Below are positions 1 through 64,000 of a stretch of DNA of 64,000 nt, piece after piece. The position numbers and the translations under genes are program-made. The stretch is taken from the NCBI RefSeq assembly GCF_965641715.1, contig NZ_OZ282453.1. The stretch is one strand, 5' to 3'. This stretch comes from Escherichia coli (GTDB lineage Bacteria > Pseudomonadota > Gammaproteobacteria > Enterobacterales > Enterobacteriaceae). Numbering within the stretch: position 1 is the first letter of the stretch; each line of letters begins with the position of its first letter. The notes beneath the pieces are model-generated. The model was not told where the DNA came from and did not search any database. It was given only the letters and a program-made list of their open reading frames with translations.

Positions 1-1308
1 ATTGGCGCAGTGCTGCAAATGGATGATGACTACACCGTTATCAATTCGATGGTGGCAGGTGGTCCGGCAGCGAAGAGTAAAGCTATCAGCGTTGGTGACA
101 AAATTGTCGGTGTTGGTCAAACAGGCAAGCCGATGGTTGACGTGATTGGCTGGCGTCTTGATGATGTGGTTGCCTTAATTAAAGGGCCGAAGGGCAGTAA
201 AGTTCGTCTGGAAATTTTACCTGCTGGTAAAGGGACCAAGACCCGCACTGTAACATTGACCCGTGAACGTATTCGTCTCGAAGACCGCGCGGTTAAGATG
301 TCGGTGAAGACCGTCGGTAAAGAGAAAGTCGGCGTACTGGATATTCCGGGCTTCTATGTGGGTTTGACAGACGATGTCAAAGTACAACTGCAGAAACTGG
401 AAAAACAGAATGTCAGCAGTGTGATCATCGACCTGCGTAGCAATGGCGGTGGGGCGTTGACCGAAGCGGTATCGCTCTCAGGTCTGTTTATTCCTGCGGG
501 TCCTATTGTTCAGGTCCGTGATAACAACGGTAAAGTTCGTGAAGACAGCGATACCGACGGACAGGTTTTCTATAAAGGCCCGCTGGTGGTACTGGTTGAC
601 CGCTTCAGTGCTTCGGCTTCAGAAATCTTTGCCGCGGCAATGCAGGATTACGGTCGTGCGCTGGTTGTGGGTGAACCGACGTTTGGTAAAGGCACCGTTC
701 AGCAATACCGTTCATTGAACCGTATTTACGATCAGATGTTACGTCCTGAATGGCCAGCGCTGGGTTCTGTGCAGTACACGATCCAGAAATTCTATCGCGT
801 TAACGGCGGCAGTACGCAACGTAAAGGCGTAACGCCAGACATCATCATGCCGACGGGTAATGAAGAAACGGAAACGGGTGAGAAATTCGAAGATAACGCG
901 CTGCCGTGGGATAGCATTGATGCCGCGACTTATGTGAAATCAGGAGATTTAACGGCCTTTGAACCGGAGCTACTGAAGGAACATAATGCGCGTATCGCGA
1001 AAGATCCTGAGTTCCAGAACATCATGAAGGATATCGCGCGCTTCAACGCTATGAAGGACAAGCGCAATATCGTTTCTCTGAATTACGCTGTGCGTGAGAA
1101 AGAGAATAATGAAGATGATGCGACGCGTCTGGCGCGTTTGAACGAACGCTTTAAACGCGAAGGTAAACCGGAGTTGAAGAAACTGGATGATCTACCGAAA
1201 GATTACCAGGAGCCGGATCCTTATCTGGATGAGACGGTGAATATCGCACTCGATCTGGCGAAGCTTGAAAAAGCCAGACCCGCGGAACAACCCGCACCCG
1301 TCAAGTAA
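1..1308 (+). CDS. prc: Tail-specific protease Prc, C-terminal part (5' end lies upstream of window)
   Basis: Frame 1 is open from base 1; translation ...IGAVLQMDDDYTVINSMVAGGPAAKSK... matches Prc C-terminal region as I recall it; followed by a strong terminator. Confidence 0.9.
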   Translation: MGAVLQMDDDYTVINSMVAGGPAAKSKAISVGDKIVGVGQTGKPMVDVIGWRLDDVVALIKGPKGSKVRLEILPAGKGTKTRTVTLTRERIRLEDRAVKMSVKTVGKEKVGVLDIPGFYVGLTDDVKVQLQKLEKQNVSSVIIDLRSNGGGALTEAVSLSGLFIPAGPIVQVRDNNGKVREDSDTDGQVFYKGPLVVLVDRFSASASEIFAAAMQDYGRALVVGEPTFGKGTVQQYRSLNRIYDQMLRPEWPALGSVQYTIQKFYRVNGGSTQRKGVTPDIIMPTGNEETETGEKFEDNALPWDSIDAATYVKSGDLTAFEPELLKEHNARIAKDPEFQNIMKDIARFNAMKDKRNIVSLNYAVREKENNEDDATRLARLNERFKREGKPELKKLDDLPKDYQEPDPYLDETVNIALDLAKLEKARPAEQPAPVK

Positions 1309-1312
1309 TATC

Positions 1313-1344
1313 AATCAGGCACAAGAAATTGTGCCTGATTTTTT
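1313..1344 (+). terminator. Rho-independent terminator of prc
   Basis: 12-bp perfect stem AATCAGGCACAA/TTGTGCCTGATT with GAAA loop, followed by T-run. Confidence 0.8.
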
Positions 1345-1499
1345 AACAGCGGCAAGATGCCGTAAATCAGATGCTACAAAATGTAAAGTTGTGTCTTTCT
1401 GGTGACTTACGCACTATCCAGACTTGAAAATAGTCGCGTAACCCATACGATGTGGGTATCGCATATTGCGTTTTGTTAAACTGAGGTAAAAAGAAAATT

Positions 1500-2381
1500 A
1501 TGATGCGAATCGCGCTCTTCCTGCTAACGAACCTGGCCGTAATGGTCGTTTTCGGGCTGGTACTGAGCCTGACAGGGATACAGTCGAGCAGCGTTCAGGG
1601 GCTGATGATCATGGCCTTGCTGTTCGGTTTTGGTGGTTCCTTCGTTTCGCTTCTGATGTCCAAATGGATGGCATTACGATCTGTTGGCGGGGAAGTGATC
1701 GAGCAACCGCGTAACGAAAGGGAACGTTGGCTGGTCAATACTGTAGCAACCCAGGCTCGTCAGGCGGGGATCGCTATGCCGCAAGTGGCTATCTACCATG
1801 CACCGGACATCAACGCTTTTGCAACCGGTGCGCGCCGTGATGCCTCTCTGGTTGCTGTCAGCACCGGTTTGCTGCAGAACATGAGCCCGGATGAAGCCGA
1901 GGCGGTAATTGCTCACGAAATCAGCCACATCGCCAATGGCGATATGGTCACCATGACGCTGATTCAGGGCGTGGTGAACACCTTCGTTATCTTTATTTCC
2001 CGTATTCTGGCGCAGCTTGCCGCGGGTTTTATGGGCGGAAATCGTGATGAAGGTGAAGAGAGCAACGGCAACCCGCTGATCTACTTTGCGGTTGCAACGG
2101 TTCTGGAACTGGTGTTTGGTATTCTGGCGAGCATTATCACCATGTGGTTCTCGCGTCATCGTGAATTCCATGCTGATGCCGGTTCGGCAAAACTGGTTGG
2201 TCGCGAGAAAATGATTGCCGCGCTGCAGCGCCTGAAAACCAGCTATGAACCGCAAGAAGCAACCAGCATGATGGCTTTCTGCATTAACGGTAAGTCGAAA
2301 TCGCTCAGTGAGTTGTTCATGACTCACCCGCCGCTGGATAAACGTATTGAAGCTCTGCGTACGGGTGAATACCTGAAGTAA
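1500..2381 (+). CDS. htpX: Heat-shock membrane zinc metalloprotease HtpX
   Basis: 293-aa ORF; N-terminal TM segments; HEISH zinc motif (HEXXH); recognised as E. coli HtpX. Confidence 0.95.
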
Positions 2382-2400
2382 TATTATGAAGTAAACACTA

Positions 2401-2431
2401 AAAAGCGCGTCCTGATCGACGCGCTTTTTTT
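2401..2431. terminator. Bidirectional intrinsic terminator between convergent htpX and yebQ
   Basis: Stem GCGCGTC/GACGCGC with 6-nt loop, A-run upstream and T-run downstream. Confidence 0.7.
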
Positions 2432-3803
2432 ATGCCCTGGATCGTGGCTGAGTGATACGTAAACCACTGACACAGGCAGCAATCACTGCCAGAATAGCCG
2501 CAGCCATCAGCGAGACGTGTGTACCATTATCTCCAAACTGATTTAGCATCAGCGCCACCAGCGCCGCGCCGCTACTCTGACCCAGTAGACGAGCCGTTCC
2601 TAACATGCCACTGGCTCCACCGCTACGTTCGCGAGGAGCGGAGGTAATAATGGTGTGGTTATTGGGTGACTGGAACAAGCCAAATCCAGCGCCACATAAG
2701 ATCATCGGCCAGATAATATTGATATCCGCAGGTGACGCGGGCAGCAGAACTAGGGAAAAAAGCCCCGCAGCCATGATGAATAATCCTAAAGCACCCAGCA
2801 ATCCTGCATGTACGCGTTCAATCAAATAGCCTGCCAACGGAGCCATCACCATCGTTGCTAACGGCCACGGTGTCAGAAGTAAACCTGTTTCGACTTCACT
2901 ACGCCCGAGCACGGTTTGCAGGTAAAAGGGCAGGGAAACCATTGCCAGCATTTGTGCGCAGAAAGAGCAAACAGATGTGCAAATAGAAAGTGAAAACAGC
3001 GGGATACGCAGTAAATCCACCGGTAGCAGCGGTACGGGAAGAGAAAGCTGGCGGCGAATAAAGAAAATACCAACAACAACCATTACCACCAGTTCCGCAG
3101 CAATTAACGTCAGCGATTGCCCCTGAGCGAAACCACTCAACGCAGTGATAAGCAGGCCGAAGGTTAACGCGTTCATCACGGCGCTGGGAAGGTCGAAACG
3201 GGGTTTACTGGCGCGAGAACCATTGGGTGGCAGAAAACGCATCGCCAGAAGCAGGGCGATAATACCTAACGGTACGTTGATTAAAAATAACCATTTCCAG
3301 GATGCGATGGAGAGGATTGCTGCAGCAATTGTCGGCCCGGCAGCAGAAGAGACGGCAACAATAAACGAGTTTATGCCCATCCCTCTACCCAGAAAACGTT
3401 GTGGATAGATCAGGCGGATAAGTGCGGTATTAACGCTCATCAACGCTGCACCGCCGAAACCTTGTATGACACGCGCAAGGGTGAGCATTTGCAGCGAATC
3501 AGAAAGGGCGCAGAACAGTGAAGACAACAGAAAAACGACCAGACCGCATTTATAAATACGTCGATAGCCAAACATATCGCCCAGAAACGAAAACGAGAGC
3601 AGGGAGATGACAATGGCGATTTGATAGGCGTTCACTACCCAGATGGAACTGGCTGGCGTGGCATGAAGGTCCGTGGCGATTGTTGGCAGGGCGACGTTGG
3701 CGATTGCGCCGTCAAGGACAGCCATCGAAATACCAATCACAATGGTTAATATCGCACCGTATCGCTGGGGCAATGGCAGGCCGTCGGCCTGAACTTTTGG
3801 CAT
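2430..3803 (-). CDS. yebQ: MFS-family efflux transporter YebQ
   Basis: Long hydrophobic ORF (track 2430..3914); start placed at MPKVQADGLPLPQRY (457 aa) from recollection of YebQ; the upstream 37 codons are probably an ORF-track extension. Confidence 0.8.
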   Translation of the reverse strand: MPKVQADGLPLPQRYGAILTIVIGISMAVLDGAIANVALPTIATDLHATPASSIWVVNAYQIAIVISLLSFSFLGDMFGYRRIYKCGLVVFLLSSLFCALSDSLQMLTLARVIQGFGGAALMSVNTALIRLIYPQRFLGRGMGINSFIVAVSSAAGPTIAAAILSIASWKWLFLINVPLGIIALLLAMRFLPPNGSRASKPRFDLPSAVMNALTFGLLITALSGFAQGQSLTLIAAELVVMVVVGIFFIRRQLSLPVPLLPVDLLRIPLFSLSICTSVCSFCAQMLAMVSLPFYLQTVLGRSEVETGLLLTPWPLATMVMAPLAGYLIERVHAGLLGALGLFIMAAGLFSLVLLPASPADINIIWPMILCGAGFGLFQSPNNHTIITSAPRERSGGASGMLGTARLLGQSSGAALVALMLNQFGDNGTHVSLMAAAILAVIAACVSGLRITQPRSRA

Positions 3804-3979
3804 AGGAATTTTAAATCTTTGGTGAATAATCAACAGGGGTATGATTCTAGCACTGATATTCACGGTGGATGTCGCAGAATTGTAACTAACCGGCAAAAGA
3901 TGGATTGCGACCACCCTGGTGCGAAATTATAATAAAAAACAGTTCTGATTTTTATAAAACACTCGCAATGAGGTGATAA

Positions 3980-4771
3980 ATGGCTAACGCAGATCTGGAT
4001 AAACAGCCTGATTCTGTATCTTCCGTGCTAAAAGTTTTTGGCATTTTGCAGGCGCTGGGTGAAGAGCGCGAAATAGGGATAACCGAGCTGTCACAGCGCG
4101 TCATGATGTCAAAAAGCACCGTTTATCGCTTTTTACAGACCATGAAAACCCTGGGTTATGTAGCGCAGGAAGGGGAGTCGGAGAAATATTCGCTGACCCT
4201 GAAATTGTTTGAACTGGGCGCTCGCGCGTTACAAAACGTTGATTTAATTCGTAGCGCAGATATCCAGATGCGTGAGATCTCCCGCCTGACCAAAGAAACT
4301 ATCCACCTCGGCGCACTGGACGAAGACAGTATTGTTTACATCCATAAAATTGACTCTATGTACAATTTGCGCATGTATTCACGGATTGGGCGTCGTAATC
4401 CACTGTACAGCACCGCGATTGGTAAGGTACTGCTGGCATGGCGCGATCGCGATGAAGTGAAGCAAATTCTTGAGGGCGTGGAGTATAAACGCAGTACCGA
4501 GCGGACCATCACCAGTACAGAAGCGTTATTACCGGTTCTGGACCAGGTGCGCGAGCAGGGGTATGGCGAAGATAACGAAGAGCAGGAAGAAGGGCTGCGA
4601 TGCATTGCGGTTCCGGTATTTGATCGCTTTGGCGTGGTCATTGCCGGTTTGAGCATCTCCTTCCCGACGTTGCGTTTCTCTGAAGAGCGTTTAAAGGAAT
4701 ATGTCGCAATGTTGCATACTGCAGCGCGCAAAATTTCTGCACAAATGGGTTATCACGACTATCCGTTCTGA
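3980..4771 (+). CDS. kdgR: IclR-family transcriptional repressor KdgR
   Basis: 263-aa ORF with N-terminal HTH and IclR effector domain; recognised as KdgR. Confidence 0.9.
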   Translation: MANADLDKQPDSVSSVLKVFGILQALGEEREIGITELSQRVMMSKSTVYRFLQTMKTLGYVAQEGESEKYSLTLKLFELGARALQNVDLIRSADIQMREISRLTKETIHLGALDEDSIVYIHKIDSMYNLRMYSRIGRRNPLYSTAIGKVLLAWRDRDEVKQILEGVEYKRSTERTITSTEALLPVLDQVREQGYGEDNEEQEEGLRCIAVPVFDRFGVVIAGLSISFPTLRFSEERLKEYVAMLHTAARKISAQMGYHDYPF

Positions 4772-4780
4772 TGAGAGTAA

Positions 4781-4818
4781 GAACCTGTCGGAATATCAAA
4801 CAGACAGGTTCTTTATTT
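4781..4818 (+). terminator. Intrinsic terminator after kdgR
   Basis: 9-bp stem GAACCTGTC/GACAGGTTC, 13-nt loop, followed by TTTATTT. Confidence 0.65.
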
Positions 4819-4914
4819 AGCATGAGAAAAATAAAGTTGAAGGTGGCGTTATATTAAACGCGCTTGCTATAAGAGTATTTTACTCATGAGTGAGAATCTG
4901 GTTATTTATTACAC

Positions 4915-5154
4915 TTAACCATTATCGACCACGATATTGCTTTTGCGTAACAGCGGGCAATCTGTTATCCCCAAAAAACCACTTTTAGTGTGCAAGTATT
5001 GTACCGTGCTGGTGCCTCTGGCAGTCAGATAGGTACATTGCAAACCTAATCCTGCGGCATTCTCTTTGCTTCCAATCAAAACGCCATATCCGCTGAGTAA
5101 TAATCCTATCCATACCAGTGCTATCAGCATAACTGTGCGAATGATGAATCGCAT
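4915..5154 (-). CDS. yobH: Small membrane protein YobH
   Basis: 79-aa ORF MRFIIRTVMLIALVWIGLL... with signal/TM segment; matches position between kdgR and mgrB. Confidence 0.75.
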   Translation of the reverse strand: MRFIIRTVMLIALVWIGLLLSGYGVLIGSKENAAGLGLQCTYLTARGTSTVQYLHTKSGFLGITDCPLLRKSNIVVDNG

Positions 5155-5312
5155 TACAACCTCTTCTCTTTTTATGTTCGCTTAATCGTAGCGGCAATAT
5201 GCGCTGAAGCAAGCGACTCATTCCGAAAAAGCACGAATATCGACATAGTTAGGCGCTGTTTAACTAACGCATGCTAGTTTAATGACATAAGGTAGGTGAA
5301 ACGGAGATTGGA

Positions 5313-5456
5313 GTGAAAAAGTTTCGATGGGTCGTTCTGGTTGTCGTGGTGTTGGCTTGCTTGCTGCTTTGGGCGCAGGTATTCAACATGATGTGCGATC
5401 AGGATGTACAATTTTTCAGCGGAATTTGTGCCATTAACCAGTTTATCCCGTGGTGA
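5313..5456 (+). CDS. mgrB: PhoQ-inhibitory small membrane protein MgrB (47 aa, GTG start)
   Basis: Manual translation from GTG at 5313: [47 protein letters not shown]; below the 60-aa cutoff of the ORF track. Confidence 0.85.
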
Positions 5457-5530
5457 TATCATTTTTTCAGCACTAGATTTTCTTCCTCTCCAGCAGTGGT
5501 AGAATAGCGCCTCTACTCAGAGGTGGTGAA

Positions 5531-5818
5531 ATGAACGAAGTTGTAAATTCAGGCGTGATGAACATTGCGTCTTTGGTTGTATCGGTGGTGGTTCTTCTTA
5601 TCGGGCTCATCTTGTGGTTTTTTATTAATCGTGCCAGTTCTCGGACTAACGAACAGATTGAACTGCTTGAGGCGTTGCTGGATCAGCAAAAACGTCAAAA
5701 TGCACTGTTACGTCGTTTGTGCGAAGCAAACGAACCAGAGAAAGCAGATAAAAAGACCATTGAGAGTCAAAAATCGGTTGAAGACGAAGATATTATTCGC
5801 CTGGTCGCCGAACGATAA
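5531..5818 (+). CDS. yebO: Small membrane protein YebO
   Basis: 95-aa ORF with one N-terminal TM helix and charged C-terminus. Confidence 0.8.
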   Translation: MNEVVNSGVMNIASLVVSVVVLLIGLILWFFINRASSRTNEQIELLEALLDQQKRQNALLRRLCEANEPEKADKKTIESQKSVEDEDIIRLVAER

Positions 5819-6487
5819 TCCTTCCTCAATCTTGAGTAACCCCGTCGTTGAAGGGTTACTCAATTCATCCTGATTATACGCACTGTCATGGTGCAATTGC
5901 TTCAAATTAAAACTCTGGTCTGACTTCAAATAATTATCATATTATTTATTTGCGTAACGGGATATCAGAAAAAGATATTTACCTCATTAATTTATTAGGA
6001 TGTTTACATCGGATTTGTGATTAAGCGTGGTATTATTTATTAGCGAAACGTTTCTCTCTTGATTTTTTTGCTCACTCATCAATTTTTCTTATTTTAAATT
6101 TACAATCCCTTTGGGGATTGACTTCTCTTTAGGGTAATTGATAGCCGTTAACTGACTGTTTTATGAGAAAAAGTGATATAACTTTTTATTCATTGCATAG
6201 CAGAAAATGTGATATTGCACGCACTATGTAATAACTTCTCCCACTGGCCTGGAACAACTGAACTTATTGAACTATGTTAGAAACTACGCCAGTTTAAGTA
6301 TCTGCCTGAACTGGCAAGGTTAAGCACAATGATATATCGGCGCGTATTCCGTTGCATAAGTGTGCAAAAAAAGTGGAAGACGTATCGAGATTTGTGCGTC
6401 TGATCGAGACATGTTTAAAAATGGCTTGCCATAATTAACGTTGTATGTGATAACAGATTTCGGGTTAAACGAGGTACAGTTCTGTTT

Positions 6488-6631
6488 ATGTGTGGCATTT
6501 TCAGTAAAGAAGTCCTGAGTAAACACGTTGACGTTGAATACCGCTTCTCTGCCGAGCCTTATATTGGTGCCTCATGCAGTAATGTGTCAGTTTTATCTAT
6601 GTTATGCCTGCGGGCGAAGAAAACAATCTAA
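6488..6631 (+). CDS. yobF: Small protein YobF (47 aa), co-transcribed with cspC
   Basis: Manual translation [47 protein letters not shown], ends 12 bp before cspC start. Confidence 0.75.
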
Positions 6632-6643
6632 GGAATTTTTCAA

Positions 6644-6853
6644 ATGGCAAAGATTAAAGGTCAGGTTAAGTGGTTCAACGAGTCTAAAGGTTTTGGCTTC
6701 ATTACTCCTGCTGATGGCAGCAAAGATGTGTTCGTACACTTCTCCGCTATCCAGGGTAATGGCTTCAAAACTCTGGCTGAAGGTCAGAACGTTGAGTTCG
6801 AAATTCAGGACGGCCAGAAAGGTCCGGCAGCTGTTAACGTAACAGCTATCTGA
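6644..6853 (+). CDS. cspC: Cold-shock-domain protein CspC
   Basis: 69-aa [40 protein letters not shown]... with RNP1/RNP2 motifs. Confidence 0.95.
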
Positions 6854-6898
6854 TCGAATCCACTGATCTGAAGTGTGAATACGCTTCAATCTCGCTAT

Positions 6899-6925
6899 AA
6901 AGCCTCGTCGAATGCGAGGCTTTTT
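6899..6925 (+). terminator. Intrinsic terminator after cspC
   Basis: Stem AAAGCCTCG/CGAGGCTTT, 7-nt loop, followed by TTTTT. Confidence 0.8.
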
Positions 6926-7018
6926 ACTATGCTTTATCTTCGCTCCTGGCGTTCGGATATTTGCCCGCCGCGTGATTCGCGTTACACTTGCGGCCTTTAG
7001 TATCCTGCCGGAGTTGTC

Positions 7019-7828
7019 ATGTCGTTTTCCTGTCCACTTTGCCATCAGCCTCTTTCGCGTGAAAAAAACAGCTATATCTGTCCCCAACGACATCAGTTTG
7101 ATATGGCGAAAGAAGGGTATGTCAATCTGCTGCCCGTTCAGCATAAACGGTCTCGTGATCCGGGCGACAGCGCGGAAATGATGCAAGCACGCCGCGCATT
7201 CTTAGATACCGGACATTATCAGCCGCTGCGTGATGCAATTGTCGCCCAACTGCGGGAACGGCTTGATGAAAAGGCCACGGCGGTGCTGGATATTGGCTGT
7301 GGTGAAGGGTATTACACACACGCATTTGCCGATGCGTTGCCCGAAATCACCACGTTTGGTCTGGATGTTTCGAAGGTAGCGATAAAAGCGGCGGCGAAAC
7401 GCTATCCGCAGGTCACTCTTTGTGTCGCTTCCAGCCACCGTTTGCCGTTTTCCGATACCAGTATGGACGCCATAATACGTATTTACGCGCCGTGTAAAGC
7501 AGAAGAATTAGCACGAGTAGTGAAGCCCGGCGGCTGGGTCATTACTGCCACGCCGGGACCGCGACATTTGATGGAGCTGAAGGGGCTGATTTACAATGAA
7601 GTACATCTTCATGCACCTCATGCAGAACAACTGGAAGGTTTTACATTACAGCAGAGTGATGAGTTGTGTTATCCGATGCGTCTTCGCGGTGATGAAGCCG
7701 TCGCATTATTGCAGATGACGCCGTTTGCCTGGCGTGCGAAGCCAGAAGTCTGGCAAACACTGGCAGCAAAAGAAGTGTTCGACTGCCAGACGGACTTTAA
7801 TATTCACCTCTGGCAGCGTTCTTATTAA
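7019..7828 (+). CDS. rlmA: 23S rRNA m1G745 methyltransferase RlmA
   Basis: 269-aa ORF with N-terminal Cys4 zinc ribbon (CPLC...CPQRH) and SAM-binding motif DIGCGEGYY. Confidence 0.9.
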
Positions 7829-8391
7829 CCGTGGAAGTGCGTCCAGAGGATCTGGACGCCGATGCCGATCAGCACCAGCCCGCCGAGAATTTCCGCTTTT
7901 TTCCCAATAATTGAGCCGATAAAGCGACCAACCATCATCCCTAATGTCGACATAATCAAGGTTGCACAACCAATGGCCAATGCGGTCGCGATAATGTTGA
8001 CCTGAAGGAAAGCAAGACCAACACCCACAGCCATGGCATCCAGGCTGGTGGCAATCGCGGTGGTTACCAGTAGCCAGAAACCGTGCCGACGGCGCGGCTC
8101 TTCATCTTCATCATCTGCGCCACGAAAACCCTCAATAATCATTCGCCCGCCGAGGAATATCAGCAGCACAAACGCAATCCAGTGATTCCATTCAAGGACA
8201 AACCGGCTGGCTAACATGCCCATTCCCCAGCCGATCAGCGGTGTCAGGGTTTCGACGGCACCAAAAATAAGGCCGGTTCGCAATGCTTCAGAAAATTTCG
8301 GTTTATGGAGGGTGGCACCTTTACCGATTGATGCAGCAAATGCATCCATCGACATACCAAACGCAAGAAGAACAGTAGCAGTGATATTCAT
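7825..8391 (-). CDS. mntP: Manganese efflux pump MntP
   Basis: 188-aa membrane protein starting [18 protein letters not shown]...; the ORF track extends 81 codons further upstream (to 8634) across the leader and is not part of the gene. Confidence 0.9.
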
Positions 8392-8394
8392 GAC

Positions 8395-8625
8395 AACGTC
8401 CTGACCGGGGTATCCATAAAACACATCATCGCCCCCAGCAAACATGCATACATGAACAACAAGCCGCGATGGTTTTTCGCGTTCATGCAGGCATAGCGAT
8501 TGATGTGCATATGGTCTCGCCTGACTGAAAGTCTTCAGTCCGTACGTGCCACGTTTTGCAACGAGTATGTTGACACGTACATTTCCGGAATCTGGAAATT
8601 GGCTACTCCCCAAATGAGGGCGCAA
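8395..8625 (-). promoter_or_regulatory. mntP 5' leader, probable yybP-ykoY (manganese) riboswitch
   Basis: Long leader upstream of mntP; minus-strand RNA contains GGGGAGUAGCC (8601-8611 on plus strand as GGCTACTCCCC) and GAGACC (8513-8518) consistent with conserved riboswitch elements as I recall them; E. coli mntP is known to carry this riboswitch. Confidence 0.55.
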
Positions 8626-8820
8626 CCTTAACATATTTTGAGAATATAAAACAACTGTTGGAATATATTATTTTATTGCTTTGTTGATAACGATTTTCAT
8701 TTAGATTTATATATCAATGAAACGTTAAAATAAATAACAAATAAGGGAAGAGGTAATATAGCCTAAGCTATGTCTGATTATTAAAAATACACTAAACATA
8801 GCTTTGGCTAAATTAATAAC

Positions 8821-9279
8821 TCATTGAGTTGAAACGAGAAGTTTATAAATTCTTTCCAGATCGTCGATATTTCGAACGCGGATTAACAGCCGACGCTGTT
8901 CTAATTGCATCACCAACACGCCATCTTCCGACAAGTTCATCGCTTTGATTCGGCTATATTCAATCCAGACATTGGCGAAGAAAAAACCTTTTTGTTTAAA
9001 GATGATCTTCGGAACGCGGATCCAGAATATATAAAAACCCATCAGAGCCAGTGCGCTTAATAACCATGTCGTTATTAACGCACCATGATTCGTGACGTTG
9101 TTATAGATAAGAATGACAATCAATCCGACGAAGATAACGCTATCGATGCGACCACGCCGGAGCAAAGGAATTGCCAGCAGGGTGGGGCCGTTACGGCGGG
9201 GCATGATGAACTGATCGTAGATCGCGAAGGCCAGGAGTGCGGCGATGAAAAGAATCAGTACCAGGTCCGTGATTGTCAT
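8821..9279 (-). CDS. yobD: Inner-membrane protein YobD (DUF986)
   Basis: 152-aa hydrophobic ORF in the expected position between mntP and manZ. Confidence 0.8.
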
Positions 9280-9333
9280 TAATCCTCCAGATAAAAAAAC
9301 GGGGCCAAAAGGCCCCGGTAGTGTACAACAGTC

Positions 9334-10194
9334 TTACAGTCCCAGCAGGCCGCAAGCGTAACCAGCGATACCGATGACGAAGAAGCCAACGATGATCCAC
9401 AGCGGGTTAACTTTTTTGCGCAGTAGCCACATACAAGCAAAGGTCAGCAGCAGTGGTACCAGGCCTGGCATTAACTGGTCCAGAATAGTCTGGACAGTAG
9501 TAACGTGTTCTTTGCCCGTCTGGTCAGTAATGCGAGAGACAACCAGCGGGATGTTGACATGTGTCCACTTGTTAACCAATGCCCCCATGACAAACAGGCC
9601 GAGGATAGACGCCCCTTCCGTCAGTTTTTGCAGGAAGCCACCACCCATATCTTTAACGATATCGATACCTTTGGAGTAACCATACGCTACGCCGTAGTAA
9701 CGGGTTGCCAGACGCACCAGGTTAAACAGGATGAAGAACAGCAGCGGACCTAACAGGCTGCCGCTCATCGCGATACCGGCACCCAGTGCTGCAAATACCG
9801 GACGTACGGTTCCCCAGAAGATCGGGTCGCCTACACCAGCCAGCGGCCCCATCAAACCGACTTTGATACCGTTGATAGCACCGTCGTCGATCTCTGCGCC
9901 ATTAGCACGCTGTTCTTCCAGCGCCAGGGTTACGCCGAGAATCGGCGCAGCCACGAACGGCTGGGTGTTAAAGAACTCCAGGTGACGGCGAATAGCTTGT
10001 TTACGAGCTTCGTTGTTCTCAGGGTAGAGGCGACGAATTGCCGGTACCATAGAGAAGCAGAAACCCAGTGCCTGCATACGTTCGAAGTTCCATGAACCCT
10101 GGAAGAGGTTAGAACGCAGGAAGACGCCACGAATATCACTTTGAGTGAGTTTTTTCTCGGTGGTAGTTTGAGTTGTATCAACCATTTCGCTCAC
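9334..10194 (-). CDS. manZ: Mannose PTS EIID component ManZ
   Basis: 286-aa membrane ORF; last gene of the manXYZ operon, 4 bp after manY. Confidence 0.9.
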   Translation of the reverse strand: MSEMVDTTQTTTEKKLTQSDIRGVFLRSNLFQGSWNFERMQALGFCFSMVPAIRRLYPENNEARKQAIRRHLEFFNTQPFVAAPILGVTLALEEQRANGAEIDDGAINGIKVGLMGPLAGVGDPIFWGTVRPVFAALGAGIAMSGSLLGPLLFFILFNLVRLATRYYGVAYGYSKGIDIVKDMGGGFLQKLTEGASILGLFVMGALVNKWTHVNIPLVVSRITDQTGKEHVTTVQTILDQLMPGLVPLLLTFACMWLLRKKVNPLWIIVGFFVIGIAGYACGLLGL

Positions 10195-10197
10195 CTG

Positions 10198-10998
10198 TTA
10201 GTCCAGTTCGTTATCGAGATCGTTGTTACCAGCTGCCTGAGTAGGCGCACCGGCTACGCGGTTGTATTTCGGGCTAAGTTGGATGTAGAGCACTGCCATA
10301 ACAGTACCAATCACACCCAGAGCAACCAGGTTAAAGTTGGTGAATGCTGCGGTTACGAAGCCGAGGTAGAAGAACGGCATCAGGTAGCCAGCACGCATCA
10401 TGTTGATAACCATCGCATAACCAACCACCACGATCATGCCACCGGCGATATTCAGACCATTGGTCACCACTTCCGGAATCGCATTCAGCATGTTCTGTAC
10501 TTCGCTGGTACCAACAGACAGCGCAACGATGACGGCCGGAATAGCCACACGCATTGCTTGCAGGAACAGAGAAGAAACGTGGATCCAGGAAATCGCTGTC
10601 AGGTTGCCGTTATCAGCAGCCTTATCCGCAGCGTGCTGGAAAGCAACGGTAATAGTACGAACGATGATGGTCAGTACCTGGCCCGCAGCGGCCAGAGGGA
10701 TTGCCAGTGCGATACCTGCACCAATGCTCTGATGACCTGCGATAACCAGAATGGTAGAAATGATAGAAGCCAGAGCGGCGTCAGGCGCAACTGCAGCACC
10801 GATGTTCATCCAGCCCAGCGCGATCATTTCCAGCGTACCACCGATAATAATACCGGTTTTCATATCCCCAAGAACGATACCCACCAGGGTACACGCGATT
10901 AGCGGACGGTGAAACTGAAATTCATCGAGGATTGATCCCATACCTGCGATACAGGCTACGATAAATACCAGCACAATTTGAAGAGTGGTAATCTCCAT
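10198..10998 (-). CDS. manY: Mannose PTS EIIC component ManY
   Basis: 266-aa polytopic membrane ORF. Confidence 0.9.
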   Translation of the reverse strand: MEITTLQIVLVFIVACIAGMGSILDEFQFHRPLIACTLVGIVLGDMKTGIIIGGTLEMIALGWMNIGAAVAPDAALASIISTILVIAGHQSIGAGIALAIPLAAAGQVLTIIVRTITVAFQHAADKAADNGNLTAISWIHVSSLFLQAMRVAIPAVIVALSVGTSEVQNMLNAIPEVVTNGLNIAGGMIVVVGYAMVINMMRAGYLMPFFYLGFVTAAFTNFNLVALGVIGTVMAVLYIQLSPKYNRVAGAPTQAAGNNDLDNELD

Positions 10999-11060
10999 TG
11001 TACTTCTCCTGTTTACGTAAGACTAAAGTGTGAAAACTGAGTGATAATCAACACAATACG

Positions 11061-12032
11061 TTACTTATCGATTTTGCTGATCAGATCCATCATTTTCAGT
11101 TTCGGATCGGTGGAAACCTTACGGACTTCCAGCTCAATACCGCGTGCATTCAGTTTTTTGAACGCCTCGATATCTTTTTCATCAACCGAAACCGCGTTAT
11201 TCACCTGGGTTTTACCCTGACGGAATGCCATACCACCGACGTTAACAGAGGTGATTTTCACGCCGCCTTCAACGAGACGCTCTACATCTGTTGGGTTGGT
11301 AAATAACAGCATTACACGTTCGCCAGCATATTTCGGGTTGTTGTAGACGCGAATCATTTTGGCAACATCAACTACGTGTGCTGTTACGCCCGGAGGTGCA
11401 ACCTGGGTGAGCAGTGTCTTACGAACGGTATCCGCAGCCACTTCATCACTAACAACAATAATACGGGAGACATTGGTTTCTTTGGTCCAGCGGGTGGCGA
11501 CCTGACCGTGAATCAGACGGTCGTCGATACGCGCAAGGCCAATAACCATGTAGTCGTTTGGCCCCATTGGTTTTGCCGGAGTTGGAGCCGCTTTGGGTGC
11601 TGCGGCAGCGGGTGCTGGCGCGGCTTTTTCAACCGGTTTGGCTTTCAGCGCTTTCACGCCTTCACGGCCTGTTTCTACTGCCAGCGCAACCAGTTCATCA
11701 AAGCTTGGGTCATCATCACGGGCCATTAACGTTTCCACGAGCATTGGAATGTTAACGCCTGCAATGACTTCATAATGCTCTTTGTCGACGACAATGCGGC
11801 TGGCAGCATTGAACGGGCTGCCTCCCCATGTATCAACGAGAAACAGCACGCCTTTAGTGGTGTCGAGTTTTGCCAACTGAGCGTTGTACTTTTCAATCAG
11901 CGTTTCGGCATTTTCACCTGGAACGAAATCGATCCAGCCGACGTTTTCCTGCTCGCCTAACAGCATTTCTGCCGTTTTAAGCAACTGCTCTGCAGCCCAA
12001 CCATGTGTGCCTATAACAATAGCAATGGTCAC
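11061..12032 (-). CDS. manX: Mannose PTS EIIAB component ManX
   Basis: 323-aa ORF with two domains joined by an Ala/Pro-rich linker (KAKPVEKAAPAPAAAAPKAAPTPAKP). Confidence 0.9.
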   Translation of the reverse strand: MTIAIVIGTHGWAAEQLLKTAEMLLGEQENVGWIDFVPGENAETLIEKYNAQLAKLDTTKGVLFLVDTWGGSPFNAASRIVVDKEHYEVIAGVNIPMLVETLMARDDDPSFDELVALAVETGREGVKALKAKPVEKAAPAPAAAAPKAAPTPAKPMGPNDYMVIGLARIDDRLIHGQVATRWTKETNVSRIIVVSDEVAADTVRKTLLTQVAPPGVTAHVVDVAKMIRVYNNPKYAGERVMLLFTNPTDVERLVEGGVKITSVNVGGMAFRQGKTQVNNAVSVDEKDIEAFKKLNARGIELEVRKVSTDPKLKMMDLISKIDK

Positions 12033-12494
12033 TTGCTACCTCCTTTATTATCGTTAACACCTCAACGTGCCAGATGTATTTTTGAATCGTCGTCCACAAT
12101 CGAATCGATTCAGATAAGGGCTACAACCAAAAACCCCTGCGTTTCGCGATTTATTTTAGATATCGAAAAAATTATTTTATGTGATGAAGATCCGTAATTT
12201 AACTTTCGATTAGCAGAAATTTCGAAAGGTAAAATATCCTTGTCACATTCGTTTGCAAAGGAAGGTAAATCTTTGCCAAATCAGAGGCGTCTCTGATATG
12301 TTTAACTCCCGTTTAACAACCATGGAGTATAGGGCAGTAGCCCGCAGTATGGATCGTCACCGACGTCATTTCAGCATCAGGCCTTTTAACGCCTGCCTTT
12401 CTGGCACTCTATGCCGCACCTTTCGTTTGCATTTTGTCGTTACGCCTGCATTATTTCTGGCGTCGAATAGCTATTCCTTAAGCAGGAGCTTGTC

Positions 12495-14051
12495 ATGGAA
12501 TTCTTAATGGACCCCTCAATTTGGGCGGGGCTACTCACGCTTGTTGTTCTCGAAATTGTGCTGGGTATCGATAACCTGGTCTTCATCGCCATTCTTGCTG
12601 ACAAACTGCCGCCAAAACAACGCGATAAAGCGCGTTTGCTGGGGTTATCACTGGCGCTGATTATGCGTCTGGGGCTGCTGTCGCTGATTTCATGGATGGT
12701 CACGCTGACCAAACCGCTATTTACCGTCATGGATTTCTCCTTCTCCGGACGCGACCTGATTATGTTGTTCGGGGGGATATTCTTGCTGTTCAAAGCAACA
12801 ACCGAACTGCATGAACGGTTGGAAAACCGTGATCATGATTCCGGCCACGGTAAAGGCTACGCCAGTTTCTGGGTAGTCGTCACACAGATTGTCATCCTTG
12901 ACGCCGTCTTCTCGTTGGATGCGGTAATTACTGCAGTAGGGATGGTTAACCATCTGCCGGTGATGATGGCGGCGGTAGTGATTGCGATGGCGGTTATGTT
13001 GCTGGCATCCAAACCGCTGACGCGATTTGTTAACCAGCACCCCACGGTGGTGGTGCTCTGTCTGAGCTTCCTGTTAATGATTGGTCTGAGTCTGGTGGCA
13101 GAAGGTTTCGGTTTCCACATTCCGAAAGGTTACCTGTATGCCGCGATTGGCTTCTCGATCATCATCGAAGTGTTTAACCAGATTGCGCGTCGCAACTTTA
13201 TTCGTCACCAGTCGACTTTGCCGCTGCGAGCGCGTACTGCCGATGCCATCCTGCGTTTGATGGGCGGGAAACGTCAGGCCAATGTTCAGCACGATGCCGA
13301 TAACCCGATGCCGATGCCGATCCCGGAAGGTGCATTTGCCGAAGAAGAACGTTACATGATTAACGGCGTACTGACGCTGGCGTCGCGTTCTCTGCGCGGG
13401 ATCATGACGCCGCGCGGTGAAATAAGCTGGGTTGACGCTAATCTCGGGGTAGATGAAATCCGCGAGCAGCTGCTCTCCTCACCGCACAGCCTGTTCCCGG
13501 TATGTCGCGGTGAACTGGATGAAATCATCGGAATCGTACGTGCTAAAGAACTGCTGGTGGCGCTGGAAGAGGGCGTTGATGTGGCGGCGATTGCTTCGGC
13601 GTCTCCGGCGATTATCGTCCCTGAAACCCTCGATCCGATCAACCTGCTGGGCGTGCTGCGTCGTGCTCGCGGGAGCTTTGTTATCGTGACCAACGAGTTT
13701 GGTGTGGTACAAGGCTTGGTCACGCCGCTGGATGTGCTGGAAGCCATTGCGGGTGAATTCCCGGACGCTGACGAAACGCCGGAGATCATTACTGATGGTG
13801 ACGGCTGGCTGGTAAAAGGCGGTACAGATTTGCATGCCTTGCAGCAGGCGCTTGATGTTGAGCACCTTGCCGATGACGATGATATCGCGACGGTCGCGGG
13901 CCTCGTGATCTCGGCAAATGGTCACATTCCCCGTGTGGGCGATGTGATTGATGTAGGGCCACTGCATATCACCATCATTGAAGCCAATGATTATCGTGTT
14001 GATCTGGTTCGCATTGTTAAAGAGCAACCGGCGCACGATGAAGATGAGTAA
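12495..14051 (+). CDS. yoaE: TerC-family membrane protein fused to CBS/CorC domains, YoaE
   Basis: 518-aa ORF: N-terminal TerC-like integral membrane domain, C-terminal CBS pair plus CorC-like domain. Confidence 0.85.
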
Positions 14052-14054
14052 GCG

Positions 14055-15653
14055 TTAACGTAACGGCATAATGGGCGTGATATGTCCATTATGCCGGGCG
14101 GGCGGCGGTTGGCTGCCCGCCAGCCATTTGGGAAAATCACGTAGCGGCATCGGCTGTGCGTACAAATACCCTTGCAAAATATGCACGCCATGACGGCGCA
14201 AATATTTCGCCTGTTCTTGCGTTTCCACACCCTCCGCCACCAGTTCAATATTCAGTCTTTGCCCCAGTGCGATGATGATATCGGTCACCGTCGAGTTAAC
14301 CGCGTCAGAACCTATAGCTGCGGTAAATGACTTATCAATTTTCAGCACGTCAGGACGTAATGTTTCAAGCCAGGAAAACGAGCTGTTGCCGGTGCCGAAG
14401 TCATCAATCGCCAGTTTGACGTTTTTACGATGCAGCTCGCGGGCAATCCGATAATCAACATCCAGTAAGGCATCGCGTTCGGTGATTTCGAGGATCAGTT
14501 GCTGAATCGGGTGAGCACTAAACCAGTACTGATTGAGATCTTTTATCAGCACACCACGGCGAAAATGGCTGGGTGCGACGTTAATGCCAACATGAAACTG
14601 ACTACTCATTGGGAAAACATGGCGCTGACGAATGGTTTCTGCCATCACATAGCGGGTCAGTGGCACAATTAAATGATGTTCTTCCGCGATAGGAATAAAC
14701 ACATCCGGTGAAATCCAGCCCTGACGCGGATTGTTCCAGCGCAGCAAAATCTCTACACCAATACATTGCTGGCTGCGCGCATTAAGCAAAGGCTGACAGA
14801 ACAATTCGAACTCATGTTGCGCCAGGCCCAGATTGATTTCGCGGGAAAAGCTCATCCGGTAAGCGGTCGCCAGCCAGGCGATGTAGCCCACCAGTAAACT
14901 TAGCAGCACCGCCAGCGGTAATTGTGTTGGAAGATAGTGCCATGCCAGCGCCGTAGCCCCCGGACCATTAACGTTAATGGTAAAAGGAAAGCGTTGCGAA
15001 GAAACCTGATAGTTTTCATTGTCTTCAGGTTGCGGAAGGGAATCTACCAGCCCATTACCATAGAGCAAATGCCGTTTGTCCACCGTCAGGCTGGCGCTAC
15101 TGATTTGCGGCAGTTGTGGCTCAAGGAGCATTGCCGTCAGTAAGTCGATGTTAATCATCTCCATGACCCCAGCATTGCTACTGCCCGCTGCAGGCGTCCA
15201 TTGAATCAAAACCGGACTGCCTTTAATCAGGGCACGGTCGATCGTCAGGCGTAAAAGTGGTTGCGGTGCAGGAAGTTCAGCCAGAATGTCCACGACGGGC
15301 ACATTGCGATAACCAAAAATGCTGGAGCAATAGAGTGTGCCGTCTTGCACCAGGCCAATGGATCGCACAGTTTGGAGTTTTGCCGCCTGTTTACGTAATG
15401 GCAAATGGGCGACAGAGCAGGGCAGACCAATCAGCGGAAGCAAGACTTCGCTACCTGCCTGTAGGGGAAGCAGTACTTTATCTAATTCCTCTACAGCATG
15501 ATTGGCGAATTGTACTACCCGTTGTTGATTTAAGTTACGCTGTGAAATAAATCGCACGCTCAGGGTCGAAGCGAGCGTAACGAGTGCGCAAATCGTACAA
15601 ACAATCATTCGATTACGGCGATAGGTTTTAATGATCCGTTGTGCTTTTTGCAT
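14055..15653 (-). CDS. pdeD: c-di-GMP phosphodiesterase PdeD (YoaD), CSS-EAL type
   Basis: Membrane-anchored periplasmic domain followed by EAL domain; start chosen at MQKAQRIIKTYRR (532 aa) from recollection, the track ORF begins 10 codons earlier. Confidence 0.8.
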   Translation of the reverse strand: MQKAQRIIKTYRRNRMIVCTICALVTLASTLSVRFISQRNLNQQRVVQFANHAVEELDKVLLPLQAGSEVLLPLIGLPCSVAHLPLRKQAAKLQTVRSIGLVQDGTLYCSSIFGYRNVPVVDILAELPAPQPLLRLTIDRALIKGSPVLIQWTPAAGSSNAGVMEMINIDLLTAMLLEPQLPQISSASLTVDKRHLLYGNGLVDSLPQPEDNENYQVSSQRFPFTINVNGPGATALAWHYLPTQLPLAVLLSLLVGYIAWLATAYRMSFSREINLGLAQHEFELFCQPLLNARSQQCIGVEILLRWNNPRQGWISPDVFIPIAEEHHLIVPLTRYVMAETIRQRHVFPMSSQFHVGINVAPSHFRRGVLIKDLNQYWFSAHPIQQLILEITERDALLDVDYRIARELHRKNVKLAIDDFGTGNSSFSWLETLRPDVLKIDKSFTAAIGSDAVNSTVTDIIIALGQRLNIELVAEGVETQEQAKYLRRHGVHILQGYLYAQPMPLRDFPKWLAGSQPPPARHNGHITPIMPLR

Positions 15654-15783
15654 GCGGGCCACCCTGTAAGCGTATGGCGACAAACGCCTGACGCAACAGT
15701 GGAAGTGTAGTGGGGAATATTACAGCAGACGAGAAAGCGGGGATAAATTCGCCCATCCGTTGCAGATGGGCGAGTAAGAAGTA

Positions 15784-17148
15784 TTAGTCACACTGGACTT
15801 TGATTGCCAGACCACCGCGTGAGGTTTCGCGGTATTTGGCGTTCATGTCCTTACCGGTTTCGTACATCGTTTCGATGACCTTATCCAGCGAGACGCGCGG
15901 TGCACTGGTGCGGCGCAGAGCCATCCGTGCGGCGTTAATCGCCTTCACAGAGGCAATGGCATTACGCTCAATGCACGGCACCTGAACCTGCCCTGCAACC
16001 GGGTCGCAGGTTAAACCAAGGTTGTGTTCCATGCCAATTTCCGCCGCCACGCAAACCTGTTCCGGGCTACCGCCCAGCAGTTCTGCAAGACCCGCAGCAG
16101 CCATTGAACAGGCAACACCCACTTCGCCCTGGCAACCAACTTCCGCACCGGAAATAGAGGCGTTCATTTTATACAATGCACCAATCGCGCCCGCTGCCAT
16201 AAAGTAACGGGTATAGATGTCCGGGCTGACCGATTCAATAAAGTGGTCATAGTAAGCCAGCACTGCCGGAACGATACCGCAGGCACCGTTGGTTGGCGCA
16301 GTTACCACACGACCACCGGCGGCGTTTTCTTCGTTAACTGCCAGCGCAAACATGTTTACCCAGTCAATGACATTCATCGGATCGTTAGACAGTTTATCGC
16401 TGGAAACCATCATCCGGCGCAGGGCAGACGCACGACGTGGCACGCGCAGCGGGCCTGGCAGTACACCTTCGGTGTTCATCCCGCGATCGATACATGCCTG
16501 CATGGTTTGCCAGACATGCGCGAAATACTCGTCGATCTCTTTCTTGCTGTGCAGCGCCAGTTCGTTCTGCATAGCGAGACCAGACAGCGAATAGCCGGTT
16601 TCATTACAGTACGCGAGCAGTTCGGTGGCAGATTTGAACGGATACGGCACGCTCACTTCGTTGGCAGCATCCTGACCAAAGTGTTCTTCATCGACGATAA
16701 AACCGCCGCCGATGGAATAATAAGTTTTGCTGTAGACGACTTCATCGCCGTTATAGGCGTGGATTTGCATACCGTTTTCATGCAGCGGCAGGTTGCCGTT
16801 ATGAAAACGCATCCCGTTGTTGCGCGGGAAATCCACTTCATGCCGTCCCTGTGCCAGCAGCAGACGTTCGCGCACTTCTACGTCGCGAATAAAACCGGGA
16901 ATACTGTCGATATCCACGGTGGCAGGTTCGTTACCTGCAAGACCCATAATAATGGCGATATCGGTGTGGTGGCCTTTACCCGTCAGCGACAGTGAACCAT
17001 AAACGTCCACGGCAACGCGAGTAACGCTATCCAGTAAGCCTTTTTCGACCAGATCATCGACGAACTGTTTACCCGCCTTCATAGGCCCTACGGTATGGGA
17101 AGATGAGGGACCAATCCCCACCTTAAACATGTCGAATAGACTAATCAC
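15784..17148 (-). CDS. sdaA: L-serine dehydratase 1
   Basis: 454-aa [29 protein letters not shown]..., Fe-S serine dehydratase family. Confidence 0.95.
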
Positions 17149-17331
17149 GATAATACTCCTGACAAGGTGACTGGACTTCCAGTAACGAACTAATAACAGC
17201 GCATAGTGTAAGAGGGAACGCGGCGACTGGCTTAACTATTCACATGAATTAAACTAATCAAAAACCGCGATTTAACTAATATTGCGATGATTGTCTCAAG
17301 TAGTGTTTTGTAGATGTAAAGATAAGTATAG

Positions 17332-17910
17332 TCAGGGTTTCACACCAATTTGCAGCGCCAGCTCACGAATTATGCCTGCGGTCATTCCCCATACAAAATA
17401 CTGTTCGTACCAGGACAGCCATACCCGATGTGAATCGCCACGGCGGTAGATATCTAAAGGGTGATAACGACCCAGATGTAATGCCTGGGCGAGCGGCATT
17501 TCAAACACCGCCGAGACTTCATCTTCACTGGCGCGATACGGCAGATCGGGCGGGATAATGCCGACCACTGGGGTTACCTGATAGCCAGTTACGCTATCGA
17601 CGGGCGGCAGCACGCCGATAACTTCAACGGCGGAAGGCGGTATAGCGACCTCTTCTTCAGCTTCGCGCAGCGCGGCGGCGATAACTGATGCGTCCGTGTC
17701 ATCGACTGCACCTCCAGGGAATGCCACTTGTCCAGCGTGTTTACGCAGATGAATTGAACGCTGAGTCAGCAACAACCCCGGTTGCGGTCGACGGACGATG
17801 GGGATTAACACGGCAGCCTGACGATGATTTAGGGTTTCCCGGTTAATTTGCGGGCGCAAAAGTTGAAAGCGCGATAAAAAATCATCAAGCGTCAGGCTAC
17901 GGTATTCCAC
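17332..17910 (-). CDS. nudL: Nudix hydrolase NudL (YeaB)
   Basis: 192-aa ORF with Nudix box ([25 protein letters not shown]); 3 bp downstream of pabB. Confidence 0.85.
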
Positions 17911-17913
17911 GTC

Positions 17914-19275
17914 TTACTTCTCCAGTTGGCGTAATATCTTATTAACTTTATCAAAAGTTTCCTGATATTCCGCTTCTTCCTGGCTATCGGCGACAATTCC
18001 ACCGCCCGCAGAGCAGAAAATTTGTCCGTTAATGGCAGTCAGCGTGCGGATAGTAATGCTGGTATCCATGTTGCCGCAAAAGCTCAAATAGCCAATGCTG
18101 CCGCACCAGGCATTACGTCGCTGCGGTTCCAGTTCGTCGATAATTTCCATAGCCCGTACTTTCGGAGCCCCGGTTATTGAGCCACCAGGAAAAGCTGCGC
18201 GCAGCAGATCGCTGGCGTGTAACTGTTCTGGTAGTTGCGCCGTTATGGTGCTGACCAGATGATGCACGGCAGGGAAGGGTTCCACCACGAACAGCTCTGG
18301 TACTTTTACCGAACCTGCTACGGCAACACGACCGATATCATTACGCATTAAATCGACAATCATCAGATTTTCGGCACGATCTTTCGCTGAGTTCGCCAGT
18401 TTTTCCGCTTGTTTGCTATCTTCCTGAGGATCGGGCAGGCGTGGTAGCGTGCCTTTAATCGGGCGGGTCTGGATTTCACAATTATCACAAAGAATAAACC
18501 GCTCTGGCGAAAGGCTTAAAATTGCACCCTGTTCAAGACGTAAAAAAGCGCTAAATGGCGCGCGGTTGGCCTGATTAAGCTGAAGGAATGCCTGCCATTC
18601 ATCGCCAGAATAGGTCGCATGAAAACGCTGGGCGAGATTCACCTGATAGCAATCACCGCTGTGCAGATATTCCTGTACCTGGCGAAATTTTTCGCCGTAC
18701 TGCTCGCGGGTCATATTGGATTGCCAGTCGGAAGTGAGCGTGAAATCTTCCTGCGGCGAGAATTGCTGGCTTTCCAGCCAGGCCCGACGGGCATTGACAT
18801 CATTATGACTCAGCAAAGAAACTGTATGACGCTGGTGGTCGACAATGAGCGCCCAATCGTAGATACCCACTGCCATATCCGGCAGAACGATATCTTGTTC
18901 CGCAATTTCTGGCAGTAACTCAAAACGGCGGCCCAGATCGTAGCCAAACAACCCCAGTGCGCCGCCCTGAAATGGCAAATCTTCGTTATGCGTTGGGCGA
19001 ATGTCTGCGCGATCCAGCACCTGCTGGAGCACCTGTAGCGGGTCATCAGTGGTCGTTGTGCGTTTTTCGCTTTCACTAACAACGGTTTCTTTACCTAAAG
19101 TGGTTAAAGTGCAAATCGGATCGGCGACCACAATATCAAAGCGGCTATACGGATGATCGGCATAGCCGGAGTGTAAAAGCATCGCCCACGGCAGGTGGCT
19201 TAAGCGGGAGAAATAAAATTCAGCGGCGTCCTGACGCCAGGGTAAAGTAATCACAACGGGAGATAACGTCTTCAT
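17914..19275 (-). CDS. pabB: Aminodeoxychorismate synthase component I
   Basis: 453-aa ORF, anthranilate-synthase-like chorismate-binding domain. Confidence 0.9.
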   Translation of the reverse strand: MKTLSPVVITLPWRQDAAEFYFSRLSHLPWAMLLHSGYADHPYSRFDIVVADPICTLTTLGKETVVSESEKRTTTTDDPLQVLQQVLDRADIRPTHNEDLPFQGGALGLFGYDLGRRFELLPEIAEQDIVLPDMAVGIYDWALIVDHQRHTVSLLSHNDVNARRAWLESQQFSPQEDFTLTSDWQSNMTREQYGEKFRQVQEYLHSGDCYQVNLAQRFHATYSGDEWQAFLQLNQANRAPFSAFLRLEQGAILSLSPERFILCDNCEIQTRPIKGTLPRLPDPQEDSKQAEKLANSAKDRAENLMIVDLMRNDIGRVAVAGSVKVPELFVVEPFPAVHHLVSTITAQLPEQLHASDLLRAAFPGGSITGAPKVRAMEIIDELEPQRRNAWCGSIGYLSFCGNMDTSITIRTLTAINGQIFCSAGGGIVADSQEEAEYQETFDKVNKILRQLEK

Positions 19276-19348
19276 CAGTCCTGACTCTACTGGCTATGTG
19301 CCGGGTAGCATGAAATAATTAGCGCCAACAATTTAGCAGGAGTTAACA

Positions 19349-19528
19349 ATGTTTGCAGGTTTACCTTCACTCACCCATGAACAGCAGCAAAAAGCTGTCG
19401 AGCGGATCCAGGAACTGATGGCACAAGGGATGAGCAGCGGCCAGGCAATCGCGCTGGTGGCAGAAGAGCTGCGTGCCAACCACTCCGGCGAGCGAATCGT
19501 GGCGCGTTTTGAGGATGAAGACGAGTAA
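19349..19528 (+). CDS. yoaH: Small protein YoaH (UPF0181, 59 aa)
   Basis: Manual translation [59 protein letters not shown]; not in the ORF track because shorter than 60 aa. Confidence 0.75.
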
Positions 19529-19647
19529 CACACTAATCCGTATCGATTTCGTTATAGAAGCCGATGATCATTTGATTGTGAGAAAAAGGACGCTTTTTAT
19601 ATGTGATTAAAAGCGTCCTGACCCATTTATGCTGATATAAATTTAAC

Positions 19648-19947
19648 TCAGACCAGTGCTTTTAGTTCTTCCTGCATATATGTTGAAAAGTATTCAGGAT
19701 TTTTAATCACAGAGCGTTCACCTGTCTCCATTTTTTTTGCCCATCCAACCATTTTTTCCGTGAACCCAGGGTTCCAGCCTTCCTGGTCAGCTCGCGCCGT
19801 AATATCAGCGGCACTCGCGGGTACTCCCAGTTCTTTTAAATATTTAAAGATTCCCTTCGCCGTGCTTTCATTCATCGAACTTGGTGTTGGCGCTGATACA
19901 TCCATGGCACCAATGAAATCCAGGGCTTTATCTATTACAGCAGGCAT
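19648..19947 (-). CDS. yoaC: DUF1889 protein YoaC
   Basis: Track ORF 19648..20007; start set at MPAVIDKALDF (99 aa) from recollection; start uncertain. Confidence 0.7.
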   Translation of the reverse strand: MPAVIDKALDFIGAMDVSAPTPSSMNESTAKGIFKYLKELGVPASAADITARADQEGWNPGFTEKMVGWAKKMETGERSVIKNPEYFSTYMQEELKALV

Positions 19948-20368
19948 ATTCTTATCCTTAAAATTAACCATGTTATCGATAAGGCTATATATGACCTTAA
20001 TTTGCATCTAATATCAAAGGGATTATAACGATATGGCACGAGTTAACCTGTTGACATTCAGGTGTTTTAAAGGTAGCAGCTCATGGTGTGTTATCCAGTA
20101 AGATGGAGAAAATTAACGGTCAGTCCGCACGCTATAACCAGATTGTTCAGCTAAGAAAGAAAACCAGAGTTGCTAATCAAAGGGCGAACACAACGGCATG
20201 GTTATGTTTATTTATATAGTTAGTTTTATAGATAAAATTGAAATTATAAAAATAAATAATGAATTAGCAGAAGCATCAACAGTAATATCTTATTCTCTGG
20301 TCGATTTATGTAAAACCGACCAGTATTATCGATAAATTATCGTCTGACTTATTTTGCTTCGATAAAGC

Positions 20369-20713
20369 TTACACCGCAGCCACAATCTTAATTTCAACTT
20401 TATACTTCGGGTTCATCAAACCCGCTTGTACCGTGCAGCGCACCGGCGCATGACCCGCGACAACCCAGGCATCCCACGCTTTATTCATCGCCGCGAAGTC
20501 GTTTTTATCGGCCAGGAAAATGGTGGCATCCAGAATACTCGATTTATTGCTGCCCTGTTTTTCCAGCACGGCGTCAATCTGCGCCAGCGTGTTGGCGGTT
20601 TGCTCAAAGGCATCGGCGTCGAGGTTTTCCGGTACACCAGTGTAGTAGAGCGTGTTGTTGTGGATTACTACATCAGACCAGCGGGCTTCAGCATCGATAC
20701 GAACGATAGTCAT
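20369..20713 (-). CDS. yoaB: RidA/YjgF-family protein YoaB
   Basis: YjgF/RidA-like fold; start set at MTIVRIDAEARW (114 aa), track ORF begins 16 codons earlier. Confidence 0.8.
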   Translation of the reverse strand: MTIVRIDAEARWSDVVIHNNTLYYTGVPENLDADAFEQTANTLAQIDAVLEKQGSNKSSILDATIFLADKNDFAAMNKAWDAWVVAGHAPVRCTVQAGLMNPKYKVEIKIVAAV

Positions 20714-20844
20714 CATTTTGTCCTCATTATCCTTCCATTTTCGTGCTGCAAAGACTGCCACAATGTGAGGTCGCCGTCACCACTTCAACTGGCGAAAGCG
20801 CCCTCATCCTGACATAATCCCTGTTCAAATCAACAGGGGGTAGT

Positions 20845-22755
20845 GTGACGGACGATTTTGCACCAGACGGTCAGCTGGCGAAAGCGATACCAGGCTTTAA
20901 GCCGCGAGAACCACAGCGACAGATGGCGGTAGCCGTCACCCAGGCGATAGAAAAAGGCCAGCCGCTGGTGGTGGAAGCAGGAACCGGTACGGGCAAAACC
21001 TACGCTTACCTGGCTCCTGCGCTGCGGGCGAAAAAGAAAGTCATTATCTCGACCGGCTCAAAAGCGTTGCAGGATCAGCTCTACAGCCGCGATTTGCCAA
21101 CAGTCTCAAAGGCATTGAAATATACGGGCAATGTGGCGCTGCTGAAAGGGCGCTCAAACTACCTCTGCCTCGAGCGTCTCGAACAGCAGGCGCTGGCGGG
21201 GGGCGATCTGCCGGTACAAATCTTAAGCGATGTGATCCTGCTGCGCTCCTGGTCTAATCAAACAGTCGATGGTGATATCAGCACCTGCGTCAGCGTGGCG
21301 GAAGATTCACAGGCGTGGCCGCTGGTCACCAGCACCAACGACAACTGTCTTGGCAGCGACTGCCCGATGTATAAAGATTGCTTTGTGGTCAAAGCACGTA
21401 AAAAAGCGATGGACGCCGATGTGGTGGTGGTAAACCATCATCTCTTTCTGGCGGATATGGTGGTTAAAGAGAGTGGATTTGGCGAGTTGATCCCGGAAGC
21501 GGACGTCATGATCTTCGACGAAGCCCACCAGCTACCGGACATTGCCAGCCAGTATTTTGGTCAGTCACTCTCCAGTCGACAACTGCTCGACCTGGCAAAA
21601 GACATCACCATCGCCTACCGCACCGAATTAAAAGACACCCAGCAGTTACAAAAGTGCGCTGATCGTCTTGCCCAGAGTGCGCAGGATTTTCGTCTGCAAC
21701 TCGGTGAACCAGGTTATCGCGGTAACCTGCGTGAGCTGTTAGCTAATCCGCAAATTCAGCGGGCATTTTTACTGCTCGATGACACCCTGGAACTTTGTTA
21801 TGACGTGGCGAAACTGTCACTGGGGCGTTCCGCCTTGCTGGATGCGGCATTTGAGCGCGCCACGTTGTATCGCACACGGCTGAAGCGGCTAAAAGAGATC
21901 AATCAGCCGGGCTACAGCTACTGGTACGAATGCACTTCGCGCCATTTTACTCTGGCTCTCACGCCGCTCAGCGTGGCGGATAAATTCAAAGAGTTAATGG
22001 CGCAAAAGCCCGGTAGCTGGATCTTCACCTCAGCAACGCTGTCGGTGAACGACGATCTGCATCATTTCACCTCGCGGCTTGGGATAGAACAGGCGGAGTC
22101 GTTGCTATTGCCAAGCCCGTTTGATTACAGCCGCCAGGCGTTACTCTGTGTGCCGCGCAACCTGCCGCAAACCAATCAACCGGGTTCAGCGCGGCAACTG
22201 GCGGCAATGCTGCGACCGATCATTGAAGCGAACAATGGTCGCTGCTTTATGCTCTGTACCTCGCACGCCATGATGCGCGATCTGGCTGAGCAGTTCCGCG
22301 CTACCATGACGCTTCCCGTATTATTGCAGGGGGAAACCAGCAAAGGGCAACTGTTGCAGCAATTTGTCAGTGCCGGTAACGCGCTTCTTGTGGCAACCAG
22401 CAGTTTCTGGGAAGGGGTGGACGTGCGTGGCGATACGCTGTCATTGGTGATTATCGACAAATTGCCGTTTACCTCTCCTGATGATCCACTGTTAAAAGCG
22501 CGCATGGAAGATTGCCGTTTGCGCGGTGGCGACCCGTTCGATGAAGTACAACTGCCGGATGCGGTGATTACTCTCAAGCAGGGAGTCGGGCGACTGATTC
22601 GCGACGCCGACGATCGCGGGGTTTTGGTAATTTGCGACAATCGGCTAGTAATGCGTCCTTACGGCGCGACGTTTCTCGCCAGTCTGCCGCCCGCGCCACG
22701 CACCCGTGACATTGCCCGTGCGGTTCGTTTCCTTGCGATACCATCCTCCAGGTAA
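20845..22755 (+). CDS. yoaA: DinG-family ATP-dependent DNA helicase YoaA
   Basis: 636-aa ORF with Walker A (AGTGTGKT), DEAH box (FDEAHQL) and Fe-S cysteine cluster. Confidence 0.9.
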   Translation: MTDDFAPDGQLAKAIPGFKPREPQRQMAVAVTQAIEKGQPLVVEAGTGTGKTYAYLAPALRAKKKVIISTGSKALQDQLYSRDLPTVSKALKYTGNVALLKGRSNYLCLERLEQQALAGGDLPVQILSDVILLRSWSNQTVDGDISTCVSVAEDSQAWPLVTSTNDNCLGSDCPMYKDCFVVKARKKAMDADVVVVNHHLFLADMVVKESGFGELIPEADVMIFDEAHQLPDIASQYFGQSLSSRQLLDLAKDITIAYRTELKDTQQLQKCADRLAQSAQDFRLQLGEPGYRGNLRELLANPQIQRAFLLLDDTLELCYDVAKLSLGRSALLDAAFERATLYRTRLKRLKEINQPGYSYWYECTSRHFTLALTPLSVADKFKELMAQKPGSWIFTSATLSVNDDLHHFTSRLGIEQAESLLLPSPFDYSRQALLCVPRNLPQTNQPGSARQLAAMLRPIIEANNGRCFMLCTSHAMMRDLAEQFRATMTLPVLLQGETSKGQLLQQFVSAGNALLVATSSFWEGVDVRGDTLSLVIIDKLPFTSPDDPLLKARMEDCRLRGGDPFDEVQLPDAVITLKQGVGRLIRDADDRGVLVICDNRLVMRPYGATFLASLPPAPRTRDIARAVRFLAIPSSR

Positions 22756-22812
22756 TTTGTTACGGAGTATGGTATGATGCGCGCCTTTTTATTGATCTAA
22801 GCACGAAGACCC

Positions 22813-23508
22813 ATGCGAATTCTGGCTATCGATACCGCGACAGAGGCCTGCTCTGTCGCCCTGTGGAACGACGGTACTGTCAACGCTCATTTTGAGCTTT
22901 GCCCTCGTGAACATACTCAACGAATCTTACCGATGGTGCAGGATATCCTGACCACCAGCGGTACCTCCCTCTCTGATATTGATGCTCTGGCCTACGGGCG
23001 CGGCCCCGGTAGTTTTACCGGCGTGCGCATTGGTATAGGCATTGCGCAGGGGCTGGCACTTGGCGCGGCGCTGCCGATGATTGGCGTCTCCACGCTCATG
23101 ACGATGGCGCAGGGGGCGTGGCGCAAAAACGGCGCAACGCGCGTGCTGGCTGCCATTGATGCGCGGATGGGCGAAGTTTACTGGGCCGAATATCAGCGTG
23201 ATGAAAACGGCGTCTGGCACGGCGAAGAAACCGAAGCCGTACTCAAACCCGAACTCGTTCATGAACGGATGCAACAGCTTTCCGGGGAATGGGTGACGGT
23301 AGGTACAGGCTGGCAAGCCTGGCCGGATCTCGGTAAAGAGAGCGGACTGGTTTTGCGCGACGGAGAAGTTTTACTGCCCGCTGCAGAAGATATGCTGCCG
23401 ATTGCTTGTCAGATGTTTGCCGAGGGTAAAACGGTGGCGGTGGAACATGCCGAACCGGTTTATTTACGTAACAACGTCGCATGGAAGAAACTTCCGGGCA
23501 AAGAATGA
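22813..23508 (+). CDS. tsaB: tRNA t6A biosynthesis protein TsaB (YeaZ)
   Basis: 231-aa [21 protein letters not shown]..., inactive Kae1/YgjD paralog. Confidence 0.9.
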
Positions 23509-23547
23509 ATCTTAAGAGTATGCCCTGAGAAAAAAAGGAGTCGCATC

Positions 23548-24129
23548 ATGGCGGTTCAAAAGAATGTTATCAAAGGCATACTGGCAGGTACGTTTGCGCT
23601 AATGCTGAGCGGTTGTGTCACTGTGCCGGACGCCATTAAAGGCAGTAGTCCCACGCCGCAACAAGATTTAGTTCGGGTGATGAGTGCGCCGCAGCTGTAC
23701 GTTGGTCAGGAGGCACGCTTTGGTGGCAAAGTGGTTGCGGTACAAAACCAGCAAGGGAAAACCCGCCTGGAGATTGCTACCGTACCGCTGGACAGCGGAG
23801 CCAGACCGACGCTGGGAGAACCTTCTCGCGGTCGCATTTATGCCGATGTGAACGGTTTTCTGGACCCGGTGGATTTCCGTGGACAACTGGTTACGGTAGT
23901 CGGGCCAATCACTGGTGCGGTTGACGGCAAAATCGGCAATACGCCCTATAAATTTATGGTGATGCAAGTAACGGGTTACAAACGTTGGCATTTAACCCAG
24001 CAGGTGATTATGCCGCCTCAGCCGATTGATCCATGGTTTTATGGCGGTCGTGGCTGGCCCTATGGCTACGGCGGATGGGGCTGGTATAATCCCGGCCCCG
24101 CGAGAGTACAAACAGTTGTAACTGAATAA
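23548..24129 (+). CDS. yeaY: Slp-family outer-membrane lipoprotein YeaY
   Basis: 193-aa ORF with lipoprotein signal peptide and lipobox (LSGC). Confidence 0.8.
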
Positions 24130-24333
24130 TTGCTTGTTTTTAAAGAAAAAGAAACAGCGGCTGGTCCGCTGTTTCTGCATTCTTACGGTAAAGATAAAAA
24201 TAAATAGTGACGCGCTTCGCAACCTTTTCGTTGGGTAATTATCAAGCTGGTAAGATGAGTTAATATTATGTTAACAACATGTTTATCACTTGGGGTTGCG
24301 ATGACGACGAACACGCATTTTAGAGGTGAAGAA

Positions 24334-26019
24334 TTGAAGAAGGTTTGGCTTAACCGTTATCCCGCGGACGTTCCGACGGAGATCAACCCTGACCGTTATC
24401 AATCTCTGGTAGATATGTTTGAGCAGTCGGTCGCGCGCTACGCCGATCAGCCTGCGTTTGTGAATATGGGGGAGGTGATGACCTTCCGCAAGCTGGAAGA
24501 ACGCAGTCGCGCGTTTGCCGCTTATTTGCAACAAGGGTTGGGGCTGAAGAAAGGCGATCGCGTTGCGTTGATGATGCCTAACTTATTGCAATATCCGGTG
24601 GCGCTGTTTGGCATTTTGCGTGCCGGGATGATCGTCGTAAACGTTAACCCGTTGTATACCCCGCGTGAACTTGAGCATCAGCTTAACGATAGCGGCGCAT
24701 CGGCGATTGTTATCGTGTCTAACTTTGCTCACACACTGGAAAAAGTGGTTGATAAAACCGCCGTTCAGCACGTAATTCTGACCCGTATGGGCGATCAGCT
24801 ATCTACGGCAAAAGGCACGGTAGTCAATTTCGTTGTTAAATACATCAAGCGTCTGGTGCCGAAATACCATCTGCCAGATGCCATTTCATTTCGTAGCGCC
24901 CTGCATAACGGCTACCGGATGCAGTACGTCAAACCCGAACTGGTGCCAGAAGATTTAGCCTTCCTGCAATACACCGGCGGCACCACAGGTGTGGCGAAAG
25001 GCGCGATGCTGACTCACCGCAATATGCTGGCGAACCTGGAACAGGTCAACGCCACCTATGGGCCGTTGCTGCATCCAGGTAAAGAACTGGTAGTAACGGC
25101 ACTGCCGCTGTATCACATTTTTGCCCTGACCATTAACTGCCTGCTGTTTATCGAACTGGGTGGGCAGAACCTGCTTATCACTAACCCGCGTGATATTCCA
25201 GGGTTGGTAAAAGAGTTAGCGAAATATCCGTTTACCGCTATCACTGGCGTTAACACCTTGTTCAATGCGTTGCTGAACAATAAAGAGTTCCAGCAGCTGG
25301 ATTTCTCCAGTCTTCATCTTTCCGCAGGCGGTGGGATGCCAGTGCAGCAAGTGGTGGCAGAGCGTTGGGTGAAACTGACAGGACAGTATCTGCTGGAAGG
25401 CTATGGCCTTACCGAGTGTGCGCCGCTGGTCAGCGTTAACCCATATGATATTGATTATCATAGTGGTAGCATCGGTTTGCCGGTGCCGTCGACGGAAGCC
25501 AAACTGGTGGATGATGATGATAATGAAGTACCACCGGGTCAACCGGGTGAGCTTTGTGTCAAAGGACCGCAGGTGATGCTGGGTTACTGGCAGCGTCCGG
25601 ATGCTACCGATGAGATCATCAAAAATGGCTGGTTACACACCGGCGACATCGCGGTGATGGATGAAGAAGGGTTCCTGCGCATTGTCGATCGTAAAAAAGA
25701 CATGATTCTGGTTTCCGGTTTTAACGTCTATCCCAACGAGATTGAAGATGTCGTCATGCAGCATCCTGGCGTACAGGAAGTCGCGGCTGTTGGCGTACCT
25801 TCCGGCTCCAGTGGTGAAGCGGTAAAAATCTTTGTAGTGAAAAAAGATCCATCGCTTACCGAAGAGTCACTGGTGACTTTTTGCCGCCGTCAGCTCACGG
25901 GCTACAAAGTACCGAAGCTGGTGGAGTTTCGTGATGAGTTACCGAAATCTAACGTCGGAAAAATTTTGCGACGAGAATTACGTGACGAAGCGCGCGGCAA
26001 AGTGGACAATAAAGCCTGA
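24334..26019 (+). CDS. fadD: Long-chain fatty acid-CoA ligase FadD
   Basis: Acyl-CoA synthetase motifs ([22 protein letters not shown]); start placed at TTG giving [14 protein letters not shown] (561 aa) as I recall it; the track ORF starts 22 codons upstream at ATG. Confidence 0.85.
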
Positions 26020-26038
26020 GCGTTAAGTCAGTCGTCAG

Positions 26039-26064
26039 ACGCCGGTTAATCCGGCGTTTTTTTT
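26039..26064 (+). terminator. Intrinsic terminator after fadD
   Basis: Stem ACGCCGG/CCGGCGT with TTAAT loop, followed by 8 T. Confidence 0.8.
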
Positions 26065-26088
26065 GACGCCCACTAAAGAGAATACAAT

Positions 26089-27216
26089 TTGAATTACCAA
26101 ATGATTACCACGGACGATGCGCTGGCTTCTTTGTGTGAAGCCGTCCGTGCCTTTCCGGCGATAGCCCTGGATACTGAATTTGTTCGTACGCGCACTTATT
26201 ACCCGCAGCTGGGGTTGATTCAACTTTTCGATGGCGAGCATCTGGCGCTAATTGATCCTCTCGGGATCACCGACTGGTCACCGCTGAAAGCGATCCTGCG
26301 CGATCCGTCCATCACAAAATTTCTCCATGCAGGCAGTGAAGATCTGGAAGTGTTCCTCAATGTCTTTGGCGAATTACCACAACCCCTGATTGACACGCAA
26401 ATCCTTGCTGCCTTCTGCGGACGCCCGATGTCATGGGGTTTTGCTTCCATGGTGGAAGAGTATTCCGGCGTTACGCTGGACAAGAGTGAATCGCGCACCG
26501 ACTGGCTGGCCAGACCGCTGACCGAACGTCAGTGTGAATATGCAGCGGCGGATGTCTGGTATCTGTTACCGATCACCGCCAAGCTTATGGTAGAAACGGA
26601 GGCCTCCGGCTGGCTACCAGCGGCGCTGGATGAATGCCGCCTGATGCAAATGCGTCGTCAGGAAGTCGTTGCGCCGGAAGATGCCTGGCGTGATATCACC
26701 AATGCCTGGCAATTACGCACACGCCAACTGGCCTGTCTGCAACTGTTAGCCGACTGGCGACTGCGCAAGGCGCGAGAGCGCGATCTGGCGGTGAACTTTG
26801 TCGTGCGTGAAGAGCATTTGTGGTCGGTAGCGCGTTATATGCCGGGAAGTTTAGGCGAACTGGACAGCCTGGGTTTATCCGGTAGCGAAATCCGCTTTCA
26901 CGGTAAAACGCTGCTGGCGCTGGTGGAAAAAGCGCAGACATTGCCGGAAGAGGCCTTACCGCAGCCGATGCTTAACCTGATGGACATGCCGGGTTATCGT
27001 AAAGCGTTTAAAGCGATTAAGTCGCTGATTACTGACGTGAGCGAAACGCACAAGATCAGCGCCGAATTGCTGGCATCGCGTCGGCAAATCAACCAACTGC
27101 TGAACTGGCACTGGAAACTGAAACCGCAGAACAATTTGCCGGAGCTGATTTCCGGCTGGCGTGGTGAGCTGATGGCGGAAGCATTACACAATTTATTGCA
27201 GGAATATCCGCAGTAA
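26089..27216 (+). CDS. rnd: Ribonuclease D
   Basis: 375-aa ORF, DEDDy 3'-5' exonuclease domain plus HRDC domains. Confidence 0.9.
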   Translation: MNYQMITTDDALASLCEAVRAFPAIALDTEFVRTRTYYPQLGLIQLFDGEHLALIDPLGITDWSPLKAILRDPSITKFLHAGSEDLEVFLNVFGELPQPLIDTQILAAFCGRPMSWGFASMVEEYSGVTLDKSESRTDWLARPLTERQCEYAAADVWYLLPITAKLMVETEASGWLPAALDECRLMQMRRQEVVAPEDAWRDITNAWQLRTRQLACLQLLADWRLRKARERDLAVNFVVREEHLWSVARYMPGSLGELDSLGLSGSEIRFHGKTLLALVEKAQTLPEEALPQPMLNLMDMPGYRKAFKAIKSLITDVSETHKISAELLASRRQINQLLNWHWKLKPQNNLPELISGWRGELMAEALHNLLQEYPQ

Positions 27217-27222
27217 AATTTT

Positions 27223-27265
27223 CCGAAGCCGGACTGGGCGCGCTCAGCGCCACATCCGGCTTCGG
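27223..27265. repeat. REP-like extended palindrome between convergent rnd and yeaX
   Basis: 11-bp perfect stem CCGAAGCCGGA/TCCGGCTTCGG enclosing a GC-rich inner palindrome; GCCGGA/TCCGGC cores typical of REP elements. Confidence 0.6.
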
Positions 27266-27269
27266 CAAA

Positions 27270-28235
27270 CTACAAATCCAACACCAGGCGTTTACCCTTC
27301 GCACGCGAACAACAGATCAACATACTTTGCTGGCTGGCACGCTCTTCATCGCTAAAATACTGATCCCGATGGTCAGCTTCACCTTCCAGTATTGCCGTTT
27401 CGCAGGTTCCGCATACCCCTTCACGACATAAACATTCCACTTTCGCGGCTTTATTATTTTCAATAACCTGCAAAATAGTCATCTCTTCCGGCACCACAAA
27501 CTCTTTTCCGGAACGGGCAAGCACCAGGGTAAATGCATCGCCGGTTTTGTCTTCGATAGCAAATTGCTCAAAGTGCAGCGTATCGGCAGCGATGTCCAGA
27601 CGCGCAGCTTCACTTCTTACCGCTTCAATTAGCGCCTCGGGGCCACAGGTATAAACGTGTGTGCCAGGTTCGATATCCGCCAATAATCGCGCTAATTCCA
27701 GTCGTGTTCCGGTTGATGAATGATGCAAATGGACTTTCTCAGCCTGCGGATGCTGGACTAGCTCATCACGAAATGCGCATCTTTCTGGATTTCGCGAGCA
27801 GTAATGTAGCTGCCAGTCGACGTCGCTGTGTTGCAACTCTGCCATGTGCGACAGGAAAGGGGTGATACCAATACCGCCCGCGATAAACAGATGCTTTCTG
27901 GCTGAGGGAATTAGCGCAAACAGGTTATTAGGCGTTGAGATCGTTAACCGATCGCCCACTTTTACCTGCTGATGCAAAAAGCGGGAACCGCCGCGCGAGT
28001 TTTCTTCCAGTCGAACGGCAATCTGATAACTAGAGGTGTTATGCGGTGAACTCAGTAGTGAATACGCATTGCTGTACTGGTTATCACCATCGCTCATCTG
28101 CACTATGATGTGACTTCCTCCGGTGAACGCAGGCAGCGGTTTGCCATCGGTTGCCACCAGCGTGAAGCGTTTCACCTGTTCGGTAAGCGGTTCCACCTGA
28201 CTCACCTGTACTTCAAACATTTGATAGTCTGACAT
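27270..28235 (-). CDS. yeaX: Oxygenase reductase subunit YeaX (FNR-like flavin domain plus 2Fe-2S ferredoxin)
   Basis: 321-aa ORF; C-terminal plant-type ferredoxin cysteines (CREGVCGTC...C); reductase partner of the adjacent Rieske oxygenase. Confidence 0.85.
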   Translation of the reverse strand: MSDYQMFEVQVSQVEPLTEQVKRFTLVATDGKPLPAFTGGSHIIVQMSDGDNQYSNAYSLLSSPHNTSSYQIAVRLEENSRGGSRFLHQQVKVGDRLTISTPNNLFALIPSARKHLFIAGGIGITPFLSHMAELQHSDVDWQLHYCSRNPERCAFRDELVQHPQAEKVHLHHSSTGTRLELARLLADIEPGTHVYTCGPEALIEAVRSEAARLDIAADTLHFEQFAIEDKTGDAFTLVLARSGKEFVVPEEMTILQVIENNKAAKVECLCREGVCGTCETAILEGEADHRDQYFSDEERASQQSMLICCSRAKGKRLVLDL

Positions 28236-28290
28236 TGCTGTACTCCATCAAAAATCAGCCCGGCGGCGGAAAATACCGCCGCCGATGTCA

Positions 28291-29415
28291 TTAGTCCTTA
28301 AATACCTGCGCCAGCAGATTATGGAAATGGGCGATACCATGTTCGGAAATGCCGCTACCGCTACTGTCGGCCATGATGCGCCCCTGACCACGATAGCCAC
28401 GCGATTTCAGCCCTTTCTGTACGCTTTCAACCAGACGTAAATCTTCCGGACGGAACACATCGCGATACCACTCAATCAGCGATTTTTGCTCGTCGGTTAA
28501 CTCTTCATTGGTGAAGTAAATATCGTAGTTTTGCAGGGTAGTTTCAGAATCCACCGGGAATTCATAAATGACCGTCATCATCCCTTTGATCGGGGTGACG
28601 TTCAGCATCGTGCACGGCCACAGCCAGAAACCGTGGAATGCCGCATCCGTACCCTCTTCAAATTTAAACGACTGTTCGGACGGTTTGGCGAAACCGTATT
28701 GCAGCGTCCAGTTACCGTGCATGGTGTGCCAGTAACGATCAACCTGAACGGAGTCGGAGAAACCTGGATGCGCCGGACCACAGTGATAGCACTCGAGATA
28801 GTTATCGACAATGTTCTTCCAGTTGGCAGGCGTGCGGGTGGTAAAGCGGGCCGCCAGTTTCAGGTCGTGGACTTCCGGGCAGGCTTCCAGCACTTTCGCC
28901 CCCAGACCGGGTAACTGATCTTCTACGCTGGAGGCGTTGGGGTCCATGTTGATGAAGACGAATCCGGCATATTCTTCCAGACGTACTGGAACCAGTTGCG
29001 CTTTGTCGCTATCGAAATTGGCGACGTTTTCGCAGTTACGTGCATGGGCCAGATTGCCATCGAGTTTGAATGCCCATGCGTGATATGGGCAGGTAATCAC
29101 ATTTTTTGCTTTTCCTTCACCGCTCAACAACTGATGACCACGGTGCGGACACACGTTATAGAACGCGCGCAAAACCTTATCACGACCGCGTACCAGCACG
29201 ATGCTTTCGCCAATGATCTCACGCGTCACATAATCATTGGCATTCGCCAGTTCGCTGCTGTGAGCGACGCAAATCCAGCTTTTGGCGAAGACGTTCTCTT
29301 TTTCGTGTTCAAAGGCGTTCTGATCGGTATAAAAACGGGCAGGAATGGTCCACGCCTCTTGCGGGTTAGCGCAAAAATTTTCGGGTAGTACAAAGTCAGG
29401 GCTCAGATTGCTCAT
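28291..29415 (-). CDS. yeaW: Rieske 2Fe-2S non-heme iron oxygenase YeaW (carnitine monooxygenase-like)
   Basis: Rieske motif CPHRG...CPYHAW; start set at MSNLSPDF (374 aa), track ORF extends 40 codons upstream. Confidence 0.85.
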   Translation of the reverse strand: MSNLSPDFVLPENFCANPQEAWTIPARFYTDQNAFEHEKENVFAKSWICVAHSSELANANDYVTREIIGESIVLVRGRDKVLRAFYNVCPHRGHQLLSGEGKAKNVITCPYHAWAFKLDGNLAHARNCENVANFDSDKAQLVPVRLEEYAGFVFINMDPNASSVEDQLPGLGAKVLEACPEVHDLKLAARFTTRTPANWKNIVDNYLECYHCGPAHPGFSDSVQVDRYWHTMHGNWTLQYGFAKPSEQSFKFEEGTDAAFHGFWLWPCTMLNVTPIKGMMTVIYEFPVDSETTLQNYDIYFTNEELTDEQKSLIEWYRDVFRPEDLRLVESVQKGLKSRGYRGQGRIMADSSGSGISEHGIAHFHNLLAQVFKD

Positions 29416-29446
29416 AGGGATACCTTTATCGTTAGGATGATGGCGC

Positions 29447-31057
29447 TCAGTTGTCGCCTTTGAATACGGTTCCCGCAGGGAGCACTGGTGTTTTTTCCAG
29501 GGCTTCAACCGGTGTCTGCGGGAGATAATGTTCAACTTGATGAGCCGGAATGTCGGCGTAATCCTGTTTCAGCCAGCGAATAAATCCGCCGACTTTCACC
29601 AGTAAAATGACGAGGAAGGGAAGGGCTGTGAGCACGACGGTGGTTTTCATCGTTTCCAGCGAAGCACCGGTAAACAAGATGGAAAGCGGGATCAGAGTGA
29701 TCACCACGCACCAGAAAAGACGCAGCCCACGGTCAGGATCGTCACCTTCCTGGAGATTACGCGTACTGGTCGCCGCCATGGTGTAGGCCACTGCATCCAT
29801 ATGCGAGGCAAGGAAAATAATCATTACGCCCAGGTATGCGGCGAGGAACAATTTACCGGCTGGCAACGACATCAGAACTTGCTGTACAGCTGTTTCGCCG
29901 CCCAGTGTTTCCAGCACCTGTGGGACGTTGATTACGCCATTGATAAACTGATGAATGGCATAGCTTTCCATTACGCCGAAGAAGAACCAGCAACCGACGG
30001 TGCTGCCGAGGATCAGTCCCCAGATAACTTCTTTAATCTTACGACCGCGGGAAACGCGGGTGACAAACATTGCTACGCCAGGGGGGTATGAGATCCACCA
30101 CAGCCAGTAGAAAACGGTCCAGTTGCGGGTAAATGAACCATCGCCAAGCGGATCGGTGAATAAGCTCATTTGCAGGAAGTTTTGCGTGGTCAGACCGATG
30201 GCATTGATGATGCTGTTGGTAATAAATTCGGTTGGACCGACAATCAGCACCAGTAATGTCAGCAGGAACGCGCCCCAGCCAACCATTTTGCTCAGACGTT
30301 GCAAACCGTTGTTGATACCAATCCATGAGCTTAGGCAAAAAATGCCGCCGGAAAGCAGGATCACAAATGCCTGCACGGTGAAGTTATCGGGTAAACCGGT
30401 CAGTGCGGAAAGTCCGCGAGTAAAGGTTGCTGCGGTGACAACAAGGGAAATAGTCAGTGCGCCGACAGTGGCGATCAGGAACATCAAATCAACCAGTTTT
30501 CCCCATGGGCCTTGCGGGCGAACGCCGGTAATCGCGGCAATAATGCCGGAAAGACTCAGACCTTTGTTTTTCCGCACATGAAAGTGATAAGCCATGATTA
30601 ATGAGGCCAGCGTATAAGTTGCCCAGGCGCTGATGCCCCAGTGGAAGAAGGAGTAAGGGACGCTAAATTCGAGTGCCTGTTGTGAACGCGGTGCGATATT
30701 TAATCCAGGCGTTTGATAATAATAGGCCCATTCAGCAACCCCCCAATAAAGCGTAGAAGAACCTAAACCGGCACAAATAAACATAAACAGCCAGGAGAGC
30801 GTGCTGTATTCCGGTTTTCCTTCGCCAAGACGAATATTGCCGTATTTACTGGTGGCTAAATAAATCACCAGTCCCATTGCCAGCAAAACCAATACCTGTA
30901 CGGCGGAACCTAACGTACGCGTAACAAAAGTGTATATTGCGTTGGCCGCGTCGGCCGATTGTTGTGGGAAAAGGCTTAATGCAGCTGCGATGAAAAGAAT
31001 GGCCACCAGGCTGATGCTTATCAGCGGCACATCTTTTTTCTTAACATTGCTCATCAT
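29447..31057 (-). CDS. yeaV: BCCT-family (betaine/carnitine/choline) transporter YeaV
   Basis: Polytopic membrane ORF with Trp-rich BCCT signature region ([14 protein letters not shown]); true start codon uncertain, full track ORF given. Confidence 0.8.
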
Positions 31058-31261
31058 GAGTCATCTCCTGGGCATAAAAGCCCGTCTCTGGCTTTTGCCA
31101 GTTGTAATTATTTGCAGGGTAATGAGTTGTATGTTGTGTTTAACAAATTGATTATTTGCATGTTACATAAATTAAACAATTAAGAATACGGAAAGCCATA
31201 AAACACGAAACGGAAACAATAAAAGGTGAAATGACGCAGGTTATTAACTGCAAAGAACGAA

Positions 31262-31288
31262 TAAAAAAACCGCGTCAGTGACGCGGTT
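31262..31288 (-). terminator. Intrinsic terminator after dmlA
   Basis: Minus-strand hairpin CCGCGTC/GACGCGG followed by U-run (A-run 31263-31269 on plus strand). Confidence 0.7.
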
Positions 31289-31307
31289 CAAATAAACTGG
31301 TTTGACC

Positions 31308-32393
31308 TTAACGCAAAATAATTTTGCAAATCGCGTCGGCAACCTGTGGCGTGGTGGCACTGCCTTTCATATCCGGTGTTTTCGGCCCGTGAGCAATCAC
31401 TTCTTCAATCGCTGCCAGAATACCGTTATGCGCTTGCTGGAAACGCTCATCGCCATTGCCGAGAAAATCGAGCATCATTGCACCGGCCCAAATTGTGGCG
31501 ATAGGGTTAGCAATATTTTTCCCGTAGATATCCGGCGCGGAACCGTGGACAGGCTCGAAGAGCGACGGGAAAGTGCGTTCCGGATTCAGGTTGGCGGATG
31601 GGGCAATGCCAATGGTGCCGGTGCAGGCCGGGCCAAGATCGGAAAGGATATCGCCAAACAAATTGGACGCCACCACCACATCGAAGCGTTCCGGCTGCAT
31701 CACAAAACGCGCGCAGAGAATATCAATATGCTGCTTGTCCCAGCGGATCTCCGGGTAATTCTCGGCCATTGCTTCCACTCGCTCATCCCAGTACGGCATG
31801 CAGATGGCTAAACCGTTTGATTTAGTGGCAGAAGTTAGCGTCTTACGTGGGCGGCTTTGCGCAAGTTCGAAGGCATAACGCAAAATGCGATCGACACCAC
31901 GACGCGTAAATACCGATTCCTGAATGACGACTTCATGCTCTGTACCTTCATTCACTCTACCGCCGAGCGAGGAATATTCGCCTTCGGTGTTTTCCCTGAC
32001 CACGTAAAAATCGATGTCGCCAGGCTGTTTTCCCGCCAGCGGGCAGGGAACGCCAGGAAAGAGACGAACCGGGCGCAGGTTGACGTACTGGTCGAATTCA
32101 CGACGAAATTTCAGCAGCGAACCCCACAACGAAATATGGTCCGGAACGGTGTCCGGCCAGCCGACGGCACCAAAATAGATGGCGTCGAAACGGCTAAGTT
32201 GCTCATGCCAGTCGTCCGGCATCATTTTACCGTGATGGCTGTAATACTCGCAGCTCGCCCACTCCATTTGCTCAAAACTCAAGGCGAAGCCCCAGCGCTC
32301 AGCGGCAGCCTGTAACACGCGAATCCCTTCAGGAAGGACTTCTTTGCCAATCCCGTCTCCCGGGATCGCAGCAATACGCATCGTTTTCATCAT
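31308..32393 (-). CDS. dmlA: D-malate dehydrogenase (decarboxylating) DmlA (YeaU)
   Basis: 361-aa ORF of the isocitrate/isopropylmalate/tartrate dehydrogenase family. Confidence 0.9.
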   Translation of the reverse strand: MMKTMRIAAIPGDGIGKEVLPEGIRVLQAAAERWGFALSFEQMEWASCEYYSHHGKMMPDDWHEQLSRFDAIYFGAVGWPDTVPDHISLWGSLLKFRREFDQYVNLRPVRLFPGVPCPLAGKQPGDIDFYVVRENTEGEYSSLGGRVNEGTEHEVVIQESVFTRRGVDRILRYAFELAQSRPRKTLTSATKSNGLAICMPYWDERVEAMAENYPEIRWDKQHIDILCARFVMQPERFDVVVASNLFGDILSDLGPACTGTIGIAPSANLNPERTFPSLFEPVHGSAPDIYGKNIANPIATIWAGAMMLDFLGNGDERFQQAHNGILAAIEEVIAHGPKTPDMKGSATTPQVADAICKIILR

Positions 32394-32495
32394 TGGGTTC
32401 TCACTTCCTGACCATCAAAATTGACAACATCACCATCCTATAATTGACTGAAAAGGAATTAATCCCTGTAACTGGTGAAACATAAAACACGAATC

Positions 32496-33419
32496 ATGAA
32501 TAATTTACCGCTGCTGAATGATTTGCGCGTCTTTATGCTGGTGGCTCGCCGGGCTGGTTTTGCCGCCGTGGCGGAAGAACTGGGCGTTTCACCGGCGTTC
32601 GTCAGCAAGCGCATCGCCTTGCTGGAGCAAACGCTAAACGTGGTGTTGTTACACCGCACCACCCGCCGCGTCACCATTACCGAAGAAGGAGAGCGGATTT
32701 ATGAATGGGCGCAGCGGATTTTGCAGGATGTCGGTCAGATGATGGACGAACTTTCTGACGTGCGTCAGGTGCCACAGGGGATGCTGCGTATTATCAGCAG
32801 CTTTGGTTTTGGACGACAGGTGGTGGCTCCGGCGTTATCAGCGCTGGCGAAGGCGTATCCGCAACTGGAATTACGTTTTGATGTGGAAGACCGGCTGGTC
32901 GATTTGGTCAATGAAGGTGTCGATCTCGATATTCGCATTGGCGATGACATCGCCCCTAATTTAATCGCCCGCAAACTGGCGACCAATTACCGCATTCTCT
33001 GCGCGTCGCCGGAATTTATTGCGCAACATGGCACGCCGAAACATTTAACCGATCTTTCTGCATTGCCGTGCCTGGTCATTAAAGAGCGCGATCATCCTTT
33101 TGGTGTCTGGCAATTACGCAATAAAGAAGGCCACCATGCGATTAAAGTCACCGGCCCACTGTCGTCTAATCATGGAGAAATTGTCCATCAGTGGTGTCTC
33201 GATGGGCAGGGGATTGCTCTGCGTTCCTGGTGGGATGTTAGCGAAAACATTGCCAGTGGTCATTTAGTGCAAGTGCTACCGGAATATTACCAGCCAGCGA
33301 ACGTCTGGGCCGTTTATGTTTCAAGGCTGGCGACGTCAGCGAAAGTGCGGATAACGGTAGAATTTTTACGCCAGTATTTTGCCGAGCACTACCCGAATTT
33401 TTCACTGGAGCATGCCTGA
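32496..33419 (+). CDS. dmlR: LysR-family regulator DmlR (YeaT), divergent from dmlA
   Basis: N-terminal LysR HTH; start set at MNNLPLLNDLRVF (307 aa), track ORF begins 7 codons earlier. Confidence 0.85.
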   Translation: MNNLPLLNDLRVFMLVARRAGFAAVAEELGVSPAFVSKRIALLEQTLNVVLLHRTTRRVTITEEGERIYEWAQRILQDVGQMMDELSDVRQVPQGMLRIISSFGFGRQVVAPALSALAKAYPQLELRFDVEDRLVDLVNEGVDLDIRIGDDIAPNLIARKLATNYRILCASPEFIAQHGTPKHLTDLSALPCLVIKERDHPFGVWQLRNKEGHHAIKVTGPLSSNHGEIVHQWCLDGQGIALRSWWDVSENIASGHLVQVLPEYYQPANVWAVYVSRLATSAKVRITVEFLRQYFAEHYPNFSLEHA

Positions 33420-33476
33420 TTAATGATTCAATTATCGGGTTGATATCAGGTTAAAACCTGATTTTCTCCTTTCTAA

Positions 33477-34184
<708 letters not shown>

Positions 34185-34262
34185 TGCTTTCAGCCCGCGT
34201 TGTCGCGGGCTTCCCATCTATAATCCTCCCTGATTCTTCTCTGATATGGTGCTAAAAAGTAA

Positions 34263-34290
34263 CCAATAAATGGTATTTAAAATGCAAATT
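34263..34290 (+). promoter_or_regulatory. Putative NsrR operator in the yeaR promoter
   Basis: AT-rich imperfect palindrome CCAATAAATGGTATTTAAAATGCAAATT about 70 bp upstream of the yeaR start; the yeaR-yoaG operon is known to be NsrR/NarL regulated. Confidence 0.4.
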
Positions 34291-34356
34291 ATCAGGCGTA
34301 CCCTGAAACGGCTGGAATAAACCGTTTTCAGCGCATTCACCGAAGGAGGGAAAAGG

Positions 34357-34479
34357 ATGCTTCAAATCCCACAGAATTATATTCATACGCGCTCAACGCC
34401 TTTCTGGAATAAACAAACTGCACCTGCTGGAATATTCGAACGTCATCTTGATAAAGGAACGCGCCCGGGGGTTTACCCC
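34357..34479 (+). pseudogene. yeaR: yeaR 5' fragment (codons 1-41), interrupted by IS186
   Basis: MLQIPQNYIHTRSTPFWNKQTAPAGIFERHLDKGTRPGVYP then reads into the IS and stops after 13 foreign codons. Confidence 0.85.
34468..34478. repeat. Left target-site duplication of IS186 (GGGGTTTACCC)
   Basis: Identical 11-mer recurs at 35817-35827 immediately after the right end of the IS. Confidence 0.8.
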
Positions 34480-35816
34480 ATAAGCGCTAACTTAAGGGTT
34501 GTGGTATTACGCCTGATATGATTTAACGTGCCGATGAATTACTCTCACGATAACTGGTCAGCAATTCTGGCCCATATTGGTAAGCCCGAAGAACTGGATA
34601 CTTCGGCACGTAATGCCGGGGCTCTAACCCGCCGCCGCGAAATTCGTGATGCTGCAACTCTGCTACGTCTGGGGCTGGCTTACGGCCCCGGGGGGATGTC
34701 ATTACGTGAAGTCACTGCATGGGCTCAGCTCCATGACGTTGCAACATTATCTGACGTGGCTCTCCTGAAGCGGCTGCGGAATGCCGCCGACTGGTTTGGC
34801 ATACTTGCCGCACAAACACTTGCTGTACGCGCCGCAGTTACGGGTTGTACAAGCGGAAAGAGATTGCGTCTTGTCGATGGAACAGCAATCAGTGCGCCCG
34901 GGGGCGGCAGCGCTGAATGGCGACTACATATGGGATATGATCCTCATACCTGTCAGTTCACTGATTTTGAGCTAACCGACAGCAGAGACGCTGAACGGCT
35001 GGACCGATTTGCGCAAACGGCAGACGAGATACGCATTGCTGACCGGGGATTCGGTTCGCGTCCCGAATGTATCCGCTCACTTGCTTTTGGAGAAGCTGAT
35101 TATATCGTCCGGGTTCACTGGCGAGGATTGCGCTGGTTAACTGCAGAAGGAATGCGCTTTGACATGATGGGTTTTCTGCGCGGGCTGGATTGCGGTAAGA
35201 ACGGTGAAACCACTGTAATGATAGGCAATTCAGGTAATAAAAAAGCCGGAGCTCCCTTTCCGGCACGTCTCATTGCCGTATCACTTCCTCCCGAAAAAGC
35301 ATTAATCAGTAAAACCCGACTGCTCAGCGAGAATCGTCGAAAAGGACGAGTAGTTCAGGCGGAAACGCTGGAAGCAGCGGGCCATGTGCTATTGCTAACA
35401 TCATTACCGGAAGATGAATATTCAGCAGAGCAAGTGGCTGATTGTTACCGTCTGCGATGGCAAATTGAACTGGCTTTTAAGCGGCTCAAAAGTTTGCTGC
35501 ACCTGGATGCTTTGCGTGCAAAGGAACCTGAACTCGCGAAAGCGTGGATATTTGCTAATCTACTCGCCGCATTTTTAATTGACGACATAATCCAGCCATC
35601 GCTGGATTTCCCCCCCAGAAGTGCCGGATCCGAAAAGAAGAACTAACTCGTTGTGGAGAATAACAAAAATGGTCATCTGGAGCTTACAGGTGGCCATTCG
35701 TGGGACAGTATCCCTGACAGCCTACAAAACGCAATTGAAGAACGCGAGGCATCGTCTTAACGAGGCACCGAGGCGTCGCATTCTTCAGATGGTTCAACCC
35801 TTAAGTTAGCGCTTAT
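34479..35816 (+). mobile_element. Insertion sequence IS186 (IS4 family), about 1338 bp
   Basis: Perfect 22-bp terminal inverted repeats ATAAGCGCTAACTTAAGGGTTG (34480-34501) and its reverse complement (35795-35816); single transposase ORF; flanked by an 11-bp direct repeat; boundary uncertain by 1 bp on the left. Confidence 0.9.
34528..35646 (+). CDS. IS186 transposase (DDE, IS4 family)
   Basis: 372-aa ORF MPMNYSHDNWSAILAHIGKPEELDTSARNAGALTRRREIRDAATLLRLGLAYGPGG... recognised as the IS186 transposase. Confidence 0.9.
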   Translation: MPMNYSHDNWSAILAHIGKPEELDTSARNAGALTRRREIRDAATLLRLGLAYGPGGMSLREVTAWAQLHDVATLSDVALLKRLRNAADWFGILAAQTLAVRAAVTGCTSGKRLRLVDGTAISAPGGGSAEWRLHMGYDPHTCQFTDFELTDSRDAERLDRFAQTADEIRIADRGFGSRPECIRSLAFGEADYIVRVHWRGLRWLTAEGMRFDMMGFLRGLDCGKNGETTVMIGNSGNKKAGAPFPARLIAVSLPPEKALISKTRLLSENRRKGRVVQAETLEAAGHVLLLTSLPEDEYSAEQVADCYRLRWQIELAFKRLKSLLHLDALRAKEPELAKAWIFANLLAAFLIDDIIQPSLDFPPRSAGSEKKN

Positions 35817-35827
35817 GGGGTTTACCC
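35817..35827. repeat. Right target-site duplication of IS186 (GGGGTTTACCC)
   Basis: Direct repeat of 34468-34478. Confidence 0.8.
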
Positions 35828-36065
35828 ACGCCTTTCCGTTATGCATGGGGCGGTCAAATATCTCGGCTACGCTGATGAACACAGTGCAGAGCCTGATCAG
35901 GTGATCCTTATCGAAGCGGGGCAGTTTGCGGTGTTCCCTCCAGAAAAGTGGCACAACATTGAAGCCATGACTGACGATACTTATTTCAACATTGACTTCT
36001 TCGTGGCTCCTGAAATCCTGATGGAAGGTGCGCAACAACGGAAAGTCATTCATAACGGGAAATGA
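35817..36065 (+). pseudogene. yeaR: yeaR 3' fragment (DUF1971), in frame with the duplicated target
   Basis: GVYPRLSVMHGAVKYLGYADEHSAEPDQVILIEAGQFAVFPPEKWHNIEAMTDDTYFNIDFFVAPEILMEGAQQRKVIHNGK; the duplicated GVYP codons show the IS split one ORF. Confidence 0.85.
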
Positions 36066-36068
36066 ATC

Positions 36069-36251
36069 ATGGGCAAAGCAACGTATACCGTGACCGTCAC
36101 CAATAACAGCAATGGCGTTTCTGTCGATTATGAAACAGAGACGCCGATGACTTTGCTGGTGCCAGAAGTGGCGGCTGAAGTGATAAAAGATCTGGTGAAT
36201 ACCGTGCGTTCTTATGACACGGAAAACGAACATGATGTTTGTGGTTGGTAA
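36069..36251 (+). CDS. yoaG: Small protein YoaG (DUF1869)
   Basis: 60-aa ORF starting 4 bp after the yeaR stop; second gene of the yeaR-yoaG operon. Confidence 0.8.
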   Translation: MGKATYTVTVTNNSNGVSVDYETETPMTLLVPEVAAEVIKDLVNTVRSYDTENEHDVCGW

Positions 36252-36398
36252 TTATCACTGATCGTTGATGGCGCAATTTCTGCGCCATCGCAAAATAATC
36301 CTCCGTGATGCTCGTCACAAATCTTGCCCTCCCGATGTTGTGCTATGCTTTTTATCAGCGACTAACCCGCTAATGCAAAACAGATAAGTGAGGAAACA

Positions 36399-36647
36399 AT
36401 GGGCATTCTGTCATGGATTATTTTTGGGCTTATTGCCGGTATTCTGGCGAAGTGGATCATGCCAGGTAAAGATGGTGGTGGATTCTTTATGACTATCCTG
36501 CTGGGGATAGTCGGTGCCGTAGTCGGCGGATGGATCAGCACGCTGTTTGGCTTTGGTAAAGTTGATGGCTTCAATTTTGGCAGCTTCGTGGTTGCCGTTA
36601 TTGGTGCGATTGTCGTGCTATTTATCTACAGGAAGATTAAAAGTTAA
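36399..36647 (+). CDS. yeaQ: Transglycosylase-associated (GlsB/YeaQ/YmgE) small membrane protein YeaQ
   Basis: 82-aa Gly-rich two-TM ORF. Confidence 0.85.
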   Translation: MGILSWIIFGLIAGILAKWIMPGKDGGGFFMTILLGIVGAVVGGWISTLFGFGKVDGFNFGSFVVAVIGAIVVLFIYRKIKS

Positions 36648-36661
36648 CGCTTAAATTGCAC

Positions 36662-36695
36662 AAAGGCTGCACACAGGCAGCCTTTGCTATTTTTT
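36662..36695. terminator. Intrinsic terminator after yeaQ, possibly bidirectional
   Basis: Stem AAAGGCTGC/GCAGCCTTT with 6-nt loop, followed by T-run; convergent yoaJ ends at 36706. Confidence 0.7.
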
Positions 36696-36705
36696 AGAGG
36701 TGACG

Positions 36706-36780
36706 TTACCACCATCCCAGCTCAGTGCCGAGTACGACAATAATCGCCACACCCATCATAATAATCGTTGTTTTTTTCAT
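36706..36780 (-). CDS. yoaJ: Very small membrane protein YoaJ (24 aa)
   Basis: Manual translation MKKTTIIMMGVAIIVVLGTELGWW. Confidence 0.6.
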   Translation of the reverse strand: MKKTTIIMMGVAIIVVLGTELGWW

Positions 36781-36782
36781 CT

Positions 36783-36881
36783 TTATGCTCCCGGGGCAGC
36801 ATAGCCGCCAATAAAAAACCATGCTAAAAATACGACCGCTGTAATGAAGATTACAACCGGAAAAATAATACCGATTCGCAT
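36783..36881 (-). CDS. yoaK: Very small membrane protein YoaK (32 aa)
   Basis: Manual translation MRIGIIFPVVIFITAVVFLAWFFIGGYAAPGA, immediately upstream of yoaJ. Confidence 0.6.
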   Translation of the reverse strand: MRIGIIFPVVIFITAVVFLAWFFIGGYAAPGA

Positions 36882-36913
36882 GTTATCACCAATCAAAAGG
36901 ATGTGAATACGCC

Positions 36914-37939
36914 TCAGGAATGTAGCGCTGGATGCGTGACAAAAGGTGTTTTCTGTTTGTGTTTTTTCTCCTGATACATCGCGATATCGGCAGCATGCAG
37001 GGCACTGTCTGCATCGGTCGTTTCAGGATCGACTTCTACTATGCCAAGACTGGCACCGGGATAATACAAATCAACATCACCTAAGTGATATTCTCCACGT
37101 ATTTGCTGTTGAATACGTTCTCGCAGCGACGAAATATCCGCATTCTCGTTGTTTAGTGAAACAACCAAAAACTCATCACCACCGAGACGACCAATAACTT
37201 CGCCATTTTGCTGGAGCGTATTAAGGCGCTCGCCAACCTGAATGAGAAACAGATCGCCACTATTATGACCAAAACGATCATTGATTAATTTGAAGTTATC
37301 CAGATCGATAAACGCGATCATTATCTTATGGTTAAGATGCCGGGCGAGGGAAAACAGCGTCGTCAGATTTTCAAAAATCGCCCGCCGATTCGGTAGCCCG
37401 GTTAACGAGTCGGTATACGATTGCGCAATCAGCGCAGCATTGGCTTCGCGCAGCTGTTCAACCAGTGCCTCTTTTTGAATATATTGTGCAATCAGTCCGG
37501 CGAATAACTGTAAAACCTGTTCCGCGCGTTCACTCCACTGGCGCTTCTCACTGCTGGCGGCGCAAAGCGTGCCATAGAATGATCCATCCGGTAAGTGAAT
37601 TGGCGTGCTCAGAAATGTGGTGATGCCAAGATTGCGTGCCGCAATACAGTCGCCCCAACGGTCAGGGACTTCATCGCTGAAAAAGCAGTTTTCATCAATG
37701 GCGCGTTTGCATAACGAGTAATCCCACGAGACGGTAAAATTCTCCGGGATGTGCATTTTCTGGCTGTTACGGGCAAACATAATATGCTGCAGGCGCGCTT
37801 CGACATCCACTTTGGTCAGGTAGGTTGATTCCATATCAGTGACCATTTCCAGCATCTCCAGAAGCTGTCGGACCAGACTTTCCAGTGACTGTTCTTTGGC
37901 AAGGGATTGCGAGACGCGGGCGATAATCTGATCTGACAC
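36914..37939 (-). CDS. dgcP: Diguanylate cyclase DgcP (YeaP), GAF-GGDEF
   Basis: GGDEF active-site motif RLGGDEFLVV; start set at GTG giving MSDQIIARVSQ (341 aa), track ORF extends 43 codons upstream. Confidence 0.8.
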   Translation of the reverse strand: MSDQIIARVSQSLAKEQSLESLVRQLLEMLEMVTDMESTYLTKVDVEARLQHIMFARNSQKMHIPENFTVSWDYSLCKRAIDENCFFSDEVPDRWGDCIAARNLGITTFLSTPIHLPDGSFYGTLCAASSEKRQWSERAEQVLQLFAGLIAQYIQKEALVEQLREANAALIAQSYTDSLTGLPNRRAIFENLTTLFSLARHLNHKIMIAFIDLDNFKLINDRFGHNSGDLFLIQVGERLNTLQQNGEVIGRLGGDEFLVVSLNNENADISSLRERIQQQIRGEYHLGDVDLYYPGASLGIVEVDPETTDADSALHAADIAMYQEKKHKQKTPFVTHPALHS

Positions 37940-38121
37940 GGAACAACTCCAGGATACGGCGGGTAAATGCTGATTATTTAATCTTTGCAGGCATGATAAA
38001 ACATCATCAACAAAGATGAAACAAGACGTAATATGTTTTGAGTGAATGTAATAAAAATAGTGCTGCAAAACAAAACGATACCGCGATACTCTAAGCTTGG
38101 ATACATATGTGAGATCAATAA

Positions 38122-38376
38122 ATGAAAATTATCAGTTTTGTTCTGCCTTGCTTGCTGATCCTAGCTGGTTGTTCAACCCGTTCTCAGCCAGAAGCACCTA
38201 AACCGCCGCAGATTGGTATGGCAAATCCGGCGTCGGTCTATTGCCAGCAGAAGGGCGGGACGCTCATTCCAGTGCAGACAGCGCAAGGGGTCAGCAACAA
38301 TTGCAAATTACCGGGTGGTGAAACGATTGATGAATGGGCATTGTGGCGACGGGACCATCCGGCTGGTGAAAAATAA
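38122..38376 (+). CDS. yoaF: Lipoprotein YoaF (DUF333)
   Basis: 84-aa ORF with lipoprotein signal and lipobox LAGC. Confidence 0.8.
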   Translation: MKIISFVLPCLLILAGCSTRSQPEAPKPPQIGMANPASVYCQQKGGTLIPVQTAQGVSNNCKLPGGETIDEWALWRRDHPAGEK

Positions 38377-38397
38377 CCGCCGGATGCCGTACTAAAA

Positions 38398-38745
38398 TCA
38401 CAAGCTACGTAGCCAGTCGGCCAGCACCAGCGCATGGTTCTGCGTGGCGTTTTTTGCTGAGTAGAGCAGGGTCAGCGGCTGTTTTTTGGCGATGTCCGCT
38501 AGCCGCTTTCCTTCTTGCTCGTGTTGCGCCAGTTCTGCAAGATATTGCTCGCGAAAGGTTGCAAAATCGACGACTTCGCCGTGAAAGGCTTTGCGCAGTT
38601 CCGTTGACGGCGTGATTTCTTTATCCCACTCATCAAGGGCTAAATCGGTTTTTTTGATACCGCGCGGCCAGAGGCGGTCGACCAGTATGCGATAACCATC
38701 GCTCTGTTCTGCCGGATCATAAACGCGTTTGCACTGAATATTCAT
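38398..38745 (-). CDS. yeaO: DUF488 protein YeaO
   Basis: Start set at MNIQCKRVYDP (115 aa); track ORF begins 7 codons earlier. Confidence 0.8.
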   Translation of the reverse strand: MNIQCKRVYDPAEQSDGYRILVDRLWPRGIKKTDLALDEWDKEITPSTELRKAFHGEVVDFATFREQYLAELAQHEQEGKRLADIAKKQPLTLLYSAKNATQNHALVLADWLRSL

Positions 38746-38799
38746 CGTGTTTGTTCTCCCTTTCACGCATGATTTGTCACGTCACTATAGCACCGGATA

Positions 38800-39981
38800 T
38801 TAGCGAATTTCTTTGTCTCTTCCGGCGCAAAGTCCGAAAATCGCCATCAGTAGTGAAAGTATTGCAACACCCATCAGTGGTACGGACCAGTCACCGTTAG
38901 CATCGTGCATTTTACCCATCAGCGGCGGCCCACAGGCTGCCAGCAAATACCCGACGGATTGTGCCATCCCCGAGAGTGCCGCCGCCTGATGCGCAGAACT
39001 TGCCCGAAGACCAATGAACGTCAACCCCAGTATCATTGTTGCGCCGGAACCAAAACCGAAAAGCAGAGTCCAGGTGATCGCATGCGCTGGCATAAAGCAG
39101 AGCCCAACCGCGCCCACTGCGCACATCAAGGCAACGAACGCTGCAATACCACGCTGATCTTTCACATGATGTAAGAAAAGTGGGATCAGCAAACCGGGCG
39201 CTGCTGTGGCTAGTTGCAGCAAACCATGCAGTGAACCCGCCTGTGCTTCGCTATAGCCGTGACTGATGAGGATCGCCGGAAGCCAGCCAATAATCACGTA
39301 ATAGATCAGTGAGTTGATCCCAAGAAACAATGTTACCTGCCAGGCAAGCGGCGAACGCCAGATACCCCGAGTATGTAAGGCGCGCGAGGTACTCAAATTT
39401 GCATGTTGTTGGCTTCGCCACTGTGGCAGCCATAAAAAAAGAGCCAGCAGAGGAAAACACATCAGCATGAGCAACGCGCCTTGCCAGCCAAAACCGTTCA
39501 AAGCCAGCGGCACTACCATAGCCGATCCCAGAGCCGCCGCAGCTCCCATTGTCAGGGAATATGCGCCGGTAAGTCTGGCGACGGAATGAGGGAAATCGCG
39601 TTTAATTAATCCTGGCAGTAAGACATTACCTAATGCAATCCCACCGCCAATGACCGCTGTACCGCCAAATAATAAGTAAGGCGAAGGGAGAGAGCGAATT
39701 GCGATACCTGCACAGATCAAAAGTAACGCGGCAAACAGGCTACGTTCCATACCAAAACGTCGCGCCACCGGGGCAGCCAGAGGTGAGATTAGCGCAAAGG
39801 CCAATAATGGCAGGGTGGTCAATAAGCCGGTTTGCGCAGTCGTCAGCGAGTAAGCGGAACGAATCGTATCGAGTAACGGTGCTGCGCCGGTGAAGGTGAC
39901 GCGTAATGTAGTGGCAATCATCAGAATGCCAGCGATAAGGACAATCCTGTTTTTGCCGCTTAATGAAGTTGAACAGGTCAT
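38800..39981 (-). CDS. nimT: MFS transporter NimT (YeaN), 2-nitroimidazole exporter
   Basis: 393-aa 12-TM ORF, cyanate-permease-like MFS. Confidence 0.8.
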   Translation of the reverse strand: MTCSTSLSGKNRIVLIAGILMIATTLRVTFTGAAPLLDTIRSAYSLTTAQTGLLTTLPLLAFALISPLAAPVARRFGMERSLFAALLLICAGIAIRSLPSPYLLFGGTAVIGGGIALGNVLLPGLIKRDFPHSVARLTGAYSLTMGAAAALGSAMVVPLALNGFGWQGALLMLMCFPLLALFLWLPQWRSQQHANLSTSRALHTRGIWRSPLAWQVTLFLGINSLIYYVIIGWLPAILISHGYSEAQAGSLHGLLQLATAAPGLLIPLFLHHVKDQRGIAAFVALMCAVGAVGLCFMPAHAITWTLLFGFGSGATMILGLTFIGLRASSAHQAAALSGMAQSVGYLLAACGPPLMGKMHDANGDWSVPLMGVAILSLLMAIFGLCAGRDKEIR

Positions 39982-40077
39982 ATGCTTCTCATTGTTACAA
40001 ACGAGGCTGTACCTTACCGTTTTTATTGTTATGTTGAATCAAGCTAAAATGACAAATTATCGCTAAATTCGGACAAA

Positions 40078-40899
40078 ATGATGCACAGGTTGAATCTCAA
40101 TGGCTATGAACCCGACCGACACCATGAAGCCGCGGTCGCATTTTGTATTCACGCCGGAACGGATGAGTTAACCAGTCCTGTACATCAGCACCGCAAAGGA
40201 CAGCTGATACTGGCGCTACATGGTGCAATTACCTGTACGGTGGAAAATGCTTTGTGGATGGTGCCGCCACAATATGCGGTTTGGATACCGGGCGGGGTGG
40301 AACATAGCAATCAAGTGACAGCTAACGCTGAACTCTGTTTTCTGTTTATCGAACCCAGCGCAGTGACAATGCCGACAACATGTTGCACATTGAAAATATC
40401 GCCCTTATGCCGGGAATTGATTTTAACCCTGGCAAACAGGACGACGACTCAGCGTGCTGAGCCGATGACCCGCAGATTAATTCAGGTCCTGTTTGATGAA
40501 CTCCCTCAGCAGCCACAACAACAGCTGCACCTGCCCGTTTCTTCTCATCCTAAAATCCGCACGATGGTGGAGATGATGGCGAAAGGGCCCGTCGAGTGGG
40601 GGTCATTGGGGCAATGGGCTGGCTTTTTTGCGATGAGTGAACGCAATCTTGCCCGACTGATAGTAAAAGAGACGGGGTTGAGTTTTCGCCAGTGGCGTCA
40701 GCAGTTACAGCTGATTATGGCGCTTCAGGGATTAGTGAAAGGCGATACTGTACAGAAAGTTGCTCATACGCTGGGGTATGATTCAACAACGGCCTTTATT
40801 ACTATGTTTAAGAAAGGCCTGGGGCAAACGCCAGGCCGATATATTGCGGGATTAACTACTGTTTCCCCACAATCAGCGAAACCAGACCCGCGGCAATAA
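40078..40899 (+). CDS. nimR: AraC-family regulator NimR (YeaM)
   Basis: 273-aa ORF: cupin-like N-terminal domain and C-terminal AraC HTH; divergent from nimT. Confidence 0.8.
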
Positions 40900-41302
40900 G
40901 CGGGCCAACCGGTACGCCGCGAAACAGCGCCACGCCTAAAACAGTGCCCACCAGCAGCCCGGCGACCAGTTGCGGCTGGCTGCCCATTAACGTCACGCCG
41001 CGCCCACCCAGCCAGGAGACAATAACGCCTACTGCAATTGCCACCAGCGATTTCCAGTTCAGAAACGAGTGAATCAGGGTTGAGGGTGGTAGCGTCCCGC
41101 TGGCGATGGGGGCCATAACGCCAATCGTCAGAATGATTATCCCGATACTTAGCCCCTGTTTTTCAATCCACGGGAAAAAGGTGCTTAACGGTGTGACGCG
41201 GACAATGATCAACACCAGAATTGAAACGGCGACAGTGGTGTTATGACTGATAAAGCCCAGCGCAGCTAACCCGAGCAGGATCAGCAAAGTGACATCAAAC
41301 AT
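40856..41302 (-). CDS. yeaL: UPF0756 inner-membrane protein YeaL
   Basis: 148-aa hydrophobic ORF; its 3' end overlaps the nimR 3' end by 44 bp on the opposite strand. Confidence 0.8.
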
Positions 41303-41471
41303 CGTGGTTTCCTTGCCAAAAAATAATAAGCCTGCTTACTTTACGCTTGCTGCAGGAAGGAAGTAGAAAATCTTTACGTTTTTTGCATAAAAAATCAGGC
41401 GAACTGTCATCAAACTGCCATTTGTGCACGCTAACAATAACGTGAAAACAGCTATCTCCCGGGGGCATACT

Positions 41472-41576
41472 ATGAACGATCAAATGTTCGTCGAGACACT
41501 GATTATCACGTCATCGTTTTTTGCCATTGCGGTTGTGCTGGTTTTGTCCGTTCTGCTTATTGAACGGACAGGCTAG
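41472..41576 (+). CDS. yoaI: Small membrane protein YoaI (34 aa)
   Basis: Manual translation [34 protein letters not shown]. Confidence 0.65.
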
Positions 41577-42080
41577 TTACGCAGTGCGGCGGAAATTGAT
41601 CAGTTCTGGTTGCGCAATGCGCAAATAATCCGCGGTTTTCAAAATAACGGATTTATCCAGCATCCCTGCATTGAAGGCGATTTCATCAAATCGTTCGAAG
41701 AGTAGGGGGTCGGCAACCAGTTTGAGTTTTGGATGGAAGCTGAAAGGGGGGATCGCGCCGAAGACACAGCCTGTGAGTTCATCGACTTCCGCCGGGCTGG
41801 CCAACGAAGCGCGTAATCCGCCTATATGGCTGGCGAGTTGGCTCAGATCGGCCTGTTGATCGGCAGCGAGGATCGCCAGAACATGTTGATTTACGCCATT
41901 GCCTTTGACTTTACATACCAGTGCCTTAGCACCCTGGCCTAGAGCGGTGCCACGAATTTCTGACACCGCTTCACATTTACCTACCGCTTCATGGGTAACG
42001 ACGCGGAAATCAGCACCTTCTTGTGATAATAAAGCGATTAACCGCTGATGCGTCACGCTTCCTTTAGCCATTTCAGTCAT
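41577..42080 (-). CDS. yeaK: YbaK/ProX-type aminoacyl-tRNA deacylase YeaK
   Basis: 167-aa ORF with YbaK-like domain. Confidence 0.85.
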   Translation of the reverse strand: MTEMAKGSVTHQRLIALLSQEGADFRVVTHEAVGKCEAVSEIRGTALGQGAKALVCKVKGNGVNQHVLAILAADQQADLSQLASHIGGLRASLASPAEVDELTGCVFGAIPPFSFHPKLKLVADPLLFERFDEIAFNAGMLDKSVILKTADYLRIAQPELINFRRTA

Positions 42081-42122
42081 TTCACGCTCCTGAGATTACA
42101 AGCAAACAACCACAGAAGGTTA

Positions 42123-43613
42123 TCATGAACGGCTGTTTTTGTTCTGCTTATTGACATATAAACGCTCATCGGAAGCTTTATACGCATCATGTAACGTATC
42201 GTTTTCTTTCATCGCGTAAATACCGGAAGAGAAGCCGATCTCTTTCTGCGGCGCGATATGTTGCAGACGTTTTTCGATACGTTCAGGCAGTTGTGCTGCA
42301 ATTTGCGGCGTCGAATCGACAAGAATGATGCAGAATTCATCGCCACCGAGTCGGATGGCATAATCACTTTTACGAATCGATTGTTTAATCGCCTGAGCTA
42401 ACAACGTAATCGCTAAATCCCCTTCCTGATGACCGAGGGTGTCATTTATTAGCTTTAACTTGTCCATGTCAATTGCAATAAACATCACCGAAGAACCGGA
42501 TTGCACCAGTTTCTGCAACCGCTGCTCCAGTTCAGGGGTTAAAATTTTGCGATTATACAGTCCAATCATCGCATCACTAATATTTTCTCGCGACACATTT
42601 TGGTATAAACGGAAGTGCATCCGGACCATATTCAGCAAAATTAACGCCGTCAAAATCCAGAACAGAACGCTTTTCCACGAAGACGTGATAAAGTAAAGAA
42701 TATCAATGGATAACGAGACACGAATGCCGCCCGGTAAGTCATGGACGTAACTGACATACTGGAACAGATTATCTTCGCTCTGGTTGATGATAATGTCGCG
42801 CCCCGAATCTGTATCGGTTAGCGTGACATTGAGAAAACGCCAGAGGAGAGGGCGGTCATGAGTGTAAAAGATATTCCGCAGATTGTTTTTGTTAATATCC
42901 AGCAGCACAATCCCTTTTAGCTGCCCTGCAACATACACCGGCGTCAGCAAACTCATCACGTTCTGTTTAGTACGCTGATCCTGGTAAATGCTCGACAATA
43001 CGGTACGCCCGGTAAATACCTTTTCAATATCTTTGCGATCGATGCCAATACTTCCTGACTGCAGGAAGGACCAGTTATTCATCGCAAAGTATTCAACATT
43101 AACCGGCTCATAAAAATAGACATAGCGGTCATTGAGATCGAGATAATAGTGAAATTTCTCTTCGGCCATCCCAAGACCTGAACCGTAATCATCCTGGTGG
43201 CGGTTGCCTTCCACTGCCTGATCAAAAGCGGGTAATAGTGCTGCAGCTTCCACAATTGTGTCGCAGTCAGTGGATGCGGTTTGTAGTGTGCCGCGTAAGC
43301 CCGGGTATTTATGGGCAGTCAGGTTTAAGCCATGGGTATTATTGGCAGACTCAAAAGCCTCGCAGATGGCGCGCCGCTGTTCTGGCGACACTTCCGACTG
43401 CTCAGCAGCGAGAGCGCGCATCACATGCGCGGCAATACTCTGATTCTGATACTTATCATAAAGAAAGGAGGAGTCTGCTTTCTGCACGATATAGCGCAGA
43501 TAGGCACTCATTGCTCTGTCGCTGGCGACAAGTTCAAAAATAAGGAAGGAAGATGTCAGCACAATGACACTTGCGGCGATAAAATGCCGGAGCATTCTAT
43601 GGTGCAATTTCAT
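42123..43613 (-). CDS. dgcJ: Diguanylate cyclase DgcJ (YeaJ), membrane-bound sensor GGDEF
   Basis: GGDEF motif RLGGDEFCIIL; start set at MKLHHRMLRHF (496 aa), track ORF extends 60 codons upstream. Confidence 0.8.
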   Translation of the reverse strand: MKLHHRMLRHFIAASVIVLTSSFLIFELVASDRAMSAYLRYIVQKADSSFLYDKYQNQSIAAHVMRALAAEQSEVSPEQRRAICEAFESANNTHGLNLTAHKYPGLRGTLQTASTDCDTIVEAAALLPAFDQAVEGNRHQDDYGSGLGMAEEKFHYYLDLNDRYVYFYEPVNVEYFAMNNWSFLQSGSIGIDRKDIEKVFTGRTVLSSIYQDQRTKQNVMSLLTPVYVAGQLKGIVLLDINKNNLRNIFYTHDRPLLWRFLNVTLTDTDSGRDIIINQSEDNLFQYVSYVHDLPGGIRVSLSIDILYFITSSWKSVLFWILTALILLNMVRMHFRLYQNVSRENISDAMIGLYNRKILTPELEQRLQKLVQSGSSVMFIAIDMDKLKLINDTLGHQEGDLAITLLAQAIKQSIRKSDYAIRLGGDEFCIILVDSTPQIAAQLPERIEKRLQHIAPQKEIGFSSGIYAMKENDTLHDAYKASDERLYVNKQNKNSRS

Positions 43614-43793
43614 GATAAATGGCACTCCTTCGGTTAGTGAAACGAGAAAACCAGATAAAGTTCGATTGCGGCCTGGCACAGGGGCGCTAATTATACTCAT
43701 CTCTGCGCCGCTGGGGAGGGGAAATTTAGGGGTAATAGTAATAAATTGTATGCAAAAGCCACGCAAAAAGCATGGCTCTGAATATTTTTGCAC

Positions 43794-45269
43794 TTAAATA
43801 TGATGAATAATCACTTTGTTGCCCCCCTCGCTTTTCGCTTCGCGTAAGGCTTTATCTGCTTCCGTCATGACAAGCGAGATATTACGCGTGTCACCCGTTG
43901 AAAAAACCGTGCCAATACTGATGGTCATTTGTTCAGGAACATCATATCTGTTACTAAAGCCGGTCAGGAGTTCGACATTTTTACGCATACGTTCCGCAAT
44001 GATTTTTGCCTGGGCACTATTGAGTTCGGTAAATAGCAAGCCAAACACCTCACCCTCCAGTCGCGCTAAAATATCATCGGGGCGGATGCTTTGCTGGATA
44101 ATATCGACAATTGAAACCAGCACTTTATCACCCACACGATGTCCCCATTGGGCATTGATGCGTTTGAACTGATTAATATCAACCAGCATGACACAGAAGT
44201 CCTTAACAACAGGTCGCGACAATAATGACTCTACGCTGTTGAAAAAGTAGCGCCGATTGTAAATATTGGTCAGCACATCATGAACTGCCAGTTTGCTGGA
44301 GAGTTGCAGCTCCTGAAAAATGTTATAAATCAGAAAAGACACAACAAACAGTTTACTGGAGACTTCAATCCCGCGACTGATATACCAGATGGTATAATTA
44401 TACTCATCCAGAGTCAGTAGAAGTAAGTTGCAGCATAGCGATGCCAGACATAATAATGCTATTAACGGCCATAGTTCGCTGGCTAATCGTGTACGCATGA
44501 TAATAAAGAACAGTAAAAATGCCCACAGACAAACCAATATTTTTGTATAGTTGATTCCCCAGGTCGCAGTATGGTTGTCCGGACAGTAATCGACGACATA
44601 CAAAGAATAGTCAGCGTTATAACTGCTCAGATTGTGTGCCAGAAGGGGAAAAACTAAAAAAGGAATCAGCGCCAGCAACAGAATGCCAGTTTTTTTCTTA
44701 TTGTTGTCAAGGATGTTGTCTTTTCCATAACAAAAGAGCGCCAGCGAGGTTAAACAAATAAAACTGAGTTGGCGGAAAATATAGAAAATAGAAACATCAT
44801 TCGACTTTGTCTGGATCAGTGTACTGCCGTTAATTGGTTTATGGATAATTACAATGGTTTCAACTAAATAGATAAGGCCACTTAAAAATGCAAGGCTTAA
44901 AATGAGTGTTGGTAAAATTTGTTTGTTAGTGAAATATTTCATTAACATGAAAAGAAAAATGACGGCGTTAAGGAAAAACAAAGCCACAACAACCATCAGG
45001 TAATTCATCTGTGGGATGAGTTTTACATTTGTGTTTTCGTTATATAAGGTAGTAATGCAAAATAAAATTAACGTCAGCAATAAACTGAAAATAAAAAAGC
45101 TTTGAGCTTTTAATTTTTGTGTACCCATAGAAACCATAAAAAGGAGAGCAATGTGAGTGCTGGATTTTATTGATGGCAGAGATATATGGTTTTGACCAGG
45201 ATCAATTTTCGTTAACGATAAAAAATATTTAAAGAATAACCCCATGGAAATACGTGTTGACTGAATCAT
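43794..45269 (-). CDS. yeaI: Degenerate GGDEF-domain membrane protein YeaI (CdgI)
   Basis: 491-aa ORF with multi-TM N-terminal domain; GGDEF signature degenerate to EGEVF (RLEGEVFGLLF). Confidence 0.8.
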   Translation of the reverse strand: MIQSTRISMGLFFKYFLSLTKIDPGQNHISLPSIKSSTHIALLFMVSMGTQKLKAQSFFIFSLLLTLILFCITTLYNENTNVKLIPQMNYLMVVVALFFLNAVIFLFMLMKYFTNKQILPTLILSLAFLSGLIYLVETIVIIHKPINGSTLIQTKSNDVSIFYIFRQLSFICLTSLALFCYGKDNILDNNKKKTGILLLALIPFLVFPLLAHNLSSYNADYSLYVVDYCPDNHTATWGINYTKILVCLWAFLLFFIIMRTRLASELWPLIALLCLASLCCNLLLLTLDEYNYTIWYISRGIEVSSKLFVVSFLIYNIFQELQLSSKLAVHDVLTNIYNRRYFFNSVESLLSRPVVKDFCVMLVDINQFKRINAQWGHRVGDKVLVSIVDIIQQSIRPDDILARLEGEVFGLLFTELNSAQAKIIAERMRKNVELLTGFSNRYDVPEQMTISIGTVFSTGDTRNISLVMTEADKALREAKSEGGNKVIIHHI

Positions 45270-45415
45270 TTTTCCGAATGATTGTTTTCTGGAACTAAAT
45301 TATGTAAAGGTTATGCTGTCATATTTAAAGCGATTGTAAGCTAATGTATGTAATAAATGAGATAATTTACAGTAAGCTAAAAATCAGCCAGGCGATAATG
45401 ACCCGGCTGATAGTT

Positions 45416-46711
<1,296 letters not shown>

Positions 46712-46811
46712 CTACATTTGCCAACTGTATGCTACGCCTGTGTTGCCGCTTCTCAGGCCCACGGTTCGCTGTCGTTGTAGGCCCGGTAGCATGTGTACCG
46801 GGCCAGGGTTG

Positions 46812-48746
46812 TTAAGACGATTTACGTACGCGCAAATACCATTCGCACAGTAAACGCACCTGTTTACGGGTGTAGCCTTTTTCCATCATACGGTCGACAA
46901 AGTCGTCGTGTTTCTTCTGCTCGTCGGTTGACGTTTTGGCGTTAAACGAGATAACCGGCAACAGCTCCTCGGTATTGGAGAACATTTTCTTCTCGATAAC
47001 CGTGCGCAGTTTTTCATAGCTGGTCCAGTTCGGATTGCGTCCGCTGTTATTCGCTCTGGCGCGCAGTACGAAGTTAACAATCTCGTTGCGGAAATCTTTT
47101 GGATTACTGATCCCCGCCGGTTTCTCGATTTTCTCCAGCTCGGCGTTAAGAGACTCGCGGTCAAACAGCTGCCCGGTATCCGGATCGCGATACTCCTGAT
47201 CCTGAATCCAGAAATCCGCGTAGGTAACATAACGGTCGAAAATGTTTTGCCCATATTCGGAATAGGATTCAAGGTAGGCCGTCTGGATCTCTTTGCCAAT
47301 AAACTCGGCATATTTCGGGATCAGATAACCTTTCAGGAACTCCAGATAGCGTTCTGCCTGCTCTTGTGGGAACTGCTCGCGCTCGATCTGCTGTTCCAGG
47401 ACGTAGAACAGATGGACCGGGTTTGCCGCCACTTCTACATGATCGAAGTTGAACACGCGGGAGAGGATCTTAAACGCAAAACGCGTCGACAGACCGTTCA
47501 TCCCTTCATCGACACCGGCGTAGTCACGATATTCCTGATACGACTTGGCTTTGGGATCGGTGTCTTTCAGACTTTCGCCATCATAAACCCGCATCTTTGA
47601 ATAAATGCTGGAGTTTTCTGGCTCTTTCAGGCGCGAAAGAATGGAAAAACGTGACAGTGTTTCGAGCGTGCCAGGGGCGCATGGGGCGTGAGTCAATTCA
47701 CTGTGATTAAGCAATTTCTCGTAGATTTTGATCTCTTCGGAAATGCGCAAGCAATACGGCACCTTCACGATGTAAACACGATCGAGGAAGGCTTCGTTGT
47801 TTTTGTTATTACGGAAAGTGACCCATTCGGACTCGTTCGAGTGGGCAAGAATAATCCCGTTGAACGGCAGGGCGGAGATACCTTCCGTCCCGTTGTAGTT
47901 ACCTTCCTGAGTGGCGGTTAACAAGGGATGCAGCACTTTAATCGGTGCTTTAAACATCTCAACGAATTCCATGATCCCCTGGTTGGCGCGGCACAGTGCG
48001 CCGGAATAGCCATAGGCGTCTGGGTCATTCTGCGCGTAGTGTTCGAGTTTACGAATATCCACTTTCCCTACCAGCGCGGAGATGTCCTGGTTGTTCTCAT
48101 CACCGGGCTCTGTTTTGGCGATGGCAATTTGTTGCAGAATTGACGGCCAGACCTTCACTACCCGGAACTTAGTGATATCGCCACCAAATTCATGCAGGCG
48201 TTTTGCCGCCCACGGCGACATGATGGTGCCGAGATAACGGCGAGGAATGCCATACTCTTTTTCCAGAATCTGCGCATCTTCCTGCGGATTGAAAAGACAG
48301 AACGGATGATCGTTGACCGGGCTACGCTCACCGTTGGCGCTCAATACATAAATCGGTACGAGCTGCATTAATGATTTCAGTCGCTCAGCAAGCGATGATT
48401 TACCCCCACCCACAGGCCCCAGCAGATACAGGATTTGTTTCTTCTCTTCCAGCCCCTGAGCCGCGTGTTTCAGATAAGAGACAATCTGTTCAATCGCGTC
48501 TTCCATGCCGTAAAACTCTTCAAACGCCGGATAACGTGCAATGACCCGGTTAGAAAAGAGTCGAGAAAGTCTGGGTTCCTGGGCTGTATCGACCATGACA
48601 GGCTCACCGATAGCCATCAATAGCCGCTCAGCCGCGTTGGCATAAGCACTGCGATCTTGCCGACAAGTGGTAAGAAACTCCTGCAGTGTGAACTCTTCGT
48701 CCTTGGCAGCTTCATATCGCTGGCGATAGTGATCGAATATATTCAT
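46812..48746 (-). CDS. yeaG: PrkA-family Ser/Thr protein kinase YeaG
   Basis: 644-aa ORF with Walker A (GPVGGGKSS) and PrkA-type domain. Confidence 0.9.
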   Translation of the reverse strand: MNIFDHYRQRYEAAKDEEFTLQEFLTTCRQDRSAYANAAERLLMAIGEPVMVDTAQEPRLSRLFSNRVIARYPAFEEFYGMEDAIEQIVSYLKHAAQGLEEKKQILYLLGPVGGGKSSLAERLKSLMQLVPIYVLSANGERSPVNDHPFCLFNPQEDAQILEKEYGIPRRYLGTIMSPWAAKRLHEFGGDITKFRVVKVWPSILQQIAIAKTEPGDENNQDISALVGKVDIRKLEHYAQNDPDAYGYSGALCRANQGIMEFVEMFKAPIKVLHPLLTATQEGNYNGTEGISALPFNGIILAHSNESEWVTFRNNKNNEAFLDRVYIVKVPYCLRISEEIKIYEKLLNHSELTHAPCAPGTLETLSRFSILSRLKEPENSSIYSKMRVYDGESLKDTDPKAKSYQEYRDYAGVDEGMNGLSTRFAFKILSRVFNFDHVEVAANPVHLFYVLEQQIEREQFPQEQAERYLEFLKGYLIPKYAEFIGKEIQTAYLESYSEYGQNIFDRYVTYADFWIQDQEYRDPDTGQLFDRESLNAELEKIEKPAGISNPKDFRNEIVNFVLRARANNSGRNPNWTSYEKLRTVIEKKMFSNTEELLPVISFNAKTSTDEQKKHDDFVDRMMEKGYTRKQVRLLCEWYLRVRKSS

Positions 48747-49181
48747 GGTATGCCGTCCTTTCGTTTTTTAGCACAGGTTAAGAGCCGTTCATATGAATAG
48801 TAGAGGCTCCCGGAAGAGGTAAACTGAACGACGTCTCTTGCTAAAACACAGCAACTCTCATGCCATTTTATCGACGATGAGAACAACGTGCCCGGTGATA
48901 CACCTTCAAAATTAAGCGTAGATGGCAAATGGAAAACTTGCCTACACGGCTTTCTTAATTTCAATGGCATATCAACAACTCATCCATACATTTTGCATAA
49001 TTAATGTAAAGACTAGGCTCGCCAGTAACGCTAAATTCATTTGGCTGTAAGCGCGGTGTCATCCGCGTCAGGAAAATTAAACAGTTACTTTAAAAAATGA
49101 AAACGTAAAAAGGTTGGGTTTCGATGTATTGACGGGTAAACTTTGTCGCCCGCTAAACATTTGTTTAAGGAATGATTAATT

Positions 49182-49928
49182 GTGACCAAACTCAAACTTC
49201 TGGCACTTGGAGTGCTTATCGCAACGTCTGCAGGCGTAGCGCACGCTGAAGGTAAATTTTCCCTGGGCGCAGGCGTAGGTGTCGTTGAACACCCATATAA
49301 AGATTACGATACCGATGTTTACCCAGTACCGGTAATCAACTATGAAGGCGATAACTTCTGGTTCCGTGGCTTAGGTGGTGGTTACTACCTGTGGAATGAC
49401 GCAACGGATAAACTTTCAATTACCGCTTACTGGTCGCCGCTTTACTTCAAAGCTAAAGACAGTGGCGATCACCAAATGCGTCACCTGGATGACCGTAAGA
49501 GCACCATGATGGCTGGTCTGTCTTATGCTCACTTTACCCAGTACGGTTACCTGCGTACCACCCTGGCTGGCGATACCCTGGATAACAGCAACGGCATCGT
49601 CTGGGATATGGCCTGGTTGTATCGTTACACCAACGGTGGCCTGACCGTGACTCCGGGTATTGGTGTGCAGTGGAACAGCGAAAACCAGAACGAATACTAT
49701 TATGGCGTATCGCGCAAAGAGTCCGCTCGCAGCGGTCTGCGTGGCTATAATCCGAACGACAGCTGGAGCCCTTACCTGGAGCTGAGCGCCAGCTACAACT
49801 TCCTCGGCGACTGGAGTGTTTACGGTACCGCGCGCTATACCCGTCTGTCTGATGAAGTTACTGACAGCCCGATGGTGGATAAATCCTGGACTGGCCTGAT
49901 TTCTACCGGGATCACCTACAAATTCTGA
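49182..49928 (+). CDS. mipA: MltA-interacting outer-membrane protein MipA
   Basis: 248-aa ORF with signal peptide and C-terminal aromatic beta-barrel signature (TYKF). Confidence 0.9.
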   Translation: MTKLKLLALGVLIATSAGVAHAEGKFSLGAGVGVVEHPYKDYDTDVYPVPVINYEGDNFWFRGLGGGYYLWNDATDKLSITAYWSPLYFKAKDSGDHQMRHLDDRKSTMMAGLSYAHFTQYGYLRTTLAGDTLDNSNGIVWDMAWLYRYTNGGLTVTPGIGVQWNSENQNEYYYGVSRKESARSGLRGYNPNDSWSPYLELSASYNFLGDWSVYGTARYTRLSDEVTDSPMVDKSWTGLISTGITYKF

Positions 49929-50017
49929 TAATGCATCTTTCCAGGGCATTTTGTGCATAAAAACAGGGCGTCACGCCCTGTTTTGCATTACGGTGGTGCA
50001 ATACCTGGGAGGAAACA

Positions 50018-50872
50018 ATGCAACAAAAAATGATTCAATTTAGTGGCGATGTCTCACTGCCAGCCATAGGGCAGGGAACATGGTATATGGGCGAAGATGC
50101 CAGTAAGTGTAAAACAGAAGTTGCTGCACTACGCGCGGGCATTGAGCTCGGTTTAACCCTCATTGATACCGCCGAAATGTATGCCGATGGTGGTGCCGAA
50201 AAGGTGGTTGGGGAAGCATTAACCGGTCTGCGTGATAACGTCTTTCTCGTCTCTAAAGTCTATCCGTGGAATGCTGGCGGGCAAAAAGCGATAAATGCAT
50301 GCGAAGCCAGTTTACGCCGTCTCAATACTGATTATCTCGATCTCTACTTATTACACTGGTCTGGCAGTTTCGCTTTTGAAGAGACTGTCGCAGCGATGGA
50401 AAAATTGATCGCCCAGGGAAAAATCCGCCGCTGGGGCGTTTCGAACCTTGATTATGCTGATATGCAGGAACTCTGGCAGCTGCCGGGGGGAAATCAGTGT
50501 GCCACTAATCAGGTGCTTTACCATCTCGGTTCACGAGGGATTGAGTACGATCTACTCCCCTGGTGCCAGCAACAGCAGATGCCGGTGATGGCTTACAGTC
50601 CGTTAGCCCAGGCCGGGCGGTTGCGCAATGGACTGTTAAAAAACGCGGTAGTCAACGAAATTGCACATGCTCACAATATCAGCGCGGCACAAGTATTGTT
50701 GGCGTGGGTAATCAGCCATCAGGGTGTGATGGCGATTCCAAAAGCGGCCACGATTGCCCATGTCCAACAGAATGCGGCTGTGCTTGAGGTCGAACTTTCG
50801 TCAGCGGAATTAGCCATGCTGGATAAAGCGTATCCGGCACCAAAAGGAAAAACTGCGCTGGATATGGTGTGA
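50018..50872 (+). CDS. yeaE: Aldo-keto reductase YeaE
   Basis: 284-aa AKR-family ORF. Confidence 0.85.
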   Translation: MQQKMIQFSGDVSLPAIGQGTWYMGEDASKCKTEVAALRAGIELGLTLIDTAEMYADGGAEKVVGEALTGLRDNVFLVSKVYPWNAGGQKAINACEASLRRLNTDYLDLYLLHWSGSFAFEETVAAMEKLIAQGKIRRWGVSNLDYADMQELWQLPGGNQCATNQVLYHLGSRGIEYDLLPWCQQQQMPVMAYSPLAQAGRLRNGLLKNAVVNEIAHAHNISAAQVLLAWVISHQGVMAIPKAATIAHVQQNAAVLEVELSSAELAMLDKAYPAPKGKTALDMV

Positions 50873-50888
50873 TGTTGATACGTGCCGG

Positions 50889-50915
50889 ATGCATCGCACC
50901 CGGCACACAACATTA
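50889..50915. repeat. REP-like palindrome between convergent yeaE and yeaD
   Basis: GTGCCGGATG...CACCCGGCAC imperfect inverted repeat with GCCGGATG core. Confidence 0.5.
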
Positions 50916-50922
50916 ACGCAAA

Positions 50923-51807
50923 TTAACGTTTCGCAACGCGAATGGATTGCGCCAGATGTGCAGGTTTCTCTTTGGTCACTTTTTGCGTTTCTGAAGCGTA
51001 AGCCGTTTCTACACAAACAAATGTTTTGTAGCCATCATCCGGCATATCGCCCATGCTAACTGAAAGCGCCGGTCCCGGGTTCCAGCCTACAACGTTCAGA
51101 TGATGCTGGTGGCCTACGGCGATAATACGATTCAGCGCTTCATCATTAATCACGCTGCAATCTTGCGGATTCAGATACACGCGATCGGTACGGTCAGGGA
51201 AGGTCTGAATACCGTCGGTCAGTACATCTTCTTTCGCGTCATTTACTTTATCAATGAAGCGATAGCCCAGCCCACTGACGCTTACCTTAGCGATATCACC
51301 CACGTTAAAGTAGGTATGCAGGGCAGAGGTGGTTTCAAATTCGCCATGTGATTCAAGATCGATTTCACAGGTTTTACCCACGCGGAAATGCGCTAACAGC
51401 GTAAAGTCGTGCGGCCAGAATTTTTTCGTCTCTTCGCTTTGTGTCAATTCAAAAGTCAGCGCTACGCCATCAGCATCTTCATGATGTGATTTCAGCGTCC
51501 ACGGCAGGTTGCGGGCAAAACCGTGCGCAGGCAGACCTTGTTGTGCAGCCGGACCAAACCACGGCCAGCAAACCGGTACGCCACCGCGAATAGCGACGCC
51601 ATTTTTGAACGGTGTGTTGTTGCTCAACCACAGAACTTCTTCTTCACCCGCAGGTTTCCACGAGAGAAGGTGTGCGCCCTGTAATGCAAAAGAGGCTTTT
51701 ACCTGGGGATGATCGACCACAATGAGGTCCAGTTCATCCAGTTTACGACGGGAGAGGACAGGGGAGATTTGTTCGATGACCGGAAGGGCAAAAATTTTCT
51801 TAATCAT
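50923..51807 (-). CDS. yeaD: Glucose-6-phosphate 1-epimerase YeaD
   Basis: Aldose-1-epimerase-like fold; start set at MIKKIFALPVIEQ (294 aa). Confidence 0.85.
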   Translation of the reverse strand: MIKKIFALPVIEQISPVLSRRKLDELDLIVVDHPQVKASFALQGAHLLSWKPAGEEEVLWLSNNTPFKNGVAIRGGVPVCWPWFGPAAQQGLPAHGFARNLPWTLKSHHEDADGVALTFELTQSEETKKFWPHDFTLLAHFRVGKTCEIDLESHGEFETTSALHTYFNVGDIAKVSVSGLGYRFIDKVNDAKEDVLTDGIQTFPDRTDRVYLNPQDCSVINDEALNRIIAVGHQHHLNVVGWNPGPALSVSMGDMPDDGYKTFVCVETAYASETQKVTKEKPAHLAQSIRVAKR

Positions 51808-51840
51808 GACGCAGTCCTTTAACTTCATTTTATCAGGTAA

Positions 51841-51870
51841 AAAAAAGAGCGACCGAAGTCGCTCTTTTTA
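51841..51870. terminator. Intrinsic terminator after gapA (A-run/stem/T-run, bidirectional form)
   Basis: Stem AGAGCGAC/GTCGCTCT with CGAA loop, 7 A upstream and 5 T downstream. Confidence 0.8.
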
Positions 51871-51890
51871 GATCACAGTGTCATCTCAAC

Positions 51891-52898
<1,008 letters not shown>

Positions 52899-53227
52899 CT
52901 ATTTGTTAGTGAATAAAAGGTTGCCTGTAAAATTACAAAAACCTTACGCAGCGTCAAGCGGAATCGTGTCAATCATTGCGACAAATCAATCCTGTGCCTA
53001 AGCATTACGCGACTGACTCGCCTCACTCTTCCTTTGGGCTTGAGACCACATGGGGTCGGCGCCCCGAATTTTAAAGGGCAATTACGATAAAAATGTGATT
53101 TTCATCACGATTTAGGTGCAGCCATTTCGTCGAGATCAAGTTTAGGACAAAATTTTGCCAGTTGGTGTTAATGTTTTGTTAGAATCAGTCACGTAATGTG
53201 AGCACGATTAAAGTGAGATGTGAGCAA

Positions 53228-53641
53228 ATGGCTAATAAACCTTCGGCAGAAGAACTGAAAAAAAATTTGTCCGAGATGCAGTTTTACGTGACGCAGAATC
53301 ATGGGACAGAGCCGCCATTTACGGGTCGTTTACTGCATAACAAGCGTGACGGCGTATATCACTGTTTGATCTGCGATGCCCCGCTGTTTCATTCCCAAAC
53401 CAAGTATGATTCCGGCTGTGGCTGGCCCAGTTTCTACGAACCGGTAAGTGAAGAATCCATTCGTTATATCAAAGACTTGTCACATGGAATGCAGCGCATA
53501 GAAATTCGTTGCGGTAACTGTGATGCCCATCTGGGGCATGTCTTCCCTGATGGGCCGCAGCCAACGGGCGAACGTTATTGTGTTAACTCTGCCTCTTTAC
53601 GCTTTACCGATGGCGAAAACGGCGAAGAAATCAACGGTTGA
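53228..53641 (+). CDS. msrB: Peptide methionine-(R)-sulfoxide reductase MsrB
   Basis: SelR domain with two CxxC pairs ([19 protein letters not shown]); start set at [10 protein letters not shown] (137 aa). Confidence 0.9.
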
Positions 53642-53682
53642 AAAAACGATTCAGCAACTTATTCCACAGGAGCGGAAAAATT

Positions 53683-53955
53683 ATGAATCTTGATGACATT
53701 ATCAACAGCATGACGCCTGAGGTATACCAGCGTTTGTCGACCGCCGTTGAACTGGGGAAATGGCCTGATGGCGTTGCGTTGACCGAGGAACAAAAAGAGA
53801 ACTGCCTGCAACTGGTGATGCTATGGCAAGCCCGCCATAATACCGAAGCACAGCATATGACAATTGACACAAATGGTCAGATGGTCATGAAGAGCAAACA
53901 GCAGTTAAAAGAAGATTTTGGTATCTCAGCAAAGCCTATTGCTATGTTTAAGTAA
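53683..53955 (+). CDS. yeaC: DUF1315 protein YeaC
   Basis: Start set at MNLDDIINSM (90 aa); track ORF begins 15 codons earlier and overlaps msrB. Confidence 0.8.
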   Translation: MNLDDIINSMTPEVYQRLSTAVELGKWPDGVALTEEQKENCLQLVMLWQARHNTEAQHMTIDTNGQMVMKSKQQLKEDFGISAKPIAMFK

Positions 53956-54193
53956 GTGGTTTATCCCCTTTTTGCCGCGGCTATGAAGGGGATAGCCAAC
54001 AATGACCCCACGACTCATCTCAATTATCTCGCCATGACCTGGCTAAGTCCCAGTCCGATCTCTTGCCGTCGCGTTCACGCCTGAATGACTTCTCCTGAAC
54101 TTAAGTCTCAGACCTATTTGGCCGGTAATCCCTCTCAAATTTGCTCATTTTGCGTTCCGCCTTCCATCAACCTGTAACAGAACCAGCCATTTT

Positions 54194-54249
54194 CTGCGTA
54201 ATTGTGATCTGAGTTGTAAAACGCAGATCATTATCTGTGTTTTACAGAT
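54194..54249. promoter_or_regulatory. Candidate operator array upstream of ydjL (repeated ATCTG/CAGAT inverted repeats)
   Basis: CTGCGT(54194)/ACGCAG(54221), TGATCTG(54204)/CAGATCA(54224), ATCTGT(54233)/ACAGAT(54244), 75-130 bp upstream of the ydjL start. Confidence 0.35.
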
Positions 54250-54324
54250 TTAATGTTGACCTCAAAAATCATGTGGGTAAGTATGATGACCATCTAAGCA
54301 AAACAAAACACAGAGGATGACGCA

Positions 54325-55401
54325 ATGAAAGCACTGGCTCGGTTTGGCAAAGCCTTTGGCGGCTACAAGATGATCGATGTGCCACAACCCATTTGTGGCC
54401 CGGAAGATGTAGTGATTGAAATTAAAGCCGCGGCAATCTGCGGCGCAGACATGAAGCACTACAATGTCGATAGCGGTTCTGATGAGTTTAACTCTATCCG
54501 CGGCCATGAGTTCGCAGGTTGTATTGCGCAGGTTGGTGAAAAAGTCAAAGACTGGAAAGTGGGGCAACGCGTCGTGTCGGATAACAGCGGTCACGTCTGC
54601 GGTGTTTGTCCGGCCTGTGAACAAGGTGATTTTCTGTGTTGTACAGAAAAAGTAAACCTTGGTCTGGATAACAATACCTGGGGCGGTGGTTTTTCCAAAT
54701 ATTGTCTGGTTCCTGGTGAAATTCTCAAAATTCATCGTCATGCGTTGTGGGAAATCCCTGATGGTGTTGATTATGAGGACGCAGCCGTACTTGACCCTAT
54801 CTGTAATGCCTACAAATCCATCGCGCAGCAATCGAAATTCCTTCCTGGTCAGGATGTGGTCGTCATCGGCACTGGCCCACTCGGGCTGTTCTCCGTACAA
54901 ATGGCGCGGATTATGGGGGCGGTAAATATCGTTGTCGTTGGTCTGCAAGAAGATGTGGCGGTCCGCTTCCCGGTTGCAAAAGAACTGGGTGCGACGGCAG
55001 TAGTAAATGGTTCTACCGAAGATGTGGTGGCGCGCTGCCAGCAAATTTGTGGCAAAGACAATCTGGGACTGGTGATTGAATGCTCCGGTGCCAATATCGC
55101 ACTTAAACAAGCCATCGAAATGCTCCGCCCAAACGGGGAAGTGGTACGCGTTGGAATGGGCTTCAAACCTCTTGATTTCTCGATTAATGACATTACCGCC
55201 TGGAACAAAAGCATCATTGGGCATATGGCCTATGACTCAACCTCATGGCGTAACGCTATCAGGCTATTAGCCAGCGGCGCTATCAAAGTCAAACCGATGA
55301 TCACGCATCGTATCGGCCTGTCGCAATGGCGCGAAGGGTTTGATGCGATGGTCGATAAAACCGCAATCAAAGTGATCATGACTTACGACTTTGATGAATA
55401 A
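54325..55401 (+). CDS. ydjL: Zn-dependent medium-chain alcohol/polyol dehydrogenase YdjL
   Basis: 358-aa MDR-family ORF with catalytic and structural zinc Cys ligands (GHE...CGVCPACEQGDFLCC). Confidence 0.85.
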   Translation: MKALARFGKAFGGYKMIDVPQPICGPEDVVIEIKAAAICGADMKHYNVDSGSDEFNSIRGHEFAGCIAQVGEKVKDWKVGQRVVSDNSGHVCGVCPACEQGDFLCCTEKVNLGLDNNTWGGGFSKYCLVPGEILKIHRHALWEIPDGVDYEDAAVLDPICNAYKSIAQQSKFLPGQDVVVIGTGPLGLFSVQMARIMGAVNIVVVGLQEDVAVRFPVAKELGATAVVNGSTEDVVARCQQICGKDNLGLVIECSGANIALKQAIEMLRPNGEVVRVGMGFKPLDFSINDITAWNKSIIGHMAYDSTSWRNAIRLLASGAIKVKPMITHRIGLSQWREGFDAMVDKTAIKVIMTYDFDE

Positions 55402-55427
55402 CAACTTTCCTGAAGGAACGTTATCGC

Positions 55428-56807
55428 ATGGAACAGATAACAAAACCGCATTGTGGTGCACGGCTGGATCGCTTACCGGATTGCCGCTGGCATTCGTCAA
55501 TGTTTGCCATCGTCGCGTTTGGCTTGCTTGTCTGCTGGAGTAATGCCGTTGGTGGCTTGATCCTCGCGCAGCTGAAAGCGTTGGGCTGGACAGATAATTC
55601 CACCACAGCCACATTCTCAGCAATCACGACCGCCGGAATGTTTCTCGGTGCGCTGGTGGGCGGCATCATTGGCGACAAAACCGGTCGCAGAAATGCGTTC
55701 ATCCTCTATGAGGCCATTCATATTGCCTCGATGGTTGTCGGTGCTTTCTCACCGAATATGGATTTCCTTATTGCCTGCCGTTTTGTGATGGGAGTTGGGC
55801 TGGGAGCTTTACTGGTTACGCTGTTTGCTGGTTTCACCGAATATATGCCCGGTAGAAATCGTGGAACGTGGTCAAGTCGGGTTTCCTTTATTGGCAACTG
55901 GTCATATCCGCTCTGTTCATTGATAGCGATGGGACTCACGCCGCTGATTAGTGCAGAGTGGAACTGGCGGGTACAACTGCTTATCCCTGCAATATTGTCG
56001 CTTATCGCTACGGCGCTGGCCTGGCGCTACTTTCCTGAATCCCCGCGCTGGCTGGAATCGCGCGGACGGTATCAGGAAGCCGAGAAAGTCATGCGGAGTA
56101 TAGAAGAAGGCGTCATACACCAGACGGGTAAACCTTTGCCGCCCGTGGTTATTGCTGATGACGGTAAAACGCCACAAGCGGTGCCGTATTCAGCCTTACT
56201 GACAGGAGTATTACTGAAACGCGTGATATTAGGCTCTTGTGTGCTGATTGCCATGAACGTTGTGCAGTACACACTAATTAACTGGTTGCCAACGATATTC
56301 ATGACCCAGGGGATTAATTTAAAAGACTCGATTGTTTTAAATACCATGAGTATGTTTGGCGCGCCATTTGGCATTTTTATTGCCATGCTGGTGATGGATA
56401 AAATTCCGCGTAAAACAATGGGTGTGGGGCTATTAATCCTGATTGCGGTGCTCGGATATATCTATTCACTGCAAACCAGTATGTTGCTCATAACGTTGAT
56501 TGGTTTCTTCCTGATTACTTTTGTCTATATGTACGTTTGCTATGCCTCGGCAGTGTATGTCCCTGAGATCTGGCCGACAGAGGCCAAACTCCGTGGCTCC
56601 GGTCTGGCGAATGCGGTAGGGCGAATCAGTGGTATTGCCGCACCTTATGCCGTTGCAGTGCTGCTCAGTAGTTATGGCGTTACGGGAGTCTTTATTCTTC
56701 TGGGGGCGGTTTCAATTATTGTCGCAATTGCTATCGCCACTATTGGAATCGAAACCAAAGGTGTCTCCGTTGAAAGTTTAAGTATTGATGCAGTAGCCAA
56801 TAAATAA
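55428..56807 (+). CDS. ydjK: MFS sugar/metabolite transporter YdjK
   Basis: 459-aa 12-TM ORF with MFS signature (GDKTGRR). Confidence 0.85.
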   Translation: MEQITKPHCGARLDRLPDCRWHSSMFAIVAFGLLVCWSNAVGGLILAQLKALGWTDNSTTATFSAITTAGMFLGALVGGIIGDKTGRRNAFILYEAIHIASMVVGAFSPNMDFLIACRFVMGVGLGALLVTLFAGFTEYMPGRNRGTWSSRVSFIGNWSYPLCSLIAMGLTPLISAEWNWRVQLLIPAILSLIATALAWRYFPESPRWLESRGRYQEAEKVMRSIEEGVIHQTGKPLPPVVIADDGKTPQAVPYSALLTGVLLKRVILGSCVLIAMNVVQYTLINWLPTIFMTQGINLKDSIVLNTMSMFGAPFGIFIAMLVMDKIPRKTMGVGLLILIAVLGYIYSLQTSMLLITLIGFFLITFVYMYVCYASAVYVPEIWPTEAKLRGSGLANAVGRISGIAAPYAVAVLLSSYGVTGVFILLGAVSIIVAIAIATIGIETKGVSVESLSIDAVANK

Positions 56808-56822
56808 TACGGTGGATTCAAA

Positions 56823-57866
56823 ATGAAAAATTCAAAAGCAATATTGCAGGTGCCGGGCACAATGAAAATTATTTCAGCAGAAATACCAGTGCCTAAAGAA
56901 GATGAAGTTTTGATTAAAGTAGAATATGTCGGTATTTGTGGTTCAGATGTACATGGTTTTGAATCAGGTCCGTTTATTCCGCCTAAAGACCCAAATCAAG
57001 AAATTGGCCTGGGTCATGAATGCGCCGGGACGGTTGTGGCTGTGGGAAGCCGCGTGCGCAAATTTAAACCGGGGGATCGGGTAAATATCGAACCTGGCGT
57101 TCCTTGCGGTCACTGTCGTTACTGTCTGGAAGGCAAATATAACATCTGCCCGGACGTTGATTTTATGGCGACACAACCCAACTACCGCGGCGCATTAACG
57201 CACTATCTGTGTCATCCGGAGAGCTTTACTTACAAACTGCCCGACAATATGGACACGATGGAAGGGGCGCTGGTGGAGCCTGCCGCAGTCGGGATGCATG
57301 CCGCGATGCTGGCAGATGTTAAACCGGGTAAGAAGATAATTATTCTGGGAGCAGGTTGTATTGGTTTGATGACGTTGCAAGCGTGCAAATGCCTGGGAGC
57401 AACGGAAATTGCCGTCGTTGATGTGCTGGAAAAACGTCTGGCAATGGCGGAACAGCTTGGTGCGACAGTGGTTATTAACGGCGCAAAAGAAGACACTATT
57501 GCACGCTGTCAGCAATTTACCGAAGACATGGGCGCAGATATTGTTTTCGAAACAGCGGGTTCTGCGGTCACCGTTAAACAGGCACCTTATCTGGTAATGC
57601 GCGGCGGTAAAATTATGATTGTTGGTACTGTACCCGGCGATTCGGCAATCAATTTCCTCAAAATAAATCGCGAAGTTACTATCCAGACGGTATTCCGCTA
57701 CGCCAATCGTTATCCGGTCACGATTGAAGCTATTTCTTCAGGGCGATTCGATGTGAAATCGATGGTGACGCATATTTACGATTATCGGGATGTACAACAG
57801 GCATTTGAAGAGTCAGTTAACAATAAACGCGACATTATTAAAGGCGTTATTAAGATTAGCGATTAA
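56823..57866 (+). CDS. ydjJ: Zn-dependent sorbitol/threonine-dehydrogenase-like enzyme YdjJ
   Basis: 347-aa MDR ORF (CGSDVHGF..., CGHCRYCLEGKYNIC). Confidence 0.85.
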   Translation: MKNSKAILQVPGTMKIISAEIPVPKEDEVLIKVEYVGICGSDVHGFESGPFIPPKDPNQEIGLGHECAGTVVAVGSRVRKFKPGDRVNIEPGVPCGHCRYCLEGKYNICPDVDFMATQPNYRGALTHYLCHPESFTYKLPDNMDTMEGALVEPAAVGMHAAMLADVKPGKKIIILGAGCIGLMTLQACKCLGATEIAVVDVLEKRLAMAEQLGATVVINGAKEDTIARCQQFTEDMGADIVFETAGSAVTVKQAPYLVMRGGKIMIVGTVPGDSAINFLKINREVTIQTVFRYANRYPVTIEAISSGRFDVKSMVTHIYDYRDVQQAFEESVNNKRDIIKGVIKISD

Positions 57867-57886
57867 TTAATACGGGAGAACAGAAC

Positions 57887-58723
57887 ATGCTCGCAGATAT
57901 CAGATATTGGGAAAACGATGCCACAAATAAACGTTATGCTATTGCCCATTTTAATGTATGGAATGCAGAAATGTTGATGGGCGTTATCGACGCAGCCGAA
58001 GAAGCGAAATCACCGGTTATTATTTCTTTTGGCACAGGTTTTGTCGGCAACACCTCATTTGAAGATTTCTCTCACATGATGGTATCAATGGCACAAAAAG
58101 CAACGGTGCCGGTAATAACTCATTGGGATCATGGTCGGAGTATGGAGATTATTCATAACGCCTGGACTCATGGGATGAATTCATTAATGCGTGATGCTTC
58201 CGCATTTGATTTCGAAGAAAATATTCGTTTAACCAAAGAGGCTGTTGATTTTTTCCATCCGCTGGGTATTCCGGTAGAGGCGGAATTAGGGCATGTCGGT
58301 AATGAAACCGTTTATGAGGAAGCTCTGGCGGGCTATCACTATACCGATCCTGACCAGGCGGCTGAATTTGTTGAACGTACGGGCTGTGACTCATTGGCTG
58401 TCGCCATCGGCAACCAGCATGGGGTTTATACGTCAGAGCCACAATTGAACTTTGAGGTCGTCAAACGCGTACGCGATGCCGTGTCTGTTCCGCTGGTTTT
58501 GCATGGCGCATCGGGGATCAGTGATGCCGACATTAAAACTGCAATTTCGTTGGGTATCGCGAAAATCAACATCCATACGGAGCTCTGTCAGGCCGCAATG
58601 GTCGCAGTGAAAGAAAACCAGGATCAGCCTTTCCTGCATTTAGAACGTGAAGTACGTAAAGCTGTAAAAGAACGGGCATTGGAAAAAATTAAACTGTTCG
58701 GTTCTGATGGCAAAGCGGAATAA
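57887..58723 (+). CDS. ydjI: Class II (metal-dependent) fructose-bisphosphate-aldolase-family protein YdjI
   Basis: 278-aa ORF of the FbaA/GatY/KbaY family. Confidence 0.85.
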   Translation: MLADIRYWENDATNKRYAIAHFNVWNAEMLMGVIDAAEEAKSPVIISFGTGFVGNTSFEDFSHMMVSMAQKATVPVITHWDHGRSMEIIHNAWTHGMNSLMRDASAFDFEENIRLTKEAVDFFHPLGIPVEAELGHVGNETVYEEALAGYHYTDPDQAAEFVERTGCDSLAVAIGNQHGVYTSEPQLNFEVVKRVRDAVSVPLVLHGASGISDADIKTAISLGIAKINIHTELCQAAMVAVKENQDQPFLHLEREVRKAVKERALEKIKLFGSDGKAE

Positions 58724-58727
58724 TGAT

Positions 58728-59675
58728 ATGGATAATCTCGACGTTATTTGTATAGGTGCCGCTATTGTTGATATTCCATTGCAACCGGTCAGTAAAAATA
58801 TCTTTGATGTGGATTCTTATCCTCTTGAAAGAATCGCAATGACCACCGGGGGTGATGCAATAAATGAAGCAACAATTATTTCTCGTCTGGGCCATCGCAC
58901 AGCATTAATGAGTCGTGTTGGTAAAGATGCCGCAGGGCAGTTTATTCTCGACCATTGCCGCAAAGAGAATATTGATATTCAAAGCCTGAAACAGGACGTC
59001 AACATAGATACCTCTATTAACGTAGGACTGGTGACGGAGGATGGCGAGCGGACGTTTGTCACAAACCGTAACGGCAGTCTGTGGAAATTGAATATTGACG
59101 ATGTTGATTTTGCGCGGTTTTCTCAGGCGAAATTATTATCACTGGCCAGTATTTTCAACAGTCCACTATTAGATGGTAAAGCGCTAACAGAAATTTTTAC
59201 GCAAGCTAAAGCCCGGCAGATGATTATCTGTGCCGATATGATCAAACCGCGGTTGAATGAAACGCTGGATGATATTTGCGAAGCATTGAGTTATGTCGAT
59301 TATCTGTTTCCTAATTATGCCGAGGCAAAATTACTCACCGGGAAAGAGACACTGGATGAAATTGCTGACTGCTTTCTTGCGTGCGGCGTAAAAACGGTGG
59401 TGATTAAAACGGGTAAAGACGGCTGCTTTATCAAGCGTGGTGACATGACGATGAAGGTGCCGGCGGTCGCAGGAATAACCGCCATCGACACCATTGGCGC
59501 GGGCGATAACTTTGCTTCAGGTTTTATTGCGGCACTGTTAGAAGGCAAAAATCTGCGTGAATGCGCACGCTTTGCCAATGCAACGGCGGCTATCTCGGTT
59601 CTAAGCGTCGGTGCCACCACCGGCGTAAAAAACAGAAAGCTGGTCGAACAATTGCTGGAAGAATACGAAGGATAA
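58728..59675 (+). CDS. ydjH: PfkB/ribokinase-family sugar kinase YdjH
   Basis: PfkB C-terminal motif (GAGDNFASGF); start set at MDNLDVICIG (315 aa). Confidence 0.85.
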   Translation: MDNLDVICIGAAIVDIPLQPVSKNIFDVDSYPLERIAMTTGGDAINEATIISRLGHRTALMSRVGKDAAGQFILDHCRKENIDIQSLKQDVNIDTSINVGLVTEDGERTFVTNRNGSLWKLNIDDVDFARFSQAKLLSLASIFNSPLLDGKALTEIFTQAKARQMIICADMIKPRLNETLDDICEALSYVDYLFPNYAEAKLLTGKETLDEIADCFLACGVKTVVIKTGKDGCFIKRGDMTMKVPAVAGITAIDTIGAGDNFASGFIAALLEGKNLRECARFANATAAISVLSVGATTGVKNRKLVEQLLEEYEG

Positions 59676-59684
59676 TGAAGGCAA

Positions 59685-60665
59685 ATGAAAAAGATACCTT
59701 TAGGCACAACGGATATAACGCTTTCGCGAATGGGTTTGGGGACATGGGCCATTGGCGGCGGTCCTGCATGGAATGGCGATCTCGATCGGCAAATATGTAT
59801 TGATACGATTCTTGAAGCCCATCGTTGCGGCATTAATCTGATTGATACTGCGCCAGGATATAACTTTGGCAATAGTGAAGTTATCGTCGGTCAGGCGTTA
59901 AAAAAACTGCCCCGTGAACAGGTTGTAGTAGAAACCAAATGCGGCATTGTCTGGGAACGAAAAGGGAGTTTATTCAACAAAGTTGGCGATCGGCAGTTGT
60001 ATAAAAACCTTTCCCCGGAATCTATCCGCGAAGAGGTAGAAGCCAGCTTGCAACGTCTGGGTATTGATTACATCGATATCTACATGACGCACTGGCAGTC
60101 GGTGCCGCCATTTTATACGCCGATCGCTGAAACTGTCGCAGTGCTTAATGAGTTAAAGGCTGAAGGGAAAATTCGCGCTATAGGCGCTGCTAACGTCGAT
60201 GCTGACCATATCCGCGAGTATCTGCAATATGGTGAACTGGATATTATTCAGGCGAAATACAGTATCCTCGACCGGGCAATGGAAAACGAACTGCTGCCGC
60301 TATGTCGTGATAATGGCATTGTGGTTCAGGTTTATTCCCCGCTAGAGCAGGGATTGTTGACCGGCACCATCACTCGTGATTACGTTCCGGGCGGCGCTCG
60401 GGCAAATAAAGTCTGGTTCCAGCGTGAAAACATGCTGAAAGTGATTGATATGCTTGAACAGTGGCAGCCACTTTGTGCTCGTTATCAGTGCACAATTCCC
60501 ACTCTGGCACTGGCGTGGATATTAAAACAGAGTGATTTAATCTCCATTCTTAGTGGGGCTACTGCACCGGAACAGGTACGCGAAAATGTCGCGGCACTGA
60601 ATATCAACTTATCGGATGCAGACGCAACATTGATGAGGGAAATGGCAGAGGCCCTGGAGCGTTAA
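59685..60665 (+). CDS. ydjG: Aldo-keto reductase YdjG
   Basis: 326-aa AKR-family ORF. Confidence 0.85.
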   Translation: MKKIPLGTTDITLSRMGLGTWAIGGGPAWNGDLDRQICIDTILEAHRCGINLIDTAPGYNFGNSEVIVGQALKKLPREQVVVETKCGIVWERKGSLFNKVGDRQLYKNLSPESIREEVEASLQRLGIDYIDIYMTHWQSVPPFYTPIAETVAVLNELKAEGKIRAIGAANVDADHIREYLQYGELDIIQAKYSILDRAMENELLPLCRDNGIVVQVYSPLEQGLLTGTITRDYVPGGARANKVWFQRENMLKVIDMLEQWQPLCARYQCTIPTLALAWILKQSDLISILSGATAPEQVRENVAALNINLSDADATLMREMAEALER

Positions 60666-60687
60666 ATACTCAACACGATTCACCTCT

Positions 60688-60722
60688 GTTTCTGTGAAAA
60701 CTGTGATGAAAATCTGTGATTC
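60688..60722. promoter_or_regulatory. Three direct CTGTGA repeats upstream of ydjF (candidate DeoR/CRP-type operator)
   Basis: CTGTGA at 60692, 60701 and 60714 in the ydjG-ydjF intergenic region, 80-110 bp upstream of the ydjF GTG start. Confidence 0.3.
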
Positions 60723-60801
60723 AAACAGGTTATTTTGAAAGTAAACATCGGTTATGCGATAATCGTGCTAATGTGATGTAAAAAGATACAGGGGTGTAAT
60801 C

Positions 60802-61560
60802 GTGGCGGCAAAAGACAGGATTCAGGCAATTAAGCAAATGGTTGCCAACGATAAAAAGGTGACAGTCTCAAATTTGAGTGGGATTTTTCAGGTAACCGAA
60901 GAAACCATTCGCCGCGATCTTGAGAAGCTGGAAGATGAAGGCTTTTTGACCAGAACTTATGGTGGTGCTGTTTTAAATACAGCGATGTTGACGGAGAATA
61001 TTCATTTTTATAAGCGCGCTTCATCGTTTTATGAAGAGAAGCAGCTTATTGCACGCAAGGCACTACCCTTTATCGACAATAAAACCACCATGGCAGCCGA
61101 TTCCAGTAGTACCGTAATGGAATTGCTCAAATTGTTACAGGACCGTAGTGACCTGACGTTGCTAACCAACTCGGCGGAAGCGATTCATGTTCTGGCTCAG
61201 TCAGAAATTAAAGTCGTTTCAACGGGTGGGGAACTAAACAAAAATACACTTTCACTGCAAGGAAGAATTACTAAAGAGATCATCAGCCGCTATCATGTCG
61301 ATATCATGGTAATGAGTTGTAAAGGTCTTGATATTAACAGCGGCGCGCTGGACTCTAATGAAGCGGAAGCTGAAATCAAAAAGACAATGATCCGTCAGGC
61401 GACAGAAGTTGCGTTATTGGTTGATCACTCTAAGTTTGATCGCAAAGCTTTTGTCCAGTTAGCTGACTTTAGTCATATTAATTACATAATAACTGATAAA
61501 TCACCGGGTGCAGAGTGGATAGCATTTTGCAAAGACAATAATATCCAGCTGGTGTGGTAA
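60802..61560 (+). CDS. ydjF: DeoR-family transcriptional regulator YdjF (GTG start)
   Basis: 252-aa ORF with N-terminal DeoR HTH and C-terminal sugar-phosphate-binding domain. Confidence 0.85.
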   Translation: MAAKDRIQAIKQMVANDKKVTVSNLSGIFQVTEETIRRDLEKLEDEGFLTRTYGGAVLNTAMLTENIHFYKRASSFYEEKQLIARKALPFIDNKTTMAADSSSTVMELLKLLQDRSDLTLLTNSAEAIHVLAQSEIKVVSTGGELNKNTLSLQGRITKEIISRYHVDIMVMSCKGLDINSGALDSNEAEAEIKKTMIRQATEVALLVDHSKFDRKAFVQLADFSHINYIITDKSPGAEWIAFCKDNNIQLVW

Positions 61561-61677
61561 TTTAAGCACACGTTGTCAATATTATTTGTTCCTGCGCCTG
61601 GAAATAAAATGATGATAAAGATGCGGCAAGTGAATTTGCCGCAATTGCTACCTTTTTTAGCAAATCCGAGGCACCCA

Positions 61678-63036
61678 ATGGAACAATATGATCAAATTGG
61701 CGCAAGACTGGACCGCTTGCCTTTGGCCCGGTTTCATTATCGTATATTTGGTATTATAAGCTTTAGTCTGTTATTAACAGGGTTTTTGAGTTACTCCGGT
61801 AATGTCGTCTTAGCAAAGCTGGTAAGCAATGGATGGTCAAATAATTTCCTCAATGCCGCCTTTACCTCGGCATTAATGTTTGGTTATTTCATCGGCTCTC
61901 TTACCGGTGGGTTCATCGGTGATTACTTTGGGCGGCGCAGGGCGTTTCGCATAAATCTTCTCATCGTCGGTATTGCTGCAACAGGGGCCGCTTTTGTCCC
62001 TGATATGTACTGGCTCATCTTCTTTCGCTTCCTGATGGGAACAGGAATGGGGGCGCTGATTATGGTTGGCTATGCCTCATTTACGGAGTTTATCCCCGCG
62101 ACGGTGCGTGGAAAATGGTCCGCGCGGCTCTCATTTGTTGGTAACTGGTCGCCCATGCTGTCTGCGGCGATAGGTGTGGTGGTTATCGCTTTTTTTAGTT
62201 GGCGGATAATGTTTCTGTTGGGTGGTATTGGCATACTGTTAGCCTGGTTTCTCTCAGGTAAATACTTTATCGAGTCGCCACGATGGCTGGCAGGGAAAGG
62301 GCAAATCGCAGGTGCAGAATGCCAACTTCGTGAAGTAGAGCAGCAAATTGAAAGAGAGAAGAGTATTCGTTTACCCCCGCTTACTTCGTATCAGAGCAAC
62401 AGCAAGGTTAACGTAATCAAGGGTACTTTCTGGCTCCTGTTTAAAGGTGAAATGTTACGACGTACATTAGTCGCGATTACTGTTTTAATTGCAATGAACA
62501 TTTCGCTTTATACCATCACCGTATGGATACCGACCATATTTGTTAACTCCGGCATTGATGTCGATAAATCAATATTAATGACCGCTGTTATTATGATTGG
62601 CGCTCCGGTAGGAATATTTATTGCGGCATTAATTATTGATCATTTTCCTCGTCGGTTATTTGGCTCCACCTTACTTATTATTATTGCCGTGTTAGGCTAT
62701 ATCTATTCAATTCAGACTACAGAGTGGGCGATTTTAATCTATGGCCTGGTGATGATCTTCTTTTTATACATGTATGTTTGCTTCGCGTCGGCGGTTTATA
62801 TCCCGGAGCTTTGGCCAACGCATTTACGCCTGCGCGGTTCGGGTTTCGTTAATGCCGTCGGACGGATCGTCGCAGTCTTCACGCCCTATGGCGTTGCGGC
62901 ATTATTAACACATTATGGGTCGATCACGGTGTTTATGGTGCTTGGTGTTATGTTAGTGCTCTGTGCGCTGGTTCTCTCTATTTTTGGCATCGAAACGCGG
63001 AAGGTGTCGTTGGAAGAGATTTCTGAGGTGAATTAA
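61678..63036 (+). CDS. ydjE: MFS transporter YdjE
   Basis: 12-TM MFS paralogous to YdjK (same GDxxGRR motif); start set at MEQYDQIGARL (452 aa), track ORF begins 35 codons earlier. Confidence 0.8.
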   Translation: MEQYDQIGARLDRLPLARFHYRIFGIISFSLLLTGFLSYSGNVVLAKLVSNGWSNNFLNAAFTSALMFGYFIGSLTGGFIGDYFGRRRAFRINLLIVGIAATGAAFVPDMYWLIFFRFLMGTGMGALIMVGYASFTEFIPATVRGKWSARLSFVGNWSPMLSAAIGVVVIAFFSWRIMFLLGGIGILLAWFLSGKYFIESPRWLAGKGQIAGAECQLREVEQQIEREKSIRLPPLTSYQSNSKVNVIKGTFWLLFKGEMLRRTLVAITVLIAMNISLYTITVWIPTIFVNSGIDVDKSILMTAVIMIGAPVGIFIAALIIDHFPRRLFGSTLLIIIAVLGYIYSIQTTEWAILIYGLVMIFFLYMYVCFASAVYIPELWPTHLRLRGSGFVNAVGRIVAVFTPYGVAALLTHYGSITVFMVLGVMLVLCALVLSIFGIETRKVSLEEISEVN

Positions 63037-63128
63037 ATCTTTCGTTGATGGCATCAATTGCCAGATGTGCCACTGACGTGTTTTATTTGGCCTACAATGC
63101 CAGTACAGAATTGTAGGCCAGCGTAAAA

Positions 63129-63770
63129 TTACCCCTGCGTCTCTTCCCAGTCTGCCAGCGTATATAGCGTTGCCCCAGCTGCTGACATCTCCATAAACGC
63201 GTGCGCACTGTCCTGTGGCTGAATATTCACGCCACGACAACCATCGGTAATCACGTTCACCTTATAACCTAACTGTAACGCATCCAGCACGGTAAACTTC
63301 ACGCAATAGTCAGTAGCCAGGCCCATAACGATCAATTCATCGATTTCATGATCGCGTAACCAGTCATCGAGCGTGGTTTTCTGCCGACGGCCGTTATCAA
63401 AAAAGGCACTGTAACTGTCAACTAAAGGATTTTCGCCTTTATGGAACACCGCTGCGATCGCTTTTTGGTTCAGTAACGGATGTAATTGTGCGCCTTCACT
63501 GTTCTGCACACAGTGATCTGGCCAGAAGGTTTGTGGCAAACCGTCGAGTTGACCTGGCGTATAAGGCTCGACACTGTGCTGACTGGCAAAACTGCCGTGA
63601 TTCGCCGGGTGCCAGTCCTGACTGGCGATAACCGCTTCACCGCGCGACTGGCACCAGTCAATCAGGCGGTTAGCGACATCCACCGTACTGTCACCTTCCG
63701 GCACGGCGAGCGCGCCACCAGCACAGAAATCATTTTGTAAATCGACCAGTAACAGGGCGCGAGGGGGCAT
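63129..63770 (-). CDS. pncA: Nicotinamidase/pyrazinamidase PncA
   Basis: Isochorismatase-like fold; start set at MPPRALLLVDLQNDF (213 aa). Confidence 0.9.
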   Translation of the reverse strand: MPPRALLLVDLQNDFCAGGALAVPEGDSTVDVANRLIDWCQSRGEAVIASQDWHPANHGSFASQHSVEPYTPGQLDGLPQTFWPDHCVQNSEGAQLHPLLNQKAIAAVFHKGENPLVDSYSAFFDNGRRQKTTLDDWLRDHEIDELIVMGLATDYCVKFTVLDALQLGYKVNVITDGCRGVNIQPQDSAHAFMEMSAAGATLYTLADWEETQG

Positions 63771-63780
63771 TGCAGTCTCC

Positions 63781-64000
63781 TTAATCATCCGGCGTCAGTT
63801 CGCCGCGCAGGTTTTGGCTCATGGCCTTGCGAATGGTTTCAGTATCCAGTTCCTGGCTAAGCAGGTAATGCAGTTTGGTTAGCGTGGCTTCTACAGTCAT
63901 ATCTGCACCGCCAATAACGCCAGCATGGGCGAGGGCGTTACCGGTGGCATAACCACCCATATTCACTTTACCGGACATACATTGTGTCAGGTTGACCACC
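63781..64000 (-). CDS. ansA: L-asparaginase 1 AnsA, C-terminal part (5' end beyond window)
   Basis: ORF open to the window edge; C-terminal sequence ...TLTKLHYLLSQELDTETIRKAMSQNLRGELTPDD. Confidence 0.8.
   Translation of the reverse strand, partial: VVNLTQCMSGKVNMGGYATGNALAHAGVIGGADMTVEATLTKLHYLLSQELDTETIRKAMSQNLRGELTPDD

Follow-up and report, generated by a model that had tools for sequence, protein, structure and literature searches.

The 669-bp gene-free spacer upstream of yobF-cspC in Escherichia coli (5819-6487 of the window, the whole 64-kb stretch of DNA that was analysed) very probably comprises the last part of the mgrB-yebO transcription unit and, after it, a layered control region for yobF-cspC, and is not a gene. 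The mgrB-yebO transcript terminates at a hairpin, its 3' end lying at 5866/7, and the next ~170 bp, very AT-rich and restricted to Escherichia, would be silenced, promoter-like filler. Regulatory information would reside in four islands conserved over 80 Enterobacteriaceae loci from more than 20 genera, with Islands 2-4 at fixed distances from the yobF ATG. Island 1 holds a half-conserved LacI-family (RbsR-like) palindrome and a promoter-like pair that is present in other genera and degenerate in E. coli. A CRP site lies ~70 bp upstream of the distal sigma-70 promoter in Island 2, which would give rise to a ~200-nt leader, Island 3 would be a site 134 bp before the yobF ATG, and Island 4 would contain a pair of extended -10 promoters that overlap and initiate at ~6440 and ~6461. 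RpoN holoenzyme would compete with RpoD holoenzyme at Island 4, and the sRNAs OxyS and CyaR would target its short leader. Direct or literature support comes from the 3' end at the terminator, in vitro binding of RpoD, RpoN, CRP and H-NS, Salmonella start-site data, and conservation; our inferences are the precise positions of the E. coli starts, silencing by H-NS in vivo, and whatever Islands 1 and 3 may do. The promoters of the spacer and its binding by CRP, RpoN and H-NS have been published before, and the discovery is therefore minor; the conserved RbsR-like palindrome is the sole new lead and, judged from its sequence, possibly a new element.

The spacer and the end of the mgrB-yebO unit

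The left part of the locus contains the following features.

5531-5818, + strand: yebO, the left flank of the spacer
5832-5867, + strand: terminator of yebO and of the mgrB-yebO transcript, 11-bp stem TTGAGTAACCC / GGGTTACTCAA
5869-6039: AT-rich stretch, 30% GC, which aligns within Escherichia only (three other lineages)
~5885: IS1A insertion in clinical strain 361
5907-5934, + strand: promoter-like hexamers TTAAAA-16-AATAAT, from a scan
5968-5941, - strand: promoter-like hexamers CTGATA-16-AATAAT, from a scan

An earlier note on this DNA had described a long gap without genes between yebO and yobF-cspC, strongly AT-rich and with homopolymer runs, and its coordinates, flanks and composition are all correct. 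Among the 54 gaps between genes in 50 kb of MG1655 the spacer ranks first in length, ahead of two of 428 and 421 bp. Its GC content is 35.4%, against 48.9% for the whole window, and falls to 25-30% across 5869-6102; equally AT-rich 669-bp windows make up only 1% within the 64 kb. The homopolymers include T7 (6063-6069), A7 (6366-6372) and five runs of 5. The + strand of the window corresponds to the minus strand of MG1655 (MG1655 coordinate = 1914079 - window coordinate), where the equivalent spacer is also 669 bp long, differs by 6 SNPs and no indels, and contains no annotated feature in RefSeq. All but three of 5426 complete E. coli genomes (5423) contain the spacer, 95-100% identical, and this near-universal presence places it in the core genome. 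None of 20 genomes sampled from the 5423 with a match has a native gene under it, and one of the 20 carries an IS1 transposase within it.

The mgrB and yebO genes are reported to be carried on one transcript, and the hairpin just downstream of yebO folds at -15.5 kcal/mol (z = -3.8), with none of 200 shuffles as stable. Term-seq places the primary yebO 3' ends at MG1655 1908212/1908213, or window 5867/5866 (Adams 2021 supplement). H-NS genomic SELEX flags the spacer as a whole, in vitro support for the earlier suggestion of a nucleoid-protein binding region.

Proximal and probable distal promoters of yobF-cspC

The right part of the spacer and the operon that follows it contain these features.

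6205-6225: CRP site aaaTGTGAtattgcACGCAct, centred ~70 bp upstream of the putative distal start
6250-6278, + strand: Island 2, distal promoter, TGGAAC (6250-6255), 17-bp spacer, TATGTT (6273-6278)
6285-6487, + strand: putative long distal leader, ~203 nt
6350-6368: Island 3, cGCATAAnTGTGCAg, at least 90% conserved positions in alignment A1 (40 leaders)
6388-6487, + strand: Island 4, proximal promoters and short leader
6406-6435, + strand: promoter b from a scan, GAGACA (6406-6411), 18-bp spacer, TGcCATAAT (6427-6435), putative start 6440
6426-6454, + strand: promoter a (Shimada 2014), TTGCCA (6426-6431), 17-bp spacer, TGtGATAAC (6446-6454), putative start ~6461
6416-6431, - strand: sigma-54-like -24 element TGGCAAGCCATTTTTA, read by eye
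6471-6474, + strand: Shine-Dalgarno GAGG
6468-6928, + strand: match to the cspA thermoregulator (RF01766), 136.7 bits against a gathering threshold of 78, E = 2.4e-36
6488-6631, + strand: yobF, the right flank of the spacer
6644-6853, + strand: cspC, 3' of yobF

The proposal in the earlier note that the spacer holds promoters and a long leader of yobF-cspC agrees with published promoters, RpoD peaks, and Salmonella start-site and fusion-primer data. One promoter, TTGCCA-17-GATAAC, and two RpoD-holoenzyme peaks were described in the spacer (Shimada 2014). By genomic SELEX the peaks fall at ~6335 and ~5873, the latter (old coordinate 1906230, in vitro) adjoining the AT-rich stretch; promoters yobFp1 and yobFp2 are cited in a 2026 paper. 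The same authors name both the yobF and the cydA spacer as multi-promoter spacers (Shimada 2014). Like the yobF spacer, the 847-bp cydA spacer is long, lies between co-directional genes, and has multiple RpoD-holoenzyme peaks and an H-NS site. The two differ in that five cydA promoters have been mapped individually, whereas the far-upstream yobF peak has no assigned transcript. Counting against the control-region model, one preprint reports no activity of a yobF upstream reporter under low Mg2+.

Binding of CRP upstream of the distal promoter is documented in vitro: a Footprint-seq table gives agTGCGTgcaataTCACAttt for yobF at MG1655 1907867, and yobF is on the CRP genomic-SELEX target list. 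This sequence is the reverse complement of that in the window, and coordinate mapping places its centre at 1907864. Compared with TGTGA-N6-TCACA, the dyad has a perfect left half (TGTGA), conserved only in Escherichia, Salmonella and Citrobacter, and a right half (ACGCA) that agrees at 3 of 5 positions. Conservation of Island 2 extends to 72 of 76 loci, and its -10 element lies 200-212 nt before the yobF ATG. In other genera it reads TGGACG-17-TATGGT, and the E. coli hexamers are weak (7/12), with a poor -35 (3/6). Transcription in E. coli would start at ~6285. In Salmonella 4/74 a start site is reported at 1893683, with Tn5 insertions in the 5'UTR (1893502 and 1893511) and in cspC (1893137), coordinates compatible only with a leader of 181-390 nt. 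This indirect evidence, from Salmonella only, supports a ~200-nt leader from the conserved distal promoter, the one candidate that the start site fits. The first ~65 nt of the leader vary in sequence and hardly in length (A1), and in 54 of 60 loci Island 3 and the yobF ATG are separated by exactly 134 nt.

Identity over the 80 loci is 83-99% in Island 4, higher than in the yebO coding sequence, and the island includes 60 invariant columns of A1. The primer of a Salmonella yobF::sfgfp fusion begins GTTGTATGTGATAAC, equivalent to 6440, at the proximal promoter. An in vitro RpoN-holoenzyme peak (old coordinate 1905652, ~6451) was read by its authors as repressive. On nitrogen depletion, yobF and cspC mRNA fall 7.4- and 6.5-fold, with a smaller drop in an rpoN mutant. 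The minus-strand sequence TGGCAAGCCATTTTTA (6431-6416) departs from the sigma-54 consensus (-24 GG and -12 GC, 10 bp apart) in having TT in place of the -12 GC. A reported target of both OxyS and CyaR is yobF, and OxyS pairs near its Shine-Dalgarno.

The RF01766 match spans the last 20 nt of the spacer, yobF, cspC and the cspC terminator, and it recurs in five other genera. The covariance model of the cspA 5'UTR aligns end to end through cspC and its terminator, and its first position, 6468, is ~7 nt downstream of the putative promoter a start; together the alignment and the start position support a common origin of csp promoter and leader. In contrast to cspA, the yobF-cspC 'leader' holds a translated 47-codon ORF (yobF), and 640 bp of control DNA further upstream are without counterpart in the cspA model.

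Alternative readings of the spacer

Four further elements bear on the question of whether the spacer contains a gene of its own.

6103-6120, + strand: hairpin CAATCCC-TTTG-GGGATTG with tail ACTTCTCTTT, 7 pairs, 4 of them G-C
6163-6231, + strand: small ORF
6329-6403, + strand: small ORF inside the leader
6277-6357, - strand: small ORF

An independent sRNA, for example from ~6043 or ~6102 up to the 6103-6120 hairpin or from the other strand, is very unlikely. The hairpin, whose sequence is exactly as the earlier note gave it, forms with its tail the sole terminator-like pattern that a pattern scan finds in 5700-6950, with 0.9 expected by chance. The minimum-energy fold of the + strand RNA nevertheless bypasses it (z = -1.5, 15 of 200 shuffles as stable), a stability that is not significant; the - strand RNA at the hairpin folds at -9.2 kcal/mol (z = -2.2). 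The structure is specific to E. coli, being absent from E. albertii and the two other Escherichia lineages compared, and Term-seq detects no RNA 3' end there in three growth conditions (LB OD 0.4, LB OD 2.0 and M63-glucose). It is not detectable as a terminator. The only Term-seq 3' ends in the region are at 5866/7, 6600 and 6926, with none on either strand in MG1655 1907479-1908212 (window 5867-6600). Term-seq covers LB and M63-glucose only, and transcripts specific to other conditions would therefore escape it; an RNA repressed by RbsR, for instance, would be silent in these media. Promoter-like hexamers exist on both strands, their three matches set against 3.9 in shuffled sequence, and an sRNA would accommodate a sigma-S-preferred in vitro RNA seen with an opposite-strand probe of the spacer. 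Searches of Rfam 15 across 4500-7500 (E <= 10) return the cspA match and noise only, and those in five other genera (E <= 0.1) return the same cspA match and no sRNA family. The comparative structure search that the earlier note had suggested, RNAalifold on the 40 leaders of A1, gives -7.6 kcal/mol and 17 pairs with no compensatory change (covariation term -0.05). The inverted repeat of Island 1 is often broken, again without consistent compensatory change. The published opposite-strand RNA is, for its part, not explained by the control-region model.

An unannotated small protein, also raised in the earlier note, is extremely improbable. Several ORFs of 20-31 codons are present, and this region, ahead of a highly expressed operon, is transcribed, but none of 14 ORFs of at least 12 codons keeps its start codon and length in all three other Escherichia lineages. 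Over 60 loci the best candidate, a 26-aa ORF on the minus strand, varies in length between 2 and more than 33 codons; it had seemed conserved within Escherichia and was dropped as not kept across genera. Neither 6163-6231 nor the minus-strand ORF, the two candidates read by eye, is preceded by a Shine-Dalgarno, and gaps between genera in Island 1 are of 1-2 nt, not multiples of three. It is likewise unlikely, if less so than either of these, that the AT-rich part is what decay has left of a lost gene, or a horizontal insert silenced by H-NS. Such an origin would suit the H-NS flag and the low-GC segment that aligns within Escherichia alone, and in 33 of 80 related loci this very place, between yebO and Island 1, is occupied by the gene for an MBL-fold hydrolase of 331-335 aa. 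Against it, tblastn with two MBL proteins (E <= 100) finds nothing in the spacer, and loci lacking the gene show no partial matches; a remnant of that gene was accordingly discarded. The segment measures merely ~170 bp, and the near-universal presence of the spacer in E. coli argues against an insert.

Island 1 and its resemblance to rbsO

Two features define the far-upstream end of the conserved region.

6040-6102: Island 1, conserved in Enterobacteriaceae, consensus A(G/T)CGAAACGTTT..TGCC..GGCA..TGTCAT..TTCATTATTTTGGTGCA
6042-6057: rbsO-like site AGCGAAACGTTTCTCT, 15/16 match to the rbsO core AGCGAAACGTTTCGCT

Island 1 is present in ~70 of 72 loci, and in the 33 loci that carry the extra post-yebO gene it lies ~60 bp after the stop of that gene. 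In an alignment of 43 sequences less than 90% identical (A2), CGAAACGTTT is invariant and TTCATTATT nearly so; in E. coli the left part alone is well kept. The rbsO sequence was taken from upstream of rbsD in MG1655 and agrees with that in the RbsR-DNA crystal. At up to 3 mismatches, 6042-6057 is the single rbsO match in the 64-kb window, where 0.48 are expected at this threshold. Variants in other genera have 1-5 mismatches to rbsO, all in the outer positions and the right half. Downstream of the palindrome these genera have a TTGAGG-17-CATTAT pair at conserved spacing; in E. coli an extended -10, TGgTATTAT (6028-6036, read by eye), lies immediately upstream of it. Several other ideas about Island 1 were set aside. 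PurR and Cra, compared by hand through their consensus sequences, each match the palindrome at 10 of 16 positions, against 15 of 16 for rbsO. In E. cloacae a promoter on the minus strand that includes the AATAAT of Island 1 is predicted; its -35 is not kept in other genera. Looping by fixed phasing, between Islands 1 and 2 or between two GCATAA motifs, does not fit the varying distances. A search of 28 Gb with an 80-nt query, which has little power, found no second copy of Island 1 in plasmids or E. coli genomes.

The sequence match raises the possibility, on balance a doubtful one, that 6042-6057 is a working RbsR operator controlling a third, far-upstream promoter, which would place CspC under ribose control. 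Transcription from such a promoter would either extend into yobF-cspC or disturb the downstream promoters. This reading adds to the control-region model and does not replace it. It would account for the quality and uniqueness of the rbsO match, for the invariant CGAAACGTTT and the wide occurrence of the element, and for the neighbouring promoter-like sequences in E. coli and other genera; in a Salmonella screen, moreover, insertions in rbsR, cspC and the yobF 5'UTR gave the same succinate-growth phenotype. Against this, the right half-site varies (GTTTCTCT, GTTTTTAT, GTTTTGCT), and dyad symmetry is therefore not under selection. The CATTAT and GGTGCA parts are degenerate in Escherichia, both reported RpoD peaks lie away from Island 1, and the distance from Island 1 to Island 2 ranges from 175 to 271 bp. 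A genomic-SELEX summary counts five RbsR peaks without naming their sites. In Salmonella, overexpressing RpoS suppresses the rbsR phenotype, but the authors conclude that cspC acts independently of RpoS, a difference that argues for separate pathways.

Known operators offer a partial parallel. The rbsD region shares the 16-bp core at 15 positions and has a CRP site, and CRP-type half-sites occur near 6042-6057 at 6015-6019 and 6208-6212. However, rbsO, located between the promoter and the start codon of rbsD, is palindromic over all of its 20 bp, whereas in Island 1 only the left half and centre are conserved and the candidate site is 445 bp from the nearest start codon. The GalR operator OE of the gal operon, a LacI-family site, is centred at -60.5, upstream of the -35 element. 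If TTGAGG-17-CATTAT is a promoter, the centre of the palindrome would lie ~53 bp upstream of its start, in the manner of an upstream operator such as gal OE. The likeness is one of position only: unlike gal OE, Island 1 has no second operator or looping partner, and its promoter is degenerate in E. coli.

A base-level map of the control region separates the conserved parts from Escherichia-specific filler and aids the reading of upstream mutations and IS insertions. The global RNA chaperone CspC is encoded at a locus that adaptive mutation hits repeatedly: one in two isolates from aged E. coli colonies carries yobF-cspC lesions, and the locus has also been recovered in Salmonella succinate and virulence screens. 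More doubtful again is the broader proposal that Island 1 is a conserved module linking sugar sensing to CspC through an RbsR-type operator and a far-upstream promoter. If true, this module would be a direct molecular reason why rbsR and the cspC/yobF leader emerged from one Salmonella succinate screen.

Position and composition of the spacer

The spacer between yebO and yobF-cspC (5819-6487) measures 669 bp both in the window and in MG1655, the two copies differing by 6 SNPs and no indels. The + strand of the window corresponds to the minus strand of MG1655, with MG1655 coordinates obtained as 1914079 minus the window coordinate, and the MG1655 RefSeq record contains no annotated feature within 5819-6487. 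GC content is 35.4% in the spacer, versus 48.9% in the window, with a low of 25-30% at 5869-6102. Just 1% of equal-length windows reach this AT-richness, and among 54 intergenic gaps across 50 kb of MG1655 none is longer than the spacer. The long, AT-rich, gene-free gap described in the earlier note is therefore a correct observation and not a chance fluctuation. Elsewhere in the window, only ~44.5-45.6 kb (44500-45600) is equally AT-rich over 669 bp (minimum 31% GC), and the intergenic region at 8600-8800 drops to 27% GC over 200 bp.

Of 5426 complete E. coli genomes, 5423 contain the spacer, with identities of 95-100%. In 20 sampled E. coli rows there is no native gene under the spacer, and one row has an IS1 transposase. 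In the clinical E. coli strain 361 (locus L084, ~667-1435) IS1A is inserted ~65 bp past the yebO stop codon (~window 5885); in the same record the cspC orthologue is called 'cspE' by PGAP.

Conserved islands, promoters and leader

Using YebO as anchor, 80 loci from more than 20 Enterobacteriaceae genera were gathered. The following features are in window coordinates unless a comparison locus is named.

Genes and conserved blocks of the locus
mgrB, 5313-5456, flanking gene
yebO, 5531-5818, flanking gene
Island 1, 6040-6102, block conserved across loci
Island 2, 6243-6285, block conserved across loci
Island 3, 6350-6368, block conserved across loci
Island 4, 6388-6487, block conserved across loci
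yobF, 6488-6631, flanking gene
cspC, 6644-6853, flanking gene
MBL-fold hydrolase gene, L009 3308-4303 (also, for example, L025 3310-4317)

Two architectures are observed. In Escherichia, Salmonella, Citrobacter, Klebsiella, and others, yebO is followed by a spacer of ~440-750 bp and yobF-cspC, while in 33 of the 80 loci a gene for an MBL-fold hydrolase (331-335 aa; Pfam Lactamase_B_2, E = 8e-42) lies directly 3' of yebO, ahead of a spacer of ~520 bp and yobF-cspC. No remnant of this gene is detectable in Escherichia (including E. coli), Salmonella, Citrobacter, or Klebsiella; it is a clean presence/absence polymorphism at exactly the site after yebO, and the long region upstream of yobF is therefore kept whatever the left-hand gene. 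Island 4 is 83-99% identical in all loci, exceeding the yebO coding sequence, and 5869-6039 can be aligned within Escherichia only. Two loci appear mislabeled: L013, titled Chryseobacterium sp., is probably a contaminant contig, since it shows enterobacterial mgrB-yebO-yobF-cspC synteny, and L002, titled E. coli, probably represents another Escherichia lineage, since its spacer is just 75% identical to that of the window.

Island 2 contains a putative distal promoter, TGGAAC-17-TATGTT in E. coli versus TGGACG-17-TATGGT elsewhere; in 72 loci its -10 element and the yobF ATG are 200-212 nt apart. In Salmonella 4/74 the yobF start site has been placed at 1893683, and Salmonella Tn5 insertions at 1893502 and 1893511 have been assigned to the 5'UTR, and at 1893137 to cspC; arithmetically, these coordinates allow only a leader of 181-390 nt, indicating the distal promoter and not the proximal ones. 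The long 5'UTR anticipated for yobF-cspC is thus supported by the Salmonella data. For yobF, a 2026 Footprint-seq preprint gives a CRP site, aaaTGTGAtattgcACGCAct (6205-6225), and the inferred distal start is ~70 bp downstream of this site; CRP genomic-SELEX targets also include yobF. The first ~65 nt of the distal leader (6290-6350, loci L002-L081) are free in sequence between genera and nearly constant in length, with frequent species-specific GC-rich hairpins, and in 54 of 60 loci exactly 134 nt separate Island 3 from the yobF ATG.

The proximal promoters lie in Island 4. A constitutive promoter, TTGCCA-17-GATAAC (Shimada 2014), occupies 6426-6454 with a TG extension and is overlapped by GAGACA-18-TGcCATAAT. 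The first base of a Salmonella yobF::sfgfp fusion, in a vector whose inserts begin at the transcription start, is equivalent to 6440, 5 nt past the -10 element of the latter. An RpoN-holoenzyme peak at ~6451 was read by its authors as competition with RpoD holoenzyme; upon nitrogen depletion yobF and cspC mRNA fall ~7-fold, with a smaller drop in an rpoN mutant. yobF is a reported target of two sRNAs, CyaR and OxyS, the latter pairing close to the Shine-Dalgarno sequence of yobF. As the Rfam cspA model begins aligning at 6468, the translated yobF ORF lies inside the equivalent of a cspA-type 5'UTR. Nucleotide identity of yobF across genera is 78-95% (10-bp bins), equal to that of cspC, suggesting a constraint on the RNA besides the protein. 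An abundant Term-seq 3' end at 6600 (MG1655 1907479), inside yobF and 44 nt short of the start codon of cspC, is seen in all listed conditions and may mark intra-operon processing or attenuation.

Terminator, AT-rich stretch and search for hidden genes

The hairpin CAATCCC-TTTG-GGGATTG is present at 6103-6120, as the earlier note had it, and is the sole terminator-like pattern in 5700-6950; shuffled sequence also yields one. As RNA its stability is not significant on either strand (z = -1.5 on the + strand, whose best fold leaves it out; z = -2.2 on the - strand). Nowhere is the spacer less conserved than around this hairpin, even among Escherichia, and published Term-seq tables for three growth conditions list no RNA 3' ends between MG1655 1907479 and 1908212. 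At 5832-5864, by contrast, an 11-bp hairpin folds strongly (-15.5 kcal/mol, z = -3.8), the yebO Term-seq 3' ends in the published tables fall directly past it (5866/5867), and it is the real terminator on the yebO side.

Two RpoD peaks, at ~6335 and ~5873, have been mapped in vitro in the spacer, which was also flagged as containing an H-NS site (Shimada 2014). At the far-upstream peak (~5873), both strands of the Escherichia-specific AT-rich stretch bear promoter-like hexamers, and this stretch is probably silenced, promoter-like filler.

Neither an sRNA nor a small ORF, both raised as possible occupants of the spacer, is supported. At a permissive threshold Rfam returns the cspA thermoregulator model only (6468-6928, 136.7 bits), likewise in five other genera; Term-seq in three growth conditions places no 3' end in the spacer beyond those of yebO, and a joint fold of 40 aligned leaders gives a weak consensus with no compensatory pairs. 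Of 14 spacer ORFs of at least 12 codons, none has both its start and its length preserved throughout the three other Escherichia lineages, and the one that seemed stable within the genus measures anywhere from 2 to >33 codons when 60 loci are compared. In a 2011 in vitro run-off microarray, sigma-S-preferred RNA was detected by two probes, IG1905616_1906284-f for the opposite strand of the spacer (2.44-fold) and the cspC-antisense probe c2230 (2.42-fold). This RNA hints at an antisense transcript over 5819-6853 on the minus strand and is left unaccounted for by the present analysis.

A possible RbsR-like operator in Island 1

Island 1 starts with AGCGAAACGTTTCTCT (6042-6057), identical at 15 of 16 positions to rbsO, the ribose-repressor (RbsR) operator upstream of rbsD (TCAGCGAAACGTTTCGCTGA, also the sequence in the RbsR-DNA crystal), and is the only match to rbsO with three or fewer mismatches in the 64-kb window. 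The element is found in ~70 of 72 loci, and CGAAACGTTT is invariant in 43 sequences of <90% mutual identity; the right half-site of the palindrome, however, is not conserved. In genera other than Escherichia, Island 1 continues with TTGAGG-17-CATTAT, at conserved spacing, and TTTTGGTGCA, but this promoter-like part is degenerate in Escherichia, both RpoD peaks lie elsewhere, and Island 2 is at a variable distance of 175-271 bp. Insertions in rbsR, cspC, and the yobF leader share one succinate-growth phenotype in a Salmonella screen, although the rbsR effect acts via RpoS and that of cspC is RpoS-independent according to the authors. Genomic SELEX with RbsR selected five sites. A functional link to RbsR is unlikely, and the RbsR-like operator is the sole new lead from the spacer.

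The finding is real but ordinary: one operon's terminator precedes a multi-promoter, regulator-site-rich control region and the leader of the next operon. Most parts of the spacer have already been described in the literature.

Follow-up and report, generated by a model that had tools for sequence, protein, structure and literature searches.

Two MntR-type operators and a manganese riboswitch upstream of mntP: a probable two-layer control region in Escherichia coli

Introduction

In Escherichia coli K-12, the gene mntP (yebN) reportedly combines a promoter activated by MntR and by Fur with a riboswitch leader. Arrangements that resemble parts of this one are said to exist elsewhere: Bacillus subtilis MntR reportedly activates the gene mneP through several upstream boxes, and at ftnA silencing by H-NS is said to be reversed in a Fur-dependent manner.

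More has been published on mntP itself. MntR activates the gene and Fur also regulates it, with both regulators relieving repression by H-NS (PMC8632737). Manganese-dependent expression has been published for the K-12 mntP riboswitch, which acts translationally (PMC12153347), as has Rho termination in the mntP leader. The inputs of MntR, Fur and H-NS to mntP, its Mn2+ riboswitch and its control by Rho are thus all already known.

Here, we describe which motifs make up the mntP upstream region, where they lie, how well they are conserved and how the leader RNA folds, in a 64-kb stretch of E. coli DNA (hereafter, the window). An earlier note on this DNA had picked out a real riboswitch, regulator half-sites and an ORF-caller artefact from the sequence alone; their recovery makes the region a clean positive control. 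Very probably, the region serves to control the exporter gene mntP by manganese in two layers.

Results

The yobD–mntP locus

The region of interest, positions 8395–8815 on the minus strand, is the yobD–mntP intergenic region and constitutes the entire upstream region of mntP. Among complete E. coli genomes, 5422 of 5426 carry the segment around it (8300–8900), which is annotated yobD / mntP and is 100% identical to that of strain PapRG-06-5. On the minus strand, the gene order is manZ, yobD, a 429-bp intergenic region, and mntP (Table 1); the end of yobD at 8821, as given in the earlier note, is borne out by the ORF list. The synteny of yobD and mntP is universal in the species set compared. 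The mntP product belongs to family PF02659 (manganese efflux pump MntP), and a tblastn search with MntP residues 1–188 returned matches in 80 species, the N-termini of which all read MN(I/L/V)(T/S) or MHFT.

The base composition of the locus is uneven: GC content is 18–30% over 8620–8860 and 43–62% over 8200–8620, while yobD lies mostly at 45–48%, with a dip to 33%.

Several features were observed on the flanks. A strong intrinsic terminator, CCGGGGCC-TTTT-GGCCCCG-T7, follows manZ (~9290–9316, minus strand) only ~10 nt before the yobD ATG, and agrees with a Term-seq 3' end at K-12 position 1904785. Expression of yobD therefore needs either read-through or an unrecognised promoter. At the other end, mntP (minus strand) and rlmA (plus strand) are convergent, and their stop codons overlap by 4 bp (TTAA, 7825–7828); a Term-seq list section places the rlmA 3' end (K-12 1906214) antisense to and inside mntP (Adams et al. 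2021). Downstream of rlmA in related loci, Rfam cspA-thermoregulator matches (~131 bits) were found on the strand of the neighbouring cspC/cspE.

Table 1. Features of the mntP locus and of related loci; positions refer to the window unless a related locus is named
Feature	Position	Strand	Details
yobD (DUF986), upstream neighbour of mntP	8821..9279	-	Stop TGA 8823-8821
Distal MntR-type operator, ATTTAGC-CAAA-GCTATGT	8796..8813	-	Core 8811-8798, centre -187.5
Proximal MntR-type operator, ACATAGC-TTAG-GCTATAT	8756..8773	-	Core 8771-8758, centre -147.5
Fur-box-like element, AAATGAAAATCGTTATCA	8685..8702	-	Centre ~-75
Weak core promoter, TTGTTT-N18-TGtTAAGGT	8625..8654	-	-35 TTGTTT 8654-8649; extended -10 TGtTAAGGT 8633-8625
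Inferred mntP transcription start (+1)	8617	-	Leader 226 nt in this strain
yybP-ykoY Mn2+ riboswitch aptamer, four-way junction	8508..8616	-	Rfam RF00080 and covariation
Aptamer 5' strand and L1, GGGGAGUAG	8611-8603	-	
Aptamer P2	8599-8581	-	
Aptamer P3/L3/P3.1	8580-8542	-	L3 ACAUACU 8570-8564
Aptamer P4	8540-8523	-	
Aptamer 3' strand with GAGACC	8518-8513 (GAGACC)	-	
Expression-platform long helix	8421..8507	-	+111 to +197; in unconstrained and aptamer-enforced folds
Shine-Dalgarno region, CAGGAC	8398..8403	-	7 nt upstream of the mntP AUG
mntP CDS, 188 aa plus stop	7825..8391	-	Start ATG 8391-8389; annotation in K-12 and PapRG-06-5
Spurious 81-codon in-frame extension of mntP	8392..8634	-	Source of the 269-aa ORF
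40-aa uORF	8388-8510	-	Its TGA overlaps the mntP ATG (ATGA)
Leaders below the RF00080 gathering score	Window 8523-8619; L006, L024, L033, L043, L051, L075	- (window)	Rfam 15
cspA-thermoregulator matches	L006 2965-3425; L051 2943-3283; L061 2932-3394	-	Rfam

Two MntR-type operators in the upstream tract

The earlier note had drawn attention to CATAGC/GCTATG elements between yobD and the leader, and had likened them to half-sites of MntR. An MntR motif was read off the promoters of mntH and mntS in K-12. The mntH operator is AACATAGCAAAGGCTATGTT (i.e., AACATAGC-AAAG-GCTATGTT) and the mntS operator is ATATAGCCTGTGCTATAT (i.e., ATATAGC-CTGT-GCTATAT); the dyad common to both, ATAGC-N4-GCTAT, upholds the likeness. 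The window carries two such operators upstream of mntP, which read ACATAGCTTAGGCTATAT and ATTTAGCCAAAGCTATGT. No perfect ATAGCnnnnGCTAT other than the proximal box occurs in the 64-kb window; the distal box departs from the core by one mismatch.

Both boxes are conserved in sequence and in position. Of the 77 species compared, 74 have a proximal box without mismatch, and the box begins 156–161 nt before the G that opens the L1 GGGG of the leader. The distal box, with 0–1 mismatches in 69 of 72 species, lies farther upstream at a box-to-box distance of 40–45 bp (70 of 72 species), and in 69 of 70 its core begins 8–9 nt past the stop codon of yobD. Information content, measured over 77 species, is ~1.6–2.0 bits per position in the half-sites (0.7 at one position of the distal box), as compared with 0.1–0.6 bits for the central N4. 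Conserved half-sites around a free centre are the pattern expected of a dyad to which a dimer would bind. Judging by motif identity and conservation, MntR probably occupies exactly these two boxes.

The free centres revealed a further point of interest. Within a box, the 4-nt centre is not self-complementary (outer pair in 5/70 and 8/70). Between boxes, the distal centre matches the reverse complement of its proximal counterpart at 165 of 280 positions, against 95 ± 8 in shuffles; on the 53 distinct combinations the count is 117 of 212, against 72 ± 6.7 in shuffles, and is the best of 24 registers. Pair counting gives a covariation of 0.170 vs 0.105, with none of 500 shuffles as high and slid controls at or below 0.079, these shuffle controls being of a kind that does not remove relatedness between species. 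About one third of the species have, in addition, a small hairpin in the spacer between the boxes; E. coli is without it. The mirror covariation of the boxes goes beyond what independent dimer binding requires.

The core promoter and a candidate Fur box

The mntP transcription start was placed at 8617 because this is the sole +1 that puts the L1 adenosine at A11 and the L3 adenosine at A48 (numbering of PMC12153347); the position is compatible with the hexamers at 8633–8625 and 8654–8649. A consensus sigma-70 scan did not call the mntP core promoter, and an uncalled, weak promoter fits activator dependence. From the −35 hexamer to +1, spacer included, the bases are almost invariant in 72 species.

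As a separate observation, the conservation of the core promoter (8617–8654) exceeds the need of hexamer recognition alone.

Upstream of the promoter, a Fur-like box at 8685–8699 has two mismatches to the 7-1-7 consensus TGATAATnATTATCA. Sites at this mismatch level number 2 in 64 kb vs 0.31 expected, and 72 Enterobacteriaceae show hardly any variation in this block. Positions 8685–8702 constitute a candidate Fur box.

A four-way-junction aptamer in the mntP leader

On the strength of two motifs, the earlier note had proposed a yybP-ykoY manganese riboswitch in the leader. Both motifs are present on the minus strand (GGGGAGTAGCC at 8611–8601 and GAGACC at 8518–8513), and the identification holds, resting on a match to RF00080, on the scores of orthologous leaders, and on covariation. 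The covariance-model scan proposed in that note gave a mixed outcome: the match on 8523–8619 (minus strand) has a significant E-value (7.7e-9), but its 40.1 bits fall below the gathering score of 45, which is a curation threshold rather than a structural feature. The match ends at 8523, and the 3' strand of P1.1/P1.2, with GAGACC, lies outside it. Orthologous leaders score 41.1–57 bits, 8 of 14 being at or above the gathering score.

Under the Rfam 15 model, the validated Escherichia mntP leader and several orthologues score 40–44 bits, just short of the RF00080 gathering score (Table 1). An experimentally validated E. coli riboswitch, that of mntP, would be missed by a default gathering-threshold scan with this release.

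Covariation was assessed by laying the published four-way-junction architecture onto the E. coli sequence and following it through 72 distinct aligned leaders of Enterobacteriaceae. The junction (P1.1/P1.2, P2, P3/P3.1 and P4) has standard pairs in 96.1% of 2662 cells, and 18 of its 37 pairs are changed on both sides, including all seven in P4. None of 500 shuffles reaches any of the five measures used, and sliding the 3' partners leaves pairing at only 25–44.5%. Of the loops that form the metal site, L1 (GGGGAGUAG) does not vary among the 72 leaders, and L3 (CAACAUAC) is constant except at a single position (97%). The aptamer lies in the 5' UTR directly upstream of mntP, a manganese-homeostasis membrane-protein gene, and its few differences from the K-12 aptamer fall in the P4 loop and in the junction that precedes P2.

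Leader fold and expression platform

Downstream of the aptamer, the long helix of the expression platform agrees with the published 'single helix' of mntP (PMC12153347), and the Shine-Dalgarno region, GUCAGGAC, is conserved among related leaders. In the unconstrained minimum-energy fold of the leader, P1.1, P1.2 and P2 are broken and the 5' strand pairs with ~+204 to +218, beside the Shine-Dalgarno region. Of 77 leaders folded in this way (unconstrained minimum-energy folds), 72 pair their L1 GGGG with bases that lie 3' of the aptamer, and enforcing the aptamer helices costs ~9 kcal/mol. In the published model, P1.1/L1 is invaded at ~205 nt unless Mn2+ is bound (PMC12153347); the competing fold predicted here fits this strand invasion.

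Enforcing the aptamer produced no consistent change in the opening of the Shine-Dalgarno region (mean unpaired probability 0.47 vs 0.51, higher in only 38 of 77 leaders), and published chemical probing saw no clear Mn-dependent change at the ribosome binding site (PMC12153347). The gating step at the ribosome binding site, as it is used below, is taken from the literature model.

The platform also contains a terminator-like hairpin at 8465–8481 (minus strand), consisting of CGCGAAAAACCAUCGCG and then GCUUGUUGUU. It was rejected as a conserved terminator: K-12 substitutions and an indel disrupt the stem.

Alternative readings of the repeat and of the upstream frame

The elements described above as two operators had been presented in the earlier note as one inverted repeat, AAGCTATGT-N22-ACATAGCTT, serving either as a distal MntR site or as the yobD terminator. 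The repeat is indeed present, at 8765–8804, but its geometry was misjudged: it consists of the inner half-sites of two separate operators, and in full it has 20-nt arms (8754–8773 and 8796–8815) that are 90% complementary. A palindrome with a long spacer appears here because tandem near-palindromic operators are automatically complementary to each other. The exact 9+9 repeat occurs once in the 64-kb window and in none of 100 shuffles, as would suit a single unit bound by one regulator; we nevertheless regard such a unit as highly improbable, given that the outer half-sites, TTTAGCC (8812–8806) and GGCTATA (8763–8757), are conserved equally with the inner ones, that each box is by itself a match to the compact operators of mntH and mntS, and that the 22-bp spacer varies in sequence while the distance between the boxes ranges over 40–45 bp. 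A role at the end of yobD, as a terminator or as an mRNA hairpin protecting the 3' end, instead of or alongside MntR binding, is a better candidate, albeit still an unlikely one. The repeat begins 6–9 nt after the yobD stop, at the nearly fixed distance given above; the RNA from 8835 to 8735 folds to −25.6 kcal/mol (z-score −5.1); and the mirror complementarity of the box centres beyond shuffles, together with the spacer hairpin added in about a third of the species, points the same way. Against it, the N4 positions are unpaired in 27–54% of species, and among mismatches G.U is not favoured over A.C. Tandem near-palindromic operators are, moreover, complementary by construction, and that alone suffices to explain the repeat. 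As an intrinsic terminator of yobD, the repeat is not supported: its stem is AU-rich, its loop 14–22 nt, and its tail (CCUCUUCC) is not a U tract; even with the windows set generously, just 24 of 72 species have five or more T in the 8 nt after the stem. A terminator scan made no call at 8750–8820, and in two list sections of the published Term-seq data (Adams et al. 2021) no 3' end falls between K-12 1904785 and 1906214; low yobD expression could hide one. Two MntR-type operators in tandem are therefore the reading of the repeat that we retain. That the operators are, beyond this, the arms of a ~60-bp two-fold-symmetric element in which the symmetry itself is maintained—with N4 centres that co-vary and a palindrome that some lineages extend—is a tentative idea that we consider doubtful.

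The leader raises a comparable question, namely whether the frame that runs through it is coding. The window contains a 269-aa ATG ORF (7825..8634, minus strand) that begins 243 bp upstream of the MntP start (8634–8391), as well as a 40-aa uORF (Table 1). MntP might truly be 269 aa long, or the uORF might be translated and coupled to mntP via ATGA: both ORFs are present in the sequence, the 40-aa ORF is called a hypothetical protein (WP_032224207.1) by PGAP in some genomes, and public protein sets commonly hold N-terminally extended MntP versions of 199, 200, 228 and 239–241 aa. Either possibility is very remote. Among 78 Enterobacteriaceae loci, the mntP frame stays open for anything from 3 to 92 codons ahead of the MntP ATG, the window having the longest such stretch, and in K-12 a 1-nt deletion (AAAA vs AAAAA in the window) breaks the frame of the extension and shifts both frames, such that the K-12 uORF reads as 27 aa. 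Most genera have AGA, AGG or UGG/UGA in place of the uORF's AUG, which lies within the 3' strand of the basal helix of the aptamer. The ATG of the 269-aa ORF, at 8634, lies ahead of the inferred +1 at 8617, and the extension crosses the riboswitch. The earlier note was right to call the extension an artefact, as its non-conserved length, the frame break in K-12 and the position of its ATG all testify: the 269-aa ORF is a real ORF and a spurious gene, a chance open frame through the leader of the 188-aa MntP.

Rfam matches to miRNA precursors on 8744–8825 (mir-282 and others; E 0.03–0.5) were rejected; they lie far under the gathering scores and reflect hairpin potential only.

Discussion

A two-layer model of manganese control

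The features above suggest a model in which manganese would act on mntP at two successive levels. The first layer would consist of (i) two MntR-type operators ~148 and ~188 bp upstream of a weak extended −10 promoter, with centres approximately four helical turns apart, and (ii) the conserved Fur-like box at ~−75, all within a tract of 18–30% GC. At high Mn2+, Mn-MntR (and Fur) would bind this upstream tract and initiation would rise, the activation proceeding, per the literature, via relief of H-NS silencing. The second layer would be provided by the 226-nt 5' UTR, which opens with the yybP-ykoY four-way-junction aptamer. Mn2+ bound between L1 and L3 would keep the 'switch' helix, P1.1, closed. 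In the absence of Mn2+, the 5' strand (L1, P1.1 and P2) would be captured by ~+204 to +218 beside the Shine-Dalgarno region, translation would stay low, and Rho would terminate the untranslated leader.

The locus also illustrates two ways in which such regions can mislead. Tandem near-palindromic operators can mimic one long-spacer palindrome or a hairpin, and extended gene calls arise from open frames across structured leaders.

Were the symmetry of the two boxes maintained in its own right, one of three things could lie behind it: (i) the same DNA could also act in the 3' UTR of yobD, as a hairpin by which the end of the mRNA is defined or protected, (ii) MntR could assemble as a symmetric dimer-of-dimers, or (iii) template-switching at the quasipalindrome could keep the arms alike. 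Synteny cannot separate these three, because the yobD–mntP order is universal and the distance from the distal core to the yobD stop is fixed; an MntP protein search for more distant taxa returned, among the matches listed, only relatives of at least 86% identity.

Comparison with known systems

The mntP leader shares with other members of the RF00080 family—those with crystal structures from L. lactis and X. oryzae, and alx of E. coli—an aptamer in the 5' UTR of a manganese exporter, and differs in its score of 40.1 against a gathering cut-off of 45. Firmicute members use an intrinsic terminator, whereas mntP has a translational platform with Rho involvement. Within E. coli, alx folds as a three-way junction and mntP as a four-way junction (PMC12153347).

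The operators are of the type found at mntH and mntS, with the same 18-bp dyad, A(C/T)ATAGC-N4-GCTAT(G/A)T. Each of those promoters, however, has one box only, placed directly before the annotated mntH start codon or the 5' end of the RybA/mntS RNA, and this box represses according to the literature, while the two boxes of mntP, 148 and 188 bp upstream of the start, would activate. In this respect mntP resembles mneP of B. subtilis, at which several MntR boxes likewise lie upstream of the promoter of a manganese exporter and activation occurs only at high Mn (PMC8632737); mneP differs in that it encodes an exporter of the CDF family and has three boxes, no riboswitch, and a different operator sequence. 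With ftnA, mntP shares a metal regulator that sits far upstream in AT-rich DNA and activates by counter-silencing, a model that has been stated for mntP also (PMC8632737). Unlike at ftnA, MntR is the main regulator at mntP and Fur supplies a further input; the silencing of mntP by H-NS is from the literature.

The mntP (yebN) region of K-12 is the same locus: its sequence is essentially identical over both boxes, the Fur-like box, promoter and aptamer, and the gene order yobD–mntP–rlmA is shared. The differences are at strain level only, namely a few substitutions in the window and one extra A in the expression platform (AAAAA vs AAAA), and it is this extra A that gives rise to the unusually long 269-aa ORF and to the 40-aa uORF of the window.

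Follow-up and report, generated by a model that had tools for sequence, protein, structure and literature searches.

The intergenic region between manX and yoaE of Escherichia coli raises the question of how a divergently transcribed gene of the TerC family is controlled, since genes of this family often follow yybP-ykoY riboswitches. The window analyzed here, meaning the whole stretch of 64,000 nucleotides with positions counted from its first letter, is E. coli chromosome: it was matched at 99% identity or more in 5423 of 5426 complete genomes, with manX, yoaL and yoaE annotated there. Gene calls in the window placed manX on the minus strand (11061..12032; GTG start codon) and yoaE on the plus strand (12495..14051). 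The gap between them (12033-12494) is exactly 462 bp. The first-pass annotation had these coordinates and gene calls right, and its description of a large divergent manX/yoaE control region holds. The interval is partly coding, as it carries most of the annotated small ORF yoaL (12349-12507), which ends with a 13-nt overlap past the yoaE ATG. Analysis of the YoaE protein with Pfam identified TerC (PF03741), CBS (PF00571) and CorC_HlyC (PF03471) domains, confirming an earlier call of a TerC-CBS-CorC fusion. YoaE has been renamed MgpA in Salmonella and guards against excess Mg2+ (PMC12421838). YoaE/MgpA is also required for survival in egg white and for virulence.

The comparisons below are based on a genome scan, of which the best 80 loci were used (at least 85% YoaE identity); the matches listed in a protein search were close relatives as well. 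These loci provided 78 distinct Enterobacteriaceae leaders, which form approximately 33 sequence clusters at 70% identity; all come from one family, and counts across them are partly inflated by shared ancestry. The conserved leader block has no second genomic copy and was single-copy in 5423 genomes.

No credible riboswitch match in the yoaE leader

The first-pass annotation had suggested that the yoaE leader might hold a riboswitch, for manganese or of another kind, and pointed to the mntP manganese riboswitch 4 kb away. The mntP riboswitch is real and lies approximately 3.4-3.9 kb from the leader, at 8523..8619 on the minus strand. It matched RF00080 with 40.1 bits (E = 2e-9), under the Rfam gathering score of 45, and a separate E-value scan of 8300-8900 was used to recover it as a positive control. 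No match to RF00080 or to any other credible Rfam family was found at E ≤ 10 in 11950-12600, and the suggestion is therefore unsupported. The four Rfam matches in that segment were noise of the snoRNA/SECIS type (E 2.3-7.5). At the gathering score, only a cspA thermoregulator was identified in 5000-20000, and a search of eight orthologous loci from other genera with RF00080 and other Rfam models revealed nothing relevant.

The yoaE leader resembles the yybP-ykoY class (RF00080; mntP, alx) in preceding the gene of a TerC-domain membrane protein and in containing the AGUAGCC 7-mer. In contrast to that class, it has no covariance-model match and is translated, and the four-helix aptamer with a conserved GGGGAGUAG-type loop was not found in it. 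The AGTAGCC match reported previously is present at 12336-12342, where it occupies the loop and stem of a 4-bp hairpin (H1, below). The same 7-mer occurs eight times in the window, compared with 3.35 ± 1.77 times in shuffled sequence, with one copy inside the mntP riboswitch; on this account AGTAGCC alone carries no evidential weight. No terminator-like expression platform was detected in the E. coli, Salmonella, Enterobacter and Klebsiella loci, and the minimum free energy of the whole leader was no better than that of shuffles (z = -0.04). The TerC domain of YoaE scored 75.2 bits against the NCBIfam model R_switched_YkoY (cut-off 138.5) and 72.3 bits against R_switched_YjbE (cut-off 134.8), and is a member of neither riboswitch-linked subfamily. 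The first-pass annotation had tied its suggestion both to a covariance-model match and to metal-dependent regulation of yoaE; the former is lacking, while the latter stands, with Mg2+ rather than Mn2+ as the metal (PMC12421838). For this Mg2+ response, the PhoP box on the promoter and the yoaL uORF described below offer explanations other than a ligand-binding RNA.

The yoaE promoter carries a PhoP box and a candidate CpxR box

A promoter scan predicted a sigma-70 promoter for yoaL and yoaE at 12273..12302 on the plus strand, consisting of a -35 element (TTGCCA), an 18-nt spacer and an extended -10 element (TGaTATGTT). We infer a transcription start at approximately 12309-12311, so that transcription from about 12309 would produce a leader of about 186 nt. 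The same TTGCCA-18-TATGTT arrangement with its TG was predicted in Salmonella arizonae, and the TG, TA and TGTT positions were invariant or at least 90% conserved in the 78 species.

Just 5' of the -35 element, a candidate CpxR box (GCAAA-ggaag-GTAAA; 12255..12269, plus strand) was read from the sequence and is conserved in the alignment. Compared with the GTAAA-N5-GTAAA pattern it reads GCAAA-N5-GTAAA, a match made by eye. In Salmonella, CpxR activates yoaE with a 5-fold dependence, and the CpxR-P DNase I footprint (GCAAAGAGATGT) is the equivalent of window positions 12247-12258 (PMC6952189). CpxR bound at 12255-12269 would activate yoaE, which fits induction by alkaline conditions and envelope stress.

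A PhoP box (TGTTTA-actcc-CGTTTA; 12299..12315, plus strand) lies across the -10 hexamer and the predicted start site (+1). The direct repeat (T/G)GTTTA-N5-(T/G)GTTTA is present there as TGTTTAactccCGTTTA, with one mismatch; the pattern matched four times in the window compared with 1.04 expected, and the box is conserved across the alignment. In Shigella grown in LB, deletion of phoPQ increased yoaE expression 7.14-fold by array and 3.18-fold by qRT-PCR, and an identical site was bound by PhoP-P in EMSA and DNase I footprinting experiments (PMC5775216). The Shigella footprint is numbered -107 to -83, whereas the box lies at -196 to -180 from the yoaE ATG here, and it is the sequence alone that is identical. 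PhoP-P on 12299-12315 would cover the -10 and +1 positions and repress yoaE, and on this model yoaE would be off in low Mg2+ and de-repressed in high Mg2+. PhoP repression can explain the reported induction by high Mg2+, in which a reporter with the native upstream region responded to 10 mM Mg2+ at neutral or alkaline pH (PMC12421838). For both regulators, binding and the direction of their effect are taken from the literature.

This arrangement resembles PhoP-repressed and CpxR-activated promoters such as cpxP, with a PhoP direct repeat on the core promoter and a candidate GTAAA-type CpxR box 5' of the -35 element, and both proteins bind in vitro. Most characterized PhoP boxes replace the -35 element and activate; in contrast, the box at yoaE covers -10/+1 and the gene is up in the phoPQ mutant. 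Pairing of the leader with the PhoP-dependent sRNA MgrR was also considered and rejected, the duplex energy being matched or beaten by 20% of shuffles.

On the opposite side of the interval, the 5' UTR of manX is 115 nt long (PMC3089445) and would occupy 12033..12147 on the minus strand, ending at the GTG at 12032. The manX transcription start calculated from this length would lie at approximately 12147, and a -10-like TAAAAT was read from the sequence at 12153-12158 (minus strand). A candidate CRP site (TGTGATGAAGATCCGT; 12180..12195) is centered at about -40.5 from this start, as judged from the sequence and its inverted repeats, and is flanked by A/T-rich palindromes of the Mlc/NagC operator type (12152-12168 and 12220-12236); inverted repeats I1, I3, I6 and I7 underlie these candidates. 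We take them to be the CRP, Mlc and NagC sites of established knowledge (Plumbridge 1998, as cited in PMC3089445). A CRP consensus scan was uninformative, with 217 matches compared with 236 expected by chance.

yoaL is kept open to the yoaE start and its peptide is hypervariable

The small upstream ORF yoaL (RefSeq b4751; 12349..12507, plus strand) comprises 52 codons (MDRHRRHF...SRSLSWNS) and matches Pfam family PF22867 with 138.1 bits, against a cut-off of 27. Its UAA stop codon (12505-12507) overlaps codons 4-5 of yoaE and has A12507 in common with the AUG of yoaE Met5. Published work shows that YoaL is made, as tagged protein is detectable (PMC6001520), and that replacing the yoaL start with a stop codon strongly lowers yoaE-lacZ expression (bioRxiv 10.1101/511675). 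This is the same locus that Weaver et al. (2019) described among coupled leader uORFs (yoaL-yoaE, pssL-pssA); in these, the 5' UTR carries a small ORF that runs into the beginning of the next gene, whose expression drops after a start-to-stop change in the ORF. Our analysis adds the conservation picture, the UAAUG overlap with Met5 and an unmasked yoaE ribosome site; most else at the locus has been published already.

The comparative picture of the 78 leaders is new here, and revealed a hypervariable peptide with a kept stop position. In all 78, yoaL was open from a conserved AUG to within a few bases of the yoaE ATG, with a length of 40-55 codons; relative to that ATG, it ended at +13 in 76 leaders, at +10 in one and 2 nt upstream in one. 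The yoaL frame was free of stops before the yoaE ATG in 77/78 leaders, compared with 15/78 and 0/78 for the other two frames, and shuffled yoaL interiors were open in just 37% of cases. Column identity at the DNA level fell from 0.96 over codons 1-6 to 0.56 over codons 13-38, with YoaL hypervariable in both sequence and length past residue 7. The N-terminal MDRHRR is conserved, with codon changes that are nearly all synonymous. The C-terminal SRSxSWNS is conserved as well, and is dictated by the yoaE Shine-Dalgarno (SD) sequence and start. The yoaE ATG, GAA and Met5 codons were invariant (78/78), and the Leu4 codon (TTA in 70, CTA in four, TTG in two and CTG in one) in each case retains UAA or UGA in the yoaL frame. 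No yoaL-like overlapping uORF was found at the paralog yegH, whose product starts MEWIADPS, without Met5.

The yoaL start module and local hairpins are conserved

The yoaL initiation module (12323..12351, plus strand) consists of an SD sequence ((U/A)GGAG; 12323-12327), 4 nt, hairpin H1, 5 nt and the AUG (12349-12351). H1 pairs GGGC (12332-12335) with GCCC (12340-12343) around a loop. This geometry was constant in 76 of 77 parsable leaders, with indels just in the loop, which has 3 or 4 nt. H1 folds at -7.3 kcal/mol, with a local window z of -2.07 over the 78 species. Its stem is nearly invariant and its covariation is thin: the fourth pair is C-G in 73 leaders, U-G in four and U-A in one. The GGAG and the AUG are 21 nt apart, and the two spacers of 4 and 5 nt sum to a normal SD-AUG distance. 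No alternative start codon was found near the SD, and the Klebsiella clade has an in-frame stop just upstream. The module thus has the features of a split ribosome-binding site, namely an SD separated from the start codon by more than 15 nt, a stable hairpin between the two and flanking spacers that together have a normal length, and resembles those of phage T4 genes 38 and 25 and the distant SDs of the polyamine modulon, where more than 20 nt and a hairpin also separate the SD from the start. H1 probably brings the yoaL SD into range of the AUG.

Codons 3-6 of yoaL could form a mini-hairpin (CGUC-ACC-GACG; 12355..12365, plus strand; -2.3 kcal/mol), with 98.4% of cells able to pair. U12357 (Arg3, CGU) and A12363 (Arg5, CGA) pair in this stem and are invariant in 78/78 leaders even though both are 4-fold sites; unlike them, yoaE Pro7 and Ser8 vary. 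With no covariation, the mini-hairpin is a candidate stem and unproven.

Three further hairpins were identified inside the hypervariable part of yoaL on the plus strand: H2 (12378-12382/12391-12395), H3 (12402-12406/12412-12416) and H4 (12443-12446/12459-12462). Together they span 12378..12462, with C/U-rich linkers between them. RNAalifold recovered no more than H1 and fragments from a global MAFFT alignment, since such an alignment does not match up the variable middle by structure; pair counts and local z-scores were used instead. On an alignment made from sequence alone, 84.7% of cells were counted as paired, compared with 31-43% when partners were slid. Of 32 pairs, 16 had changed on both sides, a level matched in 1 of 500 shuffles. 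Species-wide local z-scores were -2.10, -2.15 and -1.66 for H2, H3 and H4, compared with +0.28 for a linker. A conserved long-range helix hiding the yoaL SD was considered and rejected, since the predicted partners differ between species.

Simple coupling does not explain why the nucleotides of yoaL codons 1-6, including their 4-fold sites, are extremely conserved, nor why hairpins H2-H4 are conserved.

Translation of yoaE appears to depend on yoaL passage

The yoaE translation start (12484..12509, plus strand) comprises an SD sequence (AGGAG; 12484-12488), a 6-nt spacer and the AUG (12495-12497), followed by the invariant in-frame AUG of Met5 (12507-12509) in the stop/start overlap UAAUG. This region is not unusually structured (local z = -0.12). 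Its predicted unpaired probability was 0.44, rising to 0.48 with the yoaL region held open, compared with 0.36 for shuffled interiors. Unmasking by yoaL ribosomes was rejected as the main mechanism on these values (0.44 against 0.36 shuffled, and the local z), and an accessible yoaE start would favor ribosome delivery or polarity over unmasking.

We consider it probable that the interval is a divergent manX/yoaE control region in which the yoaE half is run by proteins and ribosomes and not by a ligand-binding RNA. In the mechanism that we infer, ribosomes would load on the translated leader at yoaL, using the SD 21 nt from its AUG, read 52 codons through the three conserved hairpins and terminate at the UAA 10 nt past the yoaE AUG, overlapping Met5. 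Translation of yoaE would depend on this passage, with terminating ribosomes most likely re-initiating at the yoaE start. The translated leader may also shield C/U-rich RNA from Rho or from decay.

With a site as accessible as folding suggests, a good SD and a 6-nt spacer, direct initiation at yoaE might be expected to stand in for coupling, and what prevents this is not obvious. If the site is accessible, there must be a further contribution, for instance from Rho polarity, decay of the mRNA or a leader-bound factor.

Alternative roles for yoaL

The main role of yoaL translation could instead be to block Rho-dependent termination in a rut-like leader: in the absence of ribosomes, Rho would load on the C/U-rich linkers and stop transcription before or early in yoaE. 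The composition is suggestive, with C exceeding G and U exceeding A over approximately 140 nt (12340-12479; GC skew -0.19 to -0.27, AT skew -0.2 to -0.56), a mean yoaL content of 30% C compared with 21% G, and linkers that are unstructured. The unmasked yoaE site points the same way, since the loss of yoaE expression when yoaL is blocked then needs another cause. The mgtA and corA leaders, which belong to the same physiology, use Rho. On the other hand, the stable hairpins H1-H4 occupy much of the leader and are unfavorable for Rho loading, and the accessible part of the supplementary tables of E. coli 3'-end mapping (Term-seq) has no entry for yoaE or yoaL. Our literature search found nothing linking yoaE to Rho. 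On balance, we consider this role unlikely.

Comparison with mgtL-mgtA and corL-corA revealed shared features, namely a short translated ORF in a long leader with conserved hairpins, upstream of a Mg2+ transport gene in a PhoP/Mg2+ circuit. In the mgtL and corL leaders, control involves alternative stem-loops, sensor codons that are Pro-rich or acidic, and Rho-dependent termination, and the uORFs stop well before the structural gene, whereas yoaL overlaps the yoaE start. The yoaE product is an exporter induced rather than shut off by high Mg2+, and neither alternative pairings nor terminators were found in its leader. An attenuator of the trp or mgtL type was not found: each hairpin is a local, independent unit, and the SD lacks a conserved alternative partner. 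There are no runs of Pro, Trp or His codons in yoaL to serve as sensors, just MDRHRR. An attenuator based on an intrinsic terminator was rejected, with no sites in the E. coli, Salmonella, Enterobacter and Klebsiella loci.

A second possibility is that yoaL senses Mg2+ or another cation, so that its initiation or early elongation varies with cytoplasmic Mg2+ or polyamines and sets the translation of yoaE. Such a role was proposed by Iwadate and Slauch, and their idea could be extended to a route through the distant SD and hairpin, in the style of the polyamine modulon, or via the invariant codons for MDRHRR. In favor of this, the start module hardly varies, even at its 4-fold sites, and has indels in the loop alone; its SD lies 21 nt from the AUG. 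In addition, YoaE showed the strongest depletion of any protein in a tgt mutant lacking queuosine (log2 -1.87; PMC9508795), and three of the first seven yoaL codons encode Asp or His. Against this, the PhoP box already predicts a Mg2+ response, H1 with its predicted stability (-7.3 kcal/mol) is not obviously tunable by cations, and a search for conserved alternative partners of the SD found none. The IRD motifs of MgtL are acidic or proline-containing, and MDRHRR is unlike them. A sensing role therefore appears quite unlikely. More specifically, the almost invariant 45-nt start module (from the SD through the GGGC/GCCC hairpin to AUG-GAY-CGU-CAC-CGA-CGY) might be a dedicated sensor of an intracellular signal that, by way of the overlapping uORF, sets YoaE/MgpA levels independently of PhoP and CpxR, which we regard as a long shot. 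Candidate signals would be free Mg2+, polyamines, pH or the decoding speed of Asp, His and Arg codons, the last of which fits the loss of YoaE in the queuosine-less mutant.

YoaL might also act as a small protein, one that partners or regulates YoaE for example, with the overlap merely ensuring co-expression. The detection of tagged protein (PMC6001520), the existence of a Pfam family and the conserved N-terminal MDRHRR with its nearly all synonymous changes are compatible with this. The residues past position 7 are hypervariable across lengths of 40-55 aa (DNA column identity 0.56), the conserved C-terminus is set by the yoaE SD and start, and the middle keeps RNA hairpins and not residues; these observations make a functional peptide very improbable.

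Direct control of yoaE by a yybP-ykoY or other metal riboswitch can practically be dismissed: the response of yoaE to Mg2+, the shared 7-mer and the company of TerC genes speak for it, and they are outweighed by the missing RF00080 match in the leader and its eight orthologs, a 7-mer confined to a 4-bp hairpin, the sub-threshold TerC scores, the shuffle-like folding energy, the missing expression platform and a translated leader with a hypervariable middle.

Implications for yoaE regulation

The probable control of yoaE by proteins and translating ribosomes is an ordinary finding that is largely explained, and it introduces no new class of element. It removes the tempting explanation of yoaE by a manganese riboswitch of the TerC type. 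The published PhoP box on the promoter predicts the reported induction by high Mg2+, and was not considered in the 2025 paper. If the start module did prove to be a sensor, it would represent a new kind of cation-responsive translational leader. Judging from the aligned leaders, what evolution appears to have kept at yoaL is that it is translated and where it stops, together with the start module and three hairpins, and not the peptide, and this narrows the signals to which yoaL may respond.

Organization of the manX/yoaE interval

Gene calling placed manX at 11061..12032 (minus strand, GTG start) and yoaE at 12495..14051 (plus strand), which reproduces exactly the 462-bp gap at 12033-12494 described in the first-pass annotation. 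The TerC-CorC fusion with CBS domains proposed there for YoaE was borne out by TerC, CBS and CorC_HlyC domain matches. An 801-bp query across the interval matched 5423 of 5426 complete E. coli genomes with at least 99% identity, identifying the window as E. coli chromosome; manX, yoaL and yoaE are annotated under that match, and E. coli has one copy of the conserved block. Part of the interval is coding: RefSeq annotates there the 52-codon ORF yoaL (12349-12507, plus strand; b4751 in MG1655), which overlaps the yoaE ATG by 13 nt and whose product matches Pfam PF22867 "YoaL" (138 bits). According to a 2019 preprint, the originally annotated yoaL start lies 13 codons upstream of the true start; the 69-aa and 52-aa YoaL versions differ by 17 codons, compared with 13 in the preprint. 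At one compared locus (L001, strain 4/2-1, 7156-8750), pdeD, the gene after yoaE, carries a frameshift in its annotation.

The yoaE leader does not match a riboswitch

The first-pass annotation had raised a Mn2+ riboswitch in the yoaE leader, citing an AGTAGCC match and the nearby mntP riboswitch. A permissive Rfam scan of 11950-12600 revealed no RF00080; its four matches, to snoRNA, SECIS and scaRNA families, were all at noise level (E 2.3-7.5). Eight orthologous loci, taken from other genera, were also without a match. As a positive control, an E-value scan of 8300-8900 recovered the Mn2+ aptamer of mntP (8523..8619(-), E=2e-9), including its GGGGAGTAGCC loop; because the aptamer's score of 40.1 bits is below the Rfam gathering score of 45, scanning the window at the default gathering threshold does not detect it. 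The window holds 8 copies of AGTAGCC; the one at 12336-12342 falls within a 4-bp hairpin, in its loop and 3' arm. The YoaE TerC domain scored far under the cut-offs of the riboswitch-linked NCBIfam subfamilies YkoY and YjbE. Given the lack of Rfam matches with a working control, no terminator-like platform in E. coli, Salmonella, Enterobacter or Klebsiella, and a whole-leader folding energy no better than that of shuffled sequence (z=-0.04), the riboswitch was rejected.

A gathering-score scan of 5000-20000 identified the cspA thermoregulator only (RF01766, 6468-6928 (+), 136.7 bits, E=1.2e-35), which is presumably a leader belonging to a csp gene adjoining rlmA. Between the yobD end and the mntP leader lies a 20-nt inverted repeat (8754-8815; TAATATAGCCTAAGCTATGT / ACATAGCTTTGGCTAAATTA, 90% complementary, arms 22 nt apart) that gave spurious miRNA-precursor matches on both strands. 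Its CATAGC half-sites resemble MntR operators, and the repeat region also contains a PhoP-box-like match at 8782-8798(-).

Promoters and regulators

In the manX half, we take TAAAAT (12153-12158) to be the -10 element, TGTGA-N6-TCCGT a CRP-type site centred at about -40.5 from the manX start, and the palindromes to be Mlc/NagC-type. Matches in a CRP consensus scan were not above chance. The published manX 5' UTR of 115 nt (PMC3089445) puts the transcription start near 12147.

A promoter scan identified the yoaE promoter at 12273-12302 (+) (TTGCCA, 18-nt spacer, TGaTATGTT); the same promoter was found in Salmonella arizonae, and its key bases are conserved across 78 species. Just 5' of it lies a candidate CpxR box (GCAAA-N5-GTAAA, 12255-12269); in Salmonella, CpxR-P footprints on the adjoining bases and activates yoaE ~5-fold in egg white (PMC6952189). 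One E. coli genome, that of strain GZ04-0086 (NZ_CP042336.1), carries an IS1A inserted in the intergenic region at window ~12259; its match is broken at query position 226/227, inside the candidate CpxR box and just 5' of the yoaE -35.

A PhoP box (TGTTTAactccCGTTTA, 12299-12315) overlaps the yoaE -10 and predicted +1, where a repressor would be expected to sit. PhoP-P binds an identical site in Shigella, and yoaE was higher in a phoPQ mutant by 7.14-fold (array) and 3.18-fold (qRT-PCR) under the header "mutant/WT" (PMC5775216); PhoP therefore represses yoaE, although PMC6952189 describes Shigella PhoP as "upregulating" it (original table mutant/WT = 7.14). [quoted passage not shown] That study calls mgpA regulation unclear and suggests YoaL as sensor; it does not discuss PhoP in the context of Mg2+ induction. 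The PhoP box is likely to explain this induction, and de-repression of a PhoP-repressed promoter would be the simplest account. Pairing of MgrR with the leader was not significant.

Translation of yoaL is conserved, its peptide is not

The 80 best matches in a scan of a genome collection with YoaE were Enterobacteriaceae loci (YoaE 85-98% identical to the query), and they carried 78 distinct leaders. In every leader the ORF opens at a conserved ATGGAYCGTCAYCGACG and spans 40-55 codons. In 76/78 the stop is a shared UAA/UGA located 10 nt into yoaE; the two exceptions end 3 nt earlier and 2 nt before the yoaE ATG, respectively. No stop precedes the yoaE ATG in the yoaL frame in 77/78 leaders, compared with 15/78 and 0/78 for the other frames, and shuffled interiors stay open 37% of the time. 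Since the frame is open across ~33 clusters of the middle region (70% identity), chance maintenance is excluded. Unlike the frame, the YoaL peptide is not conserved: column identity was 0.96 for codons 1-6 (MDRHRR) and 0.87 across the yoaE SD-AUG stretch, but 0.56 for codons 13-38, and the conserved SRSxSWNS at the C-terminus is no more than the SD and start of yoaE in another frame.

The stop is preserved within yoaE, where Leu4 is TTA in 70/78 leaders and CTA, TTG or CTG in the rest, all of which still give the yoaL frame a stop. All 78 leaders have Met5, producing UAAUG with the yoaL stop. The paralog YegH begins MEWIADPS, with Ala at the Met5 position and no overlapping uORF. Within 12495-12509, yoaE has both Met1 and Met5 as invariant in-frame AUGs, the second overlapping the yoaL stop; judged from this sequence, the true or coupled YoaE start could be Met5. 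One locus (L027, CACSKA010000003.1), labelled "Chryseobacterium sp. 18061", has an Enterobacteriaceae-type yoaE (88% identity) and a Klebsiella-like yoaL leader, and its assembly is probably contaminated or mislabelled.

An invariant start module and internal hairpins

The yoaL AUG is preceded by an SD ((A/U)GGAG), 4 nt, GGGC, a loop, GCCC and 5 nt. This order is constant in 76/77 parsable leaders, with length changes confined to the loop (3 or 4 nt). The hairpin (H1) has a predicted energy of -7.3 kcal/mol, and one stem pair varies (C-G 73, U-G 4, U-A 1). Only one start codon is usable, 21 nt away from the SD, and the Klebsiella clade has an in-frame stop between the two. This layout resembles a hairpin-bridged ribosome-binding site of the kind in phage T4 genes 38 and 25. 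Codons 3-6 may form a 4-bp mini-hairpin that pairs the 4-fold site of Arg3 (CGU) with that of Arg5 (CGA, 78/78); both sites are invariant, whereas the 4-fold sites in yoaE codons 7-8 vary freely.

Three further hairpins (H2, H3 and H4) recur within the hypervariable part of yoaL. On an alignment built from sequence only, pairing holds in 84.7% of cells compared with 31-43% for slid partners, and 16/32 pairs have changes on both sides, a level reached by 1/500 shuffles. As a caveat on these counts, the E. coli row supplied the structure, and the sequences are related to one another. Local-window folding energies provided an independent test, with z-scores across all species of -2.07 (H1), -2.10 (H2), -2.15 (H3) and -1.66 (H4), compared with +0.28 for a linker and -0.12 for the yoaE start region.

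Coupling of yoaL to yoaE

Weaver et al. found that yoaE-lacZ fell strongly once the yoaL start had been changed to a stop codon. The stop/start geometry (AUG, 10 nt, UAA, plus UAAUG with Met5) favours re-initiation, in which terminating yoaL ribosomes would re-initiate at the yoaE start. The leader RNA at 12340-12479 is markedly C>G and U>A, so Rho-dependent polarity could also contribute when the leader goes untranslated. Unmasking of a hidden yoaE ribosome site was unsupported by folding: its unpaired probability of 0.44 rose only to 0.48 with the yoaL region held single-stranded, and shuffled interiors masked it more (0.36). No conserved pairing partner was found for the yoaL SD.

Q-modified tRNAs decode Asp and His codons, which make up 3/7 of the yoaL opening M-D-R-H-R-R-H (12349-12369). 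In a queuosine-deficient E. coli tgt mutant, no protein is more strongly depleted than YoaE (log2 -1.87; PMC9508795), a loss that may be linked through decoding of the yoaL uORF.

Taken together, these data confirm the first observation on this region and do not support its riboswitch interpretation; the region is a known protein-regulated promoter followed by a known translationally coupled leader uORF. That translation and stop position are kept and the peptide is not is new but incremental, as are the invariant start module, three conserved hairpins, the accessible yoaE start and the PhoP box as a likely cause of Mg2+ induction. A sensing role for the invariant yoaL start module is conceivable but unlikely.

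Follow-up and report, generated by a model that had tools for sequence, protein, structure and literature searches.

The yeaV-yeaW-yeaX cluster found in the window, the whole stretch of 64,000 nucleotides of Escherichia coli DNA that was analyzed, is very probably an undamaged chromosomal orthologue of the Acinetobacter carnitine monooxygenase module. The cluster is well known, it is intact here and its enzyme has been characterized biochemically before, hence it is ordinary and the window adds no new enzyme biology. The added value is modest and consists of the full-length form of the locus, the mapping of a deletion, the loss of the whole cluster in other strains and private changes in YeaV. 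Carnitine monooxygenase is one gut-bacterial route to trimethylamine (TMA), from which TMAO, a compound associated with cardiovascular disease, is formed, and the cntA sequences detected in human stool are carried mainly by E. coli (PMC5433236).

Organization of the yeaVWX locus

Three tightly spaced minus-strand ORFs (Table 1) exactly fill positions 27270-31057, so that the limits given in a preliminary description of this DNA were correct to the base; its gene names, gene order and domain types also agree with the ORFs, with the Pfam and NCBIfam matches and with genome annotation. Translation of yeaV, yeaW and yeaX revealed no internal stops; yeaV is separated from yeaW by 31 nt and yeaW from yeaX by 55 nt. 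A 414-aa ORF with a TTG start (28291-29535) was also considered as yeaW and was rejected as an over-extension, because it shares 89 nt with yeaV and because both the reference annotation and the alignment with CntA start at the ATG at 29415.

A megablast search carried out against 5,426 complete E. coli genomes found the same 4.6 kb with identities of up to 99.6%. The matches are annotated as yeaV, yeaW and yeaX (yeaV for example in 33F4) and are flanked by rnd and dmlA, and the exact YeaW, YeaX and YeaV sequences are already on record as E. coli proteins. The yeaVWX locus is real, syntenic and chromosomal, and a chance pattern is excluded. A Shigella origin, which an IS element and the identity of below 100% to complete E. 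coli genomes had suggested, was rejected because the exact proteins are on record for E. coli.

Table 1. Genes and other features of the yeaVWX region, with positions counted from the first letter of the window.
Feature	Position	Strand	Description
Hairpin between convergent yeaX and rnd	27223-27265	.	Long hairpin; fold -35.5 kcal/mol, z -5.9
yeaX (= cntB)	27270-28235	-	321 aa, ATG; phthalate-dioxygenase-reductase-type, N-terminal FMN/NADH part and C-terminal plant-type [2Fe-2S] domain
Hairpin in yeaW-yeaX spacer	28260-28285	-	GC-rich, followed by GCUGAUUUUU
yeaW (= cntA)	28291-29415	-	374 aa, ATG; Rieske [2Fe-2S]/mononuclear-iron oxygenase subunit, carnitine monooxygenase
yeaV	29447-31057	-	536 aa, ATG start; BCCT-family transporter
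Region 5' of yeaV	31058-31266	-	AT-rich; yeaV ribosome-binding site AGGAG; presumably promoter
dmlA intrinsic terminator	31267-31289	-	10-bp stem, then T run (terminator scan); separates dmlA transcription from yeaV
dmlA	31308-32393	-	D-malate/3-isopropylmalate dehydrogenase (decarboxylating), immediately upstream of yeaV; Pfam Iso_dh
dmlR	32496-33419	+	Divergent LysR-type regulator; HTH_1 and LysR_substrate domains

The GC content is 0.43 in 31000-31499. No strict sigma-70 promoter consensus was found in 31058-31266, and the overall scan count (5) was below the shuffled mean (6.6), so that the scan is uninformative on the promoter. Only weak matches to the CRP motif TGTGA-N6-TCACA are present upstream of yeaV (one of 8/10 inside the dmlA terminator, the others 7/10), and for the LysR motif T-N11-A a single weak match was obtained there and no site is claimed. 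A CRP SELEX study lists yeaV among the predicted targets. No Rfam match was found at gathering thresholds in 26500-36500.

The dmlA terminator RNA folds with -16.9 kcal/mol (z -3.8) and the 55-nt yeaW-yeaX spacer with -28.4 kcal/mol (z -5.0). The sole difference between the hairpin of this spacer and those of K-12 and BL21 is a G-C pair replaced by G-U, and the hairpin could act in mRNA stabilization or as a partial terminator. The hairpin between yeaX and rnd is likely a bidirectional terminator and has been judged REP-like. From the sequence alone, yeaVWX would be a transcription unit of its own, starting in 31058-31266 past the dmlA terminator and ending at the hairpin shared with rnd.

The oxygenase YeaW and the reductase YeaX

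YeaW contains Rieske and Ring_hydroxyl_A domains (Pfam) and shows 73% identity (E 3e-196) to the crystallized CntA of Acinetobacter baumannii (PDB 6y8j). The residue lists of CntA used for comparison were those of PMC7948474, PMC10952381 and PMC9508527. In the alignment all the Rieske [2Fe-2S] ligands are kept (C89/H91/C109/H112 in YeaW, C86/H88/C106/H109 in CntA), together with the 2-His-1-carboxylate triad of the mononuclear iron (H211/H216/D325, CntA H208/H213/D323), the bridging glutamate (E208, CntA E205), the pi-cation tyrosine (Y206, CntA Tyr203) and a cysteine pair (C209/C212, CntA Cys206/Cys209). The pocket residues F219/Y228/F260/N272/Y297/Y317/F321 are identical to F216/Y225/F258/N270/Y295/Y315/F319 of CntA. 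Alignment of YeaW to CntA had been proposed in the preliminary description as a check on the assignment, with the lack of Rieske or iron ligands as the outcome that would count against it; none of these ligands is missing. The comparison with CntAB-type carnitine monooxygenases made there is backed by the domains, the identity to CntA and the kept residues.

When compared to K-12 MG1655, yeaW shows 13 nucleotide differences and just 1 amino-acid difference, T162S, which lies outside the listed functional positions; yeaW appears to be under strong purifying selection. No further ORF was found among yeaV, yeaW, yeaX and rnd, and the reductase gene lies 55 nt on, which is the arrangement of an alpha-only oxygenase that lacks a gene for a small beta subunit and has one reductase as partner. 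The best NCBIfam match of YeaW is GbcA, which scores 154 bits (cut-off 670) over residues 19-223 only, so that YeaW is placed outside that family.

YeaX contains the Pfam domains FAD_binding_6 (9-103), NAD_binding_1 (117-207) and, at the C-terminus, Fer2 (240-313). It matches PDB 2pia end to end (residues 9-321, E 3.5e-56) and is of the phthalate dioxygenase reductase type (class IA). The cluster cysteines C270/C275/C278/C308 are all kept, as are H221/R271/T277/E279/K313/D320, which are important by mutagenesis (list in PMC9508527). Four substitutions with respect to the K-12 sequence (V43I, D66N, C69S and S152R) do not affect any listed functional position. For the proteins of the window, the conversion of L-carnitine, NADH and O2 to trimethylamine and malic semialdehyde is predicted from in vitro work on the K-12 enzyme (PMC9508527).

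The transporter YeaV

YeaV matches the Pfam BCCT family (PF02028) over residues 14-499 (E 2e-121, 406 bits against a cut-off of 27) and the NCBIfam equivalog NF007412 over residues 1-536 of 536 (1029.6 bits, cut-off 647). The Trp box of TM4 and TM8 is formed by W140/W145/W320/W321/Y324, aligned with W142/W147/W323/W324/Y327 of CaiT. Two non-conservative substitutions, P267T and T325P, are private to this strain; T325P, a rare change, lies directly beside the Trp-box Tyr324 in a strained part of TM8 and could impair transport by YeaV.

In the ion-independent CaiT, Arg262 and Met331 occupy the Na2 and Na1 sites, respectively (PMC3442516). A CaiT-like antiporter mechanism was considered for YeaV and rejected because both residues are absent; with Val259 and Val328 in their place, YeaV is unlikely to be a CaiT-type exchanger. 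The NCBIfam CaiT equivalog gives 346 bits on YeaV, under its cut-off of 541. YeaV would rather be an ion-coupled importer.

YeaV is a putative importer of carnitine and gamma-butyrobetaine. Aci01347, the BCCT ortholog of A. baumannii, is an energy-dependent carnitine importer needed for growth on carnitine (PMC6562126; PMC11353897). In a K-12-based metabolomics screen carried out with K-12 strains and clones, overexpression of YeaV was accompanied by carnitine depletion, and many unrelated candidate substrates of YeaV were also obtained (PMC10971958). YeaV ends about 35 residues past the BCCT domain, without the long C-terminal extension that is a criterion for osmo-activated BCCTs (PMC6562126).

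Proposed route of carnitine degradation

In the proposed mechanism, YeaV, a BCCT with 12 TM segments, would import L-carnitine and probably gamma-butyrobetaine. YeaX would transfer two electrons from NADH onto FMN, its known cofactor (PMC9508527), and its [2Fe-2S] cluster (C270/C275/C278/C308) would hand them one at a time to trimeric YeaW, at its Rieske cluster (C89/H91/C109/H112). From there, the electron would cross between subunits by way of Glu208 and reach the mononuclear Fe(II) (H211/H216/D325) of the neighboring protomer, at which O2 would be activated. The substrate would be held by Tyr206 through a pi-cation contact and by F219/Y228/F260/N272/Y297/Y317/F321, and the C-N bond would be split after monooxygenation to yield trimethylamine and malic semialdehyde. 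These enzymology steps have been shown in published work on a K-12 enzyme, which differs from the proteins of the window by one residue in YeaW and four in YeaX. An unlinked aldehyde dehydrogenase, for which GabD has been suggested, may convert malic semialdehyde to D-malate, and the adjacent DmlA would decarboxylate D-malate to pyruvate, possibly under the control of DmlR.

In the preliminary description, differing reports on substrate range were also taken to leave the native substrate to be defined. This view is outdated, as the literature now equates YeaW with CntA and the pair was characterized in 2022 (PMC6200775, PMC9508527). The reports have largely been reconciled, with carnitine and gamma-butyrobetaine as good substrates, glycine betaine as a medium one and choline as a poor one.

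The Cai pathway of E. coli reduces carnitine anaerobically to gamma-butyrobetaine, and GabD or Sad converts succinic semialdehyde to succinate. An unlikely alternative is that gamma-butyrobetaine and not carnitine is the physiological substrate, the anaerobic Cai product being taken up and cleaved by YeaVWX on the return of oxygen to give TMA and succinic semialdehyde. Malic semialdehyde dehydrogenase, which is absent from the cluster, would not be required in such a route. Carnitine and gamma-butyrobetaine are turned over by YeaW/CntA at similar rates (PMC5433236; PMC9508527), CntA has been co-crystallized with gamma-butyrobetaine (PMC7948474) and has the same pocket residues as YeaW, and YeaW was called a gamma-butyrobetaine enzyme by Koeth 2014, as cited in PMC6200775. 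However, the conserved neighbors dmlA and dmlR, which are lost together with yeaVWX in ST131-type genomes, fit only the formation of D-malate from carnitine, and use of one substrate does not exclude use of the other.

Strain variation of the locus

The carnitine monooxygenase module is present in the window in its full-length form, with a complete yeaV of 536 aa. Three states of the locus are found in E. coli: intact, 5'-truncated in yeaV (K-12 and BL21(DE3)) and deleted as a whole along with dmlA and dmlR. The truncation is a 224-bp deletion of yeaV codons 1-43 (down to 30930) and 96 bp upstream (31058-31153), which takes the yeaV start codon and ribosome-binding site. Of the 5,426 complete genomes, 2,930 (about 54%) retain the deleted segment and with it the full-length yeaV 5' end, among them strains of the O157/O55 lineage with an intact locus; the K-12-type deletion was found in about 1,437, and about 1,059 (about 20%, ST131-type) have lost the whole cluster, yeaXWV being gone together with dmlA and dmlR.

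Strains BL21, B and K12 did not grow on carnitine, no activity was detected in an extract of BL21, and E. coli has no known inducing condition (PMC11353897). These negative growth data include K-12 and BL21, whose yeaV is truncated, and truncated-yeaV strains are also among those used in the published physiology and transporter experiments. It is conceivable, although the chance is small, that the negative results on carnitine catabolism in E. coli are partly a strain artefact caused by the 224-bp deletion, and that in intact-locus strains yeaVWX is expressed, carnitine is taken up and TMA is set free under aerobic conditions, with malic semialdehyde perhaps even passing through GabD and DmlA to pyruvate. 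If this were true, the TMA potential of K-12-type lineages would be over-estimated from cntA counts in metagenomes, and TMA output would vary among E. coli phylogroups. The practical point is strain variation, and work on the native role calls for an intact-locus strain.

Rather improbable is the view that a complete carnitine operon is decaying in E. coli and has left the locus as a remnant, catalytically competent when overexpressed, essentially silent and weakly selected. The absence of msadh and hyd, the lack of growth, extract activity and known inducer described above, the full-length yeaV 5' end in little more than half of the genomes, with the K-12-type deletion or cluster loss in others, and the private non-conservative changes of YeaV in this strain are in line with it. 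Nevertheless, the ORFs are intact, every catalytic residue is kept, and amino-acid changes are few beside synonymous divergence (amino-acid/nucleotide differences from K-12 of 1/13 for yeaW, and 2/23 and 4/20 in the other two genes). In addition, yeaV and yeaW are among the genes up at growth transitions in O157:H7 Sakai, which belongs to a full-length-locus lineage (PMC2241611), and truncated-yeaV strains (K-12 and BL21) are included in the negative growth data. It is very improbable that the module serves compatible-solute homeostasis by trimming intracellular carnitine instead of carbon catabolism, as proposed for cntA clusters without msadh and/or mdh (PMC11353897): the E. coli cluster does lack msadh and osmoprotectants are common BCCT cargo, but E. 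coli keeps mdh (dmlA), so it is not of the msadh/mdh-less type, and YeaV is devoid of the long C-terminal extension of osmo-activated BCCTs.

Comparison with known systems

The carnitine monooxygenase module of the window shares features with several characterized systems. Among the group V Rieske oxygenases, others with quaternary amines as substrates (glycine betaine monooxygenase GbcA/BmoA, Stc2) have in common with YeaW the Rieske and catalytic domains and the quaternary-amine chemistry, although YeaW is not a member of the GbcA family, its score being far under the cut-off. YeaV shares with CaiT the BCCT fold, Glu111 and the five aromatic residues that make up the primary substrate box, but identity is only 29% (137/476 aligned positions) and Val259/Val328 stand against Arg262/Met331 of CaiT. 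Aci01347 is, like YeaV, a BCCT encoded in a cntA cluster, with 56% identity to YeaV as published and a short C-terminus consistent with no osmo-activation; carnitine/choline import is described for Aci01347, whereas the transport role of YeaV is predicted from its sequence.

The A. baumannii cluster carR-mdh-bcct-hyd-cntA-msadh-cntB has five orthologous genes in common with E. coli, namely dmlR (LysR regulator), dmlA (D-malate dehydrogenase), yeaV (BCCT transporter), yeaW and yeaX. DmlA is the orthologue of its MDH (72% identity) and DmlR that of CarR (45% identity) (PMC11353897). The linkage of dmlA and dmlR in E. coli mirrors the A. baumannii cluster. By contrast, gene order is different in E. 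coli, and msadh (malic semialdehyde dehydrogenase) and hyd (acylcarnitine hydrolase) are missing; no aldehyde dehydrogenase or hydrolase ORF was found between leuE and rnd, in agreement with PMC11353897. The A. baumannii pathway has been reconstituted from carnitine through malic semialdehyde and D-malate to pyruvate (PMC11353897). With A. baumannii CntA/CntB (PDB 6Y8J, 6Y8S, 6Y9D and 6ZGP; EC 1.14.13.239), YeaW and YeaX share the two-component architecture, and the metal site, bridging glutamate, pi-cation tyrosine, cysteine pair and pocket of CntA are identical in YeaW, within the 73% identity of the whole protein.

Purified E. coli YeaX/YeaW was active as a carnitine monooxygenase, and chimeras that combine its components with CntA/CntB were active as well (Piskol et al. 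2022, PMC9508527). The genes assayed were amplified from K-12 DH10B, with a sequence stated to be identical to that of KO11FL (PMC9508527), and the DH10B YeaW is, as published, the same in sequence as the SE11 CntA (PMC6200775). Locus and proteins are the same as in the window, and the ligands and mutagenesis-defined residues are identical; the proteins differ only by T162S in YeaW and by the four YeaX substitutions given above. The source chromosome (K-12) carries a truncated yeaV upstream of these genes, whereas the window carries the full 536-aa yeaV.

Organization of the yeaVWX locus

The region 27270-31057 is filled exactly by three minus-strand ORFs, yeaV, yeaW and yeaX, separated by spacers of 31 nt (yeaV-yeaW) and 55 nt (yeaW-yeaX), and their translation has revealed no internal stops. 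Pfam analysis placed a BCCT domain over the full length of YeaV, which also matched the NCBIfam equivalog NF007412 with 1029.6 bits (cut-off 647) over positions 1-536 of 536. Pfam and NCBIfam assigned Rieske and Ring_hydroxyl_A domains to YeaW, and flavin and NAD domains with a C-terminal Fer2 domain to YeaX. A megablast search of complete E. coli genomes (n = 5,426) matched the segment 26900-31500 at up to 99.6% identity; the matched genomes are annotated with yeaV, yeaW ("carnitine monooxygenase, oxygenase subunit") and yeaX ("reductase subunit"), flanked by rnd and dmlA, and identical YeaV, YeaW and YeaX protein sequences are already recorded for E. coli. ORFs, domains and genome matches agree, and the BCCT transporter gene with a Rieske oxygenase and its reductase that the preliminary description recognized here is correct; its interpretation as a carnitine monooxygenase system is supported. 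A 414-aa version of yeaW starting from a TTG at 29535 was discarded because it overlaps yeaV and is unsupported by the reference annotation or by the alignment to CntA, the Acinetobacter baumannii equivalent of YeaW.

Features of the yeaVWX region (window coordinates)
Feature	Position	Strand	Basis
yeaX-rnd long hairpin (convergent genes)	27223-27265		fold -35.5 kcal/mol
yeaX	27270-28235	minus	ORF listing, 321 aa, ATG start
yeaW-yeaX spacer GC-rich hairpin, 10-bp	28260-28285	minus	terminator scan + fold
yeaW	28291-29415	minus	ORF listing, 374 aa, ATG start
yeaV	29447-31057	minus	ORF listing, 536 aa, ATG start
YeaV codon 325 (T325P)	about 30083-30085	minus	sequence comparison
YeaV codon 267 (P267T)	about 30257-30259	minus	sequence comparison
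dmlA intrinsic terminator	31267-31289	minus	terminator scan + RNA fold
dmlA	31308-32393	minus	annotation

Conservation of the oxygenase and the reductase

YeaW aligned end-to-end with the crystallised A. baumannii CntA (PDB 6y8j, E 3e-196), with 73% identity (268/368 aligned positions). The residues listed for the CntA structure (PMC7948474), the Cys pair (PMC10952381) and the E. coli enzyme (PMC9508527) were checked on this alignment, and all of them are kept in YeaW: the Rieske ligands C89/H91/C109/H112, the iron ligands H211/H216/D325, the bridging Glu208, the pi-cation Tyr206, Cys209/Cys212, the pocket residues F219/Y228/F260/N272/Y297/Y317/F321 and the proposed docking residues R83/K104/K117/E330. 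With every Rieske and mononuclear-iron ligand in place, the alignment did not refute the proposed oxygenase. YeaX showed a whole-length match to phthalate dioxygenase reductase (2pia, E 3.5e-56), and both its cluster cysteines (C270/C275/C278/C308) and its functionally important residues (H221/R271/T277/E279/K313/D320) are present.

When compared to K-12 MG1655, the sole difference in YeaW is T162S, and YeaX carries V43I, D66N, C69S and S152R. Amino-acid/nucleotide differences from K-12 amount to 1/13 in yeaW, 2/23 in yeaV and 4/20 in yeaX, and the enzyme genes look to be under purifying selection.

The YeaV transporter

YeaV is the least characterised member of the locus. Among solved structures it is matched best by DddT (E 1e-99) and CaiT (E 6e-70, 137/476 aligned positions identical). 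The primary-box aromatics of CaiT (W142/W147/W323/W324/Y327) are kept in YeaV as W140/W145/W320/W321/Y324, whereas Arg262 and Met331 are replaced by Val259 and Val328. In CaiT these two residues fill the Na2 and Na1 positions, respectively, and accompany ion-independent exchange (PMC3442516). Their replacement suggests ion-coupled import by YeaV, similar to that of its A. baumannii orthologue Aci01347, which is energy-dependent, osmolarity-independent and needed for growth on carnitine (PMC6562126); exchange of the CaiT type appears unlikely.

Two substitutions, P267T and T325P, were missing from all other E. coli YeaV sequences compared, and the exact YeaV protein of the window was found on a handful of contigs only. 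T325P adjoins the Trp-box Tyr324 in TM8, at a position where DddT and the YeaV of other E. coli have Thr and CaiT has Ala, and it may impair the transporter of this strain.

Variation of the locus among strains

Alignment of the locus has revealed that 224 bp (30930-31153) are missing in K-12 (C600, MG1655) and BL21(DE3). The deletion takes away the first 43 codons of yeaV, start codon among them (128 nt of coding sequence), together with the 96 bp directly upstream, including the ribosome-binding site; yeaV with this deletion is a pseudogene in PGAP annotation, and the MG1655 record lists a product of 481 aa that begins at an internal start. Judged from the family model, the full-length yeaV is the ancestral form, because all 536 positions of the model were matched and the BCCT domain begins at residue 14. 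In the complete-genome collection, which is biased and does not give population frequencies, the 224-bp segment was present in 2,930 of the 5,426 E. coli genomes and at least 80% of the locus in 4,367; about 1,059 kept nothing of the query except its rnd end. The first two counts imply about 1,437 genomes with a truncated yeaV, a figure taken from the counts, with the truncated form inspected directly in C600, MG1655 and BL21(DE3). A larger loss was found in the one ST131 genome inspected, where 27291-31872 and 32040-33251 are gone, taking yeaVWX along with the greater part of dmlA and dmlR, of which small remnants are left.

Growth on carnitine was reported to be absent in BL21, B and K12, activity was undetectable in BL21 extract, and no inducing condition is known for the E. 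coli cluster (Piskol et al. 2024, PMC11353897). The Keio/ASKA-based substrate screen of yeaV was carried out in K-12 (PMC10971958). Both studies therefore involved a truncated yeaV, as seen in the K-12 and BL21(DE3) genomes. The remaining interest of the locus is small and practical: it is intact in the window, unlike in the laboratory strains examined, and this difference makes its in vivo role more cleanly testable.

In the neighbourhood, yeaR is broken after about codon 41 by a 1,338-bp IS4-like (IS421/IS186-type) element (34479-35816; transposase ORF 34528-35646, plus strand) flanked by an 11-bp duplication, GGGGTTTACCC, as direct repeats at 34468-34478 and 35817-35827. The insertion is absent in the aligned loci of C600, ST131 and 33F4, an E. 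coli genome with annotated yeaVWX used as reference. BL21(DE3) carries a 99.8%-identical IS at essentially the same spot in the opposite orientation, which points to an insertion hot spot struck independently. The substitutions DmlA S198C and DmlR A180T (genes within 31308-33419) were found in neither 33F4 nor the K-12 reference.

Upstream region and transcription units

Although they lie next to each other, dmlA and yeaVWX probably form separate transcription units, since dmlA has its own strong terminator. From this terminator to the yeaV ATG there are 209 AT-rich bp, with a good AGGAG ribosome-binding site. A consensus scan of this gap found no strict sigma-70 consensus and a motif scan upstream of yeaV gave only weak CRP-like and LysR-like matches; an activator-dependent promoter would fit. 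The 55-nt yeaW-yeaX spacer folds with -28.4 kcal/mol (z -5), its hairpin being followed by GCUGAUUUUU, a partial U-tract. The sole K-12/BL21 difference in this hairpin changes a G-C pair to G-U and keeps the pairing. The hairpin may act by attenuating yeaX or by lending stability to the message upstream of it, and in either role may set the oxygenase:reductase ratio. The yeaX-rnd hairpin was judged REP-like, and an Rfam scan around yeaVWX gave no matches.

Enzymology, physiological role and comparison with the A. baumannii operon

The system is already known: it is annotated, its biochemistry has been characterised and its structure is understood. In the study of Piskol et al. (2022), E. coli YeaX and YeaW were purified from genes amplified from K-12 DH10B, and FMN, plant-type and Rieske clusters and mononuclear iron were identified as cofactors. 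Consumption of both carnitine and O2 was measured, chimeras reconstituted with CntA/CntB were active, and 28 site-directed variants were examined (PMC9508527). SE11 CntA and DH10B YeaW have the same sequence (PMC6200775). [quoted passage not shown] Carnitine uptake, the downstream action of GabD and then DmlA, and the regulation of the locus are putative parts of this scheme.

Substrate reports, which the preliminary description held to differ, are largely reconciled by the single profile attributed to Kalnins (2018) in citing papers (see also PMC5433236) for the orthologues of E. coli, Providencia, Serratia and Klebsiella: high activity with carnitine and gamma-butyrobetaine, medium with glycine betaine and very low with choline. 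Rival explanations touch only physiology, not the identity of the enzyme. Gamma-butyrobetaine is plausible on kinetic grounds as the real substrate in E. coli, but it leaves the dmlA/dmlR linkage unexplained. The A. baumannii route runs from carnitine through malic semialdehyde and D-malate to pyruvate (PMC11353897), and passage through D-malate accounts for the D-malate dehydrogenase gene dmlA adjoining yeaVWX. It has also been suggested that the module trims compatible-solute pools (PMC11353897). A silent, decaying remnant would agree with the frequent lesions and the missing malic semialdehyde dehydrogenase gene (msadh), but residue conservation, apparent purifying selection and the growth-transition induction in O157 Sakai (PMC2241611) argue against it. 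Unlike the A. baumannii carnitine operon, the E. coli cluster is without msadh and the acylcarnitine hydrolase gene hyd, and it consists of five orthologues of that operon: dmlR (carR), dmlA (mdh), yeaV (bcct), yeaW (cntA) and yeaX (cntB) (PMC11353897).

Follow-up and report, generated by a model that had tools for sequence, protein, structure and literature searches.

Insertion sites of IS186 in Escherichia coli follow the motif GGGG(N6/N7)CCCC, at which repeated insertions occur in either orientation. One or two mismatches to the motif were present in 7/59 sites (Lee et al., 2016, PMC5009759). Besides single insertions, hot spots have been described. The genes fimA and menC were hit recurrently in mutation-accumulation lines (PMC5009759). 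The lon promoter of E. coli B is another IS186 hot spot, as far as the work of saiSree et al. (2001) is cited in PMC6307192.

The gene yeaR is a further target. PFM2, a derivative of MG1655, has an extra IS186 within yeaR (PMC5009759). In many antibiotic-evolved MG1655 strains the insertion arose de novo, in some series in 4/4, 3/3 and 4/4 strains, and the authors linked yeaR::IS186 to enrofloxacin exposure (PMC6307192). In two mouse-gut populations, IS186 at yeaR position 1877853 attained frequencies of 10% and 66%, and the study names yeaR::IS186 among the parallel targets of wild-type mice (PMC4674774). The insertion of IS186 into yeaR is an already known event and has been reported repeatedly in MG1655 lines. 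The site described below corresponds to 1879827-1879836 in NC_000913.3. Position 1877853 presumably belongs to an older reference numbering with an offset of about 1975 bp, and we take it to be the same site.

The window, i.e. the whole 64-kb stretch of E. coli DNA that was analyzed, has the gene order leuE - yeaR - yoaG - yeaQ, as in MG1655. Within yeaR it carries a complete IS186. The locus comprises the following features:

34260-34275, plus strand: NarL 7-2-7 activator site TAACCAATAAATGGTA, an exact match to the yeaR promoter site of PMC10853779
34268-34290, plus strand: NsrR 11-1-11 operator AAATGGTATTTAAAATGCAAATT, an exact match to the CFT073 yeaR site of PMC5320621
34357-34521, plus strand: truncated yeaR' open reading frame of 54 aa, made up of 41 native YeaR residues and 13 IS-encoded residues
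34469-34478, no strand: left copy of the target-site duplication, GGGTTTACCC, 10 bp
34479-35817, plus strand: IS186, 1339 bp, IS4 family, in the orientation of yeaR; identical to IS186A, with boundaries set by comparison with an inverted copy (strain Dam/Dcm)
34479-34501, plus strand: left terminal inverted repeat CATAAGCGCTAACTTAAGGGTTG, 23 bp
34534-35646, plus strand: insL transposase gene, 370 aa from the ATG at 34534, DDE transposase
35795-35817, minus strand: right terminal inverted repeat (inverted CATAAGCGCTAACTTAAGGGTTG), 23 bp
35818-35827, no strand: right copy of the target-site duplication, GGGTTTACCC, 10 bp
35818-36068, plus strand: promoter-less 3' part of yeaR, from the second base of codon 38 through the stop codon
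36069-36251, plus strand: yoaG (DUF1869), 60 aa, intact, with a protein identical to K-12 YoaG

The element is identical to IS186A of MG1655 (NC_000913.3) over its full length, in 1339/1339 bases. Its terminal 23-mer CATAAGCGCTAACTTAAGGGTTG has exactly two perfect matches in the 64-kb window, with no mismatch and a chance expectation of 0. The encoded InsL protein contains the Pfam domain DDE_Tnp_1 (PF01609, E 3.6e-26) and is recognized by the NCBIfam model NF033592 for IS4 family transposases with 133.3 bits at a cut-off of 115. The RefSeq annotation has protein WP_001300563.1 at the corresponding position. The RefSeq start is the ATG at 34534 (370 aa), while reading from a GTG at 34528 yields the 372-aa transposase (34528-35646) of the initial annotation. 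That annotation had also recognized a complete IS186 in yeaR, which is borne out by the full-length identity, by both ends and by the full open reading frame. Neither the reading frame nor either end of the element in the window is damaged or deviates from active K-12 copies, and the element is predicted to be able to transpose.

The boundaries of element and duplication required a decision on the register. A repeat search placed the direct repeat GGGGTTTACCC at 34468-34478 and 35817-35827, and the initial reading was accordingly an 11-bp duplication with inverted repeats of 22 bp. This register was rejected on the basis of two other copies. Strain Dam/Dcm carries the identical 1339-bp element inverted at the same yeaR site, with its C...G ends retained. 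The junctions there are GGGTTTACCC|CATAAGCG... and ...CGCTTATG|GGGTTTACCC. Because the terminal C and G travel with the inverted element, they belong to IS186, and the perfect repeats measure 23 bp and the duplication 10 bp. The IS186A copy of MG1655 is arranged likewise, with a 10-bp duplication GGATCACTCC at the target GGGG-ATCACT-CCCC. The 11th matching G in the window is the final base of the IS and coincides with an extra G of the target.

The native yeaR target is GGGG-GTTTAC-CCAC, with a 6-bp core and one mismatch to GGGG(N6)CCCC in the right arm. A clean transposition into a GGGG-N-CCCC target had been proposed initially. The clean transposition stands, and the structure is that of a completed event; the motif is not perfect, and the CCAC arm counts against reading the site as a hot spot. 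In the proposed mechanism, the IS4-family DDE transposase would recognize the near-palindromic GGGG-GTTTAC-CCAC in yeaR. Cuts staggered by 10 bp would be followed by insertion of the 1339-bp IS186, and repair would create the 10-bp duplication. Cut-and-paste chemistry, with a 10-bp stagger between the two cuts, would be expected from the membership of the enzyme in the IS4 family of DDE transposases.

In the window, yeaR is a null allele. The gene starts at 34357, and the first base of IS186 takes the third position of codon 41, which agrees with the codons 41-42 and the 41 native residues given at first. The truncated frame ends with a TGA at 34519-34521, 12 nt before the ATG of insL. DUF1971 spans most of YeaR, so the domain is split by the insertion. 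It had been taken for a C-terminal part that was cut off from the promoter together with yoaG; the separation from the promoter is correct, the placement of DUF1971 in the C-terminal part is not. The 3' part of yeaR shares its reading frame with the GVYP codons of the duplication, as had been noted for both sides, but on the right side this frame is closed by a TAA of the IS at 35802-35804. In other genomes, RefSeq has a partial DUF1971 pseudogene at the stretch equivalent to yeaR', and in other occupied genomes a partial yeaR pseudogene at that of the 3' part. In-silico removal of IS186 and one copy of the repeat restores a 119-aa YeaR, which differs from the K-12 protein solely by V104I.

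The control region of yeaR lies upstream of IS186, and its NarL and NsrR sites are intact. A putative NsrR box upstream of yeaR was part of the initial annotation, and the operator at 34268-34290 matches the published site exactly. The NarL site of the yeaR promoter is centered at -43.5 (PMC10853779). Counted from this published position, transcription of yeaR would start near 34311. The NarL/NsrR-controlled promoter would now read into IS186. With the stop codon of yeaR' only 12 nt before insL in the plus orientation, nitrate- or NO-induced read-through could reach the transposase gene.

The distance between the yeaR promoter and yoaG is increased by 1349 bp, while the start signals of yoaG itself are retained. 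From the stop codon of insL to yoaG, the RNA is untranslated for about 420 nt, which makes Rho-dependent polarity plausible, and the expression of yoaG is probably reduced by polarity. A terminator scan of 34150-36450 and RNA folds of the IS ends revealed no canonical intrinsic terminator on the plus strand of IS186, so that read-through to yoaG is possible. The scan returned two weak terminator-like hairpins only, the same number as in shuffled sequence. On the plus strand of the element, one weak hairpin was located at 35534-35547 by the scan, and a 12-bp hairpin lacking a U tract was located at 35668-35698 by folding. The left end of the IS folds unremarkably (z -1.6), and the right end shows structure (z -2.6), again with no U tract. 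A promoter scan of 34150-36450 returned no sigma-70-like site of any kind; as it misses even the real, activator-dependent yeaR promoter, it is little guide to outward promoters.

Occupancy of the site was determined in 5426 complete E. coli genomes. The reconstructed empty site was present at a coverage of at least 80% in 4963/5426 genomes, including MG1655, C600 and J53. IS186 in the plus orientation was indicated by the left junction in 194 and by the right junction in 196 genomes. A chimeric junction query for the same site identified the minus orientation in 251 further genomes, among them Dam/Dcm, ET12567 and ML35. Taking both orientations together, about 446/5426 genomes are occupied (~8%), corresponding to ~20% of the IS186 carriers. 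These counts contain clonal redundancy; 19 of the first 40 plus-orientation matches were CV601 or its derivatives. IS186 is carried by 2220 genomes at 7821 chromosomal places, and ~6% of the copies reside at the 10-bp yeaR site.

The flanking sequences separate several insertions. CV601 (plus orientation) has flanks identical over ~4.1 kb to those of MG1655, in which the site is empty. Likewise, the flanks of Dam/Dcm (minus orientation) are identical to those of empty MG1655 over ~2.8 kb. Two O169:H41 strains, 2014EL-1345-2 with the plus-orientation insertion and F6326-C1 with an empty site, showed 0 differences in an aligned region of 5 kb surrounding the site. This aligned region supplied the figure used; when the full 13.9-kb O169:H41 loci were compared ungapped, 1274 differences were counted. 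IS186 is in the plus orientation in the window, in strain 100416 and in the O169 strain, whose haplotypes are 20-37 differences apart in 4 kb. Plus-orientation insertions occur on at least four flank haplotypes. Strain O25:H16 F5505-C1 was left out of the haplotype table, as an IS1 located downstream in dgcP distorts the alignment.

The window itself represents a distinct, rare natural haplotype that diverges by ~0.8% from K-12 over the surrounding 4 kb. The nearest differences from K-12 are at 34428, 51 bp to the left of the IS, and at 36015, 188 bp to the right. Among the 5426 complete genomes, the best match reached 99.4% identity for a 21.7-kb part of the window; for 1.9 kb surrounding the site, the best value was 99.5%. 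A contig of the draft assembly GCA_965259455.1 is 100% identical to window positions 23447-34604 and ends 126 bp inside IS186. This contig is from the same rare lineage. Provided that it does not derive from the very genome of the window, it is also evidence for the left junction.

Very probably, the insertion results from ordinary IS186 transposition into a natural, recurrent hot spot in yeaR, at which the element has inserted many times independently in E. coli, in either direction. The insertion in the window would be one more instance, placed on its own flank haplotype.

Selection may be considered in place of neutral hot-spot noise. Certain niches might favor the loss of yeaR, or IS186 might rewire expression, by driving or silencing yoaG or by exposing insL to the nitrate/NO-induced promoter, and occupied alleles would rise in frequency. 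The 66% reached in one mouse-gut population and the parallel insertions in wild-type mice (PMC4674774) are consistent with selection, as are the association with enrofloxacin (PMC6307192), the occupancy of ~20% of the IS186-carrying genomes and the short spacing between the yeaR' stop codon and insL. Recurrence is explained without selection if insertion into a preferred target is frequent, as at fimA and menC (PMC5009759), and the frequency of both orientations argues against a regulatory benefit that depends on orientation. No sigma-70-like outward promoter was found in 34150-36450 by the scan, though the same scan fails on the real yeaR promoter. There is no known yeaR phenotype, and a yeaR-yoaG mutant retained the NO-scavenging activity tested (PMC5320621). 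Selection as the cause is rated unlikely. A more specific proposal, regarded as quite doubtful, views the yeaR site as a contingency locus. IS186 would switch off yeaR-yoaG, which would be favored in certain niches, and the plus orientation would place insL under nitrate/NO control. Candidate niches are the gut of immunocompetent hosts and fluoroquinolone exposure. If insL were indeed read from the yeaR promoter, inflammation or nitrosative signals would influence the mobility of IS186.

Recurrent transposition into a hot spot has also to be weighed against a single ancient IS186 insertion in yeaR that was inherited or spread by recombination. This history underlies the initial annotation, which regarded the insertion as probably a strain- or lineage-specific lesion and took yeaR to be intact in MG1655. 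The gene is uninterrupted in NC_000913.3 as well as in resequenced MG1655, so the reference does not carry the same IS at the site. Most genomes lack the insertion too, and element and position are identical in all plus-orientation genomes examined; both points favor a lineage marker. A common origin is contradicted by the two orientations at the same base, by K-12 sublines and O169:H41 strains that have identical flanks and differ in occupancy, by the four or more plus-orientation haplotypes and by the de novo events documented in the laboratory (PMC5009759, PMC6307192, PMC4674774). Strain specificity was abandoned in view of the ~446/5426 occupied genomes in both orientations, the several haplotypes and the isogenic empty partners, and a single origin is considered highly improbable. 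An occupied allele could, in principle, also reach a new background by recombination; for the window, the transferred tract would have to be smaller than ~1.6 kb. A misplacement of an IS186 copy into yeaR during repeat resolution is extremely improbable. In its favor, assemblies often break or are mis-joined at IS copies, which are identical repeats, and the draft of the same lineage breaks inside IS186. Against it, that draft contig reads through the same left junction before it ends in the IS, the element has a regular 10-bp target duplication on its two sides, and hundreds of independently finished genomes show the same junctions.

The recurrent insertion has consequences for the use of this allele. 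yeaR::IS186 is a common background polymorphism, also in the K-12 laboratory sublines PFM2, CV601, Dam/Dcm and ET12567. It should not be taken for a lineage marker, and its appearance in evolution experiments is not automatically an adaptive hit. The prevalence figures, i.e. ~8% of the genomes, ~20% of the carriers and ~6% of the copies, quantify the attraction of IS186 to one 10-bp site in nature. Occupied strains are natural yeaR null mutants and could be of use in the search for a phenotype of the strongly nitrate/NO-induced, uncharacterized yeaR-yoaG operon.

Compared with the known hot spots in the lon promoter, fimA and menC, the yeaR site is likewise recurrent and site-specific, accepts the element in either orientation and belongs to the GGGG(N6/7)CCCC-type targets. 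It deviates from the motif in one base (CCAC) and is located within the coding sequence of an uncharacterized gene. Unlike lon, the yeaR site is without a clear phenotype. The three reference copies IS186A, IS186B and IS186C of K-12 (insL1-3, labeled 'IS421 family' in RefSeq) are located elsewhere in MG1655. The copy in the window agrees with IS186A in every base, and the 23-bp repeats, the 370-aa DDE transposase and a 10-bp duplication centered on a palindrome of a G-run and a C-run are shared; the difference is one of location only. The closest counterparts are the published yeaR::IS186 alleles of PFM2, of the antibiotic-evolved strains and of the mouse-gut populations, which arose in K-12 and share both the gene and the element with the window.

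Between 23447 and 34604, the window is 100% identical to a contig of the NCBI draft assembly GCA_965259455.1 (locus L009); this contig stops 126 bp into IS186. Among the 5426 complete E. coli genomes, the closest reaches about 99.4-99.5% in the same region and none is nearer. Because of this distance, the window is, as judged from sequence identity, of a rare lineage. The left flank of the insertion carries a synonymous T at 34428 in codon 24 of yeaR (GCT, compared with GCC in K-12). A 100% match to this flank was absent from the best matches listed for the 5426 complete genomes, whether occupied by IS186 or empty.

The truncated reading frame yeaR' ends with a TGA at 34519-34521, and the transposase ATG at 34534 follows 12 nt further on (stretch 34519-34536). 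With IS186 oriented this way, the yeaR promoter, which nitrate and NO induce, could supply transcripts of the IS186 transposase gene, and translation of yeaR' and the transposase might be coupled.

Altered yeaR regions occur in other strains. In UMNK88 (locus L015, 4406-5521), the IS186 in yeaR measures 1343 bp and its transposase gene is frameshifted. These features point to an insertion that is older or has decayed, or else to sequencing errors. The O25:H16 strain F5505-C1 (locus L014, 6666-7363) carries IS1B in dgcP besides IS186 in yeaR. About 10 genomes of the 5426-genome collection have a split yeaR region with IS186 at the yeaR site in neither the same (+) nor the opposite (-) orientation to yeaR, among them AW1.7, with IS1A in this region.

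The perfect IS186 target motif, GGGG(N6)CCCC, is present only once in the 64-kb window, in the gapA-msrB intergenic region, and is unoccupied:

51891-52895, minus strand, gapA
53052-53065, perfect target motif, GGGGTCGGCGCCCC
53198-53641, plus strand, msrB

A further segment of the window, 225 bp at 30929-31153, is missing in K-12. It comprises the start of the yeaV gene together with sequence upstream of it:

29447-31057, minus strand, yeaV, intact ORF of 536 aa

The yeaV of K-12, in contrast, is flagged in RefSeq as partial with a missing N-terminus, while that of the window is intact.
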